Counted from the first letter of the stretch, positions 1 through 64,000 are shown. The stretch is DNA of 64,000 nt from Candidatus Bathyarchaeota archaeon (GCA_963807605.1 CAWECG010000004.1:128001-192000), one strand, 5' to 3'. Program-made: numbers and translations. Notes: generated from the sequence alone by a model not told the origin.

Positions 1-138
1 CCTGAGATTCTGCTCTTAAGCCAGATTCCTCTGACACTTGAGTTAACTCATGAAAATCGAGTTGAGCAAGTCCGAACAATAACTGAGAAGATAACGTTGC
101 AATTGATTCAAAGAAAATCGCTTAGGCAGACGCTGTAG
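1..138 (+). CDS. 3' end of a gene truncated by the window edge, possibly NTPase_1/THEP1-family nucleoside triphosphatase
   Basis: Frame 1 reads PEILLLSQIPLTLELTHENRVEQ...RQTL* with stop at 136-138; 'LTHENR' resembles the family's C-terminal VTxENR motif. Confidence 0.4.
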   Translation, partial: PEILLLSQIPLTLELTHENRVEQVRTITEKITLQLIQRKSLRQTL

Positions 139-184
139 GGGGCTGAGATTGACAAGATCTATTTACGGTGCGGAGCTGCAATAG

Positions 185-855
185 ATGGTTGAGATCGCAG
201 GCGTGGACGAGGCTGGGAGAAAGCCAAGCTGTACGGCTTCCCAAGAGGTCCACTTCTCGGTCCGCTAGTAATCGCGAGTCTGACTCTAAGAGATGGTCCG
301 GCATCTCGCCTAAGCGGGCTTGGTGTTAGAGACTCAAAGCTACTTACCAGATCGGCAAGAAGCTTGCTGGTCCCAAAAATTCTCAATCTAGCAGAGAAAC
401 ACCTTCTTGCAGAGATTGAACCGCCAGAAATTGATTCCGTGGTTTTAAGAGGTCGACCACTGATGAGACTGAATCTACTTGAGGCAAGATATGCTGCGAA
501 GATCCTAAACGAGCTTAAACCCGAGACAGCCTATGTAGACGCTCCCGACACAAGCCCGGAGAGATTCGCCTGCCAAATCCTTCAACGCCTAGACGCCCCT
601 CTCAGAATAATATCAGAACATCATGCTGACAAACTATACCCCATTGTCTCCGCGGCCTCCATTTTGGCAAAGGTGAGAAGAGACGAGATCGTCCGCGAAT
701 TACACAAGGTCTACGGTGATTTTGGATCAGGCTACCCTTCAGATCCCAGAACAATCAAGTTCGTTAAGCAATGGATCCTAAGTAAGAGGTGTGATCTGCC
801 TATAATGAGGAGAACATGGACTACCTTTCGAAATCTGGAACGCGAGCTGCTATAA
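185..855 (+). CDS. rnhB: Ribonuclease HII, split gene: exon 1 185..219, exon 2 246..855; 214 aa after splicing
   Basis: ATG185 gives MVEIAGVDEAGR; the next frame continues GPLLGPLVIAS...GVRDSKLL...HHADKLYPIVSAASILAKVRRD...GSGYPSDPRT. The listed ORF 364..855 is only the 3' part. Confidence 0.95.
220..245 (+). other. Candidate 26-nt bulge-helix-bulge mRNA intron in rnhB
   Basis: Central helix TGGG(214-217)/CCCA(240-243); 3-nt bulges AGA(218-220) and AGA(244-246); inner stem AAGCC/GGCTT; exon pairing C213:G247 plus GTGGAC/GTCCAC. Cutting after the 2nd nt of each bulge restores AGA-GGT (Arg-Gly). Confidence 0.88.
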
Positions 856-1278
856 CTCTGATGCAAGACCTTCCGGCGTTCCAAAGCCGATGATAATCAA
901 AGAGTGAATTTTGCGGATCAACTCGGACAGATAAGGCTTGTAAATGTAGAAAGGCTCTTTTGCCTTGTAGTTGCTAAAGTCTTGTTCTGCAAGTCCAAGG
1001 AGGGATTTCAGCACGAATTCCTCAATTTCACCTCCAGACACGGTGTAGACAGCTCTTCCGAGATCGAATCTTCTCTGAATGACTATCGGAAGTTGAAGCC
1101 TCTCCTGCAGATGGGGAGGCAGTATGCCGGCTAACCCCTCAAGCTCTTCCCGTTTCATCAGAATCCTTCCCCCATCGATAGTCTCAACAAATGGAGTTTT
1201 CTCCTCCAAGAGAGTCTTCAGTGTCTTTCTTGACTTCGGCAAATGTTGATTCAGCTTCCTGACTTCCTCCTTCAACAT
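850..1278 (-). CDS. DUF61/UPF0216-family protein; frame is open upstream to a possible ATC start at 1314
   Basis: LNQHLPKSRKTLKTLLEE...P...LQLPIVI pattern typical of DUF61. Confidence 0.7.
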   Translation of the reverse strand: MLKEEVRKLNQHLPKSRKTLKTLLEEKTPFVETIDGGRILMKREELEGLAGILPPHLQERLQLPIVIQRRFDLGRAVYTVSGGEIEEFVLKSLLGLAEQDFSNYKAKEPFYIYKPYLSELIRKIHSLIIIGFGTPEGLASEL

Positions 1279-1320
1279 AGCTCTAAACGCTCTCTCTAAA
1301 TGGCTCTCAGCGATGTTCCT

Positions 1321-2019
1321 TCACTTCCTGAATATCGCAGTTACCATAGCATGATCCTTATCATAAGGCTCAAGCCGAATGGCTTGAAGCACTTGGAACC
1401 CGCTTTTCTTGAGTACTTCAATCTCCTTGTCGAAAACCTCAACTGGCCTGAGTGTTACGTCGATGCTCCTTGACTTCACAGAAAACATGACTCTTCCATT
1501 TTGTCGCAGAAACATCTCGGAGTTACGCACCAGAATCTTCGCCTGCTCTGGTTGCGCCACGTCACAGTATATGGTATCGACGAAATTGACTATCAGGCGA
1601 TATTGCATTGGAATTCTAGCATCGGCAAGAATTGGGTGAACGTTGGTTCGGTGCCTACAGACTCTCTCAATAAGGTCTCTCATGCTCCTTTGCGAGAATT
1701 CTACCGCATAGATTTCCCCCAGGTTCCCAAGTATGTCGCTGACATGGCTCACAGTGGTTCCCGACGCAGCCCCGAGGTAGAGGACTTTCCCACCCAACGT
1801 TATGGGTAATTCTGTAAGCCCCTTGTTTATGGCTGCTGCAAGTTTGCTTCTGTACGGGTCCCAAATCCTGTACTCAACACCATCGGCATGGATAAGTTCC
1901 TCCCCATAGACGCTTACGCTTGCAGCCAGATTACGGGTAGCCAGTCTACTCTGCCCACTTACCGTTACTCGGAAGACATCCGGAAACTTCTCATGTTCAC
2001 GGAGTTCAAGAACGCTCAT
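1321..2019 (-). CDS. flpA: Fibrillarin-like rRNA/tRNA 2'-O-methyltransferase
   Basis: YRIWDPYRSKLAAAI, VLYLGAASGTTVSHVSD, DVAQPEQA and LEPYDKDHA motifs. Confidence 0.97.
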   Translation of the reverse strand: MSVLELREHEKFPDVFRVTVSGQSRLATRNLAASVSVYGEELIHADGVEYRIWDPYRSKLAAAINKGLTELPITLGGKVLYLGAASGTTVSHVSDILGNLGEIYAVEFSQRSMRDLIERVCRHRTNVHPILADARIPMQYRLIVNFVDTIYCDVAQPEQAKILVRNSEMFLRQNGRVMFSVKSRSIDVTLRPVEVFDKEIEVLKKSGFQVLQAIRLEPYDKDHAMVTAIFRK

Positions 2020-3190
2020 CTCTCTTTCTCACCGAAGGTGGGGAGGGATATCTTTCTCGTATCTCCTTGATTCTCTCCTCAAGGGCCTCTTTGAGTTTGT
2101 CGCCCAGGAACTCGCCACCGAATGAGTCTATTCGTGCTGCGATCGAGAGTTTGTTTGAGAGTGCCCTGGCTATTTTTCCTCGTTGCCATCTCGGCGCGTT
2201 GTGGAGGGATTGATGCTGGAATATGATGCCGTGCTTGGGGGGCCTAGAACCAGTCTTTATAGATCGAAAGAGAGCTTTCTCGGCTCCCAAAACCTGAACC
2301 GTGCTTGCGGGCATCTTAGCGAGTCTATCTAGGCCCCCAGCGATTGCTATCAGCCTGGCTGATAGTAAGGGGCCAAGAACAGATGTCATGTTGGGTGCAA
2401 CTTCCTCCATTAGAGAGTTGAGGGACTGCTCAGACACCTCCCTGCACCTGCTGAGTTCCAAGGTATCTCTTGAAAGAGTCTGAAGTACTTCGAGATCGCT
2501 CAAATTAGAAGCAAAACCTATGGAACTCCGAGCCTTTTCAGACACAACCTTCGCCTTATCAGTTGACAATCCTTCGGATTCAAGCCGATCAAGTGTGTAG
2601 TTCTCTCTGACCACTAGATCCGCTACGAGTCTCGCATAGGTTTCGTGTTTTTCGATGAGTCTGTCGAGCTCCGGAAAATGTAACCCGTACCATTCTCGAA
2701 TTCTTCCAGCGAAGAGGTTGAGCGTCTTATCTAAATCATCGAGGGTTCGAATAACTTGTATCGCGTGGAGATCTCTCCTCTGAGCCGCCTTGGTAACGCC
2801 CACCTCTGCCATTGCGACAGTTACGTTGTGCACATACTCTCGGTAAGCTTGGAGATCTTTGAATCTCCCTAGCTCAACTGCTGCTCCGGCTAGTCCTTCT
2901 CTAAGACCTACAACTGTATGCGGTTCTTCAGCAACCCTACACTTGATGCCGACTACCTTTTGGACGCCTAAAGCCAAGCCTTTCTCTTCGAAGATCAAGT
3001 CGTCATACCCCTTTTGCTGGAGCATCTTCGAAAGCTGAAGGAGTTCATCAACTACCTCGCCACCTTGAAGCTTTTCGAGTTTGCTCGCTGTTTCTTTAGG
3101 ATCGGCTGAAAAGAACCGCGCCTCTATTGTCTTCCCCTTGCTATCAAGGGCAAATATCCCAACTGGCGTGATTGCTATCGTTGCCTCCAA
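2006..3190 (-). CDS. nop5: C/D box sRNP protein Nop5 (Nop56/58)
   Basis: RIREWYGLHFPEL, LAKMPASTVQVLGAEKALF, PPKHGIIFQH and RGKIARAL motifs; overlaps fibrillarin. Confidence 0.97.
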   Translation of the reverse strand: MEATIAITPVGIFALDSKGKTIEARFFSADPKETASKLEKLQGGEVVDELLQLSKMLQQKGYDDLIFEEKGLALGVQKVVGIKCRVAEEPHTVVGLREGLAGAAVELGRFKDLQAYREYVHNVTVAMAEVGVTKAAQRRDLHAIQVIRTLDDLDKTLNLFAGRIREWYGLHFPELDRLIEKHETYARLVADLVVRENYTLDRLESEGLSTDKAKVVSEKARSSIGFASNLSDLEVLQTLSRDTLELSRCREVSEQSLNSLMEEVAPNMTSVLGPLLSARLIAIAGGLDRLAKMPASTVQVLGAEKALFRSIKTGSRPPKHGIIFQHQSLHNAPRWQRGKIARALSNKLSIAARIDSFGGEFLGDKLKEALEERIKEIRERYPSPPSVRKRDERS

Positions 3191-3337
3191 ATACTCCGCT
3201 CCAAATACAGGCTAATTGGCGAGAATAACTGAGAGTAACGTTGTAGGACGAATAAACCTTTTCGCGATACTCTTATCGATGAGTTACCTTCAAAAACCCT
3301 CAAGACTTCTCTACTGTCCGTAAGGAGCGCTGTTAGC

Positions 3338-4258
3338 TTGGGGCTGGCAAGAATTGACCTTTCAGTACAACCTGCTGGATTGAGGCTGAGTAATCCCATG
3401 ATTCTAGCTTCTGGCATACTTGGAATTTCTGGTGCGATGTTGATGCGAATTGCTCAGGAAGGAGCTGGGGCTGTTGTCACCAAATCCTTCGGCGTTACAT
3501 CTAGAGAGGGTTATCCTGGACCTGTCATAACTGAAGTCTCAGGCGGCTTCTTGAATTCACTGGGATTGCCCAACCCCGGTGCTGAAGAGATGAAGAATGA
3601 AATAATGGCAGCCAGGAAGGGTGGGGTACCCGTCATAGCCAGCATCTACGGATTCAATGAAGATGAATATGGAAGAGCGGCTTCACTAGCCAGTGAGGCT
3701 GGGGCCGACGCCCTTGAATTGAACGTATCTTGCCCTCACGTGAAGGAGGTCGGCGTCGAAATAGGGCAAGACCCCTACTTGGTTTCAAAAGTCACTCAGA
3801 AAGCCAAATCAAATTTTGGCGGGCCGCTTATTGTGAAGCTTTCACCAAATGTCTCCGATATAGTTGAGATTGCTCAAGCTGCAAGCAACGCAGGAGCTGA
3901 TGCTCTCACGGCAATTAATACGGTGAAAGCTATGGCTATAGACATCGAGACTAAACGCCCAATTCTTGGCGGCAAGTTTGGTGGGCTTTCGGGCCCTGCG
4001 TTGAAACCGGTTGCCTTAAGGTGCGTATACGAGATCTATGAACAGGTAAAGCTGCCAATAATCGGTTGCGGTGGCATAAGCAGATGGCAGGATGTCGCGG
4101 AGTTCCTGCTTGCTGGAGCCTCAGCTGTCCAGATAGGTTCTGCCTTGATCGATAAGGATCTCGCTATTTTCAAGGAGCTGAACGAAGGGCTGAGAAACTA
4201 CATGTCGATGAACGAAAATGTAAGACTGAGAGATATTATAGGAGCAGCCCACATCTAG
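3338..4258 (+). CDS. pyrD: Dihydroorotate dehydrogenase (family 1)
   Basis: NPMILASG, GAVVTKS, ELNVSCPH, VKLSPNV, GGLSGPALKP and GASAVQIGS motifs. Confidence 0.95.
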   Translation: MGLARIDLSVQPAGLRLSNPMILASGILGISGAMLMRIAQEGAGAVVTKSFGVTSREGYPGPVITEVSGGFLNSLGLPNPGAEEMKNEIMAARKGGVPVIASIYGFNEDEYGRAASLASEAGADALELNVSCPHVKEVGVEIGQDPYLVSKVTQKAKSNFGGPLIVKLSPNVSDIVEIAQAASNAGADALTAINTVKAMAIDIETKRPILGGKFGGLSGPALKPVALRCVYEIYEQVKLPIIGCGGISRWQDVAEFLLAGASAVQIGSALIDKDLAIFKELNEGLRNYMSMNENVRLRDIIGAAHI

Positions 4259-4345
4259 ATGGAAATGAATTCAGGATGTCTAGCTAGCAGACTCATGACA
4301 GTATCTCCTTGCCTGACAGCGCGTAGGTTTCTTCAATTCATTCGC

Positions 4346-5521
4346 CTATAGAGAGCTGGATGTCTCTATGTCAGTTTCTTGCGAGAGTATTTGTTCGTAA
4401 ATCTTCTCGACGAGACCCGCAATTCTCGACCAATCTCTTTGACGGGCTATCCTGGAGCCATTCTCGATCAGTTTCTGTTTTAGTTCTTGATTGTTCATCA
4501 GCATGACTACTGAATCTTCCAACATCTTTATGTCTCCTGGCTCGAAGAGCAAGCCGTCTCTGCCGTTCTTAACAAACTCTGAGATAGTTGGTAATCTTGA
4601 CGCAACGACTGGTTTTTCTGCAGCCATCGCTTCGAGGATTGTGAGGCCTGTAGCCTCTCCAAGAGATGGCAAGATTACAAGCTCACAGAGGCCATAGGCC
4701 CTTAATAGTTCTTGTTCGTCAAGTTCCCCCGTGAATATGACCTGATCTCTAATCCCTAGTCTACTCGCGAGCGATTCGAGCTCTGCTCTGTATCCCCAGT
4801 CAGGGCCAACAAGGAGAAACTTGACATTAGGGATTCTTGCCTTGATCCTTGGTGCTGCTTCAAGCAAGAAGTGCAACCCTTTCTTCCTTTCGATGCGCCC
4901 TACAAAAAGTACCACTCGGCTTCCACGGAGCTGATACTTGGAGATCAGCGGCCCTGAACTAGGTAAGTCTCTGAACTTGGAGTTTTCAACTCCATTAGGA
5001 ATGATTGAAACTTTCTTGTCTTCGACTGAGAACTTTGATGTCAATAGCGCCTTTTCGTAGCTTGTGGCCGCTATTATATGAGTTGCAAGGTTTAGAGTCA
5101 GTCGCCCAATCAGGTTATCATAGAGTGTGCGGAGGATGCTTTTTCCAATTGAAGTGACTTCACTTCGATCGTAATGGGTGGTAATGACTACGGGAATCCC
5201 TCTGGTGTTACCAATCAGGGAGGCGAGATCGGTGTGTGCGAAACCATATGTGTGAGCATGAATTATATCTGGATGGACCTTAATGAGATGGTTTACCATA
5301 CTCCAGCTTAGCACTGTAAACCCACTTCCCCATTTTATCTCGAGGCCTTTGTATGCCTCGACATTTATTCCGTCAACTGTATAGGAAGAAGTCTCAGAAC
5401 CGAACGTCAACACTGAGATCTTACAGTTTCTTGAGAGGTGTTTTGCGAGTTGGAAGAGATGATTTTCTGCCCCTCCTATAGAGGGTAGAAACTTTTGTAT
5501 CAAGAACAATATTTCCAACAA
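4346..5521 (-). CDS. Glycosyltransferase family 4 (GT-B)
   Basis: PSIGGAENH, IIPNGV, FVGRIERKKG and E-x7-EAMAAEKPVV motifs. Confidence 0.92.
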   Translation of the reverse strand: MLEILFLIQKFLPSIGGAENHLFQLAKHLSRNCKISVLTFGSETSSYTVDGINVEAYKGLEIKWGSGFTVLSWSMVNHLIKVHPDIIHAHTYGFAHTDLASLIGNTRGIPVVITTHYDRSEVTSIGKSILRTLYDNLIGRLTLNLATHIIAATSYEKALLTSKFSVEDKKVSIIPNGVENSKFRDLPSSGPLISKYQLRGSRVVLFVGRIERKKGLHFLLEAAPRIKARIPNVKFLLVGPDWGYRAELESLASRLGIRDQVIFTGELDEQELLRAYGLCELVILPSLGEATGLTILEAMAAEKPVVASRLPTISEFVKNGRDGLLFEPGDIKMLEDSVVMLMNNQELKQKLIENGSRIARQRDWSRIAGLVEKIYEQILSQETDIETSSSL

Positions 5522-5542
5522 CGTCGCCTGCTTCAGTTGTGG

Positions 5543-6415
5543 CTATTTTACTATTCCTCGAAACCCCCGAAGGTAGCCGAGTCTGAAAGCAAATTCGATG
5601 AAGACAAGGTACGCGGGGTAGAGAAGGAAGGTGGAGAAATTGCCTTTGACTGCCACTCGTGTTATTCTCTTTAGATAGCTTATGATTGAGTTGAGGGAGA
5701 TCGCTTTTTCTGCTCCTTCGTCCAGCTCACTGTTAAGCAACCCCTTGCCATAACCGTGAAGGTAGTGCTGAAGGTAGACCCCTCGGGAATCCTCACGATG
5801 ATAATGGTAGACTACGGGATTCCGGGCCATGAGTACCTTTAGACCCTTATCACGGAATTTTGAAAGCAATTTAAGATCTTCAGCATACGGATACTTCACG
5901 TCGTATCCATCTATGTACTCGAGCATACGTTTCTTGAAGAGGCCACAAATGGTTGGGTCCGCGTCGCATTCAACTACATCAAAAGATTTGAACTGCTCAG
6001 CATATATTTGTTGGAAGTAAAAATCCTTCAGCCGAGGCAGCAATTTATTCCTATTAGCACAACCAACACGGCATGCAACTCCGGCGACGTTAGGTTCCTT
6101 AAGTAACGTGAAGAGACTGGACACAGTATTGTTGGTTATATATGCGTCAGCATCGAGAAACAGTACGAAGGTGCTATTTGAAGATCTCCATCCCAAATCT
6201 TTGGCTCGGGCTATTCCCTTGATTCCCCTTATGATCTTGACATCTTTGTACTTCAATGCCTTCTCTAAGGTTCTGTCAGAGGAACCTCCATCAACAAGCA
6301 TGATCTCTTCGGAGCCGTTGTTTCGAAGGCTCTCCAGCGCCTCATCTATGGTTTTTTCATTGTCTCTGCTAGCGACAACCGAAGAAAAGCTTCCCAATCG
6401 AATGCCTCCAGTCAA
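5543..6415 (-). CDS. Glycosyltransferase family 2
   Basis: LVDGGSSDRT, FLDADA (DxD) and AEDLKL motifs. Confidence 0.9.
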   Translation of the reverse strand: MTGGIRLGSFSSVVASRDNEKTIDEALESLRNNGSEEIMLVDGGSSDRTLEKALKYKDVKIIRGIKGIARAKDLGWRSSNSTFVLFLDADAYITNNTVSSLFTLLKEPNVAGVACRVGCANRNKLLPRLKDFYFQQIYAEQFKSFDVVECDADPTICGLFKKRMLEYIDGYDVKYPYAEDLKLLSKFRDKGLKVLMARNPVVYHYHREDSRGVYLQHYLHGYGKGLLNSELDEGAEKAISLNSIISYLKRITRVAVKGNFSTFLLYPAYLVFIEFAFRLGYLRGFRGIVK

Positions 6416-6935
6416 ATTATGATACTCACTGCCAGTGCTGAATACTCGTTTCAGGTGAAAACCTCGTAAAGCAGTATTAGATCAACCCTCTTTCTCATAC
6501 CATTATTTCTATGTGATCTTGGTTGAACCCTTGAGATGAGTCTGCGAATTTTGGCGCTATCAGCTTAATGCAGGAAATCTGCAAAGAGGTCGCTACTATC
6601 AACGTACCCGTGCGTAACGTAAAAGTGATGCCCAAACCGCTGAGAATCAACGTTGTGGCTGTAAGTATGGTTGACTAACCTACTCATATCCTTCTGCTAA
6701 TGGATTCCGCAGGTGTTCTTCCTAAGAATCCTAGCGTGCAGAGTCGTTTCCTATCGAGCCACGGCAAAGCTAGGAAGAGCACACGCTTAATTCTACTTCA
6801 AGAAATACTGCTCACCGTGAGTACTAGATCGAACTCCATGGAACAAAGAGTCCTTCTGAATTGCACATCCTAAGCTTTGGGTGGCGGGCACTGTCGTGAA
6901 AAAATGGTGGAGGGAGAGTTCTTGGGATCGTCTAG

Positions 6936-7301
6936 TCAGTAGAGGCGGTATGGTGGCTGCTGGACAAGATACCTGAAGGGCGGGGGTTGATAGCAATACT
7001 CCTGTGGAGGGGGCAGATACGCTACAGGTTGTGGTGGCGGCTGGACTAAATATTGGACTGGGGGCGCCTGATAGGCCATCATCTGTGGCATCGTTGGGAC
7101 GAGGTATTCCATAGGAGGTGGTTGATACAAGACCTCAGGAGGCTGAGGAATGATACATTCCTGAGGTGGCGGTTGATAGTAGTTTAGTTGCGGAGGTTGC
7201 TGCACTGCGACGTAAGCTGGTGGTGACGGCACAAGGTAGGGCTGAGGTGGCTGAACGTAAGTGGCTCTCTCTGCAGGCCTAGGAACAAGATAATATGACA
7301 C
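6936..7301 (-). CDS. Pro/Gln/Tyr-rich low-complexity protein (121 aa)
   Basis: Recurrent Y-x-x-(Q/P)-P-P units encoded with varied codons; GAGGG upstream of the GTG start. Confidence 0.6.
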   Translation of the reverse strand: MSYYLVPRPAERATYVQPPQPYLVPSPPAYVAVQQPPQLNYYQPPPQECIIPQPPEVLYQPPPMEYLVPTMPQMMAYQAPPVQYLVQPPPQPVAYLPPPQEYCYQPPPFRYLVQQPPYRLY

Positions 7302-7527
7302 GGCTATATTCCCTCGACTTGTATGAACTAGATTCCTATCTCGAAATAAGAAGCTTTCGTAAATGATAGGTTGGATTGAAGACTCGAATAAGTTAAAGCA
7401 CCACTAGAGGATTGTTAGACAAAGAAAATACGTTTCAGTTCGCCATGTCTTCGTGGTCTAGCTTCCATCGTGAATCTGCAAAGATTCAAAAGGGATTTTC
7501 ACGGAGGTCTGAAAGGGAAGTCGAGTG

Positions 7528-8042
7528 ATGTTTCGAAATTATCTCGTCTGCACGCTCTTTCTGACAACATTGGTTGGGGCATCGGTAGTTGCTGCTTCCT
7601 TGGGAACGACAGAATTTGTGGCCAACGGCGGATTCAAGTCGGACCTTGACGGTTGGAGGCCATATGTTTACGACGACACATGCGGACGGGTGAATGAGAC
7701 CTAAGGAACCAGTCATTCAGCGCGCGCTTTTGGGATGATATAAGCGTCATTGCCGAGACTCAACCACCAACTTCCCTTGTGCCAACACAGATCGCACCCA
7801 CCGTAACTTCACCAAAATCTCCCTTTCCCAAGCAAGTGAGCGAGACAAGCTCTTACACGGAGAGAGACGCGTTACCCATTGTTTTGTTTGTAGCAATAAT
7901 TATTGGGTTGACGCTGGTCGTTCGGAGGATAGGATCTCATAAGAGTTCGAAAACTGATGCTGCCACGAACTACTGCTTCAATTGTGGCGCAGAGACTGCT
8001 CTCAACATTAAATACTGTACACATTGCGGAGAAAAGCAGTGA
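7528..8042 (+). pseudogene. Internally deleted, frameshifted secreted protein: signal peptide, remnants of a CBM4/9-like domain, TM helix and zinc ribbon
   Basis: ATG7528 gives MFRNYLVCTLFLTTLVGASVVAAS..VANGGFKSDLDGW..* (stop 7702-7704). Another frame gives FWDDISV..TM..CFNCG..CTHCG to 8042. Confidence 0.55.
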
Positions 8043-8054
8043 GTTTGCGGTTGT

Positions 8055-9041
8055 CTAAACAGGTGGAGGTTCAACGCGCCGTTTATTCTCTGGTAGTCTT
8101 GTCCAAGCTGTGAATTCTTGACTCGGAGGCTCTTCAGCGTACAAATCTTTCCTTCTACATTCCAACAGTCTAATAGGTGAACCCTTGTAGTCAGCAGCTG
8201 ATTGCACAGTGTTCTTTCTGGAATGGGCCGCCTGCAATATTGGGTCGACAAAGTCTCTCCAATCAGGACTTCTCATCAAGTGGTGATCCACTACTGTAGT
8301 TGGCACCTTTTCGCAAAGCCTAGCGAGGTTAACTCCAGCAAGCCTGATGAGTTCCTCCTTCACCAGAGTTCCAGACAGGTAGATTGGAGGACCCCCGACA
8401 ACAAGAAGATTCGGATTCTCTGAAAGAATGCTATCTAAGGATGTCTCGTCGATCGGTCCTTGAACATCGGAAGCATGCGTAATGCTTTCGTCGTCGCGGC
8501 TTACTGTAAGCATTATGACCCAGCCCAATCCGGATCCAGTTTCGCCATGGAAAACAGGCTGAGAGAATCTCAGCGACGTACTCCCAAAGTGGAATTCTCT
8601 TTTGTCTGCTGTGAGAATCTTTTTGGCGTGTTTTTCTGCAAATTTCCAGAAAAGCCAACCCCTCCGTCTCTGAGTTGTGTTTACAGATGTATGGTAGTCT
8701 TTGACAAGTAAGATTTTATCTTGGATGATTTTGGTCGCCTCTTCTGGACTGGAGCCGATGAGTGCGCTGTCGGTGAAGTTGGGGGTATAGTGGTCGTGGT
8801 GATAGTGTGAGATTGTCACCACGTCGGCTTCTTGAGATTTTTCCACAATAATGTTGCGAAGCTCAGCTCGAGTCCGATATTCTGCAGGATGGGGAAGCAG
8901 CCCAAACCTTATCCCGAGAGAAACGCCAGGATCGATCAGAATTCGAACGTCAGGGGTCTCTATAAAAGATGACATCGACCTTGCTCCAAGGCTCTCAAAC
9001 GCCAGCGGATCGAATGATATCTTCCCCATTATGTCTCCCAC
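8055..9041 (-). CDS. MBL-fold metallo-hydrolase (UPF0282-like)
   Basis: ESLGARSM, LIDPGVSLG, ISHYHHDH, SDVQGP and VDHHLMR motifs. Confidence 0.85.
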   Translation of the reverse strand: MGDIMGKISFDPLAFESLGARSMSSFIETPDVRILIDPGVSLGIRFGLLPHPAEYRTRAELRNIIVEKSQEADVVTISHYHHDHYTPNFTDSALIGSSPEEATKIIQDKILLVKDYHTSVNTTQRRRGWLFWKFAEKHAKKILTADKREFHFGSTSLRFSQPVFHGETGSGLGWVIMLTVSRDDESITHASDVQGPIDETSLDSILSENPNLLVVGGPPIYLSGTLVKEELIRLAGVNLARLCEKVPTTVVDHHLMRSPDWRDFVDPILQAAHSRKNTVQSAADYKGSPIRLLECRRKDLYAEEPPSQEFTAWTRLPENKRRVEPPPV

Positions 9042-9314
9042 AATAGACGTTGACTGGGAAGCCTAAGATCTCGACTAGCTATCAAGACTATCTACTGGCG
9101 GCTGCCAACTTTTTCGATGCGGGGAAGTAATCTCAGGTGTTGGGAGACTCTCGAGGAAACGCATAAGAACTGCTCTATTCTTCTTAATTGATGGTAGGCA
9201 ATGACGAGTCTGGCCCAATTGAATGAATGATATGGATCTTGAGTGCGGGAGCCTACCGCTTTTACTTTAGCAAATCTATATAGTGAGATCATCCAGTCTT
9301 CTTCGCAGGTCTTG

Positions 9315-10346
9315 ATGATGCGAAGCTTCCCAATAGGCAAGATTCCTGCCCGTGATCTTCAGAGAATTGTCTTTGAGAACTTGGGCGTTTTTAGCAAAAG
9401 TCTACTGGTCGGACCTGGAATCGGTGAAGACGCGGCTGTGGTTAGAACGGGCGGGAATCTGATAGTCTTGTCCACAGATCCTATTACAGGTACGTCAGCC
9501 AACATTGGTTGGCTATCGGTTCACGTAAATGCAAATGACGTTGCAACGCGGGGCGCAAGGCCGGCTTGGTATCTGTGCTCCATCATGCTTCCCAAGAATA
9601 CAAAGGAGGCAGTCCTAAGAGAGATTATGAAGCAAACAGACCAAGCTTGTGTTGAACTTGGTGTGACAGTGGTGGGGGGCCACTCTGAAGTGACGCCGCT
9701 GCTGGAACAGCCAATAGTTGTAGGATTCATGATGGGGGAATGCAAAACAAGAGAGTACATCACTTCTGCAGGTGCGGTAGTAGGTGATGTATTGATACTT
9801 ACAAAAAGCGTTGGAATAGAGGGAACAGCTATAGTGGCTAGAGATTATGCAAGGTTATTGGAGAAGCACTTGCCCATACGGACGTTGAGGAAAGCCCAAC
9901 AGCTTTACAAGAGCATCAGTGTAGTTGAGGATGCTATGGTGGCCGTTGGCGTTGGAAACGTAGATGCCCTGCATGACCCTACTGAAGGCGGCCTCCTTTG
10001 CGGAGTCTGGGAACTTGGAGAAGCGTCCCACCTAGGAGTAAGAATATACACTGAGCAGATTCCAATATCTGGAGAGACTGACGCCGTATGTCGGAGTCTC
10101 AAGATCGACCCTTTAAGGATAATGAGTTCCGGCTCGCTTCTGATAGCTGCTAAACCATTTTCAGTGAAGAAGATAATATCTAGGCTTTCAAGGAGAGGGA
10201 TCGCTGCGACGCAAATAGGCAAATTCACTGAGTACGACCAAGGCAGAACGGTGATCGACCGCGATGGTAGCAGGACAGAATTGAGACCACCTTTCCCTGA
10301 AGAGGTTTACGAAGTGAAAGGAAGGCTGGAATCGTCGAACGAATAG
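9315..10346 (+). CDS. AIR synthase-related (HypE/ThiL-like) protein
   Basis: GPGIGEDAAV, STDPITG, NANDVATRGARP, GGHSE and HDPTEGGL motifs; start placed at ATG9315. Confidence 0.88.
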   Translation: MMRSFPIGKIPARDLQRIVFENLGVFSKSLLVGPGIGEDAAVVRTGGNLIVLSTDPITGTSANIGWLSVHVNANDVATRGARPAWYLCSIMLPKNTKEAVLREIMKQTDQACVELGVTVVGGHSEVTPLLEQPIVVGFMMGECKTREYITSAGAVVGDVLILTKSVGIEGTAIVARDYARLLEKHLPIRTLRKAQQLYKSISVVEDAMVAVGVGNVDALHDPTEGGLLCGVWELGEASHLGVRIYTEQIPISGETDAVCRSLKIDPLRIMSSGSLLIAAKPFSVKKIISRLSRRGIAATQIGKFTEYDQGRTVIDRDGSRTELRPPFPEEVYEVKGRLESSNE

Positions 10347-10359
10347 AGGGACTGACAAA

Positions 10360-10893
10360 TTGAATGTCCTTCGAAATAGATGGTTGATCCTTTCGCTTGG
10401 TTCCGGATTAATCACAACAGGGTTGGTCCTATACTATATCTGGAAGTATCCCCAACCATCGGTATACGGTGAACAATTCATTAAAGACGAGTTTTCACCT
10501 TTGCTGTTTGTGCAGTTTAAACCGATTACCTTGATCTTCATCTTCGGCTTTCTATTTTACGCCTCGCTGATTCAACATTTTGAGAAAAGAATAACTGCCG
10601 TAAGTCATGATGTTCGAATCTTCCTTTTCATGCTCTCTTTCCTGATAACAGTTGGCTCTATCTACGAATTATTCTTCAATTTCGCACTCTGGGGATCTCT
10701 GATGTCGATTACGGGAGTGGTTAATCCCGATATGCTAGTCAACAGATTTCCAAGTCCTAAGACTGCTGTCTCGCTAGTCTACGCCAGCAAAATCGTGATT
10801 CTCGTCTTTGCTGTTTCGTCGTACTCAATGTACTTTCTACATAGAATTGAGCGAGCTCCTGAAGCTCGATCGCGGACAAGTTCTGAACCCTGA
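10360..10893 (+). CDS. Multi-pass membrane protein of unknown function
   Basis: About four hydrophobic segments; follows the previous gene directly. Confidence 0.75.
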   Translation: MNVLRNRWLILSLGSGLITTGLVLYYIWKYPQPSVYGEQFIKDEFSPLLFVQFKPITLIFIFGFLFYASLIQHFEKRITAVSHDVRIFLFMLSFLITVGSIYELFFNFALWGSLMSITGVVNPDMLVNRFPSPKTAVSLVYASKIVILVFAVSSYSMYFLHRIERAPEARSRTSSEP

Positions 10894-11122
10894 CTTTGAC
10901 TGATGAACTATTCTCTTCAAAGGGCCAGAAGGAGAAGGTTCTAGACATGGGTCATGAATCTGTGTCCCGTCTGGCATCGTCTTAAATTAACGGCATGTCG
11001 AAATGGAGTGCGTTTTAAGGGGGAGTCGAATTAACGTTCAGATTGATACTTTCGTCGTTCTCTACTGTTTATATCCTTTAAAATGTACAAAGGCTAGCTA
11101 TTTGCGATTAGCCCCGATAAGG

Positions 11123-12379
11123 GTGAACGGTACGGTTGGAGCCACAAAAGCCAGAGACAACCTGATAAGACAGGTTCTACTCAGACCGACGGTTTTCAAA
11201 GATGAAGCACCACTTTCGCTAGAATATATTCCGGCAAAGCTCCCTCACAGGGAAGATAAACTAACCTTCCTAGCACATCTTTTCAGATCCCTCCTTGAGA
11301 AGCCCGGCTCTACAAGCCCGAGAGCCCTGATAACAGGTCCTGTAGGTACAGGAAAAACAGTAATCGCCCAAAAGTTTGGCCTAGACATAGTCAAAACTGC
11401 AAAGGAAAAAAGAATAGGTCTGCACTACGTCCATGTAAATTGTCGTGAGTGCAAAGGAAGCCTGTTCGCAGTCCTGAGGAAGGTAATGAATGAATTTGAA
11501 GGGCAGTTTCCAAAAAGAGGCTTCTCGTCAGAAGAACTATTACAAGCAATCATGCATATCATGGATAAAAGGGGCCTCTTCTTAATACTGGCTTTAGATG
11601 AGCTTGAGGCTTTACTTGAGGCTGATAAATCGGCCCTCTATACCCTTACAAGGGTGCAGGAAGACAGAGTCACATCACCTGCACGCCTCTCACTGATATG
11701 TATGCTTAGAGATCCCAGATACTTGGAAAGCCTTGACCGAAGCACTGTAAGTACACTCCAACAGAATTTCATCGAGCTAAGACCATACGCATCCAGCGAA
11801 CTTCTCACAATTCTCAAAGACAGGATTTCTCTAGCCTTCAAAGAAGGCTCAGTTCAAGACGGCACAGTGGAGATAGCGGCAGATGTAGCCTCATCGAGTG
11901 GAGATGCACGATACGCCATAGAGCTTCTCTGGAGGGCAGGTAAGTATGCTGACTCTGAAGAGAGTAAGGAAGTCAAACCTGAACATGTAAGAAAAGCCGC
12001 TGGAGCAGTCTACCCAACCCTAAGAAATGAATACTTAACCTCGCTCTCCCTCACTGAGAAATTGTTTCTCCTAGCGCTGTCAAGATTTCTAGAAGAGACC
12101 AACATGGCCTATGCGAGCATGGGCGACCTAGAGAACGCATACAAGATCGTCTGTGAAGAATACAATTCCCCGCCTAGGGCGCATACACAGCTTTGGAAGT
12201 ATATGCGACTCTTGAGCGCAACAGGCTTGATCTCGACCAAGCTTTCAGGAAAGGGCACCACAGGAAGGACCACACTAATAGGTTTAACATCCACACCTGC
12301 CTCTACAATGAAGAAATGCATCGAATCTGCTCTGGAAGCGCTCTCAGAAAATGCCAAAAGAGAAAAACTTCGAGCTTGA
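11123..12379 (+). CDS. cdc6: Orc1/Cdc6-family AAA+ ATPase
   Basis: LSLEYIPAKLPHRE, GPVGTGKT, HVNC, LALDELE and GDARYAIELL motifs plus C-terminal winged helix; start uncertain (GTG11123). Confidence 0.92.
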   Translation: MNGTVGATKARDNLIRQVLLRPTVFKDEAPLSLEYIPAKLPHREDKLTFLAHLFRSLLEKPGSTSPRALITGPVGTGKTVIAQKFGLDIVKTAKEKRIGLHYVHVNCRECKGSLFAVLRKVMNEFEGQFPKRGFSSEELLQAIMHIMDKRGLFLILALDELEALLEADKSALYTLTRVQEDRVTSPARLSLICMLRDPRYLESLDRSTVSTLQQNFIELRPYASSELLTILKDRISLAFKEGSVQDGTVEIAADVASSSGDARYAIELLWRAGKYADSEESKEVKPEHVRKAAGAVYPTLRNEYLTSLSLTEKLFLLALSRFLEETNMAYASMGDLENAYKIVCEEYNSPPRAHTQLWKYMRLLSATGLISTKLSGKGTTGRTTLIGLTSTPASTMKKCIESALEALSENAKREKLRA

Positions 12380-12653
12380 CGAGATCCTGTCCTGTCGAGG
12401 GAAGACTCGTATATTGATGTTGCTCTCGGAGACGGGCGAGTTGAATATCACAGAGATAGCGAAGAGCGTAGGTCTTAATCATTCAAGCATAACCAATCAT
12501 CTCAAACAACTTGCAGAGACCGGGCTTGTTGAAGAGAAGAGATTTGGCAGAATCAGAATCTATAAGTACCGAGATGATGACCCAAGAGCTCAAGCACTAA
12601 GAGCGCTAATCAAAGTCTGGGACGACGTGAGCAACCAGAAATTCAGGGATTAA
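12351..12653 (+). CDS. ArsR-like winged-helix DNA-binding protein
   Basis: RILMLL..GELNITEIAKSVGLNHS..HLKQL..GLVEEKRFGRIRIY. Confidence 0.85.
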   Translation: MPKEKNFELDEILSCRGKTRILMLLSETGELNITEIAKSVGLNHSSITNHLKQLAETGLVEEKRFGRIRIYKYRDDDPRAQALRALIKVWDDVSNQKFRD

Positions 12654-12656
12654 GCG

Positions 12657-13112
12657 ATGCAACAAACAAGCAGATTCAAGATGGTCGACATATCCACTAA
12701 GGATACAGTTACTAGGGAAGCAGTCGCAGTTGGCAGGCTAAAGCTAAGATCGGAAACCGCAAAGAAACTCAAAGAGGGAAAGATTGAGAAGGGCGACCCG
12801 ATCGCCGTAGCGGAAGTGGCGGCCACACTAGCGGCAAAGAATACAAGCCAACTAATACCTCTTTGTCACAACATCCCCATATCGAGGGTAGAGACATCTG
12901 CGTCCGTTGGCGAGGACTACATAGATGTGGAGGTACGTGTCAAGGCCACCGCCAGGACAGGAGTGGAAATGGAGGCTCTCGTTGCAGCCTCGCTATACCT
13001 ACTGAACGTCTGGGATATGGTCAAGAAAGTTGAAAAGGACGAATATGGCCAGTACCCGGAAACCTGGATTGAGTACATTAGAGTAAAAGAGAAACTGAAG
13101 GCCCCGAAGTAA
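12657..13112 (+). CDS. moaC: Cyclic pyranopterin monophosphate synthase
   Basis: MVDISTK, KNTSQLIPLCH, TGVEMEAL and WDMVK motifs. Confidence 0.96.
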   Translation: MQQTSRFKMVDISTKDTVTREAVAVGRLKLRSETAKKLKEGKIEKGDPIAVAEVAATLAAKNTSQLIPLCHNIPISRVETSASVGEDYIDVEVRVKATARTGVEMEALVAASLYLLNVWDMVKKVEKDEYGQYPETWIEYIRVKEKLKAPK

Positions 13113-13645
13113 TGAGTAAGACCTCCGAACTTCACAAAGCAGGAGCCAACCCCGGGAAGGGGATTTTCATAATAACCTGCAGCACCTCAAGGTACAATCT
13201 CTTAGAGTCCGGAGCGGAGCCCGAGGATCCCTCAGGTGACTTGATTGAAAGCAAAATGAAAGAGCACGGTCACACTGTATGCGGAAGAAAGCTACTGCCA
13301 GATGATCAAACGATTCTCTCCTCAGTCCTCTCAGACGCTCTTCGAAATCCCGACATCGACTCTATAATAGTGACTGGAGGAACGGGCATCTCTCCGGATG
13401 ATGTTACTGTGGAAGTTGCTGAGAGAATGTTTGACAAGAAACTCCCAGGCTTCGGCGAAATTCTCAGGAGGATAAGCTACGATGAGATAGGTTCTTCAGT
13501 GGTCTTGACTAGGGCAACCGCAGGAATAGTGTCGAAGAAACCAATATTCTGCATCCCCGGTTCGCCAGACGCGGTCAAGAGATCACTTGACAAACTGATT
13601 CTACCAGAACTCCCCCACATACTCAAGCACGCTCAAGGGCGTTAA
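13112..13645 (+). CDS. moaB: MoaB/MogA molybdopterin adenylyltransferase
   Basis: DPSGDLI, TGGTGISPDDVT, LPGFGE and CIPGSP motifs. Confidence 0.93.
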   Translation: MSKTSELHKAGANPGKGIFIITCSTSRYNLLESGAEPEDPSGDLIESKMKEHGHTVCGRKLLPDDQTILSSVLSDALRNPDIDSIIVTGGTGISPDDVTVEVAERMFDKKLPGFGEILRRISYDEIGSSVVLTRATAGIVSKKPIFCIPGSPDAVKRSLDKLILPELPHILKHAQGR

Positions 13646-13652
13646 GAGAAGC

Positions 13653-14588
13653 TTGACTACTGACAGGTACGGTCGACCCCTCATCAATCTGCGAATATCC
13701 TTGACACAGAAATGTGACCTAGAGTGTTTCTATTGTCATAGGGAAGGTCAGGAACATTCGCACGTTGAGATGACTCCTGAGGAGATTTTCAGAATAACGA
13801 AGGTTGGAACTAATTTTGGGATAAGAAAGATCAAGCTTACGGGGGGAGAACCACTTACCCGAGGAGATCTTGGAGAGATCATTCGTCTCCTTGCAACTCT
13901 GTCAAGTATACAGGAGATCTCCCTCGTCACCAACGCTCGGCAACTCACATTCGAGCGGGCGCTGGAGTTGAAGCGTTCAGGACTCAATAGAGTCAACATC
14001 AACCTTCCCTCGATAAACGAGAAGACATACAAGAAGATAGTTGGCAAGGATCTGGACACAGCCTTGGCAGGAGTCAAATCCGCGGTCCAAGCACAACTTA
14101 ACCCTGTCAAAATAAACATGGTTGTGCTCAGAGGACTGAACTCAGATGACATCCAATCCATGATGAATTTCACAGAGGATATCGGCGCCGTGCTTCAGCT
14201 GATAGAGCTTGAGCCGATAAAGAAGGCTGAGAGCTTCTACCGGCAATACCATTATTCACTTGACGAGTTTGAACGGGAAATATCCTCTAAGGCGAGTCAG
14301 ATCAGAGTGAGGCACTCTATGCAGAAAAGAAAGGTCTACACACTTGGCAAGCTAGACGTAGAGATTGTAAAGCCCGTGGAGAATACGGACTTCTGTATGC
14401 ACTGCACAAAGCTGAGGCTGACAAGCGATGGTAAGTTGAAACCTTGCCTCATGACTCAGGACAATCTGCTAGATATTCTGATCCCACTTAGGAACGGAGA
14501 GGATCCCACGGTGCTGCATCGGATCTTCAGTGACGCGATAACCGGTCGCAAACCATACTACCCAACTGTTCGACTTGGTCCCACATAA
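13653..14588 (+). CDS. moaA: GTP 3',8-cyclase (radical SAM)
   Basis: DRYGRP, CDLECFYCH, TGGEP and FCMHCTKLRLTSDGKLKPCL motifs. Confidence 0.96.
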   Translation: MTTDRYGRPLINLRISLTQKCDLECFYCHREGQEHSHVEMTPEEIFRITKVGTNFGIRKIKLTGGEPLTRGDLGEIIRLLATLSSIQEISLVTNARQLTFERALELKRSGLNRVNINLPSINEKTYKKIVGKDLDTALAGVKSAVQAQLNPVKINMVVLRGLNSDDIQSMMNFTEDIGAVLQLIELEPIKKAESFYRQYHYSLDEFEREISSKASQIRVRHSMQKRKVYTLGKLDVEIVKPVENTDFCMHCTKLRLTSDGKLKPCLMTQDNLLDILIPLRNGEDPTVLHRIFSDAITGRKPYYPTVRLGPT

Positions 14589-14647
14589 TCCGAGAGGGAA
14601 GAGACTCTGAGACCTCTTGGAGCCATGCACATGAACCTATCTTCAGG

Positions 14648-16390
14648 CTAGTTATGTGCGTAGTAGATCCTTACTGATTCATCCTTAATCTCGTCTATTC
14701 GCCCAAACCCAAATCTGACAAGTTGGACCATTCTATCCGGTTTCTCTTCAGCCAGCAAGGGTTCACATAATCCAGATATTGTCATCGCATCCGGCATCAA
14801 AACCTCCAACTTAATGTTACCTTCTAGAGGTAGCCAATGGATGAGTGGAGCACCCGTCCTTCGGGCCTCAAGGTAGTCTGTGCTGTGTAATGTAGCCCAA
14901 ACGGTCTTCCCATCTGACCTGACGTACTCGACATTGAAGAGCTCCATAAGTCTGACAAAGCCTCTCTTCAAGGTCTCCAAGTCACTCCTCGAAACAAGCA
15001 ATCTCGCCGTATGGTCATTGCACTTGACATTGAGGGTACGGTGTCCCTTAGATCGATCGTTTGGGTTCACCAGTGGCTTGGAGACATAGTCTTCATTCAA
15101 ACCCTCTACAACCAGTTCTAATGGCTCGTGAATGAAGAAGTATCTGTTAGCTATAGGATCGATGATTTTTCTGTTGATTGCATATATGTTCTCCCAACTT
15201 AGTGTTGCATCAACTGGTCGGGGGCCTATCTCCAAAGCGATCCTGCGTAATGTCTGTGGAGTGATGCCTCTTCTCCTCAAGGCTATTAGTGTGGCCAGTC
15301 TCGGATCATCCAGGCTCTTGACTAAGCCGTCAGAGAGCATCTGCATTATCTTGGATTTACTGAGGGTGGTTCCCTCGACCTTGAGTCTCCCATAATGGAT
15401 TGTTTCGGGATAAATCCATGCGAAATGCTTGTACATGTAGATTTGCCTAGTCTCATTTGTAAGATGCTCTTTTCCTCTTATGATGTGTGTTATGCCCATC
15501 AGGTGATCGTCTATGCCTGTTGAGAAGTTGTAGAGCGGCCACACTTTGTACTTAGAACCAACTCTTGGGTGTGGGTTCTTTTCCGTGTCAATTATTCTAA
15601 GGGCAGGCCAGTCCCTTACAGCTGGGTTTGGATGAGAGAGTTCTGTCTTTACCCTCACTACAGCCTCTCCTTCACGAAGGTCACCATTCAGCATTCCTCG
15701 CCATCTCTCCGCCTGCTCTGCCTTGGGGAGATCCCTGCAACCGCAGGCCTTCATAGCGAGTACGTTTTCCCTGAAGGACTCAGGCTTACATGTACAGACG
15801 TAAGCCCCTCCGATCTGAAGGAGCTTTGTTGCATGTTCATAATAGATGGGTATCCGGTCGCTCTGAATAAACTCCGAATCCCATCCGCAGCCCAGCCAGG
15901 AGAGGTCCTTCCTTATCATGTCATAAAACTCGAGTGCAGATTTCTTCAATCGTGGATCCGTGTCTTCGAATCTAAGGAGGAACTTCCCCTCATACATTCT
16001 GGCATAGTCGTGGGACAGAATTACCGCTCGAATCGAGCCCAGATGGAGGGCACAGTCAGGGTTTGGTGAGAATCTTGTAACAACTTCTTTGTATTTCTCG
16101 ACGTTGGCCAAAGGAGGAAGGGTTTTTGGCCTTTCAGCCTTGGCTAACTCATGCGCCTCAGGCCAGCTTTTTGCCAATATGGCTTTCTGCTTCGCAAGAG
16201 TAAGAGTGTTTATCTCCTTAACAATCTCGGAGACGAGTTTGGCAACCTCTTTAGCATCCTTTCGAAGCTCGGCTCTCTCTCCGAGGACCTTGCCAACAAC
16301 TGGTCCAACATCAGCATTGCCGTCATGCGCAATCGCGTTGAGGAGTGAGTACCGCCTAATGATCCCTCTTAGCTCCTCGGATTCCCACAA
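14648..16390 (-). CDS. gltX: Glutamate--tRNA ligase
   Basis: RFSPNP..HLG, RFEDTDP, THIIRGKEH, LSKSK and QLVRFGF motifs; start placed at TTG16390. Confidence 0.96.
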   Translation of the reverse strand: MWESEELRGIIRRYSLLNAIAHDGNADVGPVVGKVLGERAELRKDAKEVAKLVSEIVKEINTLTLAKQKAILAKSWPEAHELAKAERPKTLPPLANVEKYKEVVTRFSPNPDCALHLGSIRAVILSHDYARMYEGKFLLRFEDTDPRLKKSALEFYDMIRKDLSWLGCGWDSEFIQSDRIPIYYEHATKLLQIGGAYVCTCKPESFRENVLAMKACGCRDLPKAEQAERWRGMLNGDLREGEAVVRVKTELSHPNPAVRDWPALRIIDTEKNPHPRVGSKYKVWPLYNFSTGIDDHLMGITHIIRGKEHLTNETRQIYMYKHFAWIYPETIHYGRLKVEGTTLSKSKIMQMLSDGLVKSLDDPRLATLIALRRRGITPQTLRRIALEIGPRPVDATLSWENIYAINRKIIDPIANRYFFIHEPLELVVEGLNEDYVSKPLVNPNDRSKGHRTLNVKCNDHTARLLVSRSDLETLKRGFVRLMELFNVEYVRSDGKTVWATLHSTDYLEARRTGAPLIHWLPLEGNIKLEVLMPDAMTISGLCEPLLAEEKPDRMVQLVRFGFGRIDEIKDESVRIYYAHN

Positions 16391-16672
16391 AACAACCACT
16401 ACAATTGCCCGGTTGGCAGATTGTGAACTGAATAACATCAGAACCCGATTTAAATAATCATCGAATTTCCAATTACCGAGCTTCAGCAACTTACATGGAA
16501 GCTACATTTGTCGATGATGTTCTTTTATTTGCCAAGCTAAGTAATTTATGAGACGCCTATAAGCACCCTTAAAGCGCTAGGGTTGTAGACCGATCTCTTA
16601 TTACATTAGCGTATGAATTCTGCTCGTGCCCTTGAAGGCGCGCGCGTAATCTCAGTATGCGCTATGGTCAAT

Positions 16673-17935
16673 CTATGTGCCTGACTTCCAGCTCTTCAGG
16701 TACTTGGCCTGTTCCTCAGTTAACGTGTCTATAATCATTCCCATGCTCTCAAGAGCCATGTGAGCAACTTTCCTATCGATTTCTTCAGGAACCCTGTGAA
16801 CTATCTTCCCAAGAGAACGTCCACTTTTTGCGATGTACTCTGCACAGAGCGCTTGGTTTGCGAATGACATCATCATGACCTCACACGGATGACCTTCCGC
16901 TGCGCCAAGATTGACCAACCTACCTTCGGCAAGAAGGTACAGCTTCTTTCCCTCTTTCAGCGTATATTCTTCAACGTTAGGTCTAACTGTCCTTTTGGAT
17001 CTCGACATTGACTCCAGTTCGTCAACTTTGACCTCAATGTTGAAGTGACCTGAGTTAGCCAGGATTGCGCCGTCCTTCATCTTCTCCATCTCTTTTCTTG
17101 TGATCACGCCAACATCGCCTGTAGCTGTAACAAATATATCTCCAATCTCGGACGCTTCCAGAATCGGCATGACACGGAAACCATCCATCGCTGCCTCAAG
17201 CGCTCTCAGCGGGTCAACCTCTGTGACGATAACGTTTGATCCCATTCCTTTGGCTCTTGTCGCTATCCCCCTGCCGCACCAGCCGTAGCCGCACACAACG
17301 AAGTTCTTCCCTGCAAGAAGTAACGAGGTTGCCCTCAGGATGCCATCTATTGTACTCTGTCCGGTTCCATACCTGTTGTCGAATAGATACTTTGAGTAGG
17401 CATCATTAACCGCTATTATCGGATAATTCAATGCGGCAGAATTTGCCATAGCCCTAAGCCTGATTACTCCGCTGGTCGTCTCCTCTGTCCCAGCTATCAC
17501 GTTCTCGCCAAGCTGAGGAAACTTGGTGTGAAGGAGACTAACTAGGTCCGCTCCATCGTCCAAGGTTATGTCGACATCATGTTCGGCTACCTTTTCAAGA
17601 CACCAGTAGTATTCCTCATTGTTCTCCCCGCGCCAGGCGTAGGTGTGTACTCCTTCTCTGGCCAGTGCGGCAGCAATATCATCCTGGGTGGAGAGTGGGT
17701 TCGACCCACAAAGTGCGACCTCTGCTCCTCCAGAGATCAGGGTACGTACAAGGACTGCAGTCTCCTTGGTCACATGCAAACATGCGCCTAATTTCAGATT
17801 TTTTAGCGGTTTTCTCTTCTTAAAGTCCTCTCTTATAGTCATCAGAACGGGCATGTGTGCTTCTGCCCAGTCAATGGACTTTAGTCCTTCCTCAGACAGT
17901 GTCTCGTCCTTAACCTTGTATTTCATCAAGATCAT
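16673..17935 (-). CDS. ahcY: Adenosylhomocysteinase
   Basis: [34 protein letters not shown] and [13 protein letters not shown] motifs. Confidence 0.97.
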
Positions 17936-17944
17936 TACCTCTAT

Positions 17945-19078
17945 TCAACTGGGTTTTGTCTCAAGATAAAACTCGATTTTGTTTGGGTCAAACTCCTCGT
18001 CGTTTAGAACATTGATTATGAAGTTGAAGATCTTTCTTCTCCTGGCGGTCTCTAGTTTCGGATAGTAAAGTGGATGAGCAACAACTGCACCTCTGAATGC
18101 ATAAAAAGGGGCCATCACCTTAAGGATCTCCCAATCTTCTGTCCTCTCCAGATATTGATTCAAAAAAATATCGAAGAGCTCCTTAAATGGCGGAACCAAT
18201 TCTCCGTGTTTCCACACACTGAAGAAGAGATAGTTGATGCTAATACTGGTAAGATCATCTGCCGGTTCACCATACTCCTCCCTCGCGAGATCAAGAGCCA
18301 ACAACGAGTTGTCTTCCTTGAATCTTACATTTCCAAAGGGATGTATGTCCCCGTGAATGCGGCTGCATCTGTGAGATAAATATTTGATTCTATTCCTCCA
18401 GTGGACAGCTTCGGTTTCTATTCTCTCAAGCTCTTTAGCTGAGGTGAAATCCAAAGTTTCAGGATGGGGATAGGTATCTATTACCCCCATCAGCATTTCA
18501 CCGTGACCTATCAAGTCGCGGACGTGCCGCATGTACAATTTTGGATCAGGCTTCTTGACTGAGTGCAAGTTCGCCAAGTAATCCGCTATAGCTCTGACAC
18601 GAATCTTATCATTATCCAACAGACTTCCTCTATCAGAGACTTTGAACAGATCATTTGAGTATGAGATCCATTCCGCATCCTGTACTTCCTCGACAAAATG
18701 GAAGAACTCAATCGAATCGCCGAGCGATGTGATTGACCCACTTGATGTCAAAGCAGCTACATCAAGCGATTTTGAGCATGTCCCCGGAGGAGCCATTTCA
18801 AACAACTTGTGCTGGAGCAAAAGAACGCCGCCACGATCTCCTAAGTAATCATGCCCCCAACCAGTATCCCCCCGAACGACTCTCATAACGAGCCTCTCAG
18901 TACCGGTATCCGTAGACAGGACGATTAGAAAGCCGGCATTATGGAACCCCTCACCCAACTTCTTTGAAGATACTAGCTTCACGGGGCGCTTCAGCAACCG
19001 GCCAAAATAAGCCTCCAGACTCTCAGGTGTAACCTCGTAAGTGACCGAGCCAACGGGAAAGCTCAAACTCATCAGCAA
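17945..19078 (-). CDS. Aminoglycoside-phosphotransferase-like kinase
   Basis: LGEGFH Gly-rich loop, HGDIHPFGN catalytic loop and LD...GEPADD. Confidence 0.8.
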   Translation of the reverse strand: MLMSLSFPVGSVTYEVTPESLEAYFGRLLKRPVKLVSSKKLGEGFHNAGFLIVLSTDTGTERLVMRVVRGDTGWGHDYLGDRGGVLLLQHKLFEMAPPGTCSKSLDVAALTSSGSITSLGDSIEFFHFVEEVQDAEWISYSNDLFKVSDRGSLLDNDKIRVRAIADYLANLHSVKKPDPKLYMRHVRDLIGHGEMLMGVIDTYPHPETLDFTSAKELERIETEAVHWRNRIKYLSHRCSRIHGDIHPFGNVRFKEDNSLLALDLAREEYGEPADDLTSISINYLFFSVWKHGELVPPFKELFDIFLNQYLERTEDWEILKVMAPFYAFRGAVVAHPLYYPKLETARRRKIFNFIINVLNDEEFDPNKIEFYLETKPS

Positions 19079-19214
19079 CTACGCCTCAATTCTTTCTGAA
19101 ACCAAGACTCTATCGCATGATCGGAATTGATAACCCTAATCGGCTGATCTCTAAGACCCATATTACTTAGGCTCCTCTTATTAGGGCCTTCAACAGCATG
19201 CTGAAATGGTCTAA

Positions 19215-19787
19215 TTGGAACGCCCCAAGACTAAGGGTTGGGCAATCTGGATCACTGGATTGCCCGGCAGCGGAAAATCTACTGTGGCTCATCTATTGAA
19301 GAACACTCTATCTGAGAAAGGCATTATGACGCAAATGCTTTCCTCAGATGCCGTCCGAAAAGCACTGACGCCCACCTCGACTTACACCGAAGAAGAAAGG
19401 GAGTTAGTGTACCGCGCGATCACCCTCCTAGCTAAGATACTGACCGAAAATGGACTTGGCGTCGTAATCGATGCGACCGGGAACAGGAGAAGGTATAGAG
19501 ACAGCTGCAGAGAGCAGGTGCCTCTATTCTTCGAGGTCTACCTTAAGTGCCCATTAAATGTGTGCATCGAAAGAGAGCAGTCCAGGAAAGAGACCTACCT
19601 GGCTCCCAGAGATATCTATCGAAAAGCCAAGACTGGTGAGAGCAAGACAGTCCCGGGAGTAGGTGCTCCATACGAAGATCCTGAAAAACCCGAGATAACC
19701 GTCAATGCCGAGAAACAGTCTCCAGAAGAGATAGTTCACGTAATAACAAGCAAACTATTAGAACGGCTTGGGGCTCCTCGCCAATGA
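19215..19787 (+). CDS. Adenylyl-sulfate kinase-like P-loop kinase
   Basis: IWITGLPGSGKST, EVYLKCPLNVCIER and PGVGAPYEDPEKPE motifs. Confidence 0.85.
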   Translation: MERPKTKGWAIWITGLPGSGKSTVAHLLKNTLSEKGIMTQMLSSDAVRKALTPTSTYTEEERELVYRAITLLAKILTENGLGVVIDATGNRRRYRDSCREQVPLFFEVYLKCPLNVCIEREQSRKETYLAPRDIYRKAKTGESKTVPGVGAPYEDPEKPEITVNAEKQSPEEIVHVITSKLLERLGAPRQ

Positions 19788-19909
19788 ATCGACATATTCA
19801 GTTCGTTCCATAGGCACTGAGTTACAGTGACTTCCTGAAAACATTAAAGGCAGTTCAACAGTAAGTTTTCGCCTCAAGCAGCACTTGCACATGTAGGAGA
19901 TACGCGTCG

Positions 19910-20302
19910 ATGTCTGTAGAGAAACCGTTCACAGTAAAGTCGTATTATGATTTCCTGAGAGAGAAAAAACTGATGGGTAATCTATGCGAGGACTGCAAAA
20001 CTTTCATGGTTCCTCCGAGGATAACCTGTATGAAGTGTAGAGGAAAAAGACTCAGGTGGACTCAGTTTAGTGGAAAGGGATCGCTTGAAAGTTTCACTGT
20101 TGTCCACGTGGCTCCAACCTTCCTAAAGGACAAAGTTCCTTACGCAGTAGGTATAGTCAGACTGGAGGAAGGCCCCATGCTAACGGCCAGATTGGTGGGT
20201 GTTGACGTGTTGAAGCTTGAAACGATAAAGATGGGGATGGCGATGGTGGCTGATTACGTGGAGGAGGATGGAAAGCCTCTTCTCGTATTCAAACCGTTGT
20301 GA
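19910..20302 (+). CDS. DUF35 zinc-ribbon/OB-fold protein (thiolase partner family)
   Basis: CEDC..PPR..CMKC, GSLESFTVVH and PYAVGIVRLEEG motifs. Confidence 0.9.
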   Translation: MSVEKPFTVKSYYDFLREKKLMGNLCEDCKTFMVPPRITCMKCRGKRLRWTQFSGKGSLESFTVVHVAPTFLKDKVPYAVGIVRLEEGPMLTARLVGVDVLKLETIKMGMAMVADYVEEDGKPLLVFKPL

Positions 20303-20580
20303 GGGATCGTCTTTTTTACACTAATCTAGTAAACTAAATTCTCCTCAGATCTCAACTTCACATATTTATTCTGAATTGCAGACGCTCAACCTGAAACGAA
20401 CACAATTCTCTACTCCGTCTCGGTCTATCGCCTCAGGAATTGCTCCTCAATAGTTGATAAGGGCAATTGGTCCTTGGTTTTTTTAACAAATTCCTTTCAC
20501 AAATTCTCAAGTGTTGTTCTACTCTATTGGTTTTTCACAACTTAGCTTGTATGATATACAGTTGCAGAGGAAATGGTTGA

Positions 20581-21246
20581 ATGCCAAGAAGTATCATTGG
20601 AAACTGGGACGGCGATAGTAAGGAGCCCATCATACCATTGTCACGGTTGTCAGGGCGTATTCGCCCCCAGATGCCCCTCAAAGAGAAGATCGCTCAATCA
20701 ATCTATCGTTTGAAAGTTCAGCAGAGCAAACTTGAGAACTCGTCTCAAAGAATGCAAAGGCATGACAAGAACCTCTTCGATAAATGCATCTCCGCTCAGA
20801 TGACAAAGGACAACTCCAGGGCAGCATTGTACGCCAGCGAATGCGCCGAGATCAGAAAAATGGCATCAACGGTTTTGCGATGCGAGCTGACCTTGGAGAA
20901 GGTTATTCTGAGGCTTGAGAACGTGCAGATGTTCGGCGATACGGCTGCGATGCTTGGGCCTGTAGCAGGTGTGGTCAAATCTATTAAGTCTGAGATTAGC
21001 GGGGTCATGCCTGAGGTCTCTTATGCTCTTGGTGAGATCGGTGAGACTCTAAACGGCGTAGTCATTGAAGTCGGTGAAGCCACCGGTCAACAATACGATG
21101 ACTTCGCATCCAGTTCTGAGGCTCAGCAGATACTCGGCGAAGCGTCAGCCGTGGCTTCACAGAGAATGACTGAGAAGTTCCCTGATCTGCCGAGAGTTTC
21201 AGTCCCGATCGGTTCAAGATTTACAGAGACAAGTTCGACCCAGTAG
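20581..21246 (+). CDS. cdvB: CdvB/ESCRT-III (Snf7) paralog 1, without winged helix
   Basis: LFDKCI..RAALYASECAEIRKM..LEKVILRLE..MPEVS..EAQQILGEA..FPDLP. Confidence 0.92.
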   Translation: MPRSIIGNWDGDSKEPIIPLSRLSGRIRPQMPLKEKIAQSIYRLKVQQSKLENSSQRMQRHDKNLFDKCISAQMTKDNSRAALYASECAEIRKMASTVLRCELTLEKVILRLENVQMFGDTAAMLGPVAGVVKSIKSEISGVMPEVSYALGEIGETLNGVVIEVGEATGQQYDDFASSSEAQQILGEASAVASQRMTEKFPDLPRVSVPIGSRFTETSSTQ

Positions 21247-21288
21247 CCCTGACTCAACATTGGAGGTTGAAAGAATACGAGCCTAACA

Positions 21289-22017
21289 ATGGAGGACCTA
21301 AAGAAATTCGTAGGGAAGACTGTAAAGGATCCTTATGGAAAAGATCTCGGCAAGCTCGTAGGAGTCACTTCCAGCATAAAGGGCGAGATTAGCAACGTGA
21401 GTATTGAGCTCTACAATGGAGATTTCGCAATCTTTCCCAGCAGACAGCTCTCAGTAAACGGAACGATACTATCCCTGGCGCAGGACTGGGCTGTTGAGGC
21501 AGATGAACTTACCAGGGAACTTGACTTACTCAGACGAAGAGACAACGCACTAAATGAGCTATCTGTAAGCGGCGATGTCGAGGAGACTATGTACAAACAA
21601 CTGAAAGAACAATTCAGACAAGCAAGAGGCGATTTGCTGAAGAGGAGCGAGGCAGCCGTTGAGAAACTTGCGGAAACCTCACAGAAGCTCGATGAACAGA
21701 TGAAGATCATCCAAACCATAATGGCCAATAACAAAATGCATTATACTTCAGGAGAGCTGGGAGAAGAGGCCTATAACTTGGCGAATGAGACAATTCAGAA
21801 TGGTCTGCGCCACTTCTCCTCTGAGAAAAAGAACATCGAAGACAAGATCAACACTCTAATAGCCTCAAGGGATAGCGCTGAAGACATCGGGACATCAAGA
21901 ATTGAGCCACAAACCAAACCCCCACCGGTGGCAGAGCCTACTGTCTTGACAAAGACTCCCGGACTCACGAAGACTGGAGGCCCAAGAGATATAGTCATAG
22001 TCCGAATGGAGCCGTAA
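21289..22017 (+). CDS. cdvA: CdvA-like protein 1 (PRC barrel, coiled coil, C-terminal beta-strand tail)
   Basis: FVGKTVKDPYGKDLGKLVG N-terminus, long coiled coil and C-terminal IVIVRMEP. Confidence 0.9.
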   Translation: MEDLKKFVGKTVKDPYGKDLGKLVGVTSSIKGEISNVSIELYNGDFAIFPSRQLSVNGTILSLAQDWAVEADELTRELDLLRRRDNALNELSVSGDVEETMYKQLKEQFRQARGDLLKRSEAAVEKLAETSQKLDEQMKIIQTIMANNKMHYTSGELGEEAYNLANETIQNGLRHFSSEKKNIEDKINTLIASRDSAEDIGTSRIEPQTKPPPVAEPTVLTKTPGLTKTGGPRDIVIVRMEP

Positions 22018-22035
22018 GAGGGATCAGCAATTCTT

Positions 22036-22824
22036 CTGTCCAGACGGAAAGGCTGGAGGAGTCGCATCCCGCCTTCCCTGAAGGAACGTCTCTCGGACAT
22101 ACTGTATAAACTAAACATCCAGAAGGATAAGCTCGAACAGACAACAGAGAGACTCTATCAGAGAGATAACGAGATCTTCCAGAGATGTATCGGCGCACAG
22201 ATTGGCGGCGACGAGAACCACGCTAAGATATACGCTAACGAGTGCGCTGAAATCAGAAAAATGTACCTGACCGCAAAGAGCGTTCAGCTCGCACTGGAAA
22301 AGGTAACTCTCAGACTCGAAACAGTAGAGCAGTTCGGGGAGACTATTAGCCAGTTAGCTCCTATAATGGAGGTTGTGAAGGAAACTAAAGGTGAGATAGC
22401 CGGTCTAGTTCCAGACGTGGCAGGCGAACTGGACAGAGTCACATCAGTGCTCGTTGAACTAAGTGCAGAGACCGGCCAGGTGACCCCAAGTGACTTTGAG
22501 GTCCAAGTTACAAACAACGAGGCAAAGAAAATTCTGGACACTTCTCGAAAGATAGCAGATGAAAAAGCACGGGAGAAGTTCCCAGAACTGCCTTTTGCGC
22601 AATTTGAGGTGCCCGCTTCCGAAATTAGGAGTGAGCAACCTTCAAGTGGTCAACTGGATCCTTCAATTCTTGAACAAGTCCTATTCTACATAGAATCTCG
22701 TGACGGAAGGGTATCTGTCTCTGAATGTGCTAGTCGACTTTCAAGACCCCCCAGTGACGTGATCAAGGCGATAGACCAGTTGAAAGAGAAAGGAAGGCTC
22801 GCTTTGGAACAGGAAATGGAGTGA
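22036..22824 (+). CDS. cdvB: CdvB/ESCRT-III paralog 2 with C-terminal winged helix; probable CTG or ATT start
   Basis: Homology to the other CdvBs extends about 70 codons upstream of ATG22261 (LKERL..LYKL..FQRCIGA..IYANECAEIRK); FPELP motif; C-terminal wH (LFYIESRDGRVSVSECASRL). Confidence 0.9.
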   Translation: MSRRKGWRSRIPPSLKERLSDILYKLNIQKDKLEQTTERLYQRDNEIFQRCIGAQIGGDENHAKIYANECAEIRKMYLTAKSVQLALEKVTLRLETVEQFGETISQLAPIMEVVKETKGEIAGLVPDVAGELDRVTSVLVELSAETGQVTPSDFEVQVTNNEAKKILDTSRKIADEKAREKFPELPFAQFEVPASEIRSEQPSSGQLDPSILEQVLFYIESRDGRVSVSECASRLSRPPSDVIKAIDQLKEKGRLALEQEME

Positions 22825-22866
22825 GCCGATCTGGAATCTGTTATCAAAGACGATGGTTGTTGAGCT

Positions 22867-24006
22867 TTGTCAGCATCTGAAGAACTTGAACGAATAGCAG
22901 TGAAGTATGCTACCGAGGCCACTCGACTTGATAAGCAAGGATCAAGGGGTCTTGCAATAGCGAAGTACCAGAGAGCCGTCGAAATCCTTCTGAAACTGTG
23001 CGCACTGTACCCAAACTCCTCACAGAACTCCATCTACATGGAGCACGCGGAGTCCTACAGAAAGAGAATAAGAGAACTCCAGAACCAGGAAAATCACCAA
23101 GAACCCGTAGAGACTGCACCTTCGGGGGCGGAGGCTAAGTTTGAACAACTCGTTCTTAATGAGAAACCAAGCGTCAGATGGGAAGATATCGCCAACCTGA
23201 ATGCCGCAAAGAGAGCTATAGAGGAATCGATAATATTTCCTGTCAAAAGACCTGATCTTTTTCCGTTAGGGTGGCCCAGGGGCATACTCTTCTTCGGTCC
23301 GCCAGGATGTGGCAAAACGCTCCTAGCCGCGGCAGTCGCAACGGAGATCGATGCCACATTCTTCTGTATCGACGCCGCATCGATAATGTCAAAGTGGCTA
23401 GGCGAGTCTGAGAAGAATGTTGCACATCTATTTGAAGAAGTCAGACGGATGAGCTCAAACGGCAAGCCTGCAATAGTCTTCATAGACGAAATCGACTCTC
23501 TGGTTGGAATCAGGTCCCAAGAGGTCGGAGGGGAAGTCAGGGCTCGAAACCAATTCCTGAAAGAGATGGATGGCGTAATCGACAAGAAGAGATTGCTTCA
23601 CGCCTATGTTATTGGCGCCACAAACAAGCCTTGGGTTCTGGACGACCCGTTCAGAAGGCGATTCCAAAAGAGGATCTTTGTGCCCCTCCCAGAAGCAGAT
23701 GCAAGGCTCGAAATGTTCAGAATATTCTCAAAGAATCTCAACATGGGCGAAGATGTGACTTTCGAAGAACTAGCGAAGATAACGGACGGGTACTCTGGCA
23801 GCGACATATACGACAACTTCCAAGCAGCCCAGATGAAAGTCGTAAGGGAGTTCTTCGAGAAAGGCAATCCAGAAGATAAGCAGGCTAAGCCCAGGCCAAT
23901 AATTATGAACGATTTCAGAGACGTATTTCGAATACGGAAGCCCAGCGTAGACCAAAGCACGATGCGTTTCTATCACAAATGGTCAGAGGAATTCCAAGCC
24001 GCCTAA
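22867..24006 (+). CDS. cdvC: CdvC/Vps4 AAA+ ATPase
   Basis: N-terminal MIT domain (AVKYATEATRLDKQG..AIAKYQRA), GPPGCGKT, IMSKWLGESEK, FIDEID and GATNKPW..RRRFQKR motifs. Confidence 0.96.
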   Translation: MSASEELERIAVKYATEATRLDKQGSRGLAIAKYQRAVEILLKLCALYPNSSQNSIYMEHAESYRKRIRELQNQENHQEPVETAPSGAEAKFEQLVLNEKPSVRWEDIANLNAAKRAIEESIIFPVKRPDLFPLGWPRGILFFGPPGCGKTLLAAAVATEIDATFFCIDAASIMSKWLGESEKNVAHLFEEVRRMSSNGKPAIVFIDEIDSLVGIRSQEVGGEVRARNQFLKEMDGVIDKKRLLHAYVIGATNKPWVLDDPFRRRFQKRIFVPLPEADARLEMFRIFSKNLNMGEDVTFEELAKITDGYSGSDIYDNFQAAQMKVVREFFEKGNPEDKQAKPRPIIMNDFRDVFRIRKPSVDQSTMRFYHKWSEEFQAA

Positions 24007-24030
24007 AGGTGTGATCGAAGGACGACAGTC

Positions 24031-24495
24031 ATCAACTCCACTGACCTCAAGATCTTAGCTGAGCTTGTGCACAACTCCAAGGCCACGCTAGCTGATATCG
24101 GCAAGAAGATTGGGCTCCACCCGAATGTAGTCGCCTACAGAATAAACAAGATGGAGAATCTCGGCATAATAAGAGACTACACAGTCAATCTTGACCTTGA
24201 GAAACTTGGACTGACAGAACAAATCTATCTCGGCACAACTTTTCCTGCCCACTCTGAACGTGATACATTGCTGAAACAGATATCAGCCCTGCCTCAAAGC
24301 ATCACAGTGGTAAGCTCCTTCGGATCCCCAGAAGGGATAGTTCACCTCGTAGGTAAGAGCAAGGAAGACATAGACAAGGTCATAACAAGACTGAGAGAAC
24401 TGAACGTAAAGATCGAGTACGCTGCCCCTGTCATCAAGACCTATCAAAGTGGAAACCTCGGTAATTTCCTCAAGATGATGGCCGAAGCACACTAA
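24031..24495 (+). CDS. Lrp/AsnC-family transcriptional regulator; probable ATC start upstream of GTG24067
   Basis: INSTDLKILAEL..ATLADIGKKIGL..VAYRINKMENLGIIRDYT..LDLEKLG. Confidence 0.85.
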   Translation: MNSTDLKILAELVHNSKATLADIGKKIGLHPNVVAYRINKMENLGIIRDYTVNLDLEKLGLTEQIYLGTTFPAHSERDTLLKQISALPQSITVVSSFGSPEGIVHLVGKSKEDIDKVITRLRELNVKIEYAAPVIKTYQSGNLGNFLKMMAEAH

Positions 24496-24516
24496 GCCAC
24501 CGGCAGGTTATGAAAA

Positions 24517-25008
24517 ATGCCCCTTTCCAAACTGCTTATGAGACTCCTCACGAGGCCACAACGGCACACACTGTTCTCCATGGTTACCGCTACCATTCTG
24601 ACTGTAATCCTTGTGGTGATCCTTCCTAAACCCAACGACTCCATTATGACAATCGCCATTCAAGTGATGATCTCTGCAGCCATCTCATCCGTGGTACTGA
24701 ATGAGCTCTTCCTTGGACTGGTAGACAGGAAGCGTGACATGGCTATTCTGCTGGTAATTGGAGTTCGGAAGCATCTTTTAGGAGCTATCCTGCTCGGAAA
24801 AACGATTCTATATGCTTCCGTTTCCTGTTTCCTCGGGGTAGCTCTTGGATACATACTGATGCTGTATAATGGCGGGCACCTGACCTTGACGCTCAATTCT
24901 TCCATGACCTTGTCTTCTTTAGCGATCTTCGGTCCTGCTCTTCTAGCTGGTGCATACACCACATTGTACATATCCCGCCTGAATGTCTCTGAGGTGCTCA
25001 GACATTGA
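24517..25008 (+). CDS. Minimal FtsX/MacB-like ABC permease (4 TM, no extracellular domain)
   Basis: DRKRDMAILLVIGVRK matches the FtsX-family RxREIxxLxxxG motif; four hydrophobic helices. Confidence 0.75.
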   Translation: MPLSKLLMRLLTRPQRHTLFSMVTATILTVILVVILPKPNDSIMTIAIQVMISAAISSVVLNELFLGLVDRKRDMAILLVIGVRKHLLGAILLGKTILYASVSCFLGVALGYILMLYNGGHLTLTLNSSMTLSSLAIFGPALLAGAYTTLYISRLNVSEVLRH

Positions 25009-25700
25009 CAGAGAACTCAGCCATAATTTCCGTGAAAAACCTACACAAAGCCTTCAGGGACGGGTCTTCCACAATTCGGCTTTTCAACGGACTTACCTTC
25101 GAAGTATCGAAGGCTGATTTTGTTGCTGTTACAGGTGCCTCAGGAACCGGAAAGACCACTCTCATCAACCTTATCTCGGGTCTTGAAAAACCAACTCAAG
25201 GCTCAGTCAAGGTTCTTGGCAAGGAACTCTCGTCTTTAAGCTCAAGTGATCTCGCGGTAATCAGGGCGCATTCAATAGGCATACTATTCCAGACGTTTGG
25301 GCTGATAAACGACTTGACTGTTCAGGAGAATATCGAGCTCGCTCAGGATCTTTCAAGAAATAATGGGTCGAGGCGAGATAGATACGCGTCTGAGTTACTT
25401 GAGTTCTTCGGCATCCAGGACAAGGCGAACTTCAGCCCCGCCAGCCTCAGCTTCGGCGAAGCCAAGAAAGTTGGAATAGCAAGAGCTCTTGCAGCCGAGC
25501 CAGAGATCCTCTTGCTTGACGAACCAACCGGAAACTTAGATCCGCCCTCAGTGAATGTCCTCCTACCGATCCTTAGAGGGTTGAGGCACATATACGGAAA
25601 GACTATAATCATGACTACAAACAGTCTTCGCGCGGCGAAGATTGCAAACCGCGAGATTCGTTTGGAAAGGCCCACAATGATGATGAACCAAATTATGTGA
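25005..25700 (+). CDS. LolD/FtsE/MacB-like ABC ATP-binding protein with degenerate signature and H-loop
   Basis: GASGTGKTT, LFQ, LSFGE, LLLDEPTGNLD and MTTN (no His); overlaps both neighbours. Confidence 0.9.
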   Translation: MTENSAIISVKNLHKAFRDGSSTIRLFNGLTFEVSKADFVAVTGASGTGKTTLINLISGLEKPTQGSVKVLGKELSSLSSSDLAVIRAHSIGILFQTFGLINDLTVQENIELAQDLSRNNGSRRDRYASELLEFFGIQDKANFSPASLSFGEAKKVGIARALAAEPEILLLDEPTGNLDPPSVNVLLPILRGLRHIYGKTIIMTTNSLRAAKIANREIRLERPTMMMNQIM

Positions 25701-26320
25701 TGTATATGTTCAGATATAAACCAACATTGGGAGAAAGAATAAGAGAAACCTTTCACCCGACACCAGTAAAACGGCGACTAAACCATACCATCCACCGACT
25801 GCAGATCCAAATGCGACGACTCGAATCGAAGACCTATCAACTCCAGTCTAGAGACAAGGCTCTATACGCAAAATGCGTCTCAGCAATACAAGGAAAGAAC
25901 AATACCCAGGCATCGATGTACGCGAGCGAATGTGCAGAGATCAGAAAGATGGTCCTCACCACTCTGCGCAGCCAAATGGCAATAGAACGCGTATACCTAC
26001 GACTTGAGACAGTCAGGGACTTTGGAGAGATAGCATACGCAATGAGCTCAGTAGGAGCTGTCCTAGGCAAAGTGAGGACCGATCTCCAAAACTTGATGCC
26101 TGAGATATCGACAGAGCTCGCTGAAGTTAACGATACACTGCAGTCAGTAGTCCTCGAAGTAGGTCAGGCAACGGAACAGACCCTCGATTTCAACGCACCC
26201 ACAGAGGAGTCCGAGGCGATAATGAAAGAAGCCGGAACCCTGGCGGAGCAGAGGATGAAAGAGAGATTCCCAGAGATGCCCAAGATTCCGACAGCTGAGG
26301 AAGGCTCTTCCCTACCATGA
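25697..26320 (+). CDS. cdvB: CdvB/ESCRT-III paralog 3, without winged helix
   Basis: LYAKCV..ASMYASECAEIRKM..IERVYLRLETV..MPEIS..FPEMPKIP. Confidence 0.92.
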   Translation: MMYMFRYKPTLGERIRETFHPTPVKRRLNHTIHRLQIQMRRLESKTYQLQSRDKALYAKCVSAIQGKNNTQASMYASECAEIRKMVLTTLRSQMAIERVYLRLETVRDFGEIAYAMSSVGAVLGKVRTDLQNLMPEISTELAEVNDTLQSVVLEVGQATEQTLDFNAPTEESEAIMKEAGTLAEQRMKERFPEMPKIPTAEEGSSLP

Positions 26321-26323
26321 TAG

Positions 26324-26941
26324 GTGGAAAAGCCAGGTAAGATGTCGCAACTTTCTGAGTCCGAGCTCAAGAGCTTCCTGGGAAAGAGGACCACCGACCC
26401 CTATGGTCGGAACCTCGGAAAGATCATAGGAGTGACGCTGAACGACTATGGTGAAATGGAAGCGGTCGAGGTGGAGAAGGGAACAGGGGAGCTTGAAAGA
26501 ATTCCAGTGGATCAACTCAGTTTTAGCCGAGAAGGAATAACGGTCGTCTCCAAGTGGAAGATCGAAGTCGAATCCCTGATTAAAGAGATTGAGTCGGCAG
26601 AACGTCGCCTCACCGCACTCAACACCCTTCTAAAGAAGGAAGAGATTCCAAGAAACCTATACGAAGAACTGTCCGGAAAACAAAAGAGAGAACTTGAAAA
26701 CCTACAAGCGAAGAAGAATCTCGCTATCAACATACTGCAGAGAAGAGGCAAAGAACTGGACGGGCAGATCGAGGAGTTAACAAAAGTTCTCATTGAGATC
26801 AGAGCTGGGAAATGGTCCAGTGACTTCTCCGACAAGGCGTACGAATTTGCATCAAAATCAATTGAACCAAACCTCAGCTTTGCGGCCAAAGAAAAGAGAG
26901 AGCTTGCAGACAGCCTCGCCAAGCTAACCAAGCTAATCTGA
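26324..26941 (+). CDS. cdvA: CdvA-like protein 2, lacking the C-terminal tail
   Basis: FLGKRTTDPYGRNLGKIIG PRC-barrel start plus coiled coil; clearly paralogous to 21289..22017. Confidence 0.88.
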   Translation: MEKPGKMSQLSESELKSFLGKRTTDPYGRNLGKIIGVTLNDYGEMEAVEVEKGTGELERIPVDQLSFSREGITVVSKWKIEVESLIKEIESAERRLTALNTLLKKEEIPRNLYEELSGKQKRELENLQAKKNLAINILQRRGKELDGQIEELTKVLIEIRAGKWSSDFSDKAYEFASKSIEPNLSFAAKEKRELADSLAKLTKLI

Positions 26942-27031
26942 CTGTTGCTGCAGATCTAGTTGGAATCATAAAGATGTGGGCTTCGCCTAGACAACGTTTT
27001 CCATTCAGCTAAACGGCAAATGGGAACATGC

Positions 27032-28312
27032 CTACATGAACTGTTCGAGACCAGTCTTACTCACGGTTTGTTCGTCTGATTCATCGATGTTAGAAGTAGA
27101 GAGTTCAATCCGGCCATAAACCCCATCGTAGCCGGGGATCACCTTGACCCTATTCTCCCTGACCCTTATTATGGCTTCAGCTAGATTAGGTCCCACCGCA
27201 TCATTAAGCGAGTCTCGGCTGGCATCCAACAGGACACTGTATTCACTGCCGAATCTTGCAATCAACTTATTGTAGGTTTCCCAAACCCTTGGGCTTGACG
27301 GCTGTTCAACTCTAATGACCGCCGCAACGACCTCGGAAAGTGGCAGCAAACACACAAAACCCGGTACTCCCTTCGGCTGGTATCCTTCAGGTCTGTCAGC
27401 AAGTTCTTCGACTCTTTGTTCAACGCCCTTGGTCAGAGGACGACGACACTCGGGACAGATATTCTTAGATTGAATCGCTTGGCGAGGGGACAATGACACG
27501 CCACAGTTCCTATGTCCTGTCCAGTGATACTTGCCGTAGGCAGGATCCGTCTCTATTGTAAACTTCAGTCTGCTACTATCCTTCTTCCTTATCGCTTCGG
27601 TTATTCCTGTAAAAGTCGGTCGCTCAAGTTCGAAGACATTAGCTTCCCTACCCATCCTCCAAGGCCAAGCTGAATGGCTATCAGAATTGGAGACCAGCGT
27701 GTAACGGTCAAGCTTGCTCAGCCGCCAATTCATCCTTGGATCAGAGGAGAGGCCGGTCTCAAGTGCGAAGATGTGTCTGGAAGTATCACCGTAACACTCC
27801 TCGATGCTGTCAAATCCGGAGTTGGCAGCTAGCACACTGAACCAAGGCGTCCAAGCATGAGCGGGAAAGATGAGATTCGCGGATGACGTCTCCATGACCT
27901 TTTCAACAAGCTCAGAGGCCGAGATGTCGAGTATGGGCCTCCCGTCAACTGAGAGATCTCCGTATTGCTTCAACCTGTCCGCTATCTGCTCAGCAACCTC
28001 GATTGAAGGTGACAAGACTACATGGTGGATCTTCTTTGTCCTGCCATTAAAATCAAAAATAGTGCAGAGCTCAGCTGTAATCATGAGACTAACTCTTTGA
28101 CTGCCTGAAGGTAGGATGTAAAGTCCCGTGTCTTCCAAAGGCTTGAGCTCAGTCTTCAGCTCTTTCATCCAGAGCGGGTGTGTAAAATCCCCAGTGCCTA
28201 CTACTGAGAGGCCTTTGATCTGGCCGTACCGCTCAATCTCTCTAAGAGTCATATTCTGACTTGTAGCTCGGCTGAACCTTGAGTGAATATGCAAGTCCGC
28301 GATAACTCTCAA
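27032..28312 (-). CDS. Endonuclease Q-family (PHP domain) protein
   Basis: ADLHIHSRFSRATS, GTGDFTHP, PAHAWTPWF, ETGLSSD, SNSDSHS, GKYHWTGH and PGYDGVYG motifs. Confidence 0.88.
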   Translation of the reverse strand: MRVIADLHIHSRFSRATSQNMTLREIERYGQIKGLSVVGTGDFTHPLWMKELKTELKPLEDTGLYILPSGSQRVSLMITAELCTIFDFNGRTKKIHHVVLSPSIEVAEQIADRLKQYGDLSVDGRPILDISASELVEKVMETSSANLIFPAHAWTPWFSVLAANSGFDSIEECYGDTSRHIFALETGLSSDPRMNWRLSKLDRYTLVSNSDSHSAWPWRMGREANVFELERPTFTGITEAIRKKDSSRLKFTIETDPAYGKYHWTGHRNCGVSLSPRQAIQSKNICPECRRPLTKGVEQRVEELADRPEGYQPKGVPGFVCLLPLSEVVAAVIRVEQPSSPRVWETYNKLIARFGSEYSVLLDASRDSLNDAVGPNLAEAIIRVRENRVKVIPGYDGVYGRIELSTSNIDESDEQTVSKTGLEQFM

Positions 28313-28517
28313 TACGTAAACCACGCATGCCGAATTGGACAGAACCTTACATTCAGATGAGTTAAGTCATTCTGTCCGATGTTTCCAGAAAAAACCCTCA
28401 CGCACGGGCGTTAATGGGAATTTATATCTGCAACCCTGCCAATAGGGGTCGAAAAGTAGATAGACTCGAGGAAATCGGATTAATCTTCCAAGAGACTCTG
28501 GGAGGGCATGAAAAGCA

Positions 28518-29966
28518 ATGAGCACGAAGGACATTGGAATAACGGTACGCAAGTCTCAAGACTTCTCAGAATGGTACACCCAAGTCGTAACAAAGGCAGG
28601 GCTTGCAGACTACTCAGTCGCCAAAGGCTTCATGGTTCTGATGCCCTACGGATACTCGATGTGGGAGAAGATACGCGAATTCATAGACGCAAGAATCAAG
28701 GAGACAGGACATAGGAATGCCTACTTCCCGGTATTGATCCCTGAGAGTCTGTTAAAGAAAGAGGCTGAGCATTTCACAGGTTTCACACCTGAAGTATTTT
28801 GGGTCACCCACGCAGGTGACACGGAACTCGGGGAGCGGCTGGCTGCAAGACCTACCTCCGAGACAATAGCCTACTACTCATATGCGAAGTGGATCAAAAG
28901 CTGGAGAGATCTACCTCTTCTGCTCAATTTCTGGAACTCTGTGCTCAGGGCAGAGATTACGGCTACGAGACCTTTCATCAGGACGAGTGAGTTCCTCTGG
29001 CAAGAGGGTCACACAGTTCATGAAACCAAAGAGCAAGCAGATGAGGAGGTCATGATGATCCTTAGACTCTACCGTGAATTGATAGAAGACTTCTTAGCCA
29101 TTCCGGTCGTTGTGGGGAAGAAGACGGAGCGCGAGAAGTTCCTCGGAGCACTCTATACAACAACACTTGAAGCTATAATGGGCGATGGCAGAGCGCTCCA
29201 AATGGGCACCTCACATAATCTCGGTCAAAATTTCTCGGTTCCATTTGAGATCAAATATCTCGGCCGCGATGAGAAGGAACACTTCGCCTGGCAGGCCTCT
29301 TGGGGGGTCTCATGGAGGCTGATAGGAGCGGTCGCCATGGTTCATGGTGATGATAAAGGCTTGGTTCTTCCACCAAAGATCGCTCCGATTCAGATAGTTA
29401 TAGTCCCCATCTTCTTCAACGACGAGGAGAAGAAGATAGTCGACGCCAGGGCTAGAGAAGTCTATAACATGCTTAGAGAAGCACGGCTGTCCGTCGAGTA
29501 CGACTCTAGAGAACAATTAACGCCGGGCTGGAAGTTCAATGAGTACGAGATGAAAGGCGTTCCCTTGAGGATCGAGATAGGGCCAAGAGATGTCAGAGAA
29601 AGTAAAGTTGTAGCTGTAAGAAGAGATACGAGAGAGAAATCGTCAATCAACTCAAACGACTTATTGAGAGAAGTCTTGAGTCTCTTGGATTCCATTCAGA
29701 ACAATCTGTTCCAGAATGCTAAGCGATTTCTGGAGGGCCACACGGAGATGGTCAACAGTTATGATCAGTTCAAGAGGGTCCTTCGTGAGAGAGGCGGATT
29801 TCTTAAGGCCTGCTGGTGTTCAGGACAAGAATGCGAAGATAAGATAAAAGAAGAGACTGGGGCGACGATAAGAGCCATCCCACTCGAGCCTGAACACGTC
29901 TGGTCAACATGTCTTTACTGCGGGAAGACGGCTGACAAGGCTGCGTACTTCGCTCGTGCGTACTAG
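28518..29966 (+). CDS. proS: Proline--tRNA ligase (archaeal/eukaryotic type)
   Basis: FSEWY, RPTSET, RTSEFLWQEGHT, HGDDKGLVLPP, KGVPLRIEIGPRD and FARAY motifs. Confidence 0.98.
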   Translation: MSTKDIGITVRKSQDFSEWYTQVVTKAGLADYSVAKGFMVLMPYGYSMWEKIREFIDARIKETGHRNAYFPVLIPESLLKKEAEHFTGFTPEVFWVTHAGDTELGERLAARPTSETIAYYSYAKWIKSWRDLPLLLNFWNSVLRAEITATRPFIRTSEFLWQEGHTVHETKEQADEEVMMILRLYRELIEDFLAIPVVVGKKTEREKFLGALYTTTLEAIMGDGRALQMGTSHNLGQNFSVPFEIKYLGRDEKEHFAWQASWGVSWRLIGAVAMVHGDDKGLVLPPKIAPIQIVIVPIFFNDEEKKIVDARAREVYNMLREARLSVEYDSREQLTPGWKFNEYEMKGVPLRIEIGPRDVRESKVVAVRRDTREKSSINSNDLLREVLSLLDSIQNNLFQNAKRFLEGHTEMVNSYDQFKRVLRERGGFLKACWCSGQECEDKIKEETGATIRAIPLEPEHVWSTCLYCGKTADKAAYFARAY

Positions 29967-30168
29967 TGCACGCGCGGGTACGATTGCTTATCCGAAGCTA
30001 GAAAGCTCCAAAGTGTAACGTAAGCGATATTTTCAGATGTCAATCCCTAGCGAAGTTGGGTCTAAAACAAGTACTCAAGGGTGAGGTCGCGCCTGCCTTG
30101 TGGCAGGCTCTGTCAAGTCTTCGTCTGATCGTTGGGACTGTAAAAATTCGTCGGATAAGCCCGTTCGT

Positions 30169-30405
30169 TCAAGTCTCTTGTGCTTTTCTTATGAGTGGCA
30201 AGCTCTCCGAAATCAGTTTGTAAAAGGCCTCTAAGTCGGGAAGGGACATGTGAATGTTTGCATATATTCTAGGAGGCTTGTATACGGCTTGTCCAAATGA
30301 GAGCCGAATCATTCCCTTCTTCCAATTAACTATAAAATAATCGGCGTAGGAATCAAACCTAATGTCTTCAATGGGTTTCTCTTTTTCTGTTGCCAAAGCC
30401 CTCAT
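30169..30405 (-). CDS. Small DUF3467-like passenger protein
   Basis: YADYFIV..IRLSFGQ..ANIHMS..LEAFYKLI pattern. Confidence 0.55.
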   Translation of the reverse strand: MRALATEKEKPIEDIRFDSYADYFIVNWKKGMIRLSFGQAVYKPPRIYANIHMSLPDLEAFYKLISESLPLIRKAQET

Positions 30406-30462
30406 TCCTTGCGACTACATTTATAAGTACGCGATTCCGAGAAAGATAAAGGGTGCGGTGGC

Positions 30463-30783
30463 TTGGAGACATTTAACGGAACTGATGAAACGCCCGTGTC
30501 TGCTTATTCAATGTCTGCACCTCCTCCAATACCTCCTTCGTGGAAAAGTTCATGCGTTCCAGAACGTCCTTGGAACAGCAAGGTGGAGATGTCAACGATG
30601 ATTGAACAAAAGGCAAACCTCGTCCTTGATACTTGGAGGGTTCGCTATGAATCACCACCGTTGACCGAACAAGAGTTAAAAGATATTCACAGTGGAATCG
30701 AAGAAATCCGTTCCGGTAAGGCCAAGCATTTTGTAAGTATTCGTGAGACACTTGAGTGGCTCCATCGCAAACGCACAGAGTAG
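30463..30783 (+). CDS. Putative antitoxin (start may be ATG30589)
   Basis: PLTEQELKDIHSGIEEIRSGKAKHF..ETLEWL is typical of RelB-like antitoxin C-termini; overlaps the toxin gene. Confidence 0.65.
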   Translation: METFNGTDETPVSAYSMSAPPPIPPSWKSSCVPERPWNSKVEMSTMIEQKANLVLDTWRVRYESPPLTEQELKDIHSGIEEIRSGKAKHFVSIRETLEWLHRKRTE

Positions 30784-31054
30784 CATTTGGAGTTTCGACA
30801 TAACTAGAACTTTCGACGCTGGCTACGCATCAAAGGACAAGGAGAACCAGCTTCGGGTTGACGATGCCCTAACGATGTTAAGTTCCAGCAAACAACCGCA
30901 AAGACTAGGAGAACTCAAGAATACGCCAGACGGGCGTGTTCTCGTCTATGATATCGGGCTTAAGTACCGTCTCAGTTATCGTGTCGCATTCACTACTCGA
31001 ACAATCCAACTTCTTCGTGTCTGTGACCACAAGACGGTTTACGGCAAGGATTAA
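30752..31054 (+). CDS. RelE/ParE-superfamily toxin
   Basis: TRTFD..P..LGELK..YDIGLKYRLSYRV..IQLLRVCDHKTVY. Confidence 0.75.
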   Translation: MSGSIANAQSSIWSFDITRTFDAGYASKDKENQLRVDDALTMLSSSKQPQRLGELKNTPDGRVLVYDIGLKYRLSYRVAFTTRTIQLLRVCDHKTVYGKD

Positions 31055-32166
31055 GTCTTTTTGATTTTTGCGTTTTGTATTAATGTCATCCATTTGTCTT
31101 GCCCCTCAACTCTGATTCCACACGCTTCCGCTGGTGTTCTTCCTTCTAGGGCTTCGTGTGGTCTGATGTAGTTGTGAAAGATTTGATAACCTGTCAGAAT
31201 TGGTGTATCAGACTTCTTTAGACCTCGCATAACCTTCTCTCGGTCTCGAATCTCACCGTTGAGCCGTTCCATCTTGTTATTGTTCCTGTCACCTTGAATC
31301 CTGATGTGACTGACGTGTTGAGGTCTCGGCTGTCCGTGTTGCCAAAACTCCTTACGATAAGCATCATGATACGCTGGCAGTCCGTCAGTGATTAACAACA
31401 TAGGCTTCTTACCTGCAATTTCCTTGCCCATTCGAAATAGTGCCCTAGCATCATGGGTGAATTTGGTTTCAGCTACTTCTTGAGCTATCCAGAAGCGTGT
31501 CTCATCATCCATCAACGCAAAGAGGTACTTCATATTGCCTCTGACTTTCAAGTAGAGTTCGTCGGCTCTCCAAGTGTCTGACACTTGAGGTTGAATCTTG
31601 TCGAGATACTTCTTCATAAGAGCCATGTACTTGCCTATCCAGTTGTGTATAGTTTGGTGACTAACGCTTACTCCGATAAGCCTCAGAGACTTTGAAGTAT
31701 TACGCAGTGACTCTCCACTGAAGTACAGTTGCATAGCGGTTGTGATTCCTTGCGGGCTATGCTTCATCTTCTCGAAACCAATATTAATCGTGAAGTATTT
31801 TCTGCAATCTTTACAGTTGAACTTCTGAATGTCACCATGCCTGTTATGTCTGACTCCATCCCTCACGACCTTGGATGAACCGCAGAAGATACAACTGTGA
31901 ATGTCAGAAATCGGCTCGATAACCCTAGCTTGAACTTCCCTTCTTAACTTACGGCTGAATTCAACTGCCCAAATATGCTTGCACTTTACGCCTCTGTGGA
32001 TGTGGTCTGGACATGAACAAGCCCAACCTTCCCCTGCTAGTCGAATATCATAATCGCCATTGCCTGACTGAGACTTCACTGTGTAGGCATATTCATCTAG
32101 TCGCTGAATCTGGTTGGGTGACTCGGCTATTGCCTTGCCCCTTTCCATGCGGAAACTGTCAGTCAT
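31051..32166 (-). CDS. IS6-family-like DDE transposase with N-terminal SWIM and zinc-ribbon domains
   Basis: CSCPD..CKHIWAV (SWIM), CIFC..CKDC, WRADELY, ITDGLPAY, NNKMERLNG and HNYIRPH motifs. Confidence 0.92.
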   Translation of the reverse strand: MTDSFRMERGKAIAESPNQIQRLDEYAYTVKSQSGNGDYDIRLAGEGWACSCPDHIHRGVKCKHIWAVEFSRKLRREVQARVIEPISDIHSCIFCGSSKVVRDGVRHNRHGDIQKFNCKDCRKYFTINIGFEKMKHSPQGITTAMQLYFSGESLRNTSKSLRLIGVSVSHQTIHNWIGKYMALMKKYLDKIQPQVSDTWRADELYLKVRGNMKYLFALMDDETRFWIAQEVAETKFTHDARALFRMGKEIAGKKPMLLITDGLPAYHDAYRKEFWQHGQPRPQHVSHIRIQGDRNNNKMERLNGEIRDREKVMRGLKKSDTPILTGYQIFHNYIRPHEALEGRTPAEACGIRVEGQDKWMTLIQNAKIKKT

Positions 32167-32267
32167 ACTACCATACCACAAGTAGTATTATTGTAAGTAG
32201 GTCGTATTTAAGCCTATACTATAAAACTTTTATATGATAACAATACATTACTATGGTAAGATGCGAT

Positions 32268-32430
32268 ATGTCCGAACAAGAAACTACCAAGAGAGAAACC
32301 ACATCAATCAGAGATCAAACCTGCACTTTGGAAAGAAACCAAAATCGAAGCCATCAGGGAAGGCAAGACAACTTCTGAAGTTGTGGAGGCGGTGTTGGAA
32401 GAATGGCTGAAGGAGAAAAGAAAGAAGTAG
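32268..32430 (+). CDS. Ribbon-helix-helix regulator divergent from the transposase, with a 1-nt frameshift near 32311
   Basis: MSEQETTKRETTSI / IKPALWKETKIEAIREGKTTSEVVEAVLEEWL in two frames. Confidence 0.6.
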
Positions 32431-32566
32431 AGTCAAGCCCAGAAAAGAATTGGAATGAGTATTACAATAATAGGCGGGATTATCTACAGAAGCTAATAGG
32501 TAAGTTCGAATTAGCAGGCAAACGAGGAGAGTGTGTACATTCTAGCGATGGAGCCCTTGCTTTTGG

Positions 32567-32755
32567 ATGGATTCGCAGACTACTCTCGAATACATAAACG
32601 AACAACACGAAGTCAACAAGGGATTAGAAAGCAAAATCGCTGACCTGACCAAGATTGTAGAGACATTAAAGAATAAGATGAAAAAGTACGAGTTAACCAT
32701 GGACGAATTGACAGGGTACTTCGAAAGACAACGAGACAAGATCGTCGATGAGTGA
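32567..32755 (+). CDS. Small coiled-coil passenger protein
   Basis: Heptad pattern; stop overlaps the next ATG (32748). Confidence 0.5.
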   Translation: MDSQTTLEYINEQHEVNKGLESKIADLTKIVETLKNKMKKYELTMDELTGYFERQRDKIVDE

Positions 32756-33027
32756 AGATATAGCTCGACGTTTGAAGAGGCTTCTGGAAGAGTTAGAAAA
32801 GGAAGCGGAACAGGAAAAGATTAGAAGGGAGAACAGAGAAAGACCAAAACTCGTTAGATTTGGTCTGAGAGAACATGAGGCAAGAGCATGGCTTGAACAA
32901 GAACCCGACTACGATAAACCCATCATCCGACGAAATTTTACAGGAACAAGAAACCGACGCAGACTTGACAGAACCCTTGTGGCACAATGTTTTAAGGAGT
33001 CCTCTTGGGATGGTAAGGAAGATTCGA

Positions 33028-33306
33028 ATGACGAAAAAGAGGAAATCCGGTGGAAGAAGCAAAGGTGGAAAAGGTCGAAGTGAGCTTGTCCAGTGCACGA
33101 ACTGTGGGATGCTTGTTCCTAGAGACAAGGTCAAGCGGGTGACTAGTAGGTTTTCACTGGTTGATCCGGCGCTGGCAAGAGAGCTAAGGGCAAGCGGAGC
33201 CTACATCGCAAGACCGTCGACCTTCAAGTACTACTGTGTCTCTTGTGCTGTTCATTTTGGTATCTCCAAAGTCAGAGCACGTGACGAGCGCCGCAGGCTC
33301 TACTGA
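33028..33306 (+). CDS. rps26e: 30S ribosomal protein S26e
   Basis: MTKKRKSGGRSKG..VQCTNCG..VPRDK..YCVSCAVH..VRARDER; true start ATG33028. Confidence 0.95.
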   Translation: MTKKRKSGGRSKGGKGRSELVQCTNCGMLVPRDKVKRVTSRFSLVDPALARELRASGAYIARPSTFKYYCVSCAVHFGISKVRARDERRRLY

Positions 33307-33328
33307 TCCAACCATCTATGGAGATCAG

Positions 33329-33907
33329 TCAATTGAGATGCCTGTACGCGTAGAGAATTCTATGAACGACCGTTACCGTCGACAGAACAGCGAGAACTAT
33401 GATGCCGTACTCAATGCTTCGCAGGAATGAAGCCGTTACTAGAATGAGTAACCTTTCCGGCCTCTCTGCAAACCCGATACCTGACATCTTGAGCCCCTCA
33501 ACTTCCACTCTGGCCCTCACATAGCTAACCATCAACGAAGCAGAGATAGAAGCCAACCCCCAAAGGGGGCTAGCCAAACCTCCAAGAACGATCCCTGATA
33601 GAATAAAGATCTCTGCAAATCTGTCAAACGTCGAATCCAAGATGCCGCCAAATTTTGTCTCGCCGTAAAGTCTGGCTAGTGATCCGTCGACAGCGTCAAA
33701 GAATCCGGAGATAAGCACTAGACATGGTGCGACCACGAAAGTCCAGAAATCGGAGACCCCGAGAAAAAAGACTAAACCCGCGACAGCCGCGAAGACTAAT
33801 CCTAGGGCAGTCGAGGAATTAGGAGTTAAACCCGCTTTATGAAGGCCGAGAGCTGAGCTGTTGAGAAAGAAGACGAACTTTTGTCTTAGAGCAGAAAGCA
33901 AATTCAC
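33329..33907 (-). CDS. CDP-alcohol phosphatidyltransferase (archaetidylinositol-phosphate synthase-like)
   Basis: DAVDGSLAR..GGILDSTFDR, SYVRAR and ERPERL motifs. Confidence 0.92.
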   Translation of the reverse strand: MNLLSALRQKFVFFLNSSALGLHKAGLTPNSSTALGLVFAAVAGLVFFLGVSDFWTFVVAPCLVLISGFFDAVDGSLARLYGETKFGGILDSTFDRFAEIFILSGIVLGGLASPLWGLASISASLMVSYVRARVEVEGLKMSGIGFAERPERLLILVTASFLRSIEYGIIVLAVLSTVTVVHRILYAYRHLN

Positions 33908-34046
33908 TAGCCCTGTCAGAATCTCCCAATCTTGGATTTAAGTACTTCAACATTCAACTTGATACATCCCAGATGCGTATAGTTTTTCAAGCATTCTGAA
34001 GCATAAATCACAGCAATTGTGGATCGGTAGAAGGTGACATAAAGAA

Positions 34047-34253
34047 ATGGGCAGAATAGAAAAGGGCGAAAAGTGTACAGTAAAGGGATGCGGCAATCCC
34101 GCCGTAAGATCCCTCGCAGCCGAAAAGGTGACAAGGACAGGATTGCAGGTCGAAAGCTCGAAAAGGGCTTACCTCTGTAAAGAGCACTACAAGGAAATGA
34201 AGAAGAAATCAAAGAAGGATAGACTTCTAGAAAGATGGCGGATGATGGGGTAA
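34047..34253 (+). CDS. Small zinc-binding protein upstream of thrS
   Basis: CTVKGC..AVRS..YLCKEHYKE. Confidence 0.75.
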   Translation: MGRIEKGEKCTVKGCGNPAVRSLAAEKVTRTGLQVESSKRAYLCKEHYKEMKKKSKKDRLLERWRMMG

Positions 34254-34278
34254 AACTCATAGAAGGGGGCTTCACTGT

Positions 34279-36123
34279 CTGAGAGTTCTATTCATACATT
34301 CAAGTCACTTCGAGTATGAAGTAAAAGACAAAGCGGTCGAGGAAGCCGAGTCCATTGATGAAGCGGAAAAGAAGGGTAGCATGGACGAAGTCCTTGTTGC
34401 CTTCTGCTCCGTGGAGAAGACTGATGAGTCTGACTTGGAAACAGTGGCCCTCAAGACCGCAGAGGAGATTGCGAAAATCGCTTCAACTGTGAGAACGGAC
34501 AATGTTCTCATCTATCCATACGCGCATCTGTCGAGCAACCTAGCTCCACCGTCAGTAGCAATCCCCCTTCTGAGGCGAATGACTCAGATAATCGCTTCGA
34601 AGGGGTACAACGTCAGACGAAGCCCGTTTGGGTACTACAAGAGCTTCAAATTGGAATGCAAGGGCCACCCGCTCGCAGAGCTGTCAAGAACCATTACGGC
34701 TGAGAAGGCAGAGGAGAAGGCCGCGGCCGTCGAGACGGAGTACATGGTGCTCGGAACCGACGGTAAGTTATGTAAACCTGAGAACTATCTCTCCTACCCT
34801 GACTCTGAGTTCAAGTCACTTGTCATGAAAGAGGCTCTTCGAAAGGAACTGCCCGGTGGCCAGCCGAAGTTTCTGGACTATTGCCGAAAGTTCGGTATCG
34901 AATGGGAACCCTACTCAGATGTCGGCCACATGCGGTATGGACCTGAGGGTACCCTCTTGTTTGACCTGATCAGTGAGTATGCTTGGCTACAAGCCAACTC
35001 TATTGGCATACCTTTGGTTCGAGTCAGAGGCACTAACATGTTTGACTTGGCAATCAGACCCGTCAGAGAACACGCCAAGCTCTTCGGAGATAGGCTGTAC
35101 GAGATAAACGTGGATGAGAAAAGTTTCGTCCTGAGGTATGCCGCTTGTCACCAGCAGTTTGCCATGGTCAAGGATTGGTCTCTAAGCTACAAGCAACTTC
35201 CTTTCGGGACTTTTGAAGTCGCAGACAGCTATAGACTGGAGCAGAGCGGGGAACTATTGCTGTGTTTCCGGGTTAGAAAACTCCACATGCCCGACCTCCA
35301 TGTCTACTGCAAGGGCGTTGACGAAGCGAAGGAACTTTCTAGAAAAGTTCACGATAAGATCTACAGTGAAATAAGGAAACTTGGAAGGGAATACGTCTCG
35401 ATATACAATACCACCAGAGAATTCTTCGAGTCGAACCGAGAGTTCTTTATGCAGCTTGTAGAGGTTGAGCAGAAACCGATACTATTGAACTTCGTGCCTG
35501 AGGGAATCTTCTATTGGGTCCTGAATGTAGAATACACAATAATTGACGACTTGAACAGGCCTCGCGAGATAGCGACTTTCCAGATCGACATTGGCAACGC
35601 TGACCGATTCAACATTGCGTACACCGATTCCAAGGGTCTGAGGCAGTATCCTGCAATAATACACACTGCAATCATCGGGACGATAGAACGATACCTCTTC
35701 ACAGTCCTCGACTGTGCAGTGAAGGCAGAGAATCGAGGCGAGAAACCTAAGCTTCCAGTTTGGCTTTCACCGACTCAGGTCAGAATAATCCCTGTAACTT
35801 CAAATCAGATGGAACACGCCAATCTCATAGCGGCCGGGCTCGAAGAACGGCAAATAAGAGTAGATGTCGACGATCGTGAAGAGACGCTTCAAAAGAGAAT
35901 TAGGGATGCAGAAATCAGCTGGGTTCCGTATGTCATCGTTATTGGTCGAAAGGAGTCCGGAGCAGGTGAGTTTCCAGTTAGAGTAAGGGAGGAGGGGAGA
36001 TCTCGAATTATGAGTACTGACGTGATTGTACGAGAGCTAAAGGAGAGAACCAAGGGTTATCCATTCATTCCCTTACCTTTGCCAAGGCTGTTAAGCACTA
36101 GGCCAGGCTACAAGCGAATCTGA
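34279..36123 (+). CDS. thrS: Threonine--tRNA ligase (archaeal type); probable CTG start at 34279
   Basis: Upstream frame reads (L)RVLFIHSSHFEYE; YPYAHLSS, PFGYYKSF..CKGHPLAELSR, LRYAAC, IIHTAIIGTIER and LPVWLSPTQVR motifs. Confidence 0.95.
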   Translation: MRVLFIHSSHFEYEVKDKAVEEAESIDEAEKKGSMDEVLVAFCSVEKTDESDLETVALKTAEEIAKIASTVRTDNVLIYPYAHLSSNLAPPSVAIPLLRRMTQIIASKGYNVRRSPFGYYKSFKLECKGHPLAELSRTITAEKAEEKAAAVETEYMVLGTDGKLCKPENYLSYPDSEFKSLVMKEALRKELPGGQPKFLDYCRKFGIEWEPYSDVGHMRYGPEGTLLFDLISEYAWLQANSIGIPLVRVRGTNMFDLAIRPVREHAKLFGDRLYEINVDEKSFVLRYAACHQQFAMVKDWSLSYKQLPFGTFEVADSYRLEQSGELLLCFRVRKLHMPDLHVYCKGVDEAKELSRKVHDKIYSEIRKLGREYVSIYNTTREFFESNREFFMQLVEVEQKPILLNFVPEGIFYWVLNVEYTIIDDLNRPREIATFQIDIGNADRFNIAYTDSKGLRQYPAIIHTAIIGTIERYLFTVLDCAVKAENRGEKPKLPVWLSPTQVRIIPVTSNQMEHANLIAAGLEERQIRVDVDDREETLQKRIRDAEISWVPYVIVIGRKESGAGEFPVRVREEGRSRIMSTDVIVRELKERTKGYPFIPLPLPRLLSTRPGYKRI

Positions 36124-36202
36124 ACGGAAGCAGTGAGTTTCCCTACCGCTCTGAAAGTTTTATATTGTGACTAAGCCTTATTCACTGAGAACTAAGTGAT
36201 GT

Positions 36203-36484
36203 GTGATGAACCGAGATCAGATCTACGGTGGATTGATACTCCTCATCTCATTGATCGTGGCAATCATCTATATCGCGGCCTTCTTTGCGCCTTGGGTCTC
36301 CATGCTCTTCTCAGCGTGGCCTGCATGGCTTAACTGGTGGGCAGTGGCTATCCCTGTCTTTCTCTTCGTTGTAGCCGCACTGCTGATCTGCATGTGGATA
36401 GGTTGGACAATGTTGACAACCCCCCCTCCTGCTCCACTCGAGACCGAACCAACTTCGGCGCCAGCCACTGAAACCAAAGAATAG
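36203..36484 (+). CDS. Small two-TM membrane protein
   Basis: Two hydrophobic helices and WIGWTMLTTPPP; TTTTATAT TATA-like element near 36158. Confidence 0.75.
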   Translation: MMNRDQIYGGLILLISLIVAIIYIAAFFAPWVSMLFSAWPAWLNWWAVAIPVFLFVVAALLICMWIGWTMLTTPPPAPLETEPTSAPATETKE

Positions 36485-36575
36485 AGCTCACGATTTGACA
36501 GCCGGATGCTTTCCGTCTGAAATATCCTCTTTTCATTTCTTCTCGTTCAAACTGCCAGATGGATCCATGACAGAG

Positions 36576-37319
36576 CTAGAATACACTCTCTCTAGAGTAA
36601 ACCTCGATCCCGTTGGAGGTTATTCTGTACGGTCTAATCTGGGTATCTATGGGAGTCTCTCTCATTTTCTCTATCTGAAGAACCCGTGTAATCGACTTCC
36701 CTACCTGCAATGTCTGAAGAACGATTACACCGTGAGCCAGATACTCCTCCAGTTGCAGGCTTCTCTCTAACCCTGATGTTCTCATTTCAGTGGTCATGAG
36801 CGTTGTCGCTCCAGTAGCTGAGAGGACGTCCATAAGGTCTAAGATTATAGCTCGGCGTTGAATTATATCTGGGTACTGAAAGACAAGAGAGGTTATGGGG
36901 TCAAGGATCAGCCGTTCGGCACGAACAGATTTGGCGCTCGACCTAATGTTTTGGAGTGCGCTATTCAGCGAGAACTCCCTCCTACCTATTGCTAGCTTTC
37001 CGCTTCGAGACTCACCCTCCGATTTCTGGGTTGGCGAGAGATCTGTAAATGCCCACTTTTTCGCTCTCTCGAATTCTAAGATATCCCAGCCGTATGAAAC
37101 CATTTCTCTTGTCAGGTGATTTCTGCTTTCGTCCAAACTGATGAACAGTCCAGCTTGACCGTAGTCTTTGATTCCATTGATAAGGAATTGTGCACACAAT
37201 GTGGTCTTGCCAGTACCTGGACCACCGACGACCAAAACGACACGACCCTTAGGAATGCCACCGGCCAACATCTCATCCAAGCCGGAGATCCCAGTTGGCA
37301 CCCTCTCTATCTTCGACAT
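36576..37319 (-). CDS. KaiC/RAD55-family RecA-superfamily ATPase (single domain)
   Basis: PTGISGLDEML.GGIP, GGPGTGKT, EEYLAHGVI and IEKMRET motifs. Confidence 0.92.
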   Translation of the reverse strand: MSKIERVPTGISGLDEMLAGGIPKGRVVLVVGGPGTGKTTLCAQFLINGIKDYGQAGLFISLDESRNHLTREMVSYGWDILEFERAKKWAFTDLSPTQKSEGESRSGKLAIGRREFSLNSALQNIRSSAKSVRAERLILDPITSLVFQYPDIIQRRAIILDLMDVLSATGATTLMTTEMRTSGLERSLQLEEYLAHGVIVLQTLQVGKSITRVLQIEKMRETPIDTQIRPYRITSNGIEVYSRESVF

Positions 37320-37529
37320 GCGATATCCTCGTTGCGTTATACATTAGTTGATGATAGACGATTTAACGATTTTGAGACAGAGAAGTCGAAAGATAGAGGA
37401 TAGAGTGAATTCAAGACAGCCGATAGACGACGGCGGTTCGGATTGTAGGCGGTTATTGTAAACCTATATATCCATCAGGCAAGAAATGATAGATCGTTTC
37501 TGATCTCTCGCAAGAGACTGGTGTGCATC

Positions 37530-38036
37530 TTGGTGAAAGAAGATTTTGAAAAAGCAATAAGCGCTGCAGAAAAGCAATCTTCCTCCTTCAGAGCAGAACA
37601 GGTCGCGATGAGAGCTGCTCTTGACGAGCTCAAGAAAATGCGTGAAGGGCACGAAGTGGATGACACTCTTTACGAGGAATTGTATCAGAAATACTCACAG
37701 CGCCTTACGGAAGCAAATGAGAAAGCGGAAGAGCACAAAGGCATCACCCAGAGCCTAAGAAACATAGCCAAGTACGAAAGAGAATTAGGCCAACTTCGAG
37801 AGTCTCAGCAAGAGTTTGCGGAAAGACTTGACAAGACTGATATCAAACTTGACGAAGAACGGAGCAAGATCATGGAGATGGCGGAACGCTTTGGAGTGGT
37901 TCTAGGCCATTATGAAGGGAGGCCTGCGCGCGCGCGCTCATCGAGAGAGGTAGCGCAGGCAGACTCTGAGATCGAGCGCCTCAGAAAAGAGATCTTGACA
38001 GAACTTGAGAGGGTCAAGTCACAAACGAAGAAATGA
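37530..38036 (+). CDS. Coiled-coil protein of unknown function
   Basis: Continuous E/K/R-rich heptads; start uncertain. Confidence 0.7.
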   Translation: MVKEDFEKAISAAEKQSSSFRAEQVAMRAALDELKKMREGHEVDDTLYEELYQKYSQRLTEANEKAEEHKGITQSLRNIAKYERELGQLRESQQEFAERLDKTDIKLDEERSKIMEMAERFGVVLGHYEGRPARARSSREVAQADSEIERLRKEILTELERVKSQTKK

Positions 38037-38142
38037 TCGTGTTGGAAGGGGAAGCGGGTCTTCCTTGCCCGCTAGCAAAAGGAAAGAGTCTTCTAGAAGG
38101 GTGTAGGGACGGTGCTTCCAATCTAGCTGTTGGAGGGAAACT

Positions 38143-38697
38143 ATGTTAGTCTTGAACCAAATCTCGATGCAGCTAGATTGGCAAACCCTGACAATAATTC
38201 TGCCCTTCGGAATGGTTGTCGTGGTCGTAATTTTGGGTGAAATACTGTTTAGAAGAAGACACAAGCGCGTCGGTTCACACGAGGTCGAGTTGGAAAGTGC
38301 CGACATTCAGGCCCCACCTATTCAGGGTCCACCAAATGAGTCGTATGACGAAGACTCGGAGGAGAATAAGCTTGAGAGACTCGAAGCCGAACTGGAAAAG
38401 ACATCAAGACTCTATTCTTCGGGAGAAATAGGACGAGAAGAGTTCTCAGACCGCATCCGCATAGTCGAGGACGAATTGCTAACACTCAAACCTCCTAGCC
38501 CACCGGCTGAAGGGCCTAAGATTGAGGAGCCTAAGATTGAACCGCCTAAGATTGAGGAGCCTAAGATTGAACCGCCTAAGATTGAGGAGCCTAAGATTGA
38601 ACCGCCTGAGATGAGACGTTGTATACACTGCAACCAAGAAATTCCACTCGACGCAGTGTATTGCGATAGGTGCGGTCGCTATCTTGGCGTTTCTTAA
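38143..38697 (+). CDS. Membrane-anchored protein with SHOCT-like motif, PKIE repeats and C-terminal zinc ribbon
   Basis: N-terminal TM, LYSSGEIGREEF and CIHC..CDRCG. Confidence 0.75.
   Translation: MLVLNQISMQLDWQTLTIILPFGMVVVVVILGEILFRRRHKRVGSHEVELESADIQAPPIQGPPNESYDEDSEENKLERLEAELEKTSRLYSSGEIGREEFSDRIRIVEDELLTLKPPSPPAEGPKIEEPKIEPPKIEEPKIEPPKIEEPKIEPPEMRRCIHCNQEIPLDAVYCDRCGRYLGVS
38515..38607 (+). repeat. Perfect 30-bp tandem repeat, 3 copies (CCTAAGATTGAGGAGCCTAAGATTGAACCG)
   Basis: Three identical units at 38515, 38545 and 38575, each encoding PKIEEPKIEP. Confidence 0.95.
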
Positions 38698-38771
38698 ACA
38701 AGTTGAACTTAAGATCGTGAGAGAGCCGGACAACTTTCGGTATTAGCAATATAAGATATAGTCATCGATCC

Positions 38772-39194
38772 CTAGGATCTGAAGAAGTAGCGAGGCCATT
38801 GGGGCCAGCCTTCAGTCTGTGTATTTTCGAAATCTACAGTCAGGTCCATCCCTATCTTGGCTTCCATTCCTTCATCCAAGGAGATTCGACCTGGAAGAGA
38901 CACTCCTTCCTCAAGTCTGACTATCCCGATAGTGTACGGGACTTGAGAGTTGAATTTCTTAGGAGCTATATGAACGACTGAGTATGTCTGAAGTTTCCCT
39001 CTCCCACTGAGTTCTGTCCATCGGAAGCTCGAGGAATAACAGTCTGGACAGACTATTCTTGGAGGAACAAAAAGTCTTTCGCATTTGGTGCACTTGACGG
39101 CCATGAGTCTGTCATGTCCGCAGAATTTGTAGAAGTTCTGAATAGTTGGGCAGATCTCGCCCTTCTCATCACGGTCAAAACCGATCTCTTCCAT
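38772..39194 (-). CDS. DUF35 zinc-ribbon/OB-fold protein
   Basis: CTKC..PPR..CPDC, GKLQTYSVVH and PYTIGIVRLEEG motifs. Confidence 0.9.
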   Translation of the reverse strand: MEEIGFDRDEKGEICPTIQNFYKFCGHDRLMAVKCTKCERLFVPPRIVCPDCYSSSFRWTELSGRGKLQTYSVVHIAPKKFNSQVPYTIGIVRLEEGVSLPGRISLDEGMEAKIGMDLTVDFENTQTEGWPQWPRYFFRS

Positions 39195-39255
39195 CCGTTA
39201 TTCCTCTGAGATTTAATTCTGCGATAGCATCAATTTAAGTCGTACTGTGACCAGG

Positions 39256-39645
39256 TCACACCTTATCTGATTGCTTTGCTCCGCACTTATCACAATAGAT
39301 CGCCGCATCATCCATTATCACATCGCAGGAGCTACAGTGCCTCTGTTTCGTGCGAGCAAACTCGGAGACAGGAATTCCGCCAGAACTGCTTCCGATCTCG
39401 ACTACTCGAACACGGGGCGCCTGACGCTTTTGTTTGGGTTTTGAGATGGGGTGTTTTGAGATGGGGTGTCTTGAGATGTGGTGCTTTGAGATGTTACGGA
39501 TTCGTGCACGGAGATCCGAGAGGTAAATTACCACTACAATCGCAACTATAGAGACTGCCAAGATTTGAAAGAGCAAGTGGTACGAGAATGGTACTAACAG
39601 ACTTGAATAATCGGATATCAAGCAGTTTCCACTATCAGCTTTCAT
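39256..39645 (-). CDS. Membrane-anchored zinc-ribbon protein with ISKHP-like repeats
   Basis: TM helix and CSSC..CDKCG; sits between thiolase and DUF35. Confidence 0.6.
   Translation of the reverse strand: MKADSGNCLISDYSSLLVPFSYHLLFQILAVSIVAIVVVIYLSDLRARIRNISKHHISRHPISKHPISKPKQKRQAPRVRVVEIGSSSGGIPVSEFARTKQRHCSSCDVIMDDAAIYCDKCGAKQSDKV
39440..39494. repeat. Imperfect 15-bp tandem repeat, about 3.7 copies
   Basis: TTTGAGATGGGGTGT units. Confidence 0.85.
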
Positions 39646-40814
39646 CTAGCCTTGTAGATATGCACAACTGCTGTCGACCCGTGACCTCCAAGATTGTGAG
39701 TGAGACCTATTTGAGCACCATCCACTTGCCTCTGATCAGCCTGCCTAGTCAGTTGAAGATAGATCTCGTAGGCTTGAGCGCATCCGGTGGCACCGACTGG
39801 GTGCCCTTTCGACTTGAGGCCACCACTTGTATTCACTGGGATTCTCCCAGTGATCTCAGTATCACCAGATTCAATGAGTTTTCCGCCCTCACCCTTCCTG
39901 CAAAAGCCAAGGTCTTCATAGGCTATTAGCTCCGCTATTGTGAAGCAATCGTGAACCTCAGCGACATCGATGTCTTTAGACTCGACACCTGACATCTTAT
40001 ATGCTTCTCTGGCAGCTAGGGAAGCCGAGCGAATAGATGTCAAATCGTCTCTCTCATAGAGACCAATAGTATCGCTGGCCTGGCCACTTCCAATAATGTC
40101 CACAGGTTCATCCGTATACTTACTTGCCAGCTCTGAATTCGCAAGGATAAGGCAAGAGGCACCGTCCGAGATCAGTGAACAGTCGAATAACTTGAGGGGG
40201 GATGCCACGATCCTTGAAGTCAAGGCTTGGTCGAGGGTTATCTCCTTCTGTATATGCGCCTTAGGGTTCTTTGCGCCATTCCGGTGATTCTTGACAGCAA
40301 CCCGTGCCATCTGCTCTTCAGTGGTTTTGTAAGAGTGCATGTGAGCTCTCGCCATCAGAGCAAAAAGAGCTGGAAAGGTGAAGCCATGCCACTGTTCAAA
40401 GAGGTTATCAGCGGACATTGCAAGATACTCTGTTGCATCAGAAGTTGACAGGTGTGTCTGCTTTTCGACACCGCCGACCAGAACAATGTCCGAAAGCCCC
40501 GACATGATAGCTTGGATCCCACATCGGAGAGCAGTTCCCGAGGAAGCACACGCATTCTCAAGCCTGACAGCAGGAAGAGGATTCAGTCCTAACCAATCTG
40601 CTGCCAAAGGTCCACTGTGCCCTTGGTGCTCAGTGGACTCCATCATGTGCCCAATAAATAGTGCTCTGATGTCCCTCTTTGGATTAAGCTCAGGGCATCT
40701 GTCGAAAGCCTCTTTCGCTGCCTGCGCAAGAATCTCTCTCCCAGAGAGACCGTCAAGTTTTCCAAATCTTGAGAGCCCCGCCGAGATAATGGTAGCCAAC
40801 GCTTTGCCAGCCAA
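39642..40814 (-). CDS. Thiolase-family protein (SCP-x/archaeal type)
   Basis: ENACASS, VKNHRNG, DCSLISDGA, EVHDCFT, NTSGGLKSKGHPVGATG and HNLGG motifs; start TTG40814. Confidence 0.93.
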   Translation of the reverse strand: MAGKALATIISAGLSRFGKLDGLSGREILAQAAKEAFDRCPELNPKRDIRALFIGHMMESTEHQGHSGPLAADWLGLNPLPAVRLENACASSGTALRCGIQAIMSGLSDIVLVGGVEKQTHLSTSDATEYLAMSADNLFEQWHGFTFPALFALMARAHMHSYKTTEEQMARVAVKNHRNGAKNPKAHIQKEITLDQALTSRIVASPLKLFDCSLISDGASCLILANSELASKYTDEPVDIIGSGQASDTIGLYERDDLTSIRSASLAAREAYKMSGVESKDIDVAEVHDCFTIAELIAYEDLGFCRKGEGGKLIESGDTEITGRIPVNTSGGLKSKGHPVGATGCAQAYEIYLQLTRQADQRQVDGAQIGLTHNLGGHGSTAVVHIYKAR

Positions 40815-40975
40815 GTCAGATCGTCTCACTAAGGTTGAGTAGATGAATTTCAATTTATCTCTGCGAACATGTCGATCGTTGCCACGTATCAATCCTAAGA
40901 AGCTGACCTGATCGAGTCTAACTGAAACTAAATAACATAGGGATCGCACAACTAACGCGCCGGCAAGTGAGTAAG

Positions 40976-41617
40976 ATGAGTCTGAATTCAGAAGATTCAG
41001 AATTGAAGGCACAGATAATACACTGCATGAAGTCCCTCCATCAGAGAGGCCTCATGACTGGCATAGGGGGAAATGCAAGTGCTCGCCACATGAACTCTGA
41101 GGAGGTGTGGATCACTCCCAGCGGACTCTATAAGCCGGAATTAAAGCCCTCTGATCTCGTAAAAATGGACCTTGAAGGAAAGACCCTCGAGGGAATCCTA
41201 AAGCCATCAATGGAATGGTATTTCCATACGGCAATTTACCGAAGGAGGGCTGACGTGAATGCTGTATTGCACACACACAGTCCTTACACGACAGGTCTAG
41301 CACTCGCCGATATGAAGATTAGACCCATAACACTTGAGGCTGCTACGATGCTCGCGGACGTCCCGATTCTGCCTTTCGCCTATCCAGGCACAGAAGATTT
41401 GGGCAAACAGGTGGGTGAGGCAATATTGGGCAGGAGGGCCGTTGTCCTACAGAATCACGGGGTCGTGGCCGTAGGTTTCGATCTCATAGAGGCGCTCTCC
41501 ACAGTTGAGATTCTTGAGGAGGTCTCAATAATGACATTCGTGGCGAGTCAATTTGGCAATCCCCGAGAGATTCCTCCTGACCAGATAGAACTAATCAAGA
41601 AACTGTACAGAATATGA
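40976..41617 (+). CDS. Class II aldolase/adducin-family protein (FucA-like)
   Basis: GGNASAR, ITPSG, PSMEWYFH, HTHS and LQNHG motifs. Confidence 0.9.
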   Translation: MSLNSEDSELKAQIIHCMKSLHQRGLMTGIGGNASARHMNSEEVWITPSGLYKPELKPSDLVKMDLEGKTLEGILKPSMEWYFHTAIYRRRADVNAVLHTHSPYTTGLALADMKIRPITLEAATMLADVPILPFAYPGTEDLGKQVGEAILGRRAVVLQNHGVVAVGFDLIEALSTVEILEEVSIMTFVASQFGNPREIPPDQIELIKKLYRI

Positions 41618-41627
41618 ATGGTATGCT

Positions 41628-43484
41628 ATGATGTTCGGATATATCGGCGAGATTCTACGAGTCGACCTCACAAAATCAAGAATCTCGACCGAACCACTGA
41701 AAGAGGACGATCTGAAGAACTATATCGGAGGCAGCGGCCTAGCCTCAAGAATCATCTACAATGAATTGAACCAATTCATCAGTCCCCCTTCACCCGACAA
41801 TATCCTCGTCTTCATGACAGGTCCACTAACCGGAACAGCCTCACCTTCATGTGGGCGTTACTGCGTCTGTACAAAGTCCCCCCTGACAGGACTTTGGGCG
41901 GAGGCCCACGCGGCTGGGTTCTGGGGACCAGAACTCAAGTTCGCCGGATATGATGGAATAATAGTTGAGGGCGTAGCGAATCAACCTGTCTACCTTTCGG
42001 TTATTGACGGTCAAGCAGAATTGAGGGATGCATCTCGCTTATGGGGTAAGGACACCTACAGCACAGAGGAGCTGCTCAAGAAGGAGCTTGGGGATCCCAA
42101 TGTAAGAGTCGCATCGATAGGTCAAGCTGGAGAGCAGGGCGTACTTTTCGCGTCGATAATGAATGACTACGGACGAGCAGCAGGAAGATGCGGAGTCGGG
42201 ACCGTCATGGGCTCCAAGAGACTGAAAGCGATCGCGGTTAGGGGCACTGAAATCAAAGTGATCCCGGCAGCCAAGAACGAGATGCTCAACGAATTCCTTC
42301 GAAGAATCTACGTGACTATAAGGTCCCATCCCACAGCACAAATTTACGCTTCATACGGAACAGACGGAATAATGTCAATGATGCACGAATACGGAGACGT
42401 TCCAATAAAGTACTTCACAAAGGGTTCATGGCCACAGGGTGTAGAGAAGATATGCGGGGAAGCCATGGCCAAATCAATTCTGAAAAAACAATGGGCCTGC
42501 TATAGATGCATAATCGCCTGCGGGAGACATGTAACAGTCCATGCATCGGATGGTGAGAGAGAGGGTGCCGGCCCTGAGTACGAAACCTGCGCCTCCTTAG
42601 GCAGCCTTTGCATGAATAGCGACTTGAACCTGATCGCAGAAGGGAATGAACTCTGCAACAGATACGGAATGGACACAATATCCGCCGGAAGTGTAATCGC
42701 CTTTGCAATGGAGTGCTACGAGAAAGGTTTGATCTCCGCCGAGGATACAGGAGGATTAAAACTCCCTTGGGGAGACCGCAAAGCGATAATCGGGCTGCTC
42801 AACAAAATAGGGACAAACACTGAATTTGGAGCTGTCCTTGCGAAAGGAGTAAGGGAAGCTTGCAAGAAGATTGGCAAAGGATCCCATGACTTTGCTCTTC
42901 ATGTAAAAGGCCTCGAGATACCCATGCACGATCCAAGAGCCTTCAAGGGCCTAGGACTCCAATACGCCACGTCTCACAGAGGCGCGTGCCATCTGAGAGG
43001 GCTCGTTTACCAGATCGAGCAAGGAGAGCGGATGCCTGACATCGGAATCCACAAAAGATATGAACGGCAAACAACGGACGACAAAGCCTTCCCTGTAATT
43101 GCGGTTCAAAACTGGCATGATGTCTTAGACTCTTTAATAATGTGCAAATTCGCCATCGTACCACCCGCCTCTGTTCTCTCAATGCTGAATATGGTGACAG
43201 GCTGGGAGATGAAGCTTGATGAGTTGATCAAAGTTGGCGAGAGAACCTACAATCTGAAGAGAGCCTTCAACCTAAGATGTGGTGCCACAAGACGCGACGA
43301 TACCCTTCCCAAACGATTCCTTGAGGAGCCGCTCGCGGATGGGGGAAGCAAAGGCGAAGTGGTTGAGCTTGAGGCTATGCTGAACAAATACTACGAGCTG
43401 AGAGGATGGGATGAGAACGGTATTCCCACCAGAGAGAAGCTTGTAGATCTTAACCTGTCAGATGCAGCTTCAATAGTCAATTAG
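41628..43484 (+). CDS. aor: Tungsten-containing aldehyde:ferredoxin oxidoreductase
   Basis: KSPLTG, GRCGVGTVMGSKRLKAI, CYRCIIAC, GPEYET, GMDTISAG and YYELRGWDENGIP motifs. Confidence 0.93.
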   Translation: MMFGYIGEILRVDLTKSRISTEPLKEDDLKNYIGGSGLASRIIYNELNQFISPPSPDNILVFMTGPLTGTASPSCGRYCVCTKSPLTGLWAEAHAAGFWGPELKFAGYDGIIVEGVANQPVYLSVIDGQAELRDASRLWGKDTYSTEELLKKELGDPNVRVASIGQAGEQGVLFASIMNDYGRAAGRCGVGTVMGSKRLKAIAVRGTEIKVIPAAKNEMLNEFLRRIYVTIRSHPTAQIYASYGTDGIMSMMHEYGDVPIKYFTKGSWPQGVEKICGEAMAKSILKKQWACYRCIIACGRHVTVHASDGEREGAGPEYETCASLGSLCMNSDLNLIAEGNELCNRYGMDTISAGSVIAFAMECYEKGLISAEDTGGLKLPWGDRKAIIGLLNKIGTNTEFGAVLAKGVREACKKIGKGSHDFALHVKGLEIPMHDPRAFKGLGLQYATSHRGACHLRGLVYQIEQGERMPDIGIHKRYERQTTDDKAFPVIAVQNWHDVLDSLIMCKFAIVPPASVLSMLNMVTGWEMKLDELIKVGERTYNLKRAFNLRCGATRRDDTLPKRFLEEPLADGGSKGEVVELEAMLNKYYELRGWDENGIPTREKLVDLNLSDAASIVN

Positions 43485-43587
43485 TGAAGAACACAAGCAT
43501 CAAAAACGAACTGATCGTTATCCCCTAGAGTAGAAGCTACCACAATAATGGCAGCACCAATCTGTGCAAGGAGTGTTAATCTCTTCG

Positions 43588-44853
43588 ATGCCCACTGACA
43601 GGATGGTTAAAGGCGTTACAGGAATAGAGGAAGCTGGAAGACTGTTCCATGAATCACTCCAATTAACAAGGCGTGAAACTGATCTCTTGCCCATTCAGGA
43701 TTGCATAGACCGTGTCTTAGCCTTTGACTCAATTGCTACCGATGATATTCCCAATGTCGATCAATCCGCAGTCGATGGCTATGCCTTACAAGCAAGAGAC
43801 ACGTTCGGTGCTTCATCCGCCAGTCCGATTCTCTTGGGATTGAGATCAAAAACCACCGGATCCCAACTGACTCTCAGCAGTGGGGAAACTGCATATGTTC
43901 ATACAGGTGCACCTCTGCCAAGAGGTGCCGATGCTGTGGTCATGATCGAATTCACAGAGAGGGTTGGACCTGACACGGTAGAGGTTTACAAAGCGGTTGC
44001 TCCAGGCGAAGATGTTTCCTGGAAAGGCGAGGATGTGAGAAAGGGAGAGGTGGTACTAAGGGAAGGTACAAGACTGAGACCGCAAGACCTCGGCATGCTA
44101 GCTGCCTTGGGTCTTTCTTCAATTCAGGTTTATAGAAAACCTCTGGTCGGAATCATCTCCACTGGAAGCGAACTTGCCCCCTTAGGTGGCAAGAAGACGC
44201 TGGGCCAGGTCATAGACGTCAACAGCATAATACTTTCGGCTATGGCTATTGAGTGCGGAGGAAGGCCGTTGCCGATGGGCATTGTAAAGGATGAATTTCA
44301 TGAGATAAAGTCAAGAATTTCAGAAGGCCTAGTGAAAAGCGACTTCTTGATTCTTAGCGGTGGGACTTCAGAAGGGAAGGCCGATCTTACAGTCAAGGTC
44401 ATCGATTCTTTAGGAAAACCAGGTGTAGTTGTGCATGGGATTGCGATGAGACCTGGGAGACCGACGGCCTTGGCCTCAATTCAAGGCAAACCGGTAATAA
44501 GCCTATCAGGATATCCTGTTGCAGCGATGATGGGCTTCTACCTTTTCGCAAAGCCGCTTCTGGCGAAGATGTTGCGAACAAAAGATCCGCTTGAACCAGA
44601 GGTCCGTGCTAAGGTTACAAGGAGGATAACTTCAGCCCCTGGTTTGAGAAGTTTTGTGCGGGTTGCAGTCTCTAAGAGCGGAGATGACTACGTTGCCGAT
44701 CCTGTGAGGACAACAGGTTCTGGAATATTATCGAGCATGATAAGAGCTAATGGACTGATAGTGATTCCTGAAGATGTCGAAGGGGTTGACGAGAATGATG
44801 AAGTCAATGTAAGACTCTTCAGGCCAATTGGACAACGATTGGGTGGCAGTTGA
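43588..44853 (+). CDS. moeA: Molybdopterin molybdo/tungstotransferase MoeA
   Basis: SAVDGYA, TGAPLPRGADAVVMIE, STGSEL, SGGTS, MRPGRPT and GSGILSSM motifs. Confidence 0.93.
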   Translation: MPTDRMVKGVTGIEEAGRLFHESLQLTRRETDLLPIQDCIDRVLAFDSIATDDIPNVDQSAVDGYALQARDTFGASSASPILLGLRSKTTGSQLTLSSGETAYVHTGAPLPRGADAVVMIEFTERVGPDTVEVYKAVAPGEDVSWKGEDVRKGEVVLREGTRLRPQDLGMLAALGLSSIQVYRKPLVGIISTGSELAPLGGKKTLGQVIDVNSIILSAMAIECGGRPLPMGIVKDEFHEIKSRISEGLVKSDFLILSGGTSEGKADLTVKVIDSLGKPGVVVHGIAMRPGRPTALASIQGKPVISLSGYPVAAMMGFYLFAKPLLAKMLRTKDPLEPEVRAKVTRRITSAPGLRSFVRVAVSKSGDDYVADPVRTTGSGILSSMIRANGLIVIPEDVEGVDENDEVNVRLFRPIGQRLGGS

Positions 44854-44868
44854 GGCTGCGGTAGTGAT

Positions 44869-46239
44869 TCATGCAACTTGGAACAGGTTCTTCCTAACCT
44901 CTACCAAGAATCCAAGATTCTGAAGCTGAAGGATTGCGGTTACGGCTGAACGCTCATCATCAATATCTGTCTCGGTCTGGATTAAGCTGACAAGCTCTTT
45001 CAATGAGAGCTTCTCTCCTTTGTGTGAGCCTATGATCTGTAGAGTTTTTGGAAGATTCTTGCCCAAATCGGGCCGCCCGTCGACCACCGTGCTCGCCAGC
45101 CTCTCAAGTTTGTCAGCCTCCGGTTCGAGGCTGGTTCGCGGTTGCGTTGCTTTCCTCTCGCCTTTTTGCTCCGTCAGTTTGAAGCCTAGTCCCTCCTTCT
45201 TCGATTTTGCCTTGGCTTCTAAGACCTGCTCATGGTGCTGGTACTCCGCCTTTGCACTCTCTACGAGGTGGCCCAGTTTCTTTGGTACGTCCATCCCTGT
45301 CAAGATGCCAATGTAGGATGTCCATCTCATGTGCTCCGACGGGTAGATACCGAGCATAGCATCCTTTCCCGCAAGGAGTTCATGTAGTGTCCGTCTTATC
45401 GCATCAACTTGTAGGGTTGTGAATAAGTGAGTCGGTCCTTGCACTCCGAAGATCACTCCCGAGGCGGAGCTTGGATCTACTTCAGCAAATAGGCTGGTGT
45501 TCCAGCTCCGGCGGAGTGTGGCTGCAACATCCTCAACCATGTTAGCTGGAGTCTGGAAGTTTGCAAGGGTTGCGAAACCTGGATACTTGAATATGGATAC
45601 GAGTTCGGACTCGTCTTATTCTGTCTGCCCTGCTGGGCAGATTGGCAAAATCTATCAGGTCAAGAAACGTCTGAACAGCGATCTCCATTTACTTTTTCGT
45701 AGGCCTCGGTCAGGATTTTCTGTGGAAGTGGGCTGTCAACTTATCATTCTCAATGCAGATAATTGCTTTTACAGCCTCATGCCTGTAGAGCAGGTCTATT
45801 CCCATTGAGGCATTGACTTTTGCCTTAACAGATTCCGTCTCGAAAGGGAGGGTCACAATGGAGATGCAGGTCCTTCCCAGCTCGCCTATGATTTCAGCCA
45901 TGATGGGTGCTACGCCTGAGCCTGTCCCGCCGCTTCCCCAAGGGTGAGCAGAATAATGTCAGTATCACTGCTTAGTAACTTTGAGACTAGGGCTTTGATG
46001 TTTGTGCGACTTTGAATGGCCGCCTCATGTCCTTCCTGCCAGTTCTTCGCTGCGCCCTTTCCACTCCCGATGAGGAGTTTATTCTCCGCGGGGATGTTTC
46101 GATGTGTCGCTAAATCGGCTACATCACTGTTAATCGCGCATACATCCATTATCATTCCTTTCTTGTCGATGGCGGTCCTCTTGAAGTCGTCCGCGATCTT
46201 TCCGCCACAATGACCAAGGCCGATCGTTAGAAACCTCAA
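44869..46239 (-). CDS. Divergent FtsZ/tubulin-superfamily GTPase with C-terminal winged-helix-like domain; four 1-nt indels (sequencing errors or pseudogene)
   Basis: Joined frames give IGLGHCGGKI, INSD, GKGAAKNWQEG, (G)GGTGSG, TLPFETE, IENDKL, YEKVN and RIDESEL; about 456 aa. Confidence 0.85.
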
Positions 46240-46892
46240 TCTAGACGCTCCTTTTTGTCAGACTGCTCCAGGATCTCGTTGTACTTACCTTCTTCGATTA
46301 CGCCAAGTTGATACATTATGCTTGCTATCTCAGTCATGCTCATGAAAGAATGAAGCTTCACGTTAGACTTCTGTAGCTGCGCTTTCCCACCCTCCTGTCG
46401 GTCTATCAAGACTACGGCGTCGGTCACAATGCCTCCCTCAGCTCTGAGCACGTCGATGGCGTCAACCAGGCTCTTCCCAGTGGTGATGAGGTCATCAACG
46501 ATGACAATCCGATCGCCTGGCGTCACAACTCCTTCTATTCTTCGTTCTCTGCCGTGTGTCTTTTTCTCCTTTCTAGAGTAAAGGATTGGTTTGTAAAGTT
46601 GAAAGGCTAGGACTGACGCGAATAGGAGTCCTGAAGTTGGTACGCAAGAGATTCTGTCGAATTCTTCTATTCCAATGTCGTCCTTAACCAACTTCTCGTA
46701 GATCTCTATCACCCTCCTAAAGGATTCAGGATGACTAGGTATCGAGCGAAGATCAACATAGTATGGGCTGAGTTTTCCGCTAGTCAGCTTGAACATGCCA
46801 AATTTGAGCGCCCCTGTCTTCATCAGAATTCTGCATAACTCGGTTTCTTCTTTCTCAGTTCCATGAAGTTTCTCATCCACTTGGAATCCCAT
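46236..46892 (-). CDS. pyrE: Orotate phosphoribosyltransferase
   Basis: FKLTSGKLSPYYVDLR, RKEKKTHG, IVDDLITTGKS and IDRQEG motifs. Confidence 0.96.
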   Translation of the reverse strand: MGFQVDEKLHGTEKEETELCRILMKTGALKFGMFKLTSGKLSPYYVDLRSIPSHPESFRRVIEIYEKLVKDDIGIEEFDRISCVPTSGLLFASVLAFQLYKPILYSRKEKKTHGRERRIEGVVTPGDRIVIVDDLITTGKSLVDAIDVLRAEGGIVTDAVVLIDRQEGGKAQLQKSNVKLHSFMSMTEIASIMYQLGVIEEGKYNEILEQSDKKERLD

Positions 46893-47087
46893 TGTGAGTC
46901 CATCCAGTTAAGAAAAAGGTTCCTTATACGTATTGATTTGAAGCGACGAGTCTCTCTCCCTCAGAGGCACGGAAGGATGGGAGGCAAGGTTTTTGAGGTA
47001 TGAATGAGTTGAAGATCCTGATGCTAGAAGTGTGCGTGTAAACTGCCCCTTCATGATTCTACAACTTATTGTCGGTGAGATTCAATA

Positions 47088-48331
47088 GTGGAGATATGGA
47101 TCCCTTACGGTGGCACAGAGGTTCGGGTTGGCGTCCCTACTGAGAACCTAGTTGGACTTGCAGAGCCAAAGGCCACAGGCACTTTGAATAATTTGCGTTA
47201 TGAGATCTCTCAAGCGATTTCAAATCCCATAGGTGTAGCCCCACTGTCGCAGCTTGTTAGCCGAAATGACCAAGTGGCGCTAGTTGTCGATCTGCCGCCT
47301 AGTAGTGTGTCATTCCAGATTGTTGACTCTCTGATCCTTGAATCGTCTAATCTAGTTGAAAGTGAAAGTCTCACAGTTTTCTGGACCCACGCACAAGACT
47401 GGCTACAGGCTGAAAAAGGCACCGGCGACGGAATAACAAGAGGCTTCAAGGTCGCGGACTTGACCAGTCCCAGCATCCAATCCGTGCCTATCAATGACAG
47501 TCTCGGAGCGAAGGAAATCAAGGTTAACAAAGAACTTGCTGACTCAGCGATCAAGATACTGATCGGCAGAACCGGCTTCGACGCCATATGGGGCTACACC
47601 GGCGGCGCAACAGCTCTACTGGATATGATTGATGACGATACAAGGGCTCAATTCTACCGGCAGGCCGTGAAATCATACTTGGAAAAAGGCTCCGACCAAA
47701 CAAACGAAGCAACCAATAGGCTAAGATCCTTAGCCTCTTCTCTGGATCCCTGCCTCACCTTGAATATCGTGACCACCACGAGCGGCGATGTGATAAAACT
47801 ATTTGCAGGCACCTTTGAAGAATCGTCAGTTGCCTCCACGAAATTCTTCGATGACCTGTACAGAATTGGGTTTGATAAAAGGGCGGACGTTCTCATTGTC
47901 GGAGCCGGCGGAAGGCCTTATGATGAAACCCTCTCCACAGCTCTTGACTCAGCCCTGTTGAACAGAGATGTTCTAAAGAAAGGTGGCGCAATGATACTTG
48001 TTGCCGAATGTATGGGAGGTTACGGGGACAAGACTTTTCTACAGTGGATGTCCAAGGGCGAGGAGGCGAAGCAAATCAAATCCGCTTTGAAGAAGGACTT
48101 CGAGATCGGGCAGAGAAAGCGTACTTTTTAACAGAGCTCTTGGAAGAGTTCCGAGTATATCTTGTTTCAGTCATGCCCGATTACTACGCAAGAAAGATCT
48201 TCAAGCTGAAGACTTCAAGAACGGTGGACGATGCCCTTCAATCCTCCCTCAGAATCATGGGAAAGGACTCCAGCACTGCCGTGGTACCGCACGGATCACT
48301 CACAAGGACATACATAAGCGCTGGAGCGTGA
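47088..48331 (+). CDS. LarA (lactate racemase)-like protein, degenerate; 1-nt frameshift near 48110
   Basis: IPYG, AISNPIG, GYTGG, GAGGRPYD, ILVAECMGGYG and VVPHGS motifs; ORFs 47088..48131 and 48008..48331 join by one added G. Confidence 0.8.
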
Positions 48332-50223
48332 GTGCGTTCGGATCGACAAAGCAGTTATTGATTATACTACTGTTGATCTCAGTCTCTTACTCTTTCAAGA
48401 CGGTGACAGCTTCAAGCGATGAAATGAGGACTGAAATGGCAGTTACAAGAGTTTCAGATGTAAGAGTAAGAGTCGTCATAGTAGGAATACCCACTCAACT
48501 GGTGAACGTAACATACCTGAAATGGAATCTTCCATCAATAAAGTACCAGAAGTACCTGAACCCGGGAACAGAGACCGGTGTACAGTACAGAATCACTTAC
48601 AATTTCACGTTTCCCTCAAACGAGTTTCAAGATTCATTCGGCCAATATTTGAAGTCCAGAGGAAAGGTAGATCGGACTAGGAACCCTTACTTAGGAGCCA
48701 ATTTGACAAATACTCTCTATCCCGCCGATCTCACGGAGAATTGGCTGAAGTATCACGAGTCAGACTACAGCAACTCCTCAGAACCCGGATACACGCTAAT
48801 GCTGGCTAACCTGACCAGCATACTGCCCTCAGTCCTGCCCAGTCAGTACGATGATTATCTTAAAGGAGTAACTAAAGCGATCACTCCTCACTATTACAAT
48901 ATGACTTACGTCGATTCGGACCTATACGCCACAATCAGGAGGCGTTGGATGACTTCTTGGGGCGGGTCCAGCCGGATCTACTTCATAGACTTGTCCGCGG
49001 GGCCATCAAACACAACAAGACAGCTTCCACTACAATGGGCGATAAAGGCAAATAACATAACTTTCCAAACCCCCTACGGATCCAGATGGCTAACTCAATA
49101 TCTATCCGACTACGTGAGCGGCGCGGTCGAAGATCTCTTTGCACCAGACCTGGAATACCCGTTGAACATCGCCAACAAGTACAGTGTTGACATCTTAGTC
49201 ATAGATAATAGAACTGACCTCAAAGTTCCAGCGGCCAACCGGACATTAGATCCCTCGCGGATCAGGAATGAGATTAAGAAGCTCCTGCCTTATGCAGATG
49301 TCAGAGTCCAGACAAGATTCATCAACATCACATCCTCTACGCTACTGACCAAGCTGATAGTGGCCTCGACATCTCCAAGCAAATATGCCAACACGTCAAT
49401 GGTGGACGCTAGGCCAGTATATCATTGGCTGAACGAGGAGGGTGAAGGTCACCTAAAGGACTTTTTCAATACCACAGGGGACCGTGAAGAATACCGTATT
49501 CCGGTAATGGCATTCCTTTTTACGGGCGAGTATGAATTTGGTTTTACATTCAAAGAAGATTTGAGTAAGCTTCCCGGGCCCAGGTCCATATGGGGTGTTG
49601 CTCTGGGAGATATGATCCTCGTAAGCCACTCATCCCACGACCTTATACGAGGTAACTTTACTGCGATTAAACAGCCCAATATGGGTCTTGGCCTGACAAA
49701 CACGATTATACATGAGATTGGCCACACGTTTGGGCTCATCCATCCTTTCACCTCTGACCCCACCGAAAACTTCGTCGCCTCAGTCATGGCGTACTACCCA
49801 TACGAGAACAGCTACAGTCAGTTTGATAGGGACTACCTTCAAAGAAGTTACGTTGACAGAATGCTGATGGATGCGAAGGGCGACCTCCAAGGGCTCGCCC
49901 CGAATGCTCTTAATTACAGACTCCTATCGTCGATCAACGAAGAATTGGATTCCGCCGAAAGATGCTACGCCAACATGAGTTATGCTAAGGCGCTGCCGGT
50001 TTCCATGGAGGTTAAAAAAGCGGCCGCCTTTGCCCGCTATATGGACAATGCGGTATCCGTCATAGGCCGATCAGCACTAGTTGTCCTAACAGTGGCAGTC
50101 GGCGTTATCCTGGTTGTATTCGTTTCACGTTACTCTCTACAAGCGTTGGCTGAAAAACGAGTCCTGTCCGCATCTGCTCGCTGGATACAGGTCGGCCAAC
50201 TCCAATGCTCGCCCGCAAAGTAA
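48328..50223 (+). CDS. Secreted or membrane-anchored zincin metalloprotease
   Basis: Signal peptide, HEIGHTFGLIH, SVMAY Met-turn, C-terminal TM and many N-x-S/T sites. Confidence 0.8.
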   Translation: MSAFGSTKQLLIILLLISVSYSFKTVTASSDEMRTEMAVTRVSDVRVRVVIVGIPTQLVNVTYLKWNLPSIKYQKYLNPGTETGVQYRITYNFTFPSNEFQDSFGQYLKSRGKVDRTRNPYLGANLTNTLYPADLTENWLKYHESDYSNSSEPGYTLMLANLTSILPSVLPSQYDDYLKGVTKAITPHYYNMTYVDSDLYATIRRRWMTSWGGSSRIYFIDLSAGPSNTTRQLPLQWAIKANNITFQTPYGSRWLTQYLSDYVSGAVEDLFAPDLEYPLNIANKYSVDILVIDNRTDLKVPAANRTLDPSRIRNEIKKLLPYADVRVQTRFINITSSTLLTKLIVASTSPSKYANTSMVDARPVYHWLNEEGEGHLKDFFNTTGDREEYRIPVMAFLFTGEYEFGFTFKEDLSKLPGPRSIWGVALGDMILVSHSSHDLIRGNFTAIKQPNMGLGLTNTIIHEIGHTFGLIHPFTSDPTENFVASVMAYYPYENSYSQFDRDYLQRSYVDRMLMDAKGDLQGLAPNALNYRLLSSINEELDSAERCYANMSYAKALPVSMEVKKAAAFARYMDNAVSVIGRSALVVLTVAVGVILVVFVSRYSLQALAEKRVLSASARWIQVGQLQCSPAK

Positions 50224-50250
50224 TATACAGGACTGGTGGGTGTAATACAC

Positions 50251-51120
50251 ATGAGAAGACGCTTCTGCATGACACTTGACGACACGCTGATGACCAAGAT
50301 AGATGGTCTTGTCGACGGGTCAAGATTCAAGAATAGGTCACAGACAACCGAGTTCCTGATTAGGGCGGGTCTAGACAGTCTCCAGCCTGAGAGAACGGCT
50401 GTAATCCTCTGTGGTGGACTAGGAACAAGGCTGAGACCACTGACATACGTGACTCCTAAACCAATGCTTCCCATAGGAGGCCAACCTCTCCTAGAGTATC
50501 AGATCAATTATCTGAGAAAATATTCATTCGACCGCATAGTTCTGGCAACCGGCTACCTGCAGGAACAGATAGTCCGCTACTTCTCAGAACGTGATGATAT
50601 CGGTGAAAATATCGTCTACAGTTTTGAGAAGGAACCACTCGATACCGGTGGAGCACTAAAGAACGCAGAACACCTCCTCAGGGGGGACTTTCTCACACTG
50701 AATAGCGATGTCATATTCGACTCCCTAGATCTTGATCGCCTTTTGGAATTTCACAGATCACACAAGGGGTTGGCCACAGTAGTTCTCGTCAGAGTTCGCG
50801 AACCCTCAAGATTCGGTCTGGTAGAACTCACACAGGACAATCTCATAACGGACTTTATCGAAAAACCTCGAACTATCATTCCCGAGGCCACGTGGGTAAA
50901 CGCTGGCGTCTACGTCTTATCAAATAGGGTCTTGAAGCGCATAAGGAGAGGAAGAAAGACTTCACTCGAGAAGGACATCTTTCCTAAACTCGTTCGTGAG
51001 AAAAGTGTCTACGGCTTCAAGTACAACGGCTACTGGTCCGATGTGGGAACCCAGTCAGACTACATCAAAGTCTGTAAAGATATTCTTACGGGCACGCTGA
51101 AGGTTTCGTATCCCGGCTGA
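50251..51120 (+). CDS. RHH (CopG-like) domain fused to sugar-phosphate nucleotidyltransferase
   Basis: N-terminal FCMTLDD..IDGLV..NRSQTTEFLIR; GGLGTRLRPLT..PKPML, EPLDTGG, FIEKP and YWSDVGT motifs. Confidence 0.88.
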   Translation: MRRRFCMTLDDTLMTKIDGLVDGSRFKNRSQTTEFLIRAGLDSLQPERTAVILCGGLGTRLRPLTYVTPKPMLPIGGQPLLEYQINYLRKYSFDRIVLATGYLQEQIVRYFSERDDIGENIVYSFEKEPLDTGGALKNAEHLLRGDFLTLNSDVIFDSLDLDRLLEFHRSHKGLATVVLVRVREPSRFGLVELTQDNLITDFIEKPRTIIPEATWVNAGVYVLSNRVLKRIRRGRKTSLEKDIFPKLVREKSVYGFKYNGYWSDVGTQSDYIKVCKDILTGTLKVSYPG

Positions 51121-51313
51121 GCAAGCAAGAAAGACTGCCGCAAGAAGAGAGGAGGGTCTGAAATCCTGCCCAAGAATTGGGAATCCTTCTAATCGTATGA
51201 CAGAAAATGCTAAGTTTTATCATAAATTGGTAGAGTGATTTCGACAAAACTGTTCAAAATATTCAAGCCATAAGTAGAGGATTAACCGGCTGTTTCGATT
51301 GGTGAACAAGCCC

Positions 51314-51457
51314 ATGATTGGCGAAAACGTCTGTGGCGAGTGTGGAAAGCAGTTTGTGCCCTTTTCAGAAGGGCAAAGAATCTGCGATGAGTGCACTCAA
51401 ATGGACGATTACATAATGGCCCGAAGCAACAGATGGTGCAGAAACTGTCTGTCGTGA
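51314..51457 (+). CDS. 47-aa Cys-rich zinc-finger microprotein, not in the ORF track
   Basis: MIGENVCGECGKQF..RICDEC..WCRNCLS*; GGTGA upstream. Confidence 0.55.
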   Translation: MIGENVCGECGKQFVPFSEGQRICDECTQMDDYIMARSNRWCRNCLS

Positions 51458-51763
51458 ACCCCAGTAACCGGATGAAATAGACGCTAACCTCTCATCTCTC
51501 TCGATTAGAGAGAGCAGCCTAGGTTTCTTAATGGATGTCGAAAGTGGTTTCCTCAACTAGCGTGTGGGCTCTGTCCTGGTTTCATCGATCACCATTCACC
51601 AATACCAGCTCTCATCATCGCCCACACAAGAATCACATAGTCTGCTATTTACAGGATGCTGTTCTCGGTTTCACCCTCTTTGAAGGCTTGAGCTGATCTT
51701 CTGCTCTGCTTCCGATAAGACTATGAAGCAGAATTTATTCTCATCCTTAGCGCAAACCAATGA

Positions 51764-52378
51764 TTGGAGGAGATAGCTGTGAAGTTGACATATCTGAGTC
51801 ACGCCTGTTTCGAACTCAAGAATGGAAAGACAATTTTGATAGACCCTTACTTCTCAGGCAACAAGTCTGCCCCAAAATATGAGGGCAAACCGGATCTGGT
51901 ACTCGTCACTCATGAACACTATGACCATTCGGACGCATCGAAGTTCGACACCCTAGTCATTGCTCCCTCGACTTGCAAATTCAATAGAATGATATCGATG
52001 AAATGGGGGGACAGCGTGCATATTGGCGATGCAGATATTCAAATGGTCAAGGCGACCCATCACCAGAGCAAATACGCAACGGGCTACATAATCTCATACG
52101 ACGGGAAGAGATTCTATCATGCAGGAGACACTTACTTAGACGGCGTTATGAGCTACAAAGGGATCGATGTTATGATGGTGCCTATAGGTGGCTACTACAC
52201 AATGAATATCGATGAAGCAATCGAAGCCCTGAAGATCGTCAAGCCAAAGCTTGCTATACCTATGCATTACAATACTTTTCCCGAGATCAAGGCTGACCCC
52301 AAAGAGTTCCAGTCCAAGGCAGAAAAAGAAGGCTTCAAGGCACAAGTAATGGAGTTCGGCCAGGAGATAACCCTCTGA
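51764..52378 (+). CDS. Metal-dependent hydrolase (UPF0173/MBL fold)
   Basis: LSHACF, IDPY, THEHYDH, YHAGDT, PIGG..TM and IPMHYNTF motifs. Confidence 0.9.
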   Translation: MEEIAVKLTYLSHACFELKNGKTILIDPYFSGNKSAPKYEGKPDLVLVTHEHYDHSDASKFDTLVIAPSTCKFNRMISMKWGDSVHIGDADIQMVKATHHQSKYATGYIISYDGKRFYHAGDTYLDGVMSYKGIDVMMVPIGGYYTMNIDEAIEALKIVKPKLAIPMHYNTFPEIKADPKEFQSKAEKEGFKAQVMEFGQEITL

Positions 52379-52470
52379 CGATTTTCCGACTTTCGCGGGC
52401 GCACCCTTAAATCAATCTTGCCATGACTATCGCATTGCGCCATGCAATGTCTGGAAGAGGTCGTTGAATT

Positions 52471-53739
52471 TTGGCGGAGATAGGAGTAATTGCTGACGAC
52501 CTTACCGGCGCCAATGATACGGGGGTTCAATTCTCAAAACAGGGTCTTAAGACGATTGTTCTTACGCACATTCAAGCACTCAAAGAAGTCTCTGATCAAG
52601 TCGATGTAATAGTCCTTGACACTGAGAGTAGGACTCTGCCAAATTCCGATGCATATAATAAAGCCAGGGAGGCTGCTACCCAACTCATCGACGCCCGGGT
52701 CCCGATAATCTACAAAAAAATTGACTCGACGCTCAAGGGTAACATTGGCGTAGAATTGGACGCTATAATGGATGCCACGGCAGCCCAGACTGTGGTAGTC
52801 GCTCCCGCGTTCCCGGCGAACAAGAGAATCACAGTAGGTGGCTACCAGCTTGTGAACCAGATTCCACTGGGAATGACAGAAGCCTCCAAGGATCCCATCA
52901 CGCCGGTAACAGAATCACACGTTCCTACACTTCTGGCAAGTCAATCCAGAAGGAAAGTAGAGCATGTGGGGTTGGCTGCTGTCATGGACGCCTCAGCCCT
53001 CAAGAGAGAGCTAAGCGAATGCGTTAGAAGAGGTGGCGAGATAATAGTCGTTGACTCAATCACTCAAAATGATCTTAAGAGAGTAGCTAACGCCGTAGTT
53101 GAGCTAAAGTTGCATAGGTTGACATGCGGTCCTGCAGGTCTGGCTGAGGAACTTCCAGAAGCTTTGGGTCTCATATCAGGCAGGCCGGTAATCACAGTCT
53201 CAGGCAGCATCAGTGAGGTTACAATGAGGCAGATAGCCAGCGCTGAGACCGCTGGATGCATTGTCTTGGAACTTGATACTCTCAGGATCCTTGACAGTGG
53301 TAGAGATCTTGAAGTCAAGAGAATAACTGAGGAGACTGGACGGATCGTCTCAAGGGGTGATGATGTCATCATATCGTCAGCCAGATCTAAGAACTCGGTT
53401 GCAGAGGATTTCAGGAAAGGTGAAGCACTTGGAATGTCTGGCGCAGGCGTAAGTGACCTTATCGGTTCTGTATTAGGTCAAATTGCAGGCCAAGTGGCTA
53501 AGATCCAAGAGATCTCAGGCGTGGTACTCACAGGAGGCACGACAGCAATGCGTGCCTTTGAATTGATGGGGGCAAGCGGCACACAAGTCGATGATGAAGT
53601 CTCCCCCGGCATACCCTCCGCAATAGTGGTCGGCGGGTATTGCGACGGCCTGCGGATAGTCACCAAAGCAGGGGCCTTCGGTGACGATGAGGCGATCACA
53701 AGATCAATAAGATACTTGAAAAGGAAAGGTGGTAGGTGA
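52471..53739 (+). CDS. Four-carbon acid sugar kinase (DUF1537, DtnK/DenK-like)
   Basis: IADDLTGANDTG, YKKIDSTLKGN, PAFPANKR and VTKAGAFG motifs. Confidence 0.9.
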   Translation: MAEIGVIADDLTGANDTGVQFSKQGLKTIVLTHIQALKEVSDQVDVIVLDTESRTLPNSDAYNKAREAATQLIDARVPIIYKKIDSTLKGNIGVELDAIMDATAAQTVVVAPAFPANKRITVGGYQLVNQIPLGMTEASKDPITPVTESHVPTLLASQSRRKVEHVGLAAVMDASALKRELSECVRRGGEIIVVDSITQNDLKRVANAVVELKLHRLTCGPAGLAEELPEALGLISGRPVITVSGSISEVTMRQIASAETAGCIVLELDTLRILDSGRDLEVKRITEETGRIVSRGDDVIISSARSKNSVAEDFRKGEALGMSGAGVSDLIGSVLGQIAGQVAKIQEISGVVLTGGTTAMRAFELMGASGTQVDDEVSPGIPSAIVVGGYCDGLRIVTKAGAFGDDEAITRSIRYLKRKGGR

Positions 53740-53743
53740 GTAC

Positions 53744-54772
53744 ATGTCCCGAATCGAGGCAAGACCGATAATCGGAATAACCATGGGTGACGCCGCGGGA
53801 ATAGGCCCTGAGATAATTGACAAAGCTCTCTCAAAGAAGGAGATATACGCTATCTCGCGACCTATCGTAATAGGCGATGCCTCCGTTCTTGAAGATGCAC
53901 TGAAGGTAGCCAAAGTCCAGGTGAGAATCCAACCGGTGGACAATGCTTCATCAGCCAAGTTCGAACACGGCACCATCAAGGTTATCGATCTCAAGAACAT
54001 ACGCTTATCCGAGCTGAAGATGGGCAAGGTTCAAGCCATGGCAGGCAAAGCAGCCTTTGAATACGTGAAGAAGGCCGTTGAGATGGCACTCAAAGGTGAG
54101 ATTGACGCCATCGTGACAGCTCCACTCAATAAGGAGGCCATGAACTTGGCTGGTTATAATTATGCAGGCCACACCGAGATCCTCGCAGATCTAACTAAAA
54201 CGAAAAATTACGCCATGATGTTGGTGGCCGGAAAGCTCGTAGTCGTTCACGTCACCACGCATGTGTCTATGCTTCAAGCATGCGCCCTGGTACGAAAGGA
54301 GCGAGTCTTGAACACGATCAAGCTCACCCATGAGGTTCTTCTGAAGCTCGGGGTCCAAAATCCAAAGATAGCGGTGGCCGGACTTAATGCCCATGCCGGA
54401 GAGCGCGGAATGTTCGGGGATGAGGAAATCAAAGAGATTTCACCAGCCATAGAGGCTGCAAAGAAGAGTGGTATCAATGTCATTGGTCCAATGCCGCCTG
54501 ACACAGTCTTCTTGCGTGCCAGCAAAGGTGAATATGACGGCGTCGTGGCCATGTACCACGACCAGGGACACATCCCTGTGAAGATGCTTGGCTTTGAATC
54601 AGGTGTGAATGTTACAATCGGCCTGCCCATAATTCGCACATCAGTTGATCATGGGACCGCCTACGGAAGAGCTGGCTTGAGACTGGGAACAGGGGATCCC
54701 ACAAGCTTGGAAGAGGCAATCAAGCTCGCAGTTCAAATGGCCAAGCACAGCGTTGCTATGAGAAAAGAATGA
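53744..54772 (+). CDS. pdxA: 4-hydroxythreonine-4-phosphate dehydrogenase family (PdxA/PdxA2)
   Basis: TMGDAAGIGPE, TAPLNK, GHTE, NAHAGE, AMYHDQGH and RTSVDHGTA motifs. Confidence 0.93.
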   Translation: MSRIEARPIIGITMGDAAGIGPEIIDKALSKKEIYAISRPIVIGDASVLEDALKVAKVQVRIQPVDNASSAKFEHGTIKVIDLKNIRLSELKMGKVQAMAGKAAFEYVKKAVEMALKGEIDAIVTAPLNKEAMNLAGYNYAGHTEILADLTKTKNYAMMLVAGKLVVVHVTTHVSMLQACALVRKERVLNTIKLTHEVLLKLGVQNPKIAVAGLNAHAGERGMFGDEEIKEISPAIEAAKKSGINVIGPMPPDTVFLRASKGEYDGVVAMYHDQGHIPVKMLGFESGVNVTIGLPIIRTSVDHGTAYGRAGLRLGTGDPTSLEEAIKLAVQMAKHSVAMRKE

Positions 54773-54920
54773 ATCCTCTTCTATGCTTGCGTATGTACTA
54801 GCGTGACGGCGGAGACCAGAACGACTATCCGTTCAAAATCGGATTTGTCAGTCACACACACATTTATAATGACCTCAACAGGTCTAGATCGAGGTAAGAA
54901 GTAATCCGGAGAAGTTTAAC

Positions 54921-55958
54921 TTGCAAGCGGTTATGAAAGTTGATCCTAAACCCGGCATCAAGATATTGGATGTCGAGAGACCGAAGCCCGGGGCAAGAGA
55001 CGTCCTAGTACATGTCAGGGCAACAGCTTACTGCGGCTCAGACATGCACCTGTACAAATGGGACGGCCAAGCTCTGAAATGGAATTCACCACTCCCTAGA
55101 ATTCTGGGGCACGAATTCAGCGGAGACGTGGTTGAGGTAGGAAAGAATGTCACCACGGTGAAGGTCGGAGATAAGGTGGCAGCGGAGACACACATCCCCT
55201 GCGAGCAGTGCTACATGTGCAGGACTGGAAGGATGCACATCTGCGAGAATATGAAGATCTTCGGAGTACATGTTCCAGAGGGTTCCTTCGCAGAATACGC
55301 AGTGATACCAGAGACCATCGCCTACAAACTGCCTCTTGACACGCCCTATGATGTCGGTGCTCTGTACGAACCTTGCGGTGTCGCAATGCACGCTGTCCAA
55401 AGGGCTCAACCTAATCCAGGAGATACAGCGGTAGTTCTCGGGTGCGGACCCATAGGGATCTATGTCCAGCAGATAATGAAAGCTCTCGGTTCAGATGTCA
55501 TAGCTACCGACGTAAAGAAATATCGGCTAGAACACGCGAAGAGAGTCGGAGCAGCTCGAGAGGTAATAGACGCCTCTGAAGGGAACGTGGTTGAACGAGT
55601 AAAGTCCACAATCGGTCAACGAGGAGCAGACATCGTTTTTGAAGCTGCGGGTGCAGGAGAAACGGTGAAGCAGTCCCTGGATATGGTGGCAAAGGCAGGC
55701 AAGGTAGTGCTGTTCGGAGCCTCGCCGGACAACCCAGTACTCGACACAACAACCTACATTGTGTATAAAGAGATTGATGTGCTGGGGATGACTGGAAGAT
55801 ACATGTTCAGCACTTGGGACAGAGTTCAACGATTCGTCAGCAGAGGGCTGGTGGACCTCAAATCCGTAGTGACCCATCAGCTACCTCTTGGGAAGGCTGA
55901 AGAAGGATTCCAACTCTTGCTGAAAGGGGAAGCATCCAAGATCATACTAATACCATAG
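54921..55958 (+). CDS. Zn-dependent medium-chain dehydrogenase, L-threonine 3-dehydrogenase-like
   Basis: CGSDMH, GHEFSG, ETHIPCEQCYMC..HIC and GCGPIG motifs. Confidence 0.85.
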   Translation: MQAVMKVDPKPGIKILDVERPKPGARDVLVHVRATAYCGSDMHLYKWDGQALKWNSPLPRILGHEFSGDVVEVGKNVTTVKVGDKVAAETHIPCEQCYMCRTGRMHICENMKIFGVHVPEGSFAEYAVIPETIAYKLPLDTPYDVGALYEPCGVAMHAVQRAQPNPGDTAVVLGCGPIGIYVQQIMKALGSDVIATDVKKYRLEHAKRVGAAREVIDASEGNVVERVKSTIGQRGADIVFEAAGAGETVKQSLDMVAKAGKVVLFGASPDNPVLDTTTYIVYKEIDVLGMTGRYMFSTWDRVQRFVSRGLVDLKSVVTHQLPLGKAEEGFQLLLKGEASKIILIP

Positions 55959-56145
55959 AACACTTTGAACGAGAAAAAGAGACGATAGCAAGAGGTCTTA
56001 ATCCGAGCCCTTTAGAACACTCTACCCGTGTTCCAGACTCCCTCTGGGAGACCGAACATTCAGTCCCTGCAACCCTCGAAACAAGGTTGAGTCGGAGTTA
56101 ACTGACCGTCTAGGAGAAGAGCAGAGCCACGAGGGAAAACCATTC

Positions 56146-56478
56146 TTGAGTGAAGAGATCGAGAAATCCTGGCGTGAACGTTTGGTTAAGAGCCATTTGG
56201 ACTTAATAGTCCTGTGGCTACTCAAGGCTAAGCCGAGATGGGGCTACGAAATAAACATCGAGATCAGGGAGAGATTCAAAGTCTACCTAAGTGCCGGAAC
56301 CCTTTATCCCCTCCTGCATAACCTAGAAGACAAAAAATACTTGCAGGGTGTCTGGGAATCAGAGAAAGGAAGAGGTCGTCGTATCTACAAAATAACGGAG
56401 GAGGGGAGCTTGTTCTTGGACGCAGGTGAACGAGTATCCCGAGAAACCACGCGTGCGCTTTCACGTGATCCCAGCTGA
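56146..56478 (+). CDS. PadR-family transcriptional regulator
   Basis: WGYEI..SAGTLYPLLHNLE..RRIYKITEEG. Confidence 0.9.
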   Translation: MSEEIEKSWRERLVKSHLDLIVLWLLKAKPRWGYEINIEIRERFKVYLSAGTLYPLLHNLEDKKYLQGVWESEKGRGRRIYKITEEGSLFLDAGERVSRETTRALSRDPS

Positions 56479-56534
56479 AGCATATTTAAGGTTCGAGATA
56501 GATCTAGCACAATTCCAGTATGAAGTGATGAAAT

Positions 56535-57143
56535 TTGGCCCAACCAAGCGGACTTGCGCGTTGGAGATCGATGAAACACAAGGACGTCATAAATTTCGTG
56601 ATACTTTGCCTCTGCGTTGTCTCGATATCATATGGTGGATGGGCCGTCCTCAGACTAATGACGGCAACAGAACACCCTGTACTAGTAGTGGTCTCGGGGA
56701 GCATGGTTCCAACACTCAATGTCGGCGACATGATCTTCATCAGAGGTATGCCCGCCGAAAAGATCGAAGTCGGAACAATAATCGTGTTTCACAGTCCGGC
56801 ATACTTGCAGTATGACACGTTGGTGGTCCACCGGGTTGTGCAGAAAACCAATAACAATGGAACAATCTACTTCCGGACTAAGGGAGACTTCAACAGATAC
56901 ACGGATGACTGGACAGTTCCAGACAAGAATATTGTAGGCGTATATTCCGCAAGAGTTCCATACGTTGGCATTGTGGTCATGTGGTTACGCACATGGGAGG
57001 GAACCGCCTTCATAGTCGTTCTGATAGTCATCTTGATCGGCTTCGAAGCCTACAGCTCGAGTGCAAAGAAGAGAGATCAATCTGGTGAGACGAGAGAACC
57101 GGAAGCATCAACCAGGACCAGACGTAAGCTGAGTTCAAGCTGA
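56535..57143 (+). CDS. Signal peptidase I (archaeal Sec11 type)
   Basis: VVSGSMVPTL..GD, VVHRV, TKGDFN..D and VPYVG motifs. Confidence 0.93.
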   Translation: MAQPSGLARWRSMKHKDVINFVILCLCVVSISYGGWAVLRLMTATEHPVLVVVSGSMVPTLNVGDMIFIRGMPAEKIEVGTIIVFHSPAYLQYDTLVVHRVVQKTNNNGTIYFRTKGDFNRYTDDWTVPDKNIVGVYSARVPYVGIVVMWLRTWEGTAFIVVLIVILIGFEAYSSSAKKRDQSGETREPEASTRTRRKLSSS

Positions 57144-57199
57144 AGAGTCTAAGTGAAGACTGCAGTGCTCAGTTGAAGATAAACGTTTTATGAAGTGCA

Positions 57200-57207
57200 T
57201 TTATATA
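57200..57207 (+). promoter_or_regulatory. Putative TATA box of tbp
   Basis: TTTATATA about 42 nt upstream of the TTG start. Confidence 0.5.
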
Positions 57208-57248
57208 TCGAGAACTTGTTGTAGTCGTGCCTCAAGAGGCTGGGCTGA

Positions 57249-57827
57249 TTGGCTGAGAAGAAGAATGAGAAGAAGACCTTCATAAATATTGAGAATGTTG
57301 TCGCCTCAGCCACACTCAAACAGAATATTGACCTCAACTCGATAGCGCGAATTTTTCCAGGTGTTGAGTACCGACCTGAACAATTTCCAGGTCTGGTATA
57401 CCGTCTGAAGAAACCTAAGACAGCCACCTTAGTCTTCAGCTCAGGCAAGATGGTCTGTACAGGCGCAAAGTCTGAACGTCAAGCGAGGAAAGCTGTCATG
57501 AAGGTCATTGAAGAGCTTAAGCACAACGGCATAGCCATTGTCGGCAAGCCCGAGATTAAGATCCAAAACATCGTAGCGTCAGCTGGTCTCGGCGGCTACA
57601 TCGACCTTGAGAAGTCAACATACTCTCTGAAAAAGACCATGTACGAGCCTGAGCAGTTTCCAGGCTTAATCTACAGGATGGATGAACCCAAAGTAGTAAT
57701 ACTTCTCTTCGCAAGCGGAAAACTGGTCTGTACTGGCGCTAAGCAGGAGCATGAGGTTCCTGATGCTGTGGCTAAACTGCAGAAGATTCTAGAAGAGAAG
57801 GAACTAATCTACTACGACAAGGTATAG
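57249..57827 (+). CDS. tbp: TATA-box-binding protein
   Basis: Two repeats of NVVAS..Y.PEQFPGL.YR...PK...L.F.SGK.VCTGAK. Confidence 0.98.
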   Translation: MAEKKNEKKTFINIENVVASATLKQNIDLNSIARIFPGVEYRPEQFPGLVYRLKKPKTATLVFSSGKMVCTGAKSERQARKAVMKVIEELKHNGIAIVGKPEIKIQNIVASAGLGGYIDLEKSTYSLKKTMYEPEQFPGLIYRMDEPKVVILLFASGKLVCTGAKQEHEVPDAVAKLQKILEEKELIYYDKV

Positions 57828-57935
57828 ATTCGCCCCCTCGCAACCGTTGCCCGGTGTTGATTAGTTCGACCCGTTTCATCTCTTTTCTAAGGTTTTCCCA
57901 TTCATTCAGATTCTTGATGCATCCTACCTCTGGTG

Positions 57936-59306
57936 CTAGGTGGTCGGAGAAGTAGCCCAGAGAGCGCGAGCTCTACATCCTCCGCAGACGTATCTGTTTT
58001 CGCAACTACCACACCCCGGCTTTAGCAAGTCCTTGTTCCACAGTTCTTTGAGAATCTCGTTTTCTTGCCAGATCTTTTCGAAGTTGGAAGTTCGGAGATT
58101 GCCCACAACCAGGTCTGGCATGAAGACGCAAGGAGTGACGAGACCGTTAGGCTGAATCGCGCAGTAGAGTCTACCGGCACCGCAACCTCCAATGAACTGA
58201 GCCAGATCCCGGAGGCCCCAGTTCCTGCTTTTTCCCACATAGAAGTGTGTAGGTGCGGATAGTCCTCCACAAGACTCCTCCACAGCGACTCTTCCGAACT
58301 GAGGCGCCGTGGAGAGGACTTCGATACCTGGGACTTTAGACTCTTTGATAAGAGTCCTGAGCAGTTCCTCCCTCTCCTCAGGCGTTATGTCCGCTTGAAT
58401 GATCCCGCGACCTCTGCCAGTGGGGATGAAATTAAAATGAATGAAACGGTCGACCTTCATCTTGCGTCCTAACTTGATGATGTTGCAGACTTCTTTCAGA
58501 TTATATCTAGTTACTGTGGTAGCTATCGATGTGAAGATCCCTGCCTCTACACAGTTCCTTATCCCTTGAAGCGAGAGAGCATGCGAACCGGGGATCCCTC
58601 TGAAGACGTCGTGTAACTCTGGGGAGGCGGCGTCCAGGCTGACCTCCACGTAACAGACATCGATCTTCCTAAGCAGTCTAGCTGTCTCCGGTGTGATCAG
58701 TGTGCCGTTGGTAGCTAGGGCAACGTACATGTCGTTCTCTCTGGCGGCTTGGGCGACATCAAAGAAGTCAGGACTCATCAGGGGCTCGCCTCCGGAGAAT
58801 GCGATCGAGACAACACCTGCGTCCCTAAGCTCCTTGATGACGCAGAATTTCTCCTCTAAGGATAGTTCATCTCTGGTCCTTTTACCGGCGTTTTGATAGC
58901 AGTGTCTGCACCTCAGATTGCAGGCGTTCGTGATGTTCCAGACAGCCAAGAAGTGAGCTTTCAAGAGCTGGGGGCGTGTAATGCCGTAATATCCTATGCT
59001 GCTCAGTACTGCTACTACTGCCCTTCTGACGATTGGATCCCTAAGGTAATTTCTGATTGATTCCACATTTGTGTCAAAGGCTTGGCAACCAGTGCTGAGT
59101 ATCATCTTGACCAGAAAGAAGTAGATGCGGTCGGTCAAGCCTCCAGAGGACTCCTCAAAGGCAAAGTTCCTCAAAGCTTGATCTAGTCTTGATTGACCCT
59201 CTGATCCGGTTCTGTCGCCGACTCGTATAATAGATCTTGAAATGGGATTACTCATTCCCGACCGTAGAAGCCTCACAGTATCGAGGAGCACAACTCGTCC
59301 CTTCAT
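57936..59306 (-). CDS. Radical SAM/SPASM protein, candidate GDGT-modifying enzyme; frameshift near 57960 hides the true C-terminus
   Basis: CNLRCRHC, SGGEP, GCGAG..YC..PC and C..C..CGGCRARA motifs; another frame continues GYFSDHLAPEVGC. Confidence 0.8.
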   Translation of the reverse strand: MKGRVVLLDTVRLLRSGMSNPISRSIIRVGDRTGSEGQSRLDQALRNFAFEESSGGLTDRIYFFLVKMILSTGCQAFDTNVESIRNYLRDPIVRRAVVAVLSSIGYYGITRPQLLKAHFLAVWNITNACNLRCRHCYQNAGKRTRDELSLEEKFCVIKELRDAGVVSIAFSGGEPLMSPDFFDVAQAARENDMYVALATNGTLITPETARLLRKIDVCYVEVSLDAASPELHDVFRGIPGSHALSLQGIRNCVEAGIFTSIATTVTRYNLKEVCNIIKLGRKMKVDRFIHFNFIPTGRGRGIIQADITPEEREELLRTLIKESKVPGIEVLSTAPQFGRVAVEESCGGLSAPTHFYVGKSRNWGLRDLAQFIGGCGAGRLYCAIQPNGLVTPCVFMPDLVVGNLRTSNFEKIWQENEILKELWNKDLLKPGCGSCENRYVCGGCRARALWATSPTT

Positions 59307-59448
59307 CAACGTAGACAGTTGAGACGGGGCAGGTGACAGAATCAATAGAATAACAGTCGTCGGCACTAAAATAGTTTAAGTTACCGAGTGTCGCAACAGC
59401 ACTATTATTATAGGTCGCTTTGCGCATGGAAGGCGCTAGCTGGCCAAG

Positions 59449-60939
59449 GTGGTCTTGCTGAAACGCATATTGAGGAGTACTCGGAGCATCTGCCCTGAAT
59501 GCATGAAGGTCCTTGATGCGGAGATCTTCATAGACGATGATGGCAAAGTCAAGATCTCAAAGACGTGCGATACTCACGGGTTTTTCATCGATACGTACAC
59601 GTTCTCGAATCCTGAACTTTACGAATGGGCGGAAAAGTATGCCCATCCTGGAATTCCGATAGAGAACCCGAGGACGGAGACAAACGAGGGTTGTCCGTAT
59701 GACTGTGGGATATGTCCCAACCACAAGTCTCACACTGTTCTTTCAATAATAGATGTCACAAACAGATGTAACCTGGAATGCCCAATATGTTTTGCGAATG
59801 CGGCTACGACCGGCTATGTCTATGAGCCTTCTCAAGGTGAGATTGAGAAGATCATCGGAAACCTAAGTTCAAATACTCCCGTTCCCCCTCCTGCGCTACA
59901 GTTCAGTGGCGGGGAGCCAACTATAAGGGAGGATCTTCCGCTGCTTGTCAAGTCGGCTAAGGATCATGGATTCAGGCATGTAGAGGTCAACACCAATGGG
60001 GTGAGACTTGCAAAGGATCTTGACTTCTTCAAGGAACTCATTGGGGCCGGCTTGGACACGCTCTATCTCCAATTCGACGGCCTCGACGACGGTGTCTATG
60101 AGAAGACCCGTGGGCTTCCACTTTTGAAGACGAAGATGAGTGTCCTCGAGAACGCCCGTAAGCTTGGTTTCGAGAGCATCGTTCTCGTAGTGACTCTTGT
60201 TAAGGGTGTTAACGATGATCAACTTGGCGAGATAGTAAGATTCGCCTTCGAGAATTCTGATATAATAAGGTGTGTGAACGTTCAGCCAGTATCCATCACC
60301 GGTAGAATAGACACTAAAGCGCGAGAGGCTATGCGAATAAACACTACCGACTTCATGGAGCTCATTCAGGAACAGACCTCAGGCCTGATAAAAATTAGTG
60401 ACTTCTTCCCTGTGCCCTCTGTGATTCCTGTAGCAAAAGCAATTGGGAGAATGAAGTCGAGGAGCTACTCTCTATTCAGCACAGTGCCGTGGTGTGGTGT
60501 AGCAACTTTCATGGTGCAGGGGAAGGAAGGTTGGGTTCCGATAACCCGGTTGGCGAATGTGGACAAGTTCTTCAAGACAATGGATAATGTATACCATGAT
60601 CTGGTTGAAGGCCACAAGACCCGAGCCAAGATAAGGACCCTAGCTGCCGTGAGGCATGTTAAAGCCTCATTCATTAAGGAAGTTATGTGGCCTGTCCTCA
60701 AGACCGGCACCTACGATGCGCTTGGCGGCTTCATGAGGAAGGTTGTGATGATCGGCTGCATGCACTTCATGGATCCATACAACTTCGATCTACAACGACT
60801 TGAAAGCTGCGTCATACACTACGGGTTGCCTGACGGCACGATAAGACCCTTCTGCGCAGTCAACACACTCCATCGGGCCAAGGTAGAGAAGCAGTACTCA
60901 GTCCCACTTGAGGAATGGAAGAAGTCCCTAGCAAAATGA
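59449..60939 (+). CDS. tes: Tetraether lipid synthase (radical SAM, Tes/GDGT-MAS family)
   Basis: SICPEC..KTC..HG, GCPYDCGICPNHKSHT, DVTNRCNLECPICFANA and MHFMDPYNFD..C.IHY..PDG..PFC motifs. Confidence 0.88.
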   Translation: MVLLKRILRSTRSICPECMKVLDAEIFIDDDGKVKISKTCDTHGFFIDTYTFSNPELYEWAEKYAHPGIPIENPRTETNEGCPYDCGICPNHKSHTVLSIIDVTNRCNLECPICFANAATTGYVYEPSQGEIEKIIGNLSSNTPVPPPALQFSGGEPTIREDLPLLVKSAKDHGFRHVEVNTNGVRLAKDLDFFKELIGAGLDTLYLQFDGLDDGVYEKTRGLPLLKTKMSVLENARKLGFESIVLVVTLVKGVNDDQLGEIVRFAFENSDIIRCVNVQPVSITGRIDTKAREAMRINTTDFMELIQEQTSGLIKISDFFPVPSVIPVAKAIGRMKSRSYSLFSTVPWCGVATFMVQGKEGWVPITRLANVDKFFKTMDNVYHDLVEGHKTRAKIRTLAAVRHVKASFIKEVMWPVLKTGTYDALGGFMRKVVMIGCMHFMDPYNFDLQRLESCVIHYGLPDGTIRPFCAVNTLHRAKVEKQYSVPLEEWKKSLAK

Positions 60940-61009
60940 CGCATCTCTTAAGCAGTAGTAGATTTCTTTAACGTCACTTGTCGCCAGTCCTCAACATTCA
61001 GGAAGTTAT

Positions 61010-61738
61010 TTGTTGATCAGCGTTGAGGCAAATCTGGAGGCGGGTCGAGAGGCAAGTTCCAGAGGAGACATAGTGATAGTCGTTGATGTCCTGAGATTCA
61101 GCTCTACCGCTGTAGTGGGCTTAGCTTGTGGAGCTGAGTCGATTATCCCCGTTAAGACAATTGGAGAAGCAAGGCGTCTTTACAAGGGAAATAGGAAACT
61201 AGTTCTGGCGGGTGAAAGAGAAGGAATCAAGCCTAAAGGATTTCATCTTGGGAACTCCCCCACCGAGTTTGAGAGAGCAGATCTCTCGGGCAAGAGAATA
61301 ATCATGACGACCAGCAATGGAACTGCGGCTTTGGAATCTTCGAAAGGCGCCAAGTCTTTACTGGTGGGTTCGTTCATAAATGCGGGGGCAGTCTCTGCGG
61401 CAGCCTCAACACTCTCCAGAGATGTGAAGGGTATCTCAATTGTCTTGGGGAGCCGACGCGGAGAGATCTTTCTTGAGGACTTTCTCTGTTCAGGTCTTTT
61501 GGTTTCCAACCTGATAGATAAGACTCACCAGATGAATGATGAGGCGATTGCCGCAAGACTCGCGTGGATGAGTGTTGAACACGATTTGGAACTGGTTGTA
61601 GGGCAGGCCGCTCATGCGGTTTACCTTGAGAGCATAGGCTATGGTGAAGATGTGAAGTTCTGTTCGCGAAGAGATGTCTATGATGTTGTTCCTTACCTGA
61701 AAGAGAACAGATTATTGAATTTAGCGCAGCTTAGATAG
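61010..61738 (+). CDS. comB: 2-phosphosulfolactate phosphatase family
   Basis: VDVLRFSST, GEREG..GFHLGNSP, TTSNGT and LEDFLCSG motifs. Confidence 0.9.
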   Translation: MLISVEANLEAGREASSRGDIVIVVDVLRFSSTAVVGLACGAESIIPVKTIGEARRLYKGNRKLVLAGEREGIKPKGFHLGNSPTEFERADLSGKRIIMTTSNGTAALESSKGAKSLLVGSFINAGAVSAAASTLSRDVKGISIVLGSRRGEIFLEDFLCSGLLVSNLIDKTHQMNDEAIAARLAWMSVEHDLELVVGQAAHAVYLESIGYGEDVKFCSRRDVYDVVPYLKENRLLNLAQLR

Positions 61739-62188
61739 GATTCTAGGCTAGTCTACAGGCAACTGTCGACGTGAAGTGAACTCTTAAGATAGTGCTAGAG
61801 GGTCTTTCCGAAGATACATGGGAGAAACATGGCGAGACGTGCACGTTGTGGCTTAAGTCGGCATAATCACCTGTTTACCATCCGACTTGAAGGATGGAGG
61901 CAATCGATAGCGTTCAGCGGAGGAAATCTACTCTCTGGCAAGAAAAGTTCGAAGCGCGCGCGTAATAGAGAGGTTATCGGTGTCTTGAATATAAGTTCTC
62001 GTCAAGGCGAGAACATTAACAGGGTAATGACATACCCTGAACTTCTAGCATGGAATGGGATGAGGGGCAGCCTAGAAAGGCGATGATCCACCGACCAATG
62101 AACATAATAGAAGCTAGAATCTCCAGTCTTTGGGCGGGAGAGTGTCAAGCGTAATGAAGGCTAACGTGCACTAATCAGGGCGCGCTTT

Positions 62189-63943
62189 TCAAGACCCCTC
62201 TATGTCCTTCTTCTTTTGCAAGTATTCTTTTCTGGTTATCTCTCCTCTGGAATATCTGAGATCCAACGAGTCCAGACCTGTCTTCGCGCTCTCTCTTCTA
62301 AATTTGAGGCCTCTTCTAGATAGCATGAATGAAAGAATGATGACCACCGCTATCGCTGCAATAGCTATCACTAGAATCACACCTGGAGTCGAATAGTCTG
62401 GTTGCCACGCCGCGGTTATAGTCATAGGACTGTCTACTGTGACAGTGGATGTAGGGTTTGGTAGATCGCTTCCCGTTGTTCCGCTCCATCCGTCAAAGAC
62501 ATAGCTTCCGCCGAGGGCTCCCCAGAATCCGGACATCGGTACCGCGGGGTCAACCGAGATCGTGGCTGTGGAACCTTGATCATACCATCCGGATCCTTGA
62601 GGCTGACCAATCCCTGACTGTACATCAACATAGTATTGAACTTGGTACGTCGCATTAGCAGTGTGTGGCATGTTCATCGTCAGCGTGACCGTAGAACTAG
62701 TCACCTGAGAGCCGTCCACATCCCAGCCTTTGAAGATGTCTTTCTCTTGGTTTGATGTATTGATAGTCTGCGGAGTGGTGAGGGTTAGGACTGTATTTTG
62801 CTGTTGCCATCCCGCCTTATCTATGGAAGCTCCCGCAGGATTCTCCACAGTCAAGTTGTACTCGGGCACGTAAGAGAACGTATGTGAGGCTGCTTGCGGT
62901 GCCCCAGTGTAACCAGGGTAGTAGTATGGGTAGTTGGGATTATAGGGATAGTTAGGGTAGTAGTACGAGTAGTTCTCAAGATAGCCATAGGGAGATTGAT
63001 GAACAGGATTCACGTATAATTGCTGATAATTGGCCGGTGAAAGATCCTCTGAAGTATCCTCGGGATACACAATCCCTCTATCTTCTTGCCCATAAGCTTG
63101 TGTTGTAGGAGCTTGTGTTGTAGAAGGTTGTGTAGTAGAAGCTTGTGTAGTAGACGCCTGAATTGAAGATGCAGCTGTAGTCGTTATAGACTCGCTCGAG
63201 GCTTCCGAGGTTGTCGTCAATACGTTCGACGCTATCGTTTCCGTGGGCGTAGTTGTGCCTGTGGCTGTAGTTGTTGACTCGCTTGAGGTAGTTATTGTAG
63301 TCGTCGGACTAGTTGTGCTTGCTGTTGTAGTCGTTGACTCGCTTGAAGGCGTTATGGTAGTCGTCTCAGTAATAGTGCTTGCGGGTGTGGTCGTACTTGT
63401 TATGATCTCGTTTGAGGTCGTTATCGTAGTTATCTGAGTAGTGTAACTTGTTGTTGTGGCAGAAGTAGTCCTGCGATGGTACGGGGGATAGTTGGAGTAA
63501 TTGTAAGGATAGTTAGTGTAAGGATAGTTAGGGTATGGATTGTAGCCACCGTAGCCACCACCTGGATAGGAGTAGCCGTACGGGTTGTAGGAGGACTGCG
63601 ACTGTTGCAGAGTCCAAGAGGAATTAGCACAGGCATACCTTGTCCCTGCTGGTCCTGATACGTAATCATCAACTTGGAAAACGTGTGATTGTGTGTTATT
63701 CACTTGGAAGACTCCTGATGATCCTCCTTGGATACTTCCTTGTCCATTCCCGTCGATCTTGATATTGGCAGAATATTGGGAAGGCAAACCTGAGATAGTT
63801 ATGGTTACTTGGTAACTGGAATAGCTGTTATAGGGGCCGGTGTAGATCTGCGTCGCCGCCTCTTGAATAGGGCTTGTCTGCAAAACATTGGATGCAACTA
63901 TAGTTGATAAGATGAGAAGAAGGAATACTGCTGATGATTTCAT
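62189..63943 (-). CDS. Cell-surface glycoprotein-like protein: signal peptide, Tyr/Pro/Asn-rich and Ser/Thr-rich linkers, beta-repeat domains, TM and SHOCT-like tail
   Basis: Long T/S tract, GSGWY..FDGWSG repeats and C-terminal RYSRGEITRKEY. Confidence 0.8.
   Translation of the reverse strand: MKSSAVFLLLILSTIVASNVLQTSPIQEAATQIYTGPYNSYSSYQVTITISGLPSQYSANIKIDGNGQGSIQGGSSGVFQVNNTQSHVFQVDDYVSGPAGTRYACANSSWTLQQSQSSYNPYGYSYPGGGYGGYNPYPNYPYTNYPYNYSNYPPYHRRTTSATTTSYTTQITTITTSNEIITSTTTPASTITETTTITPSSESTTTTASTTSPTTTITTSSESTTTATGTTTPTETIASNVLTTTSEASSESITTTAASSIQASTTQASTTQPSTTQAPTTQAYGQEDRGIVYPEDTSEDLSPANYQQLYVNPVHQSPYGYLENYSYYYPNYPYNPNYPYYYPGYTGAPQAASHTFSYVPEYNLTVENPAGASIDKAGWQQQNTVLTLTTPQTINTSNQEKDIFKGWDVDGSQVTSSTVTLTMNMPHTANATYQVQYYVDVQSGIGQPQGSGWYDQGSTATISVDPAVPMSGFWGALGGSYVFDGWSGTTGSDLPNPTSTVTVDSPMTITAAWQPDYSTPGVILVIAIAAIAVVIILSFMLSRRGLKFRRESAKTGLDSLDLRYSRGEITRKEYLQKKKDIEGS
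63096..63155 (-). repeat. Imperfect 15-bp tandem repeat, 4 copies, encoding (S/P)TTQ(A/P)
   Basis: GCTTGTGTTGTAGGA-like units. Confidence 0.8.
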
Positions 63944-64000
63944 TGTTCATGACCCCCTTTCTAAGTATTGGAGTGCGCTCCGCTTGCCTTTAATATTACG

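Follow-up and report, generated by a model that had tools for sequence, protein, structure and literature searches.

Nine co-oriented open reading frames on the + strand occupy positions 20581–26941 of the window (the whole 64,000-nt stretch analyzed), which derives from the metagenome-assembled genome (MAG) of an uncultured Bathyarchaeia archaeon. Examination of the ORFs with Pfam and NCBIfam confirmed the gene order proposed in an earlier note on this DNA, cdvB1-cdvA1-cdvB2(winged helix)-cdvC-lrp-permease-ATPase-cdvB3-cdvA2, with the following products.

cdvB1, 20581–21246, + strand: Snf7/CdvB1-B2-like protein without a winged helix (Pfam Snf7, E = 4e-6)
cdvA1, 21289–22017, + strand: PRC barrel and CdvA coiled coil (PF18822, E = 4e-14; NF041007, 91 bits)
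cdvB2, 22030–22824 (probable start), + strand: CdvB orthologue with ESCRT-III core and C-terminal winged helix
cdvC, 22867–24006, + strand: Vps4-type AAA ATPase with MIT, AAA, AAA_lid_3, and Vps4_C domains (Pfam; NF041006 CdvC, 512 bits)
lrp, 24022/24031–24495, + strand: Lrp/AsnC-type regulator with a helix-turn-helix (HTH)
permease, 24517–25008, + strand: FtsX-type permease of 163 aa (PF02687)
ABC ATPase, 25005–25700, + strand: MacB/LolD/FtsE subfamily (ABC_tran, E = 7e-31)
cdvB3, 25697–26320, + strand: Snf7/CdvB1-B2-like ESCRT-III paralog (Snf7, E = 2e-7; NF041005, 170.8 bits)
cdvA2, 26324–26941, + strand: second CdvA with PRC barrel and coiled coil (PF18822, E = 3e-15; NF041007, 75 bits)

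The intergenic gaps are, in order, 42, 12, 42, 15–24, 21, −4, −4, and 3 nt. Spacing of about 40 nt or less, as the earlier note had it, holds only if cdvB2 begins at ATT 22030 or CTG 22036. The 4-nt overlaps that it reported on both sides of the ATPase gene can be read directly as TTGA (25005–25008, permease/ATPase) and GTGA (25697–25700, ATPase/cdvB3); the second shrinks to 1 nt if cdvB3 starts at ATG 25700 rather than at the GTG. The start of cdvA2 may lie at ATG 26342. For cdvB2, the start is probably ATT 22030, which follows GAGGGA and is in frame with the TAA stop of cdvA1. The first canonical ATG (22261) would remove ~75 codons of the conserved ESCRT-III core, and orthologs carry ATT/ATC, TTG, or ATG at the homologous start position. 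Read from ATT 22030, CdvB2 matches the CdvB model NF041008 at 155 bits over positions 21–259 of 260; its winged helix is registered by Pfam solely as a weak FeoC-like match. The lrp gene has no canonical start ahead of GTG 24067, which would truncate the HTH. ACG 24022 coincides with the ATG of orthologs and ATC 24031 is an alternative; the HTH_24 match covers positions 2–48 of 48 when read from 24031, compared with 15–48 from the GTG. Pfam reported no RAM-domain match for Lrp, and the AsnC and LysM matches in NCBIfam reach residues 119–126 at scores far under the cut-off. Lrp is 76–86% identical within the family and is as conserved among relatives as CdvC.

The top NCBIfam match of CdvB1 is the CdvB1/B2 model (209.7 bits, under the 350-bit equivalog cut-off), and its C-terminal motif, FPDLP, resembles MIM2. 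NF041007 is the top match of both CdvA proteins, likewise under a 350-bit cut-off; a genome-wide search returned these two CdvA matches and no others. In the known Cdv system, an E3B peptide at the C-terminus of CdvA binds the winged helix of CdvB. In CdvA1, the coiled coil is followed by a Pro/Thr linker and a C-terminal E3B-like strand (PRDIVIVRMEP), equivalents of which are conserved across the class in our tail comparison. The window CdvA2 ends without the linker or E3B tail, and CdvA2 from two other families retains the tail motif.

Compared with the Sulfolobales cdvA-cdvB-cdvC locus, the window operon shares a CdvA with PRC barrel, coiled coil, and E3B-like tail, a winged-helix CdvB, a Vps4-type CdvC, and additional ESCRT-III paralogs without a winged helix that best match the CdvB1/B2 model. 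It differs in collecting in one operon all paralogs (cdvB1/cdvB2/cdvB3 are dispersed in Sulfolobales), in having two CdvA genes, in embedding an Lrp-type regulator and a permease/ABC ATPase pair, and in the non-canonical start of cdvB. All Cdv scores in the window fall under the NCBIfam equivalog cut-offs, which were calibrated on Sulfolobales.

Conservation of the operon and linkage of the ABC pair to cdvA2

The order B1-A1-B2-C-L-P-E-B3-A2 (L, P, and E being lrp, permease, and ATPase) recurred in each of the 17 loci initially retrieved from relatives, across which identity drops to ~25% for the permease and 45% for the ATPase. Further related loci were collected using CdvC as the single-protein query, the permease and CdvA2 alignments having no conserved stretch of 7–10 columns. 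The identical order is also found in contigs of named GenBank MAGs and of JGI metagenomes, the latter carrying precomputed Pfam labels. Altogether, 25 distinct loci from several families of one taxonomic order carry the ABC pair, and every one of them shows this arrangement, a recurrence far beyond chance. The ABC pair is thus a stable component of the cdv operon throughout a whole sub-lineage. Absence of linkage in related genomes, which the earlier note had named as an observation that would speak against its proposal, therefore does not apply.

Other taxonomic orders of the class have only a B-A-B-C locus. The order to which the window belongs contains nested locus types (C-B3, C-L, C-L-B3, and C-L-P-E-B3-A2), showing that the class-wide core is cdvB1-cdvA-cdvB(winged helix)-cdvC, that lrp and cdvB3 were gained within this one order, and that a subset of the order also acquired two insertions: an FtsX-type permease without an extracytoplasmic domain plus an ABC ATPase, placed between lrp and cdvB3, and a second cdvA after cdvB3. 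In a soil clade, the permease position is occupied by a 155-aa protein with four transmembrane (TM) helices. This protein has no similarity to the permease profile by hhalign and no Pfam or NCBIfam match; for its AlphaFold2 (AF2) model (pLDDT 83.5), FtsX, HrtB, LolC, and MacB are listed first, weakly.

Among the 67 loci with enough downstream DNA, 25 contain both the ABC pair and cdvA2, 42 contain neither, and none is discordant; cdvA2 was seen only in loci that also carry the pair. Since the two insertions flank a retained cdvB3, each gain or loss requires two separate indels. The co-occurrence nonetheless rests on one to three evolutionary events, with one supported independent pair in an independent-pairs test on the CdvC tree, which leaves no basis for a statistical test. 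The short contig L056 (genome G040) was not counted as an independent lineage, as its ATPase groups tightly with those of another family and it may be mis-binned. The ABC pair very probably belongs integrally to the Cdv locus and is maintained by selection.

The operon is a real, conserved variant of the Cdv system in one lineage of Bathyarchaeia. The word "undescribed" in the earlier note is almost accurate: Ravi et al. 2024 (mSystems, PMC11237479, Suppl. Text 2.2) devote a single sentence to such an arrangement. That sentence does not recognize the TM protein as FtsX-type, sets no taxonomic limits, and includes no link to a second CdvA, no H-loop loss, and no functional proposal.

Fold, motifs, and origin of the ABC pair

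The permease matches PF02687 at 27.0 bits against a cut-off of 25.5 and matches none of the NCBIfam FtsX models. In its AF2 model (pLDDT 77.5), an N-terminal helix is accompanied by four long TM helices and a coupling helix. The loop joining TM1 and TM2 measures ~6 residues (PKPNDS) in this model, so the extracytoplasmic domain is absent. All orthologs are 160–171 aa in length, compared with 392–462 aa for the four ordinary FtsX permeases of the same genome. Foldseek against the PDB returned type VII ABC permeases as all of the top ~37 matches (FtsX, HrtB, LolC/E, MacB, BceB, and YtrF), with probability 1.0 and TM scores up to 0.77, yet with E ≥ 0.013. Four FtsX ORFs of 840–910 aa from relatives contain no CdvA-like region according to the CdvA2 profile.

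The ATPase retains Walker A, the Q-loop, and the Walker B D-E, together with the DEPTGNLD motif and the signature LSFGE, and has Asn in place of the H-loop His (TTN). Its NCBIfam scores are 177 bits for LolD, 173 for FtsE, 161 for DevA, and 149 for MacB; the best match, LolD, and FtsE are both under cut-off. A motif table of 32 orthologs and relatives extended this pattern: His is replaced by Asn or Ala in 29 of 29 cdv-linked ATPases, with Walker A, the Q-loop, and the Walker B D-E retained, and is present in free-standing relatives paired with a short FtsX. The genome encodes ~30 other ABC ATPases, and a comparison with these showed that almost all of them have the His as well. The signature LSxGE is common to the free-standing relatives and is hence not specific to the cdv-linked pair. 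Judged by its motifs, the ATPase does not have a complete catalytic set, though its subfamily likeness is clear. In HlyB, the H662A variant keeps ATP binding and dimerization and has no hydrolysis (PMC5018854). Asn or Ala at this position lowers hydrolysis, perhaps without abolishing it.

In the ATPase tree, the cdv-linked members group as a single clade (support 88/96), whose sister group (97/97*) consists of the ATPases from the free-standing short-FtsX pairs; the ordinary MacB-type paralogs of the genome lie apart from it. The tree and motif table show that the cdv-linked pair goes back to a single recruitment from free-standing "short FtsX + ABC" pairs and that the H-loop His was lost afterwards. 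Three such free-standing Bathyarchaeia pairs (L070–L072) resemble the window pair in having a permease of 169–193 aa without an extracytoplasmic domain, followed by an overlapping ABC ATPase gene, with the signature LSMGE. Unlike the window pair, they keep the H-loop His, have a far stronger FtsX Pfam match (49 bits), and have SUI1- and TFB-like genes as neighbors, with no cdv genes within 9 kb. No ATPase ortholog was found outside the window's taxonomic order among 401 genomes of the phylum, in a search whose threshold was too lax, generic MacB-type ATPases scoring ~200–220 bits and only G000 and G005 ~340.

Pfam, fold, and ATPase subfamily scores together bear out the earlier assignment of the pair to the MacB/FtsX (type VII) superfamily. 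In type VII systems, mechanotransmission or substrate handling relies on a large domain on the periplasmic or extracellular side. Relative to MacB, LolCDE, HrtBA, and BceAB, the window pair has the FtsX-domain permease and the MacB-type ATPase with DEPTGNLD, but it lacks the large extracytoplasmic domain and its catalytic H-loop is degenerate. FtsEX is viewed as transmitting signals and not as a transporter, and the extracellular domain of FtsX binds hydrolase activators of the EnvC/PcsB type. Both window subunits belong to the same superfamily as bacterial FtsEX, with a 4-TM FtsX fold (TM scores of 0.66 to 8x61_C and 0.77 to 8tzj_C), an FtsE-like ATPase, and a genetic link to a cytokinesis machine. 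Identity with FtsEX, however, does not hold: the ATPase scores 172.7 bits against an FtsE cut-off of 264.85, the H-loop His is lost, the pair is archaeal, and its partner system is ESCRT-III/CdvA rather than FtsZ/FtsA. With no extracytoplasmic domain, the permease cannot regulate wall hydrolases in the manner of FtsX.

Proposed role in the Cdv system

Our tentative reading, held at somewhat under even confidence, is an enlarged, lineage-specific Cdv operon in which the ABC pair acts as an ATP-gated anchor or regulator, and not a transporter, for the second CdvA/CdvB pair. Under this proposal, a complex of two permeases and two ATPases would no longer move anything across the membrane and would instead sit there as an ATP-binding switch. 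When ATP drives the ATPase dimer closed, hydrolysis being slow or absent, the 4-TM subunits would change on their cytoplasmic and intramembrane face, and this change would dock or release CdvA2 and, through CdvA2, the CdvB3 polymers. The complex would thereby anchor a second CdvA/ESCRT-III module at the membrane or act as a checkpoint for its assembly, with a logic akin to the way in which FtsEX works on FtsA/FtsZ from the cytoplasm. Transcription of the operon is probably set by Lrp. The parts of this reading differ in strength: that the pair does not transport is somewhat more likely than not, and that CdvA2/CdvB3 is its direct partner is possible but falls short of likely. A prediction of the complex (two permeases, two ATPases, and CdvA2, with alignments) gave values of 0.37, 0.37, and 0.04, with 0.23 for the control, and counts neither way.

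A stronger version, which we consider doubtful, holds that the FtsX/ABC complex without an extracytoplasmic domain is the membrane receptor needed by the CdvA filament, with ATP binding without turnover licensing assembly of the CdvA2/CdvB3 ring. Both versions speak to structural work of 2026 on CdvA from Sulfolobus, which detected no membrane-binding surface on the protein and filaments that do not bind membranes in vitro, and whose authors postulated a tethering partner (PMC12818579). Against both versions, CdvB paralogs have N-terminal amphipathic helices of their own with which they bind membranes (PMC12818579), so the need for an anchor is not obvious. C-L-B3 relatives and all other Bathyarchaeia live without the ABC pair and CdvA2, and the module is therefore accessory rather than a general CdvA tether.

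Retention of Walker A, the Q-loop, and the catalytic Glu, along with intact permease and ATPase ORFs in every locus, would also suit a working type VII machine that laterally moves or extracts a hydrophobic substrate (a lipid, lipid-anchored protein, or small peptide) as needed locally for Cdv-driven scission or budding. LolCDE and HrtBA draw substrates from the membrane, and the permease fold matches such systems. Such a machine is nevertheless unlikely here, given that the permease lacks an extracytoplasmic domain that could take up or pass on a substrate, that the locus encodes no substrate-binding, adaptor, or outer component, and that loss of the H-loop His is confined to the cdv-linked clade and absent among its nearest relatives. 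That same clade-specific loss of a catalytic residue argues against regarding the pair as a passenger, an ordinary small exporter, perhaps Lrp-controlled, that sits in the operon by history with no role in Cdv function. This idea draws on the free-standing short-FtsX pairs, which adjoin housekeeping genes with no cdv nearby in other Bathyarchaeia, and on the database annotation of the permease family, which is solely "antimicrobial peptide transport permease." We judge it very unlikely in light of the fixed position between lrp and cdvB3 and the overlapping reading frames maintained across several families to ~25% permease identity, the strictly joint gain and loss with cdvA2 across an intervening gene, and the C-L and C-L-B3 loci, according to which lrp is older than the pair.

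A further alternative is about which process the locus serves and could hold together with the anchor mechanism: lrp-permease-ATPase-cdvB3-cdvA2 would form a second ESCRT module for vesicle budding, membrane repair, or virus-related remodeling, leaving division to the upstream half. The locus does read as two cdvB-cdvA pairs (B1-A1 and B3-A2), and relatives in the family carry an intact FtsZ/tubulin-family gene ~15–19 kb away, such that either system may divide the cell. ESCRT systems of TACK archaea also produce vesicles (PMC11188069). Set against this, the cdv repertoire of the genome includes only one cdvC, the nine genes sit tightly together in what looks like one operon, the locus lacks a cargo-binding component, and the sequence does not discriminate between processes. 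We regard a separate non-cytokinetic module as rather unlikely.

If the pair were a passenger, the finding would reduce to a lineage-specific operon variant. What has been observed is that a CdvA paralog and a small membrane ATPase complex, the latter apparently made for switching and not for transport, are gained and lost strictly together. This bears on how CdvA reaches the membrane and offers a candidate set of four proteins: the permease, the ATPase, CdvA2, and CdvB3. If the ATP-gated anchor reading is true, it would be the first recruitment of the FtsEX/MacB superfamily to an ESCRT machine, and an ABC "mechanotransmitter" would be used convergently by both prokaryotic cytokinesis systems. 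Should the complex prove to be a membrane receptor, it would be the first tether or gate identified for CdvA and the ESCRT-world counterpart of FtsEX-FtsA.

Gene content and boundaries of the enlarged cdv locus

Positions 20581-26941 are occupied by nine ORFs, all on the + strand and assigned with Pfam and NCBIfam:

20581-21246, +, CdvB1/B2-like ESCRT-III protein (cdvB1)
21289-22017, +, CdvA (cdvA1)
22030-22824, +, CdvB with winged helix (cdvB2)
22867-24006, +, CdvC/Vps4 (cdvC)
24022/24031-24495, +, Lrp/AsnC regulator (lrp)
24517-25008, +, FtsX-domain permease, 163 aa
25005-25700, +, ABC ATPase
25697-26320, +, second CdvB1/B2-like ESCRT-III protein (cdvB3)
26324-26941, +, second CdvA (cdvA2)

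Consecutive genes are spaced, in order, by 42, 12, 42, 15-24, 21, -4, -4, and 3 nt. The 4-nt overlaps that the earlier note had described, permease/ATPase and ATPase/cdvB3, can be read directly in the sequence as TTGA and GTGA. Its boundaries are also right, since the genes on both flanks are unrelated: APS-kinase-like and OB-fold genes lie upstream, and a convergent 430-aa ORF and ProRS lie downstream. By sequence, the Cdv components are ordinary members of the Cdv system; their scores stay under equivalog cut-offs that were calibrated on Sulfolobales, which is to be expected in the class Bathyarchaeia. Across the source genome (2.65 Mb, 5 contigs, 94% complete), cdvA1 and cdvA2 are the only CdvA genes, and ESCRT-III genes are confined to the locus except for one weak match elsewhere. 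Four further FtsX permeases, of ordinary type and 392-462 aa long, are encoded in the genome besides the short one.

Two genes of the locus have unusual starts. The cdvB2 frame (window 22015-22263) is continuous with the TAA stop of cdvA1 and offers no ATG, GTG, or TTG start; about 75 codons of conserved ESCRT-III core precede its first ATG. The most likely start is ATT 22030, six bases after GAGGGA. The homologous codon is ATT or ATC in orthologs from several genera and TTG or ATG in others; one relative's locus (L044) has no recognizable start there. The pattern looks like a conserved non-canonical start, which possibly tunes the CdvA:CdvB ratio. For lrp (window 24007-24069), the window has ACG at 24022, whereas orthologs (e.g., L044, L045) have ATG. 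A full HTH domain requires initiation upstream of the first canonical start, GTG 24067, from which the first HTH helix would be lost. The ACG may be used as a near-cognate start, may have arisen by recent mutation of the start codon, or may be a base error.

The window also carries a tubulin/FtsZ-family gene (44869-46257, -) broken across two or three frames, with Tubulin positions 3-108 and 119-187 matched in different frames. It is the sole Tubulin match in the genome, and its split is due to a frameshift, to pseudogenization, or to misassembly. An intact ORF is present in two related genomes, 468 aa long in G005 and 457 aa in G002, at a comparable distance from the cdv locus; two other genomes of the order lack the gene.

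Distribution and origin of the ABC pair

The ABC pair is part of the cdv locus. Its linkage to cdv genes in related genomes, on which the earlier note had staked its proposal, is borne out by our neighborhood survey: the window permease retrieved short orthologs (160-200 aa) in relatives, and the nine-gene order is identical in 17/17 fetched loci, to the extent that each contig reaches, even as identity drops to ~25% for the permease and 45% for the ATPase. The nine-gene set also occurs on two JGI metagenome contigs, as read from precomputed Pfam labels. Searched against 301 genomes of the class, a short-permease profile gave full-length strong matches (>99 bits) in four families of the same order only; the remaining matches were ordinary ~400-aa FtsX proteins below 60 bits. 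The family appears small and sharply bounded in a 5.8-billion-protein collection, where 19 matches scored 130-204 bits, all 163-170 aa in length and all with generic annotation only, before the next fell to 51 bits.

We compared cdvC neighborhoods from other families and orders, together with 80 named contigs, and found that cdv loci form a nested series. Other Bathyarchaeia orders have cdvB-cdvA-cdvB(wH)-cdvC only. Within the window's order, the region from cdvC onward comprises cdvC-cdvB3, cdvC-lrp, cdvC-lrp-cdvB3, or the full cdvC-lrp-permease-ATPase-cdvB3-cdvA2. Four loci (L079, L080, L082, L130) have lrp behind cdvC and lack cdvB3 within 4-7 kb, and two (L059, L081) have cdvB3 and lack lrp; the lrp and cdvB3 additions are therefore separable. 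Lrp is older in the locus than the ABC pair, is as conserved as CdvC (76-86% within family), and is probably the regulator of the operon.

Of the 67 distinct loci with sufficient downstream sequence, 25 carry both the ABC ATPase and CdvA2, 42 carry neither, and none carries just one. Because the pair and cdvA2 flank a retained cdvB3, a single indel is insufficient for each transition. On the CdvC tree, the pattern takes at most three changes, with one independent pair supported, so the coupling is perfect yet beyond statistical testing. The C-terminus of CdvA2 varies among loci (comparison including L053, L054, L056, L058, and L127). In the window's family, the protein ends directly after the coiled coil, without an E3B-like tail; two other families have kept both a short linker and a terminal strand resembling E3B (…SLTLHVRE, …EPIVLQLEG), from which it follows that tail loss is secondary and outside the module's definition. 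In the soil clade, a soil/Angelo-type subset of cdv-linked loci with a very fast-evolving ATPase, CdvA2 ends in …LPSKVSIN.

In the ATPase tree, all cdv-linked members, soil clade included, form one clade (support 88/96), sister (97/97*) to ATPases of free-standing short-FtsX pairs. The genome's ordinary MacB-type paralogs, 35-37% identical, fall outside both. The free-standing pairs (L070:8878-10144, L071:9044-10421, L072:8565-9867) belong to another Bathyarchaeia order and consist of an FtsX of 169-193 aa, lacking an extracytoplasmic domain, and an ABC ATPase; SUI1- and TFB-like genes adjoin them, and no cdv genes lie within 9 kb. They appear to have given rise to the cdv-linked pair, and the tree topology points to a single recruitment of a pair that already lacked the domain. 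Across the phylum, 401 genomes were searched, and no ATPase outside the order reached ortholog level, on a scale where orthologs score ~340 bits and generic MacB-type ATPases ≤220 bits.

Permease architecture and the ATPase active site

The AF2 model of the permease (pLDDT 77.5) comprises an N-terminal helix, four long TM helices, and a short coupling helix, with ~6 residues between TM1 and TM2. Type VII permeases (FtsX, HrtB, LolC/E, MacB, BceB, YtrF) account for all of its top ~37 PDB matches, with TM-scores up to 0.77 and probability 1.0, but E-values never below 0.013. The ATPase most resembles LolD, FtsE, DevA, and MacB, under each curated cut-off. By fold and ATPase subfamily, the pair is thus a member of the type VII superfamily, as the earlier label of FtsEX/MacB-like implied; it is not FtsEX, given an ATPase below the curated cut-offs and no extracytoplasmic domain. 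A large extracytoplasmic domain defines how MacB, LolCDE, and FtsEX work; it is absent from every permease ortholog examined. The window pair departs from its superfamily in two defining features, this domain and a complete catalytic set.

Across 29 cdv-linked ATPases, Walker A, the Q-loop Gln, and the Walker B Asp-Glu are invariant, and the H-loop His is replaced in 29/29 by Asn (TTN/ATN; Asn206 in the window's ATPase) or Ala (TTA). His is kept at this position in the free-standing relatives (T(T/A)HNPK) and in almost every other ABC ATPase of the genome. The deviant signature LSxGE also occurs in the free-standing relatives and so does not set the cdv-linked clade apart. For HlyB, mutation of the H-loop His (H662A) leaves ATP binding and dimerization in place, and the mutant does not hydrolyze ATP (PMC5018854).

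In the soil clade (L083-L105, L061), the ATPase occupies a very long branch (length 2.0); its Walker A reads GGSGWGKS and its H-loop TTA. CdvC of the clade, by contrast, has not diverged beyond the level seen in other families. The protein at the permease position (155 aa, 4-TM) went unrecognized by Pfam, NCBIfam, and hhalign; its model (pLDDT 83.5) ranks FtsX, HrtB, and LolC first, weakly, and suggests a probable, highly diverged permease homolog.

A possible role in CdvA2 docking

Makarova et al. 2024, who surveyed ESCRT systems comprehensively, do not mention the enlarged operon with an ABC pair. Ravi et al. 2024 (PMC11237479, Suppl. Text 2.2) give it a one-sentence mention, beyond which our literature search found nothing further. 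New here are a delimitation of the types of cdv locus, the perfect coupling of the ABC pair to CdvA2 on the far side of cdvB3, the apparent single origin from free-standing short-FtsX pairs, and the clade-specific H-loop loss.

From these features, we infer that the pair is better explained as a membrane-embedded, ATP-gated switch than as a transporter. This reading is favored by the 4-TM dimer without an outer domain, by retention of nucleotide binding and the dimer interface in an ATPase that lost a key catalytic residue on entering the cdv locus, by translational coupling to cdvB3, and by inheritance strictly together with a second CdvA. Most economically, the permease/ATPase complex may dock or license CdvA2, and CdvB3 with CdvA2, at the membrane. 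Against docking, the ABC/CdvA2 module is accessory, as sister lineages have cdvC-lrp-cdvB3 without it, and CdvBs possess amphipathic helices of their own (PMC12818579).

Overall, the enlarged cdv locus is a genuine variant of the known Cdv system, conserved and confined to one lineage, for which CdvA2 docking is a possible mechanism. Sulfolobus CdvA filaments show no membrane binding, and those who reported the 2026 structures postulate a tethering partner (PMC12818579); docking by the ABC pair would bear on this membrane tethering of CdvA.
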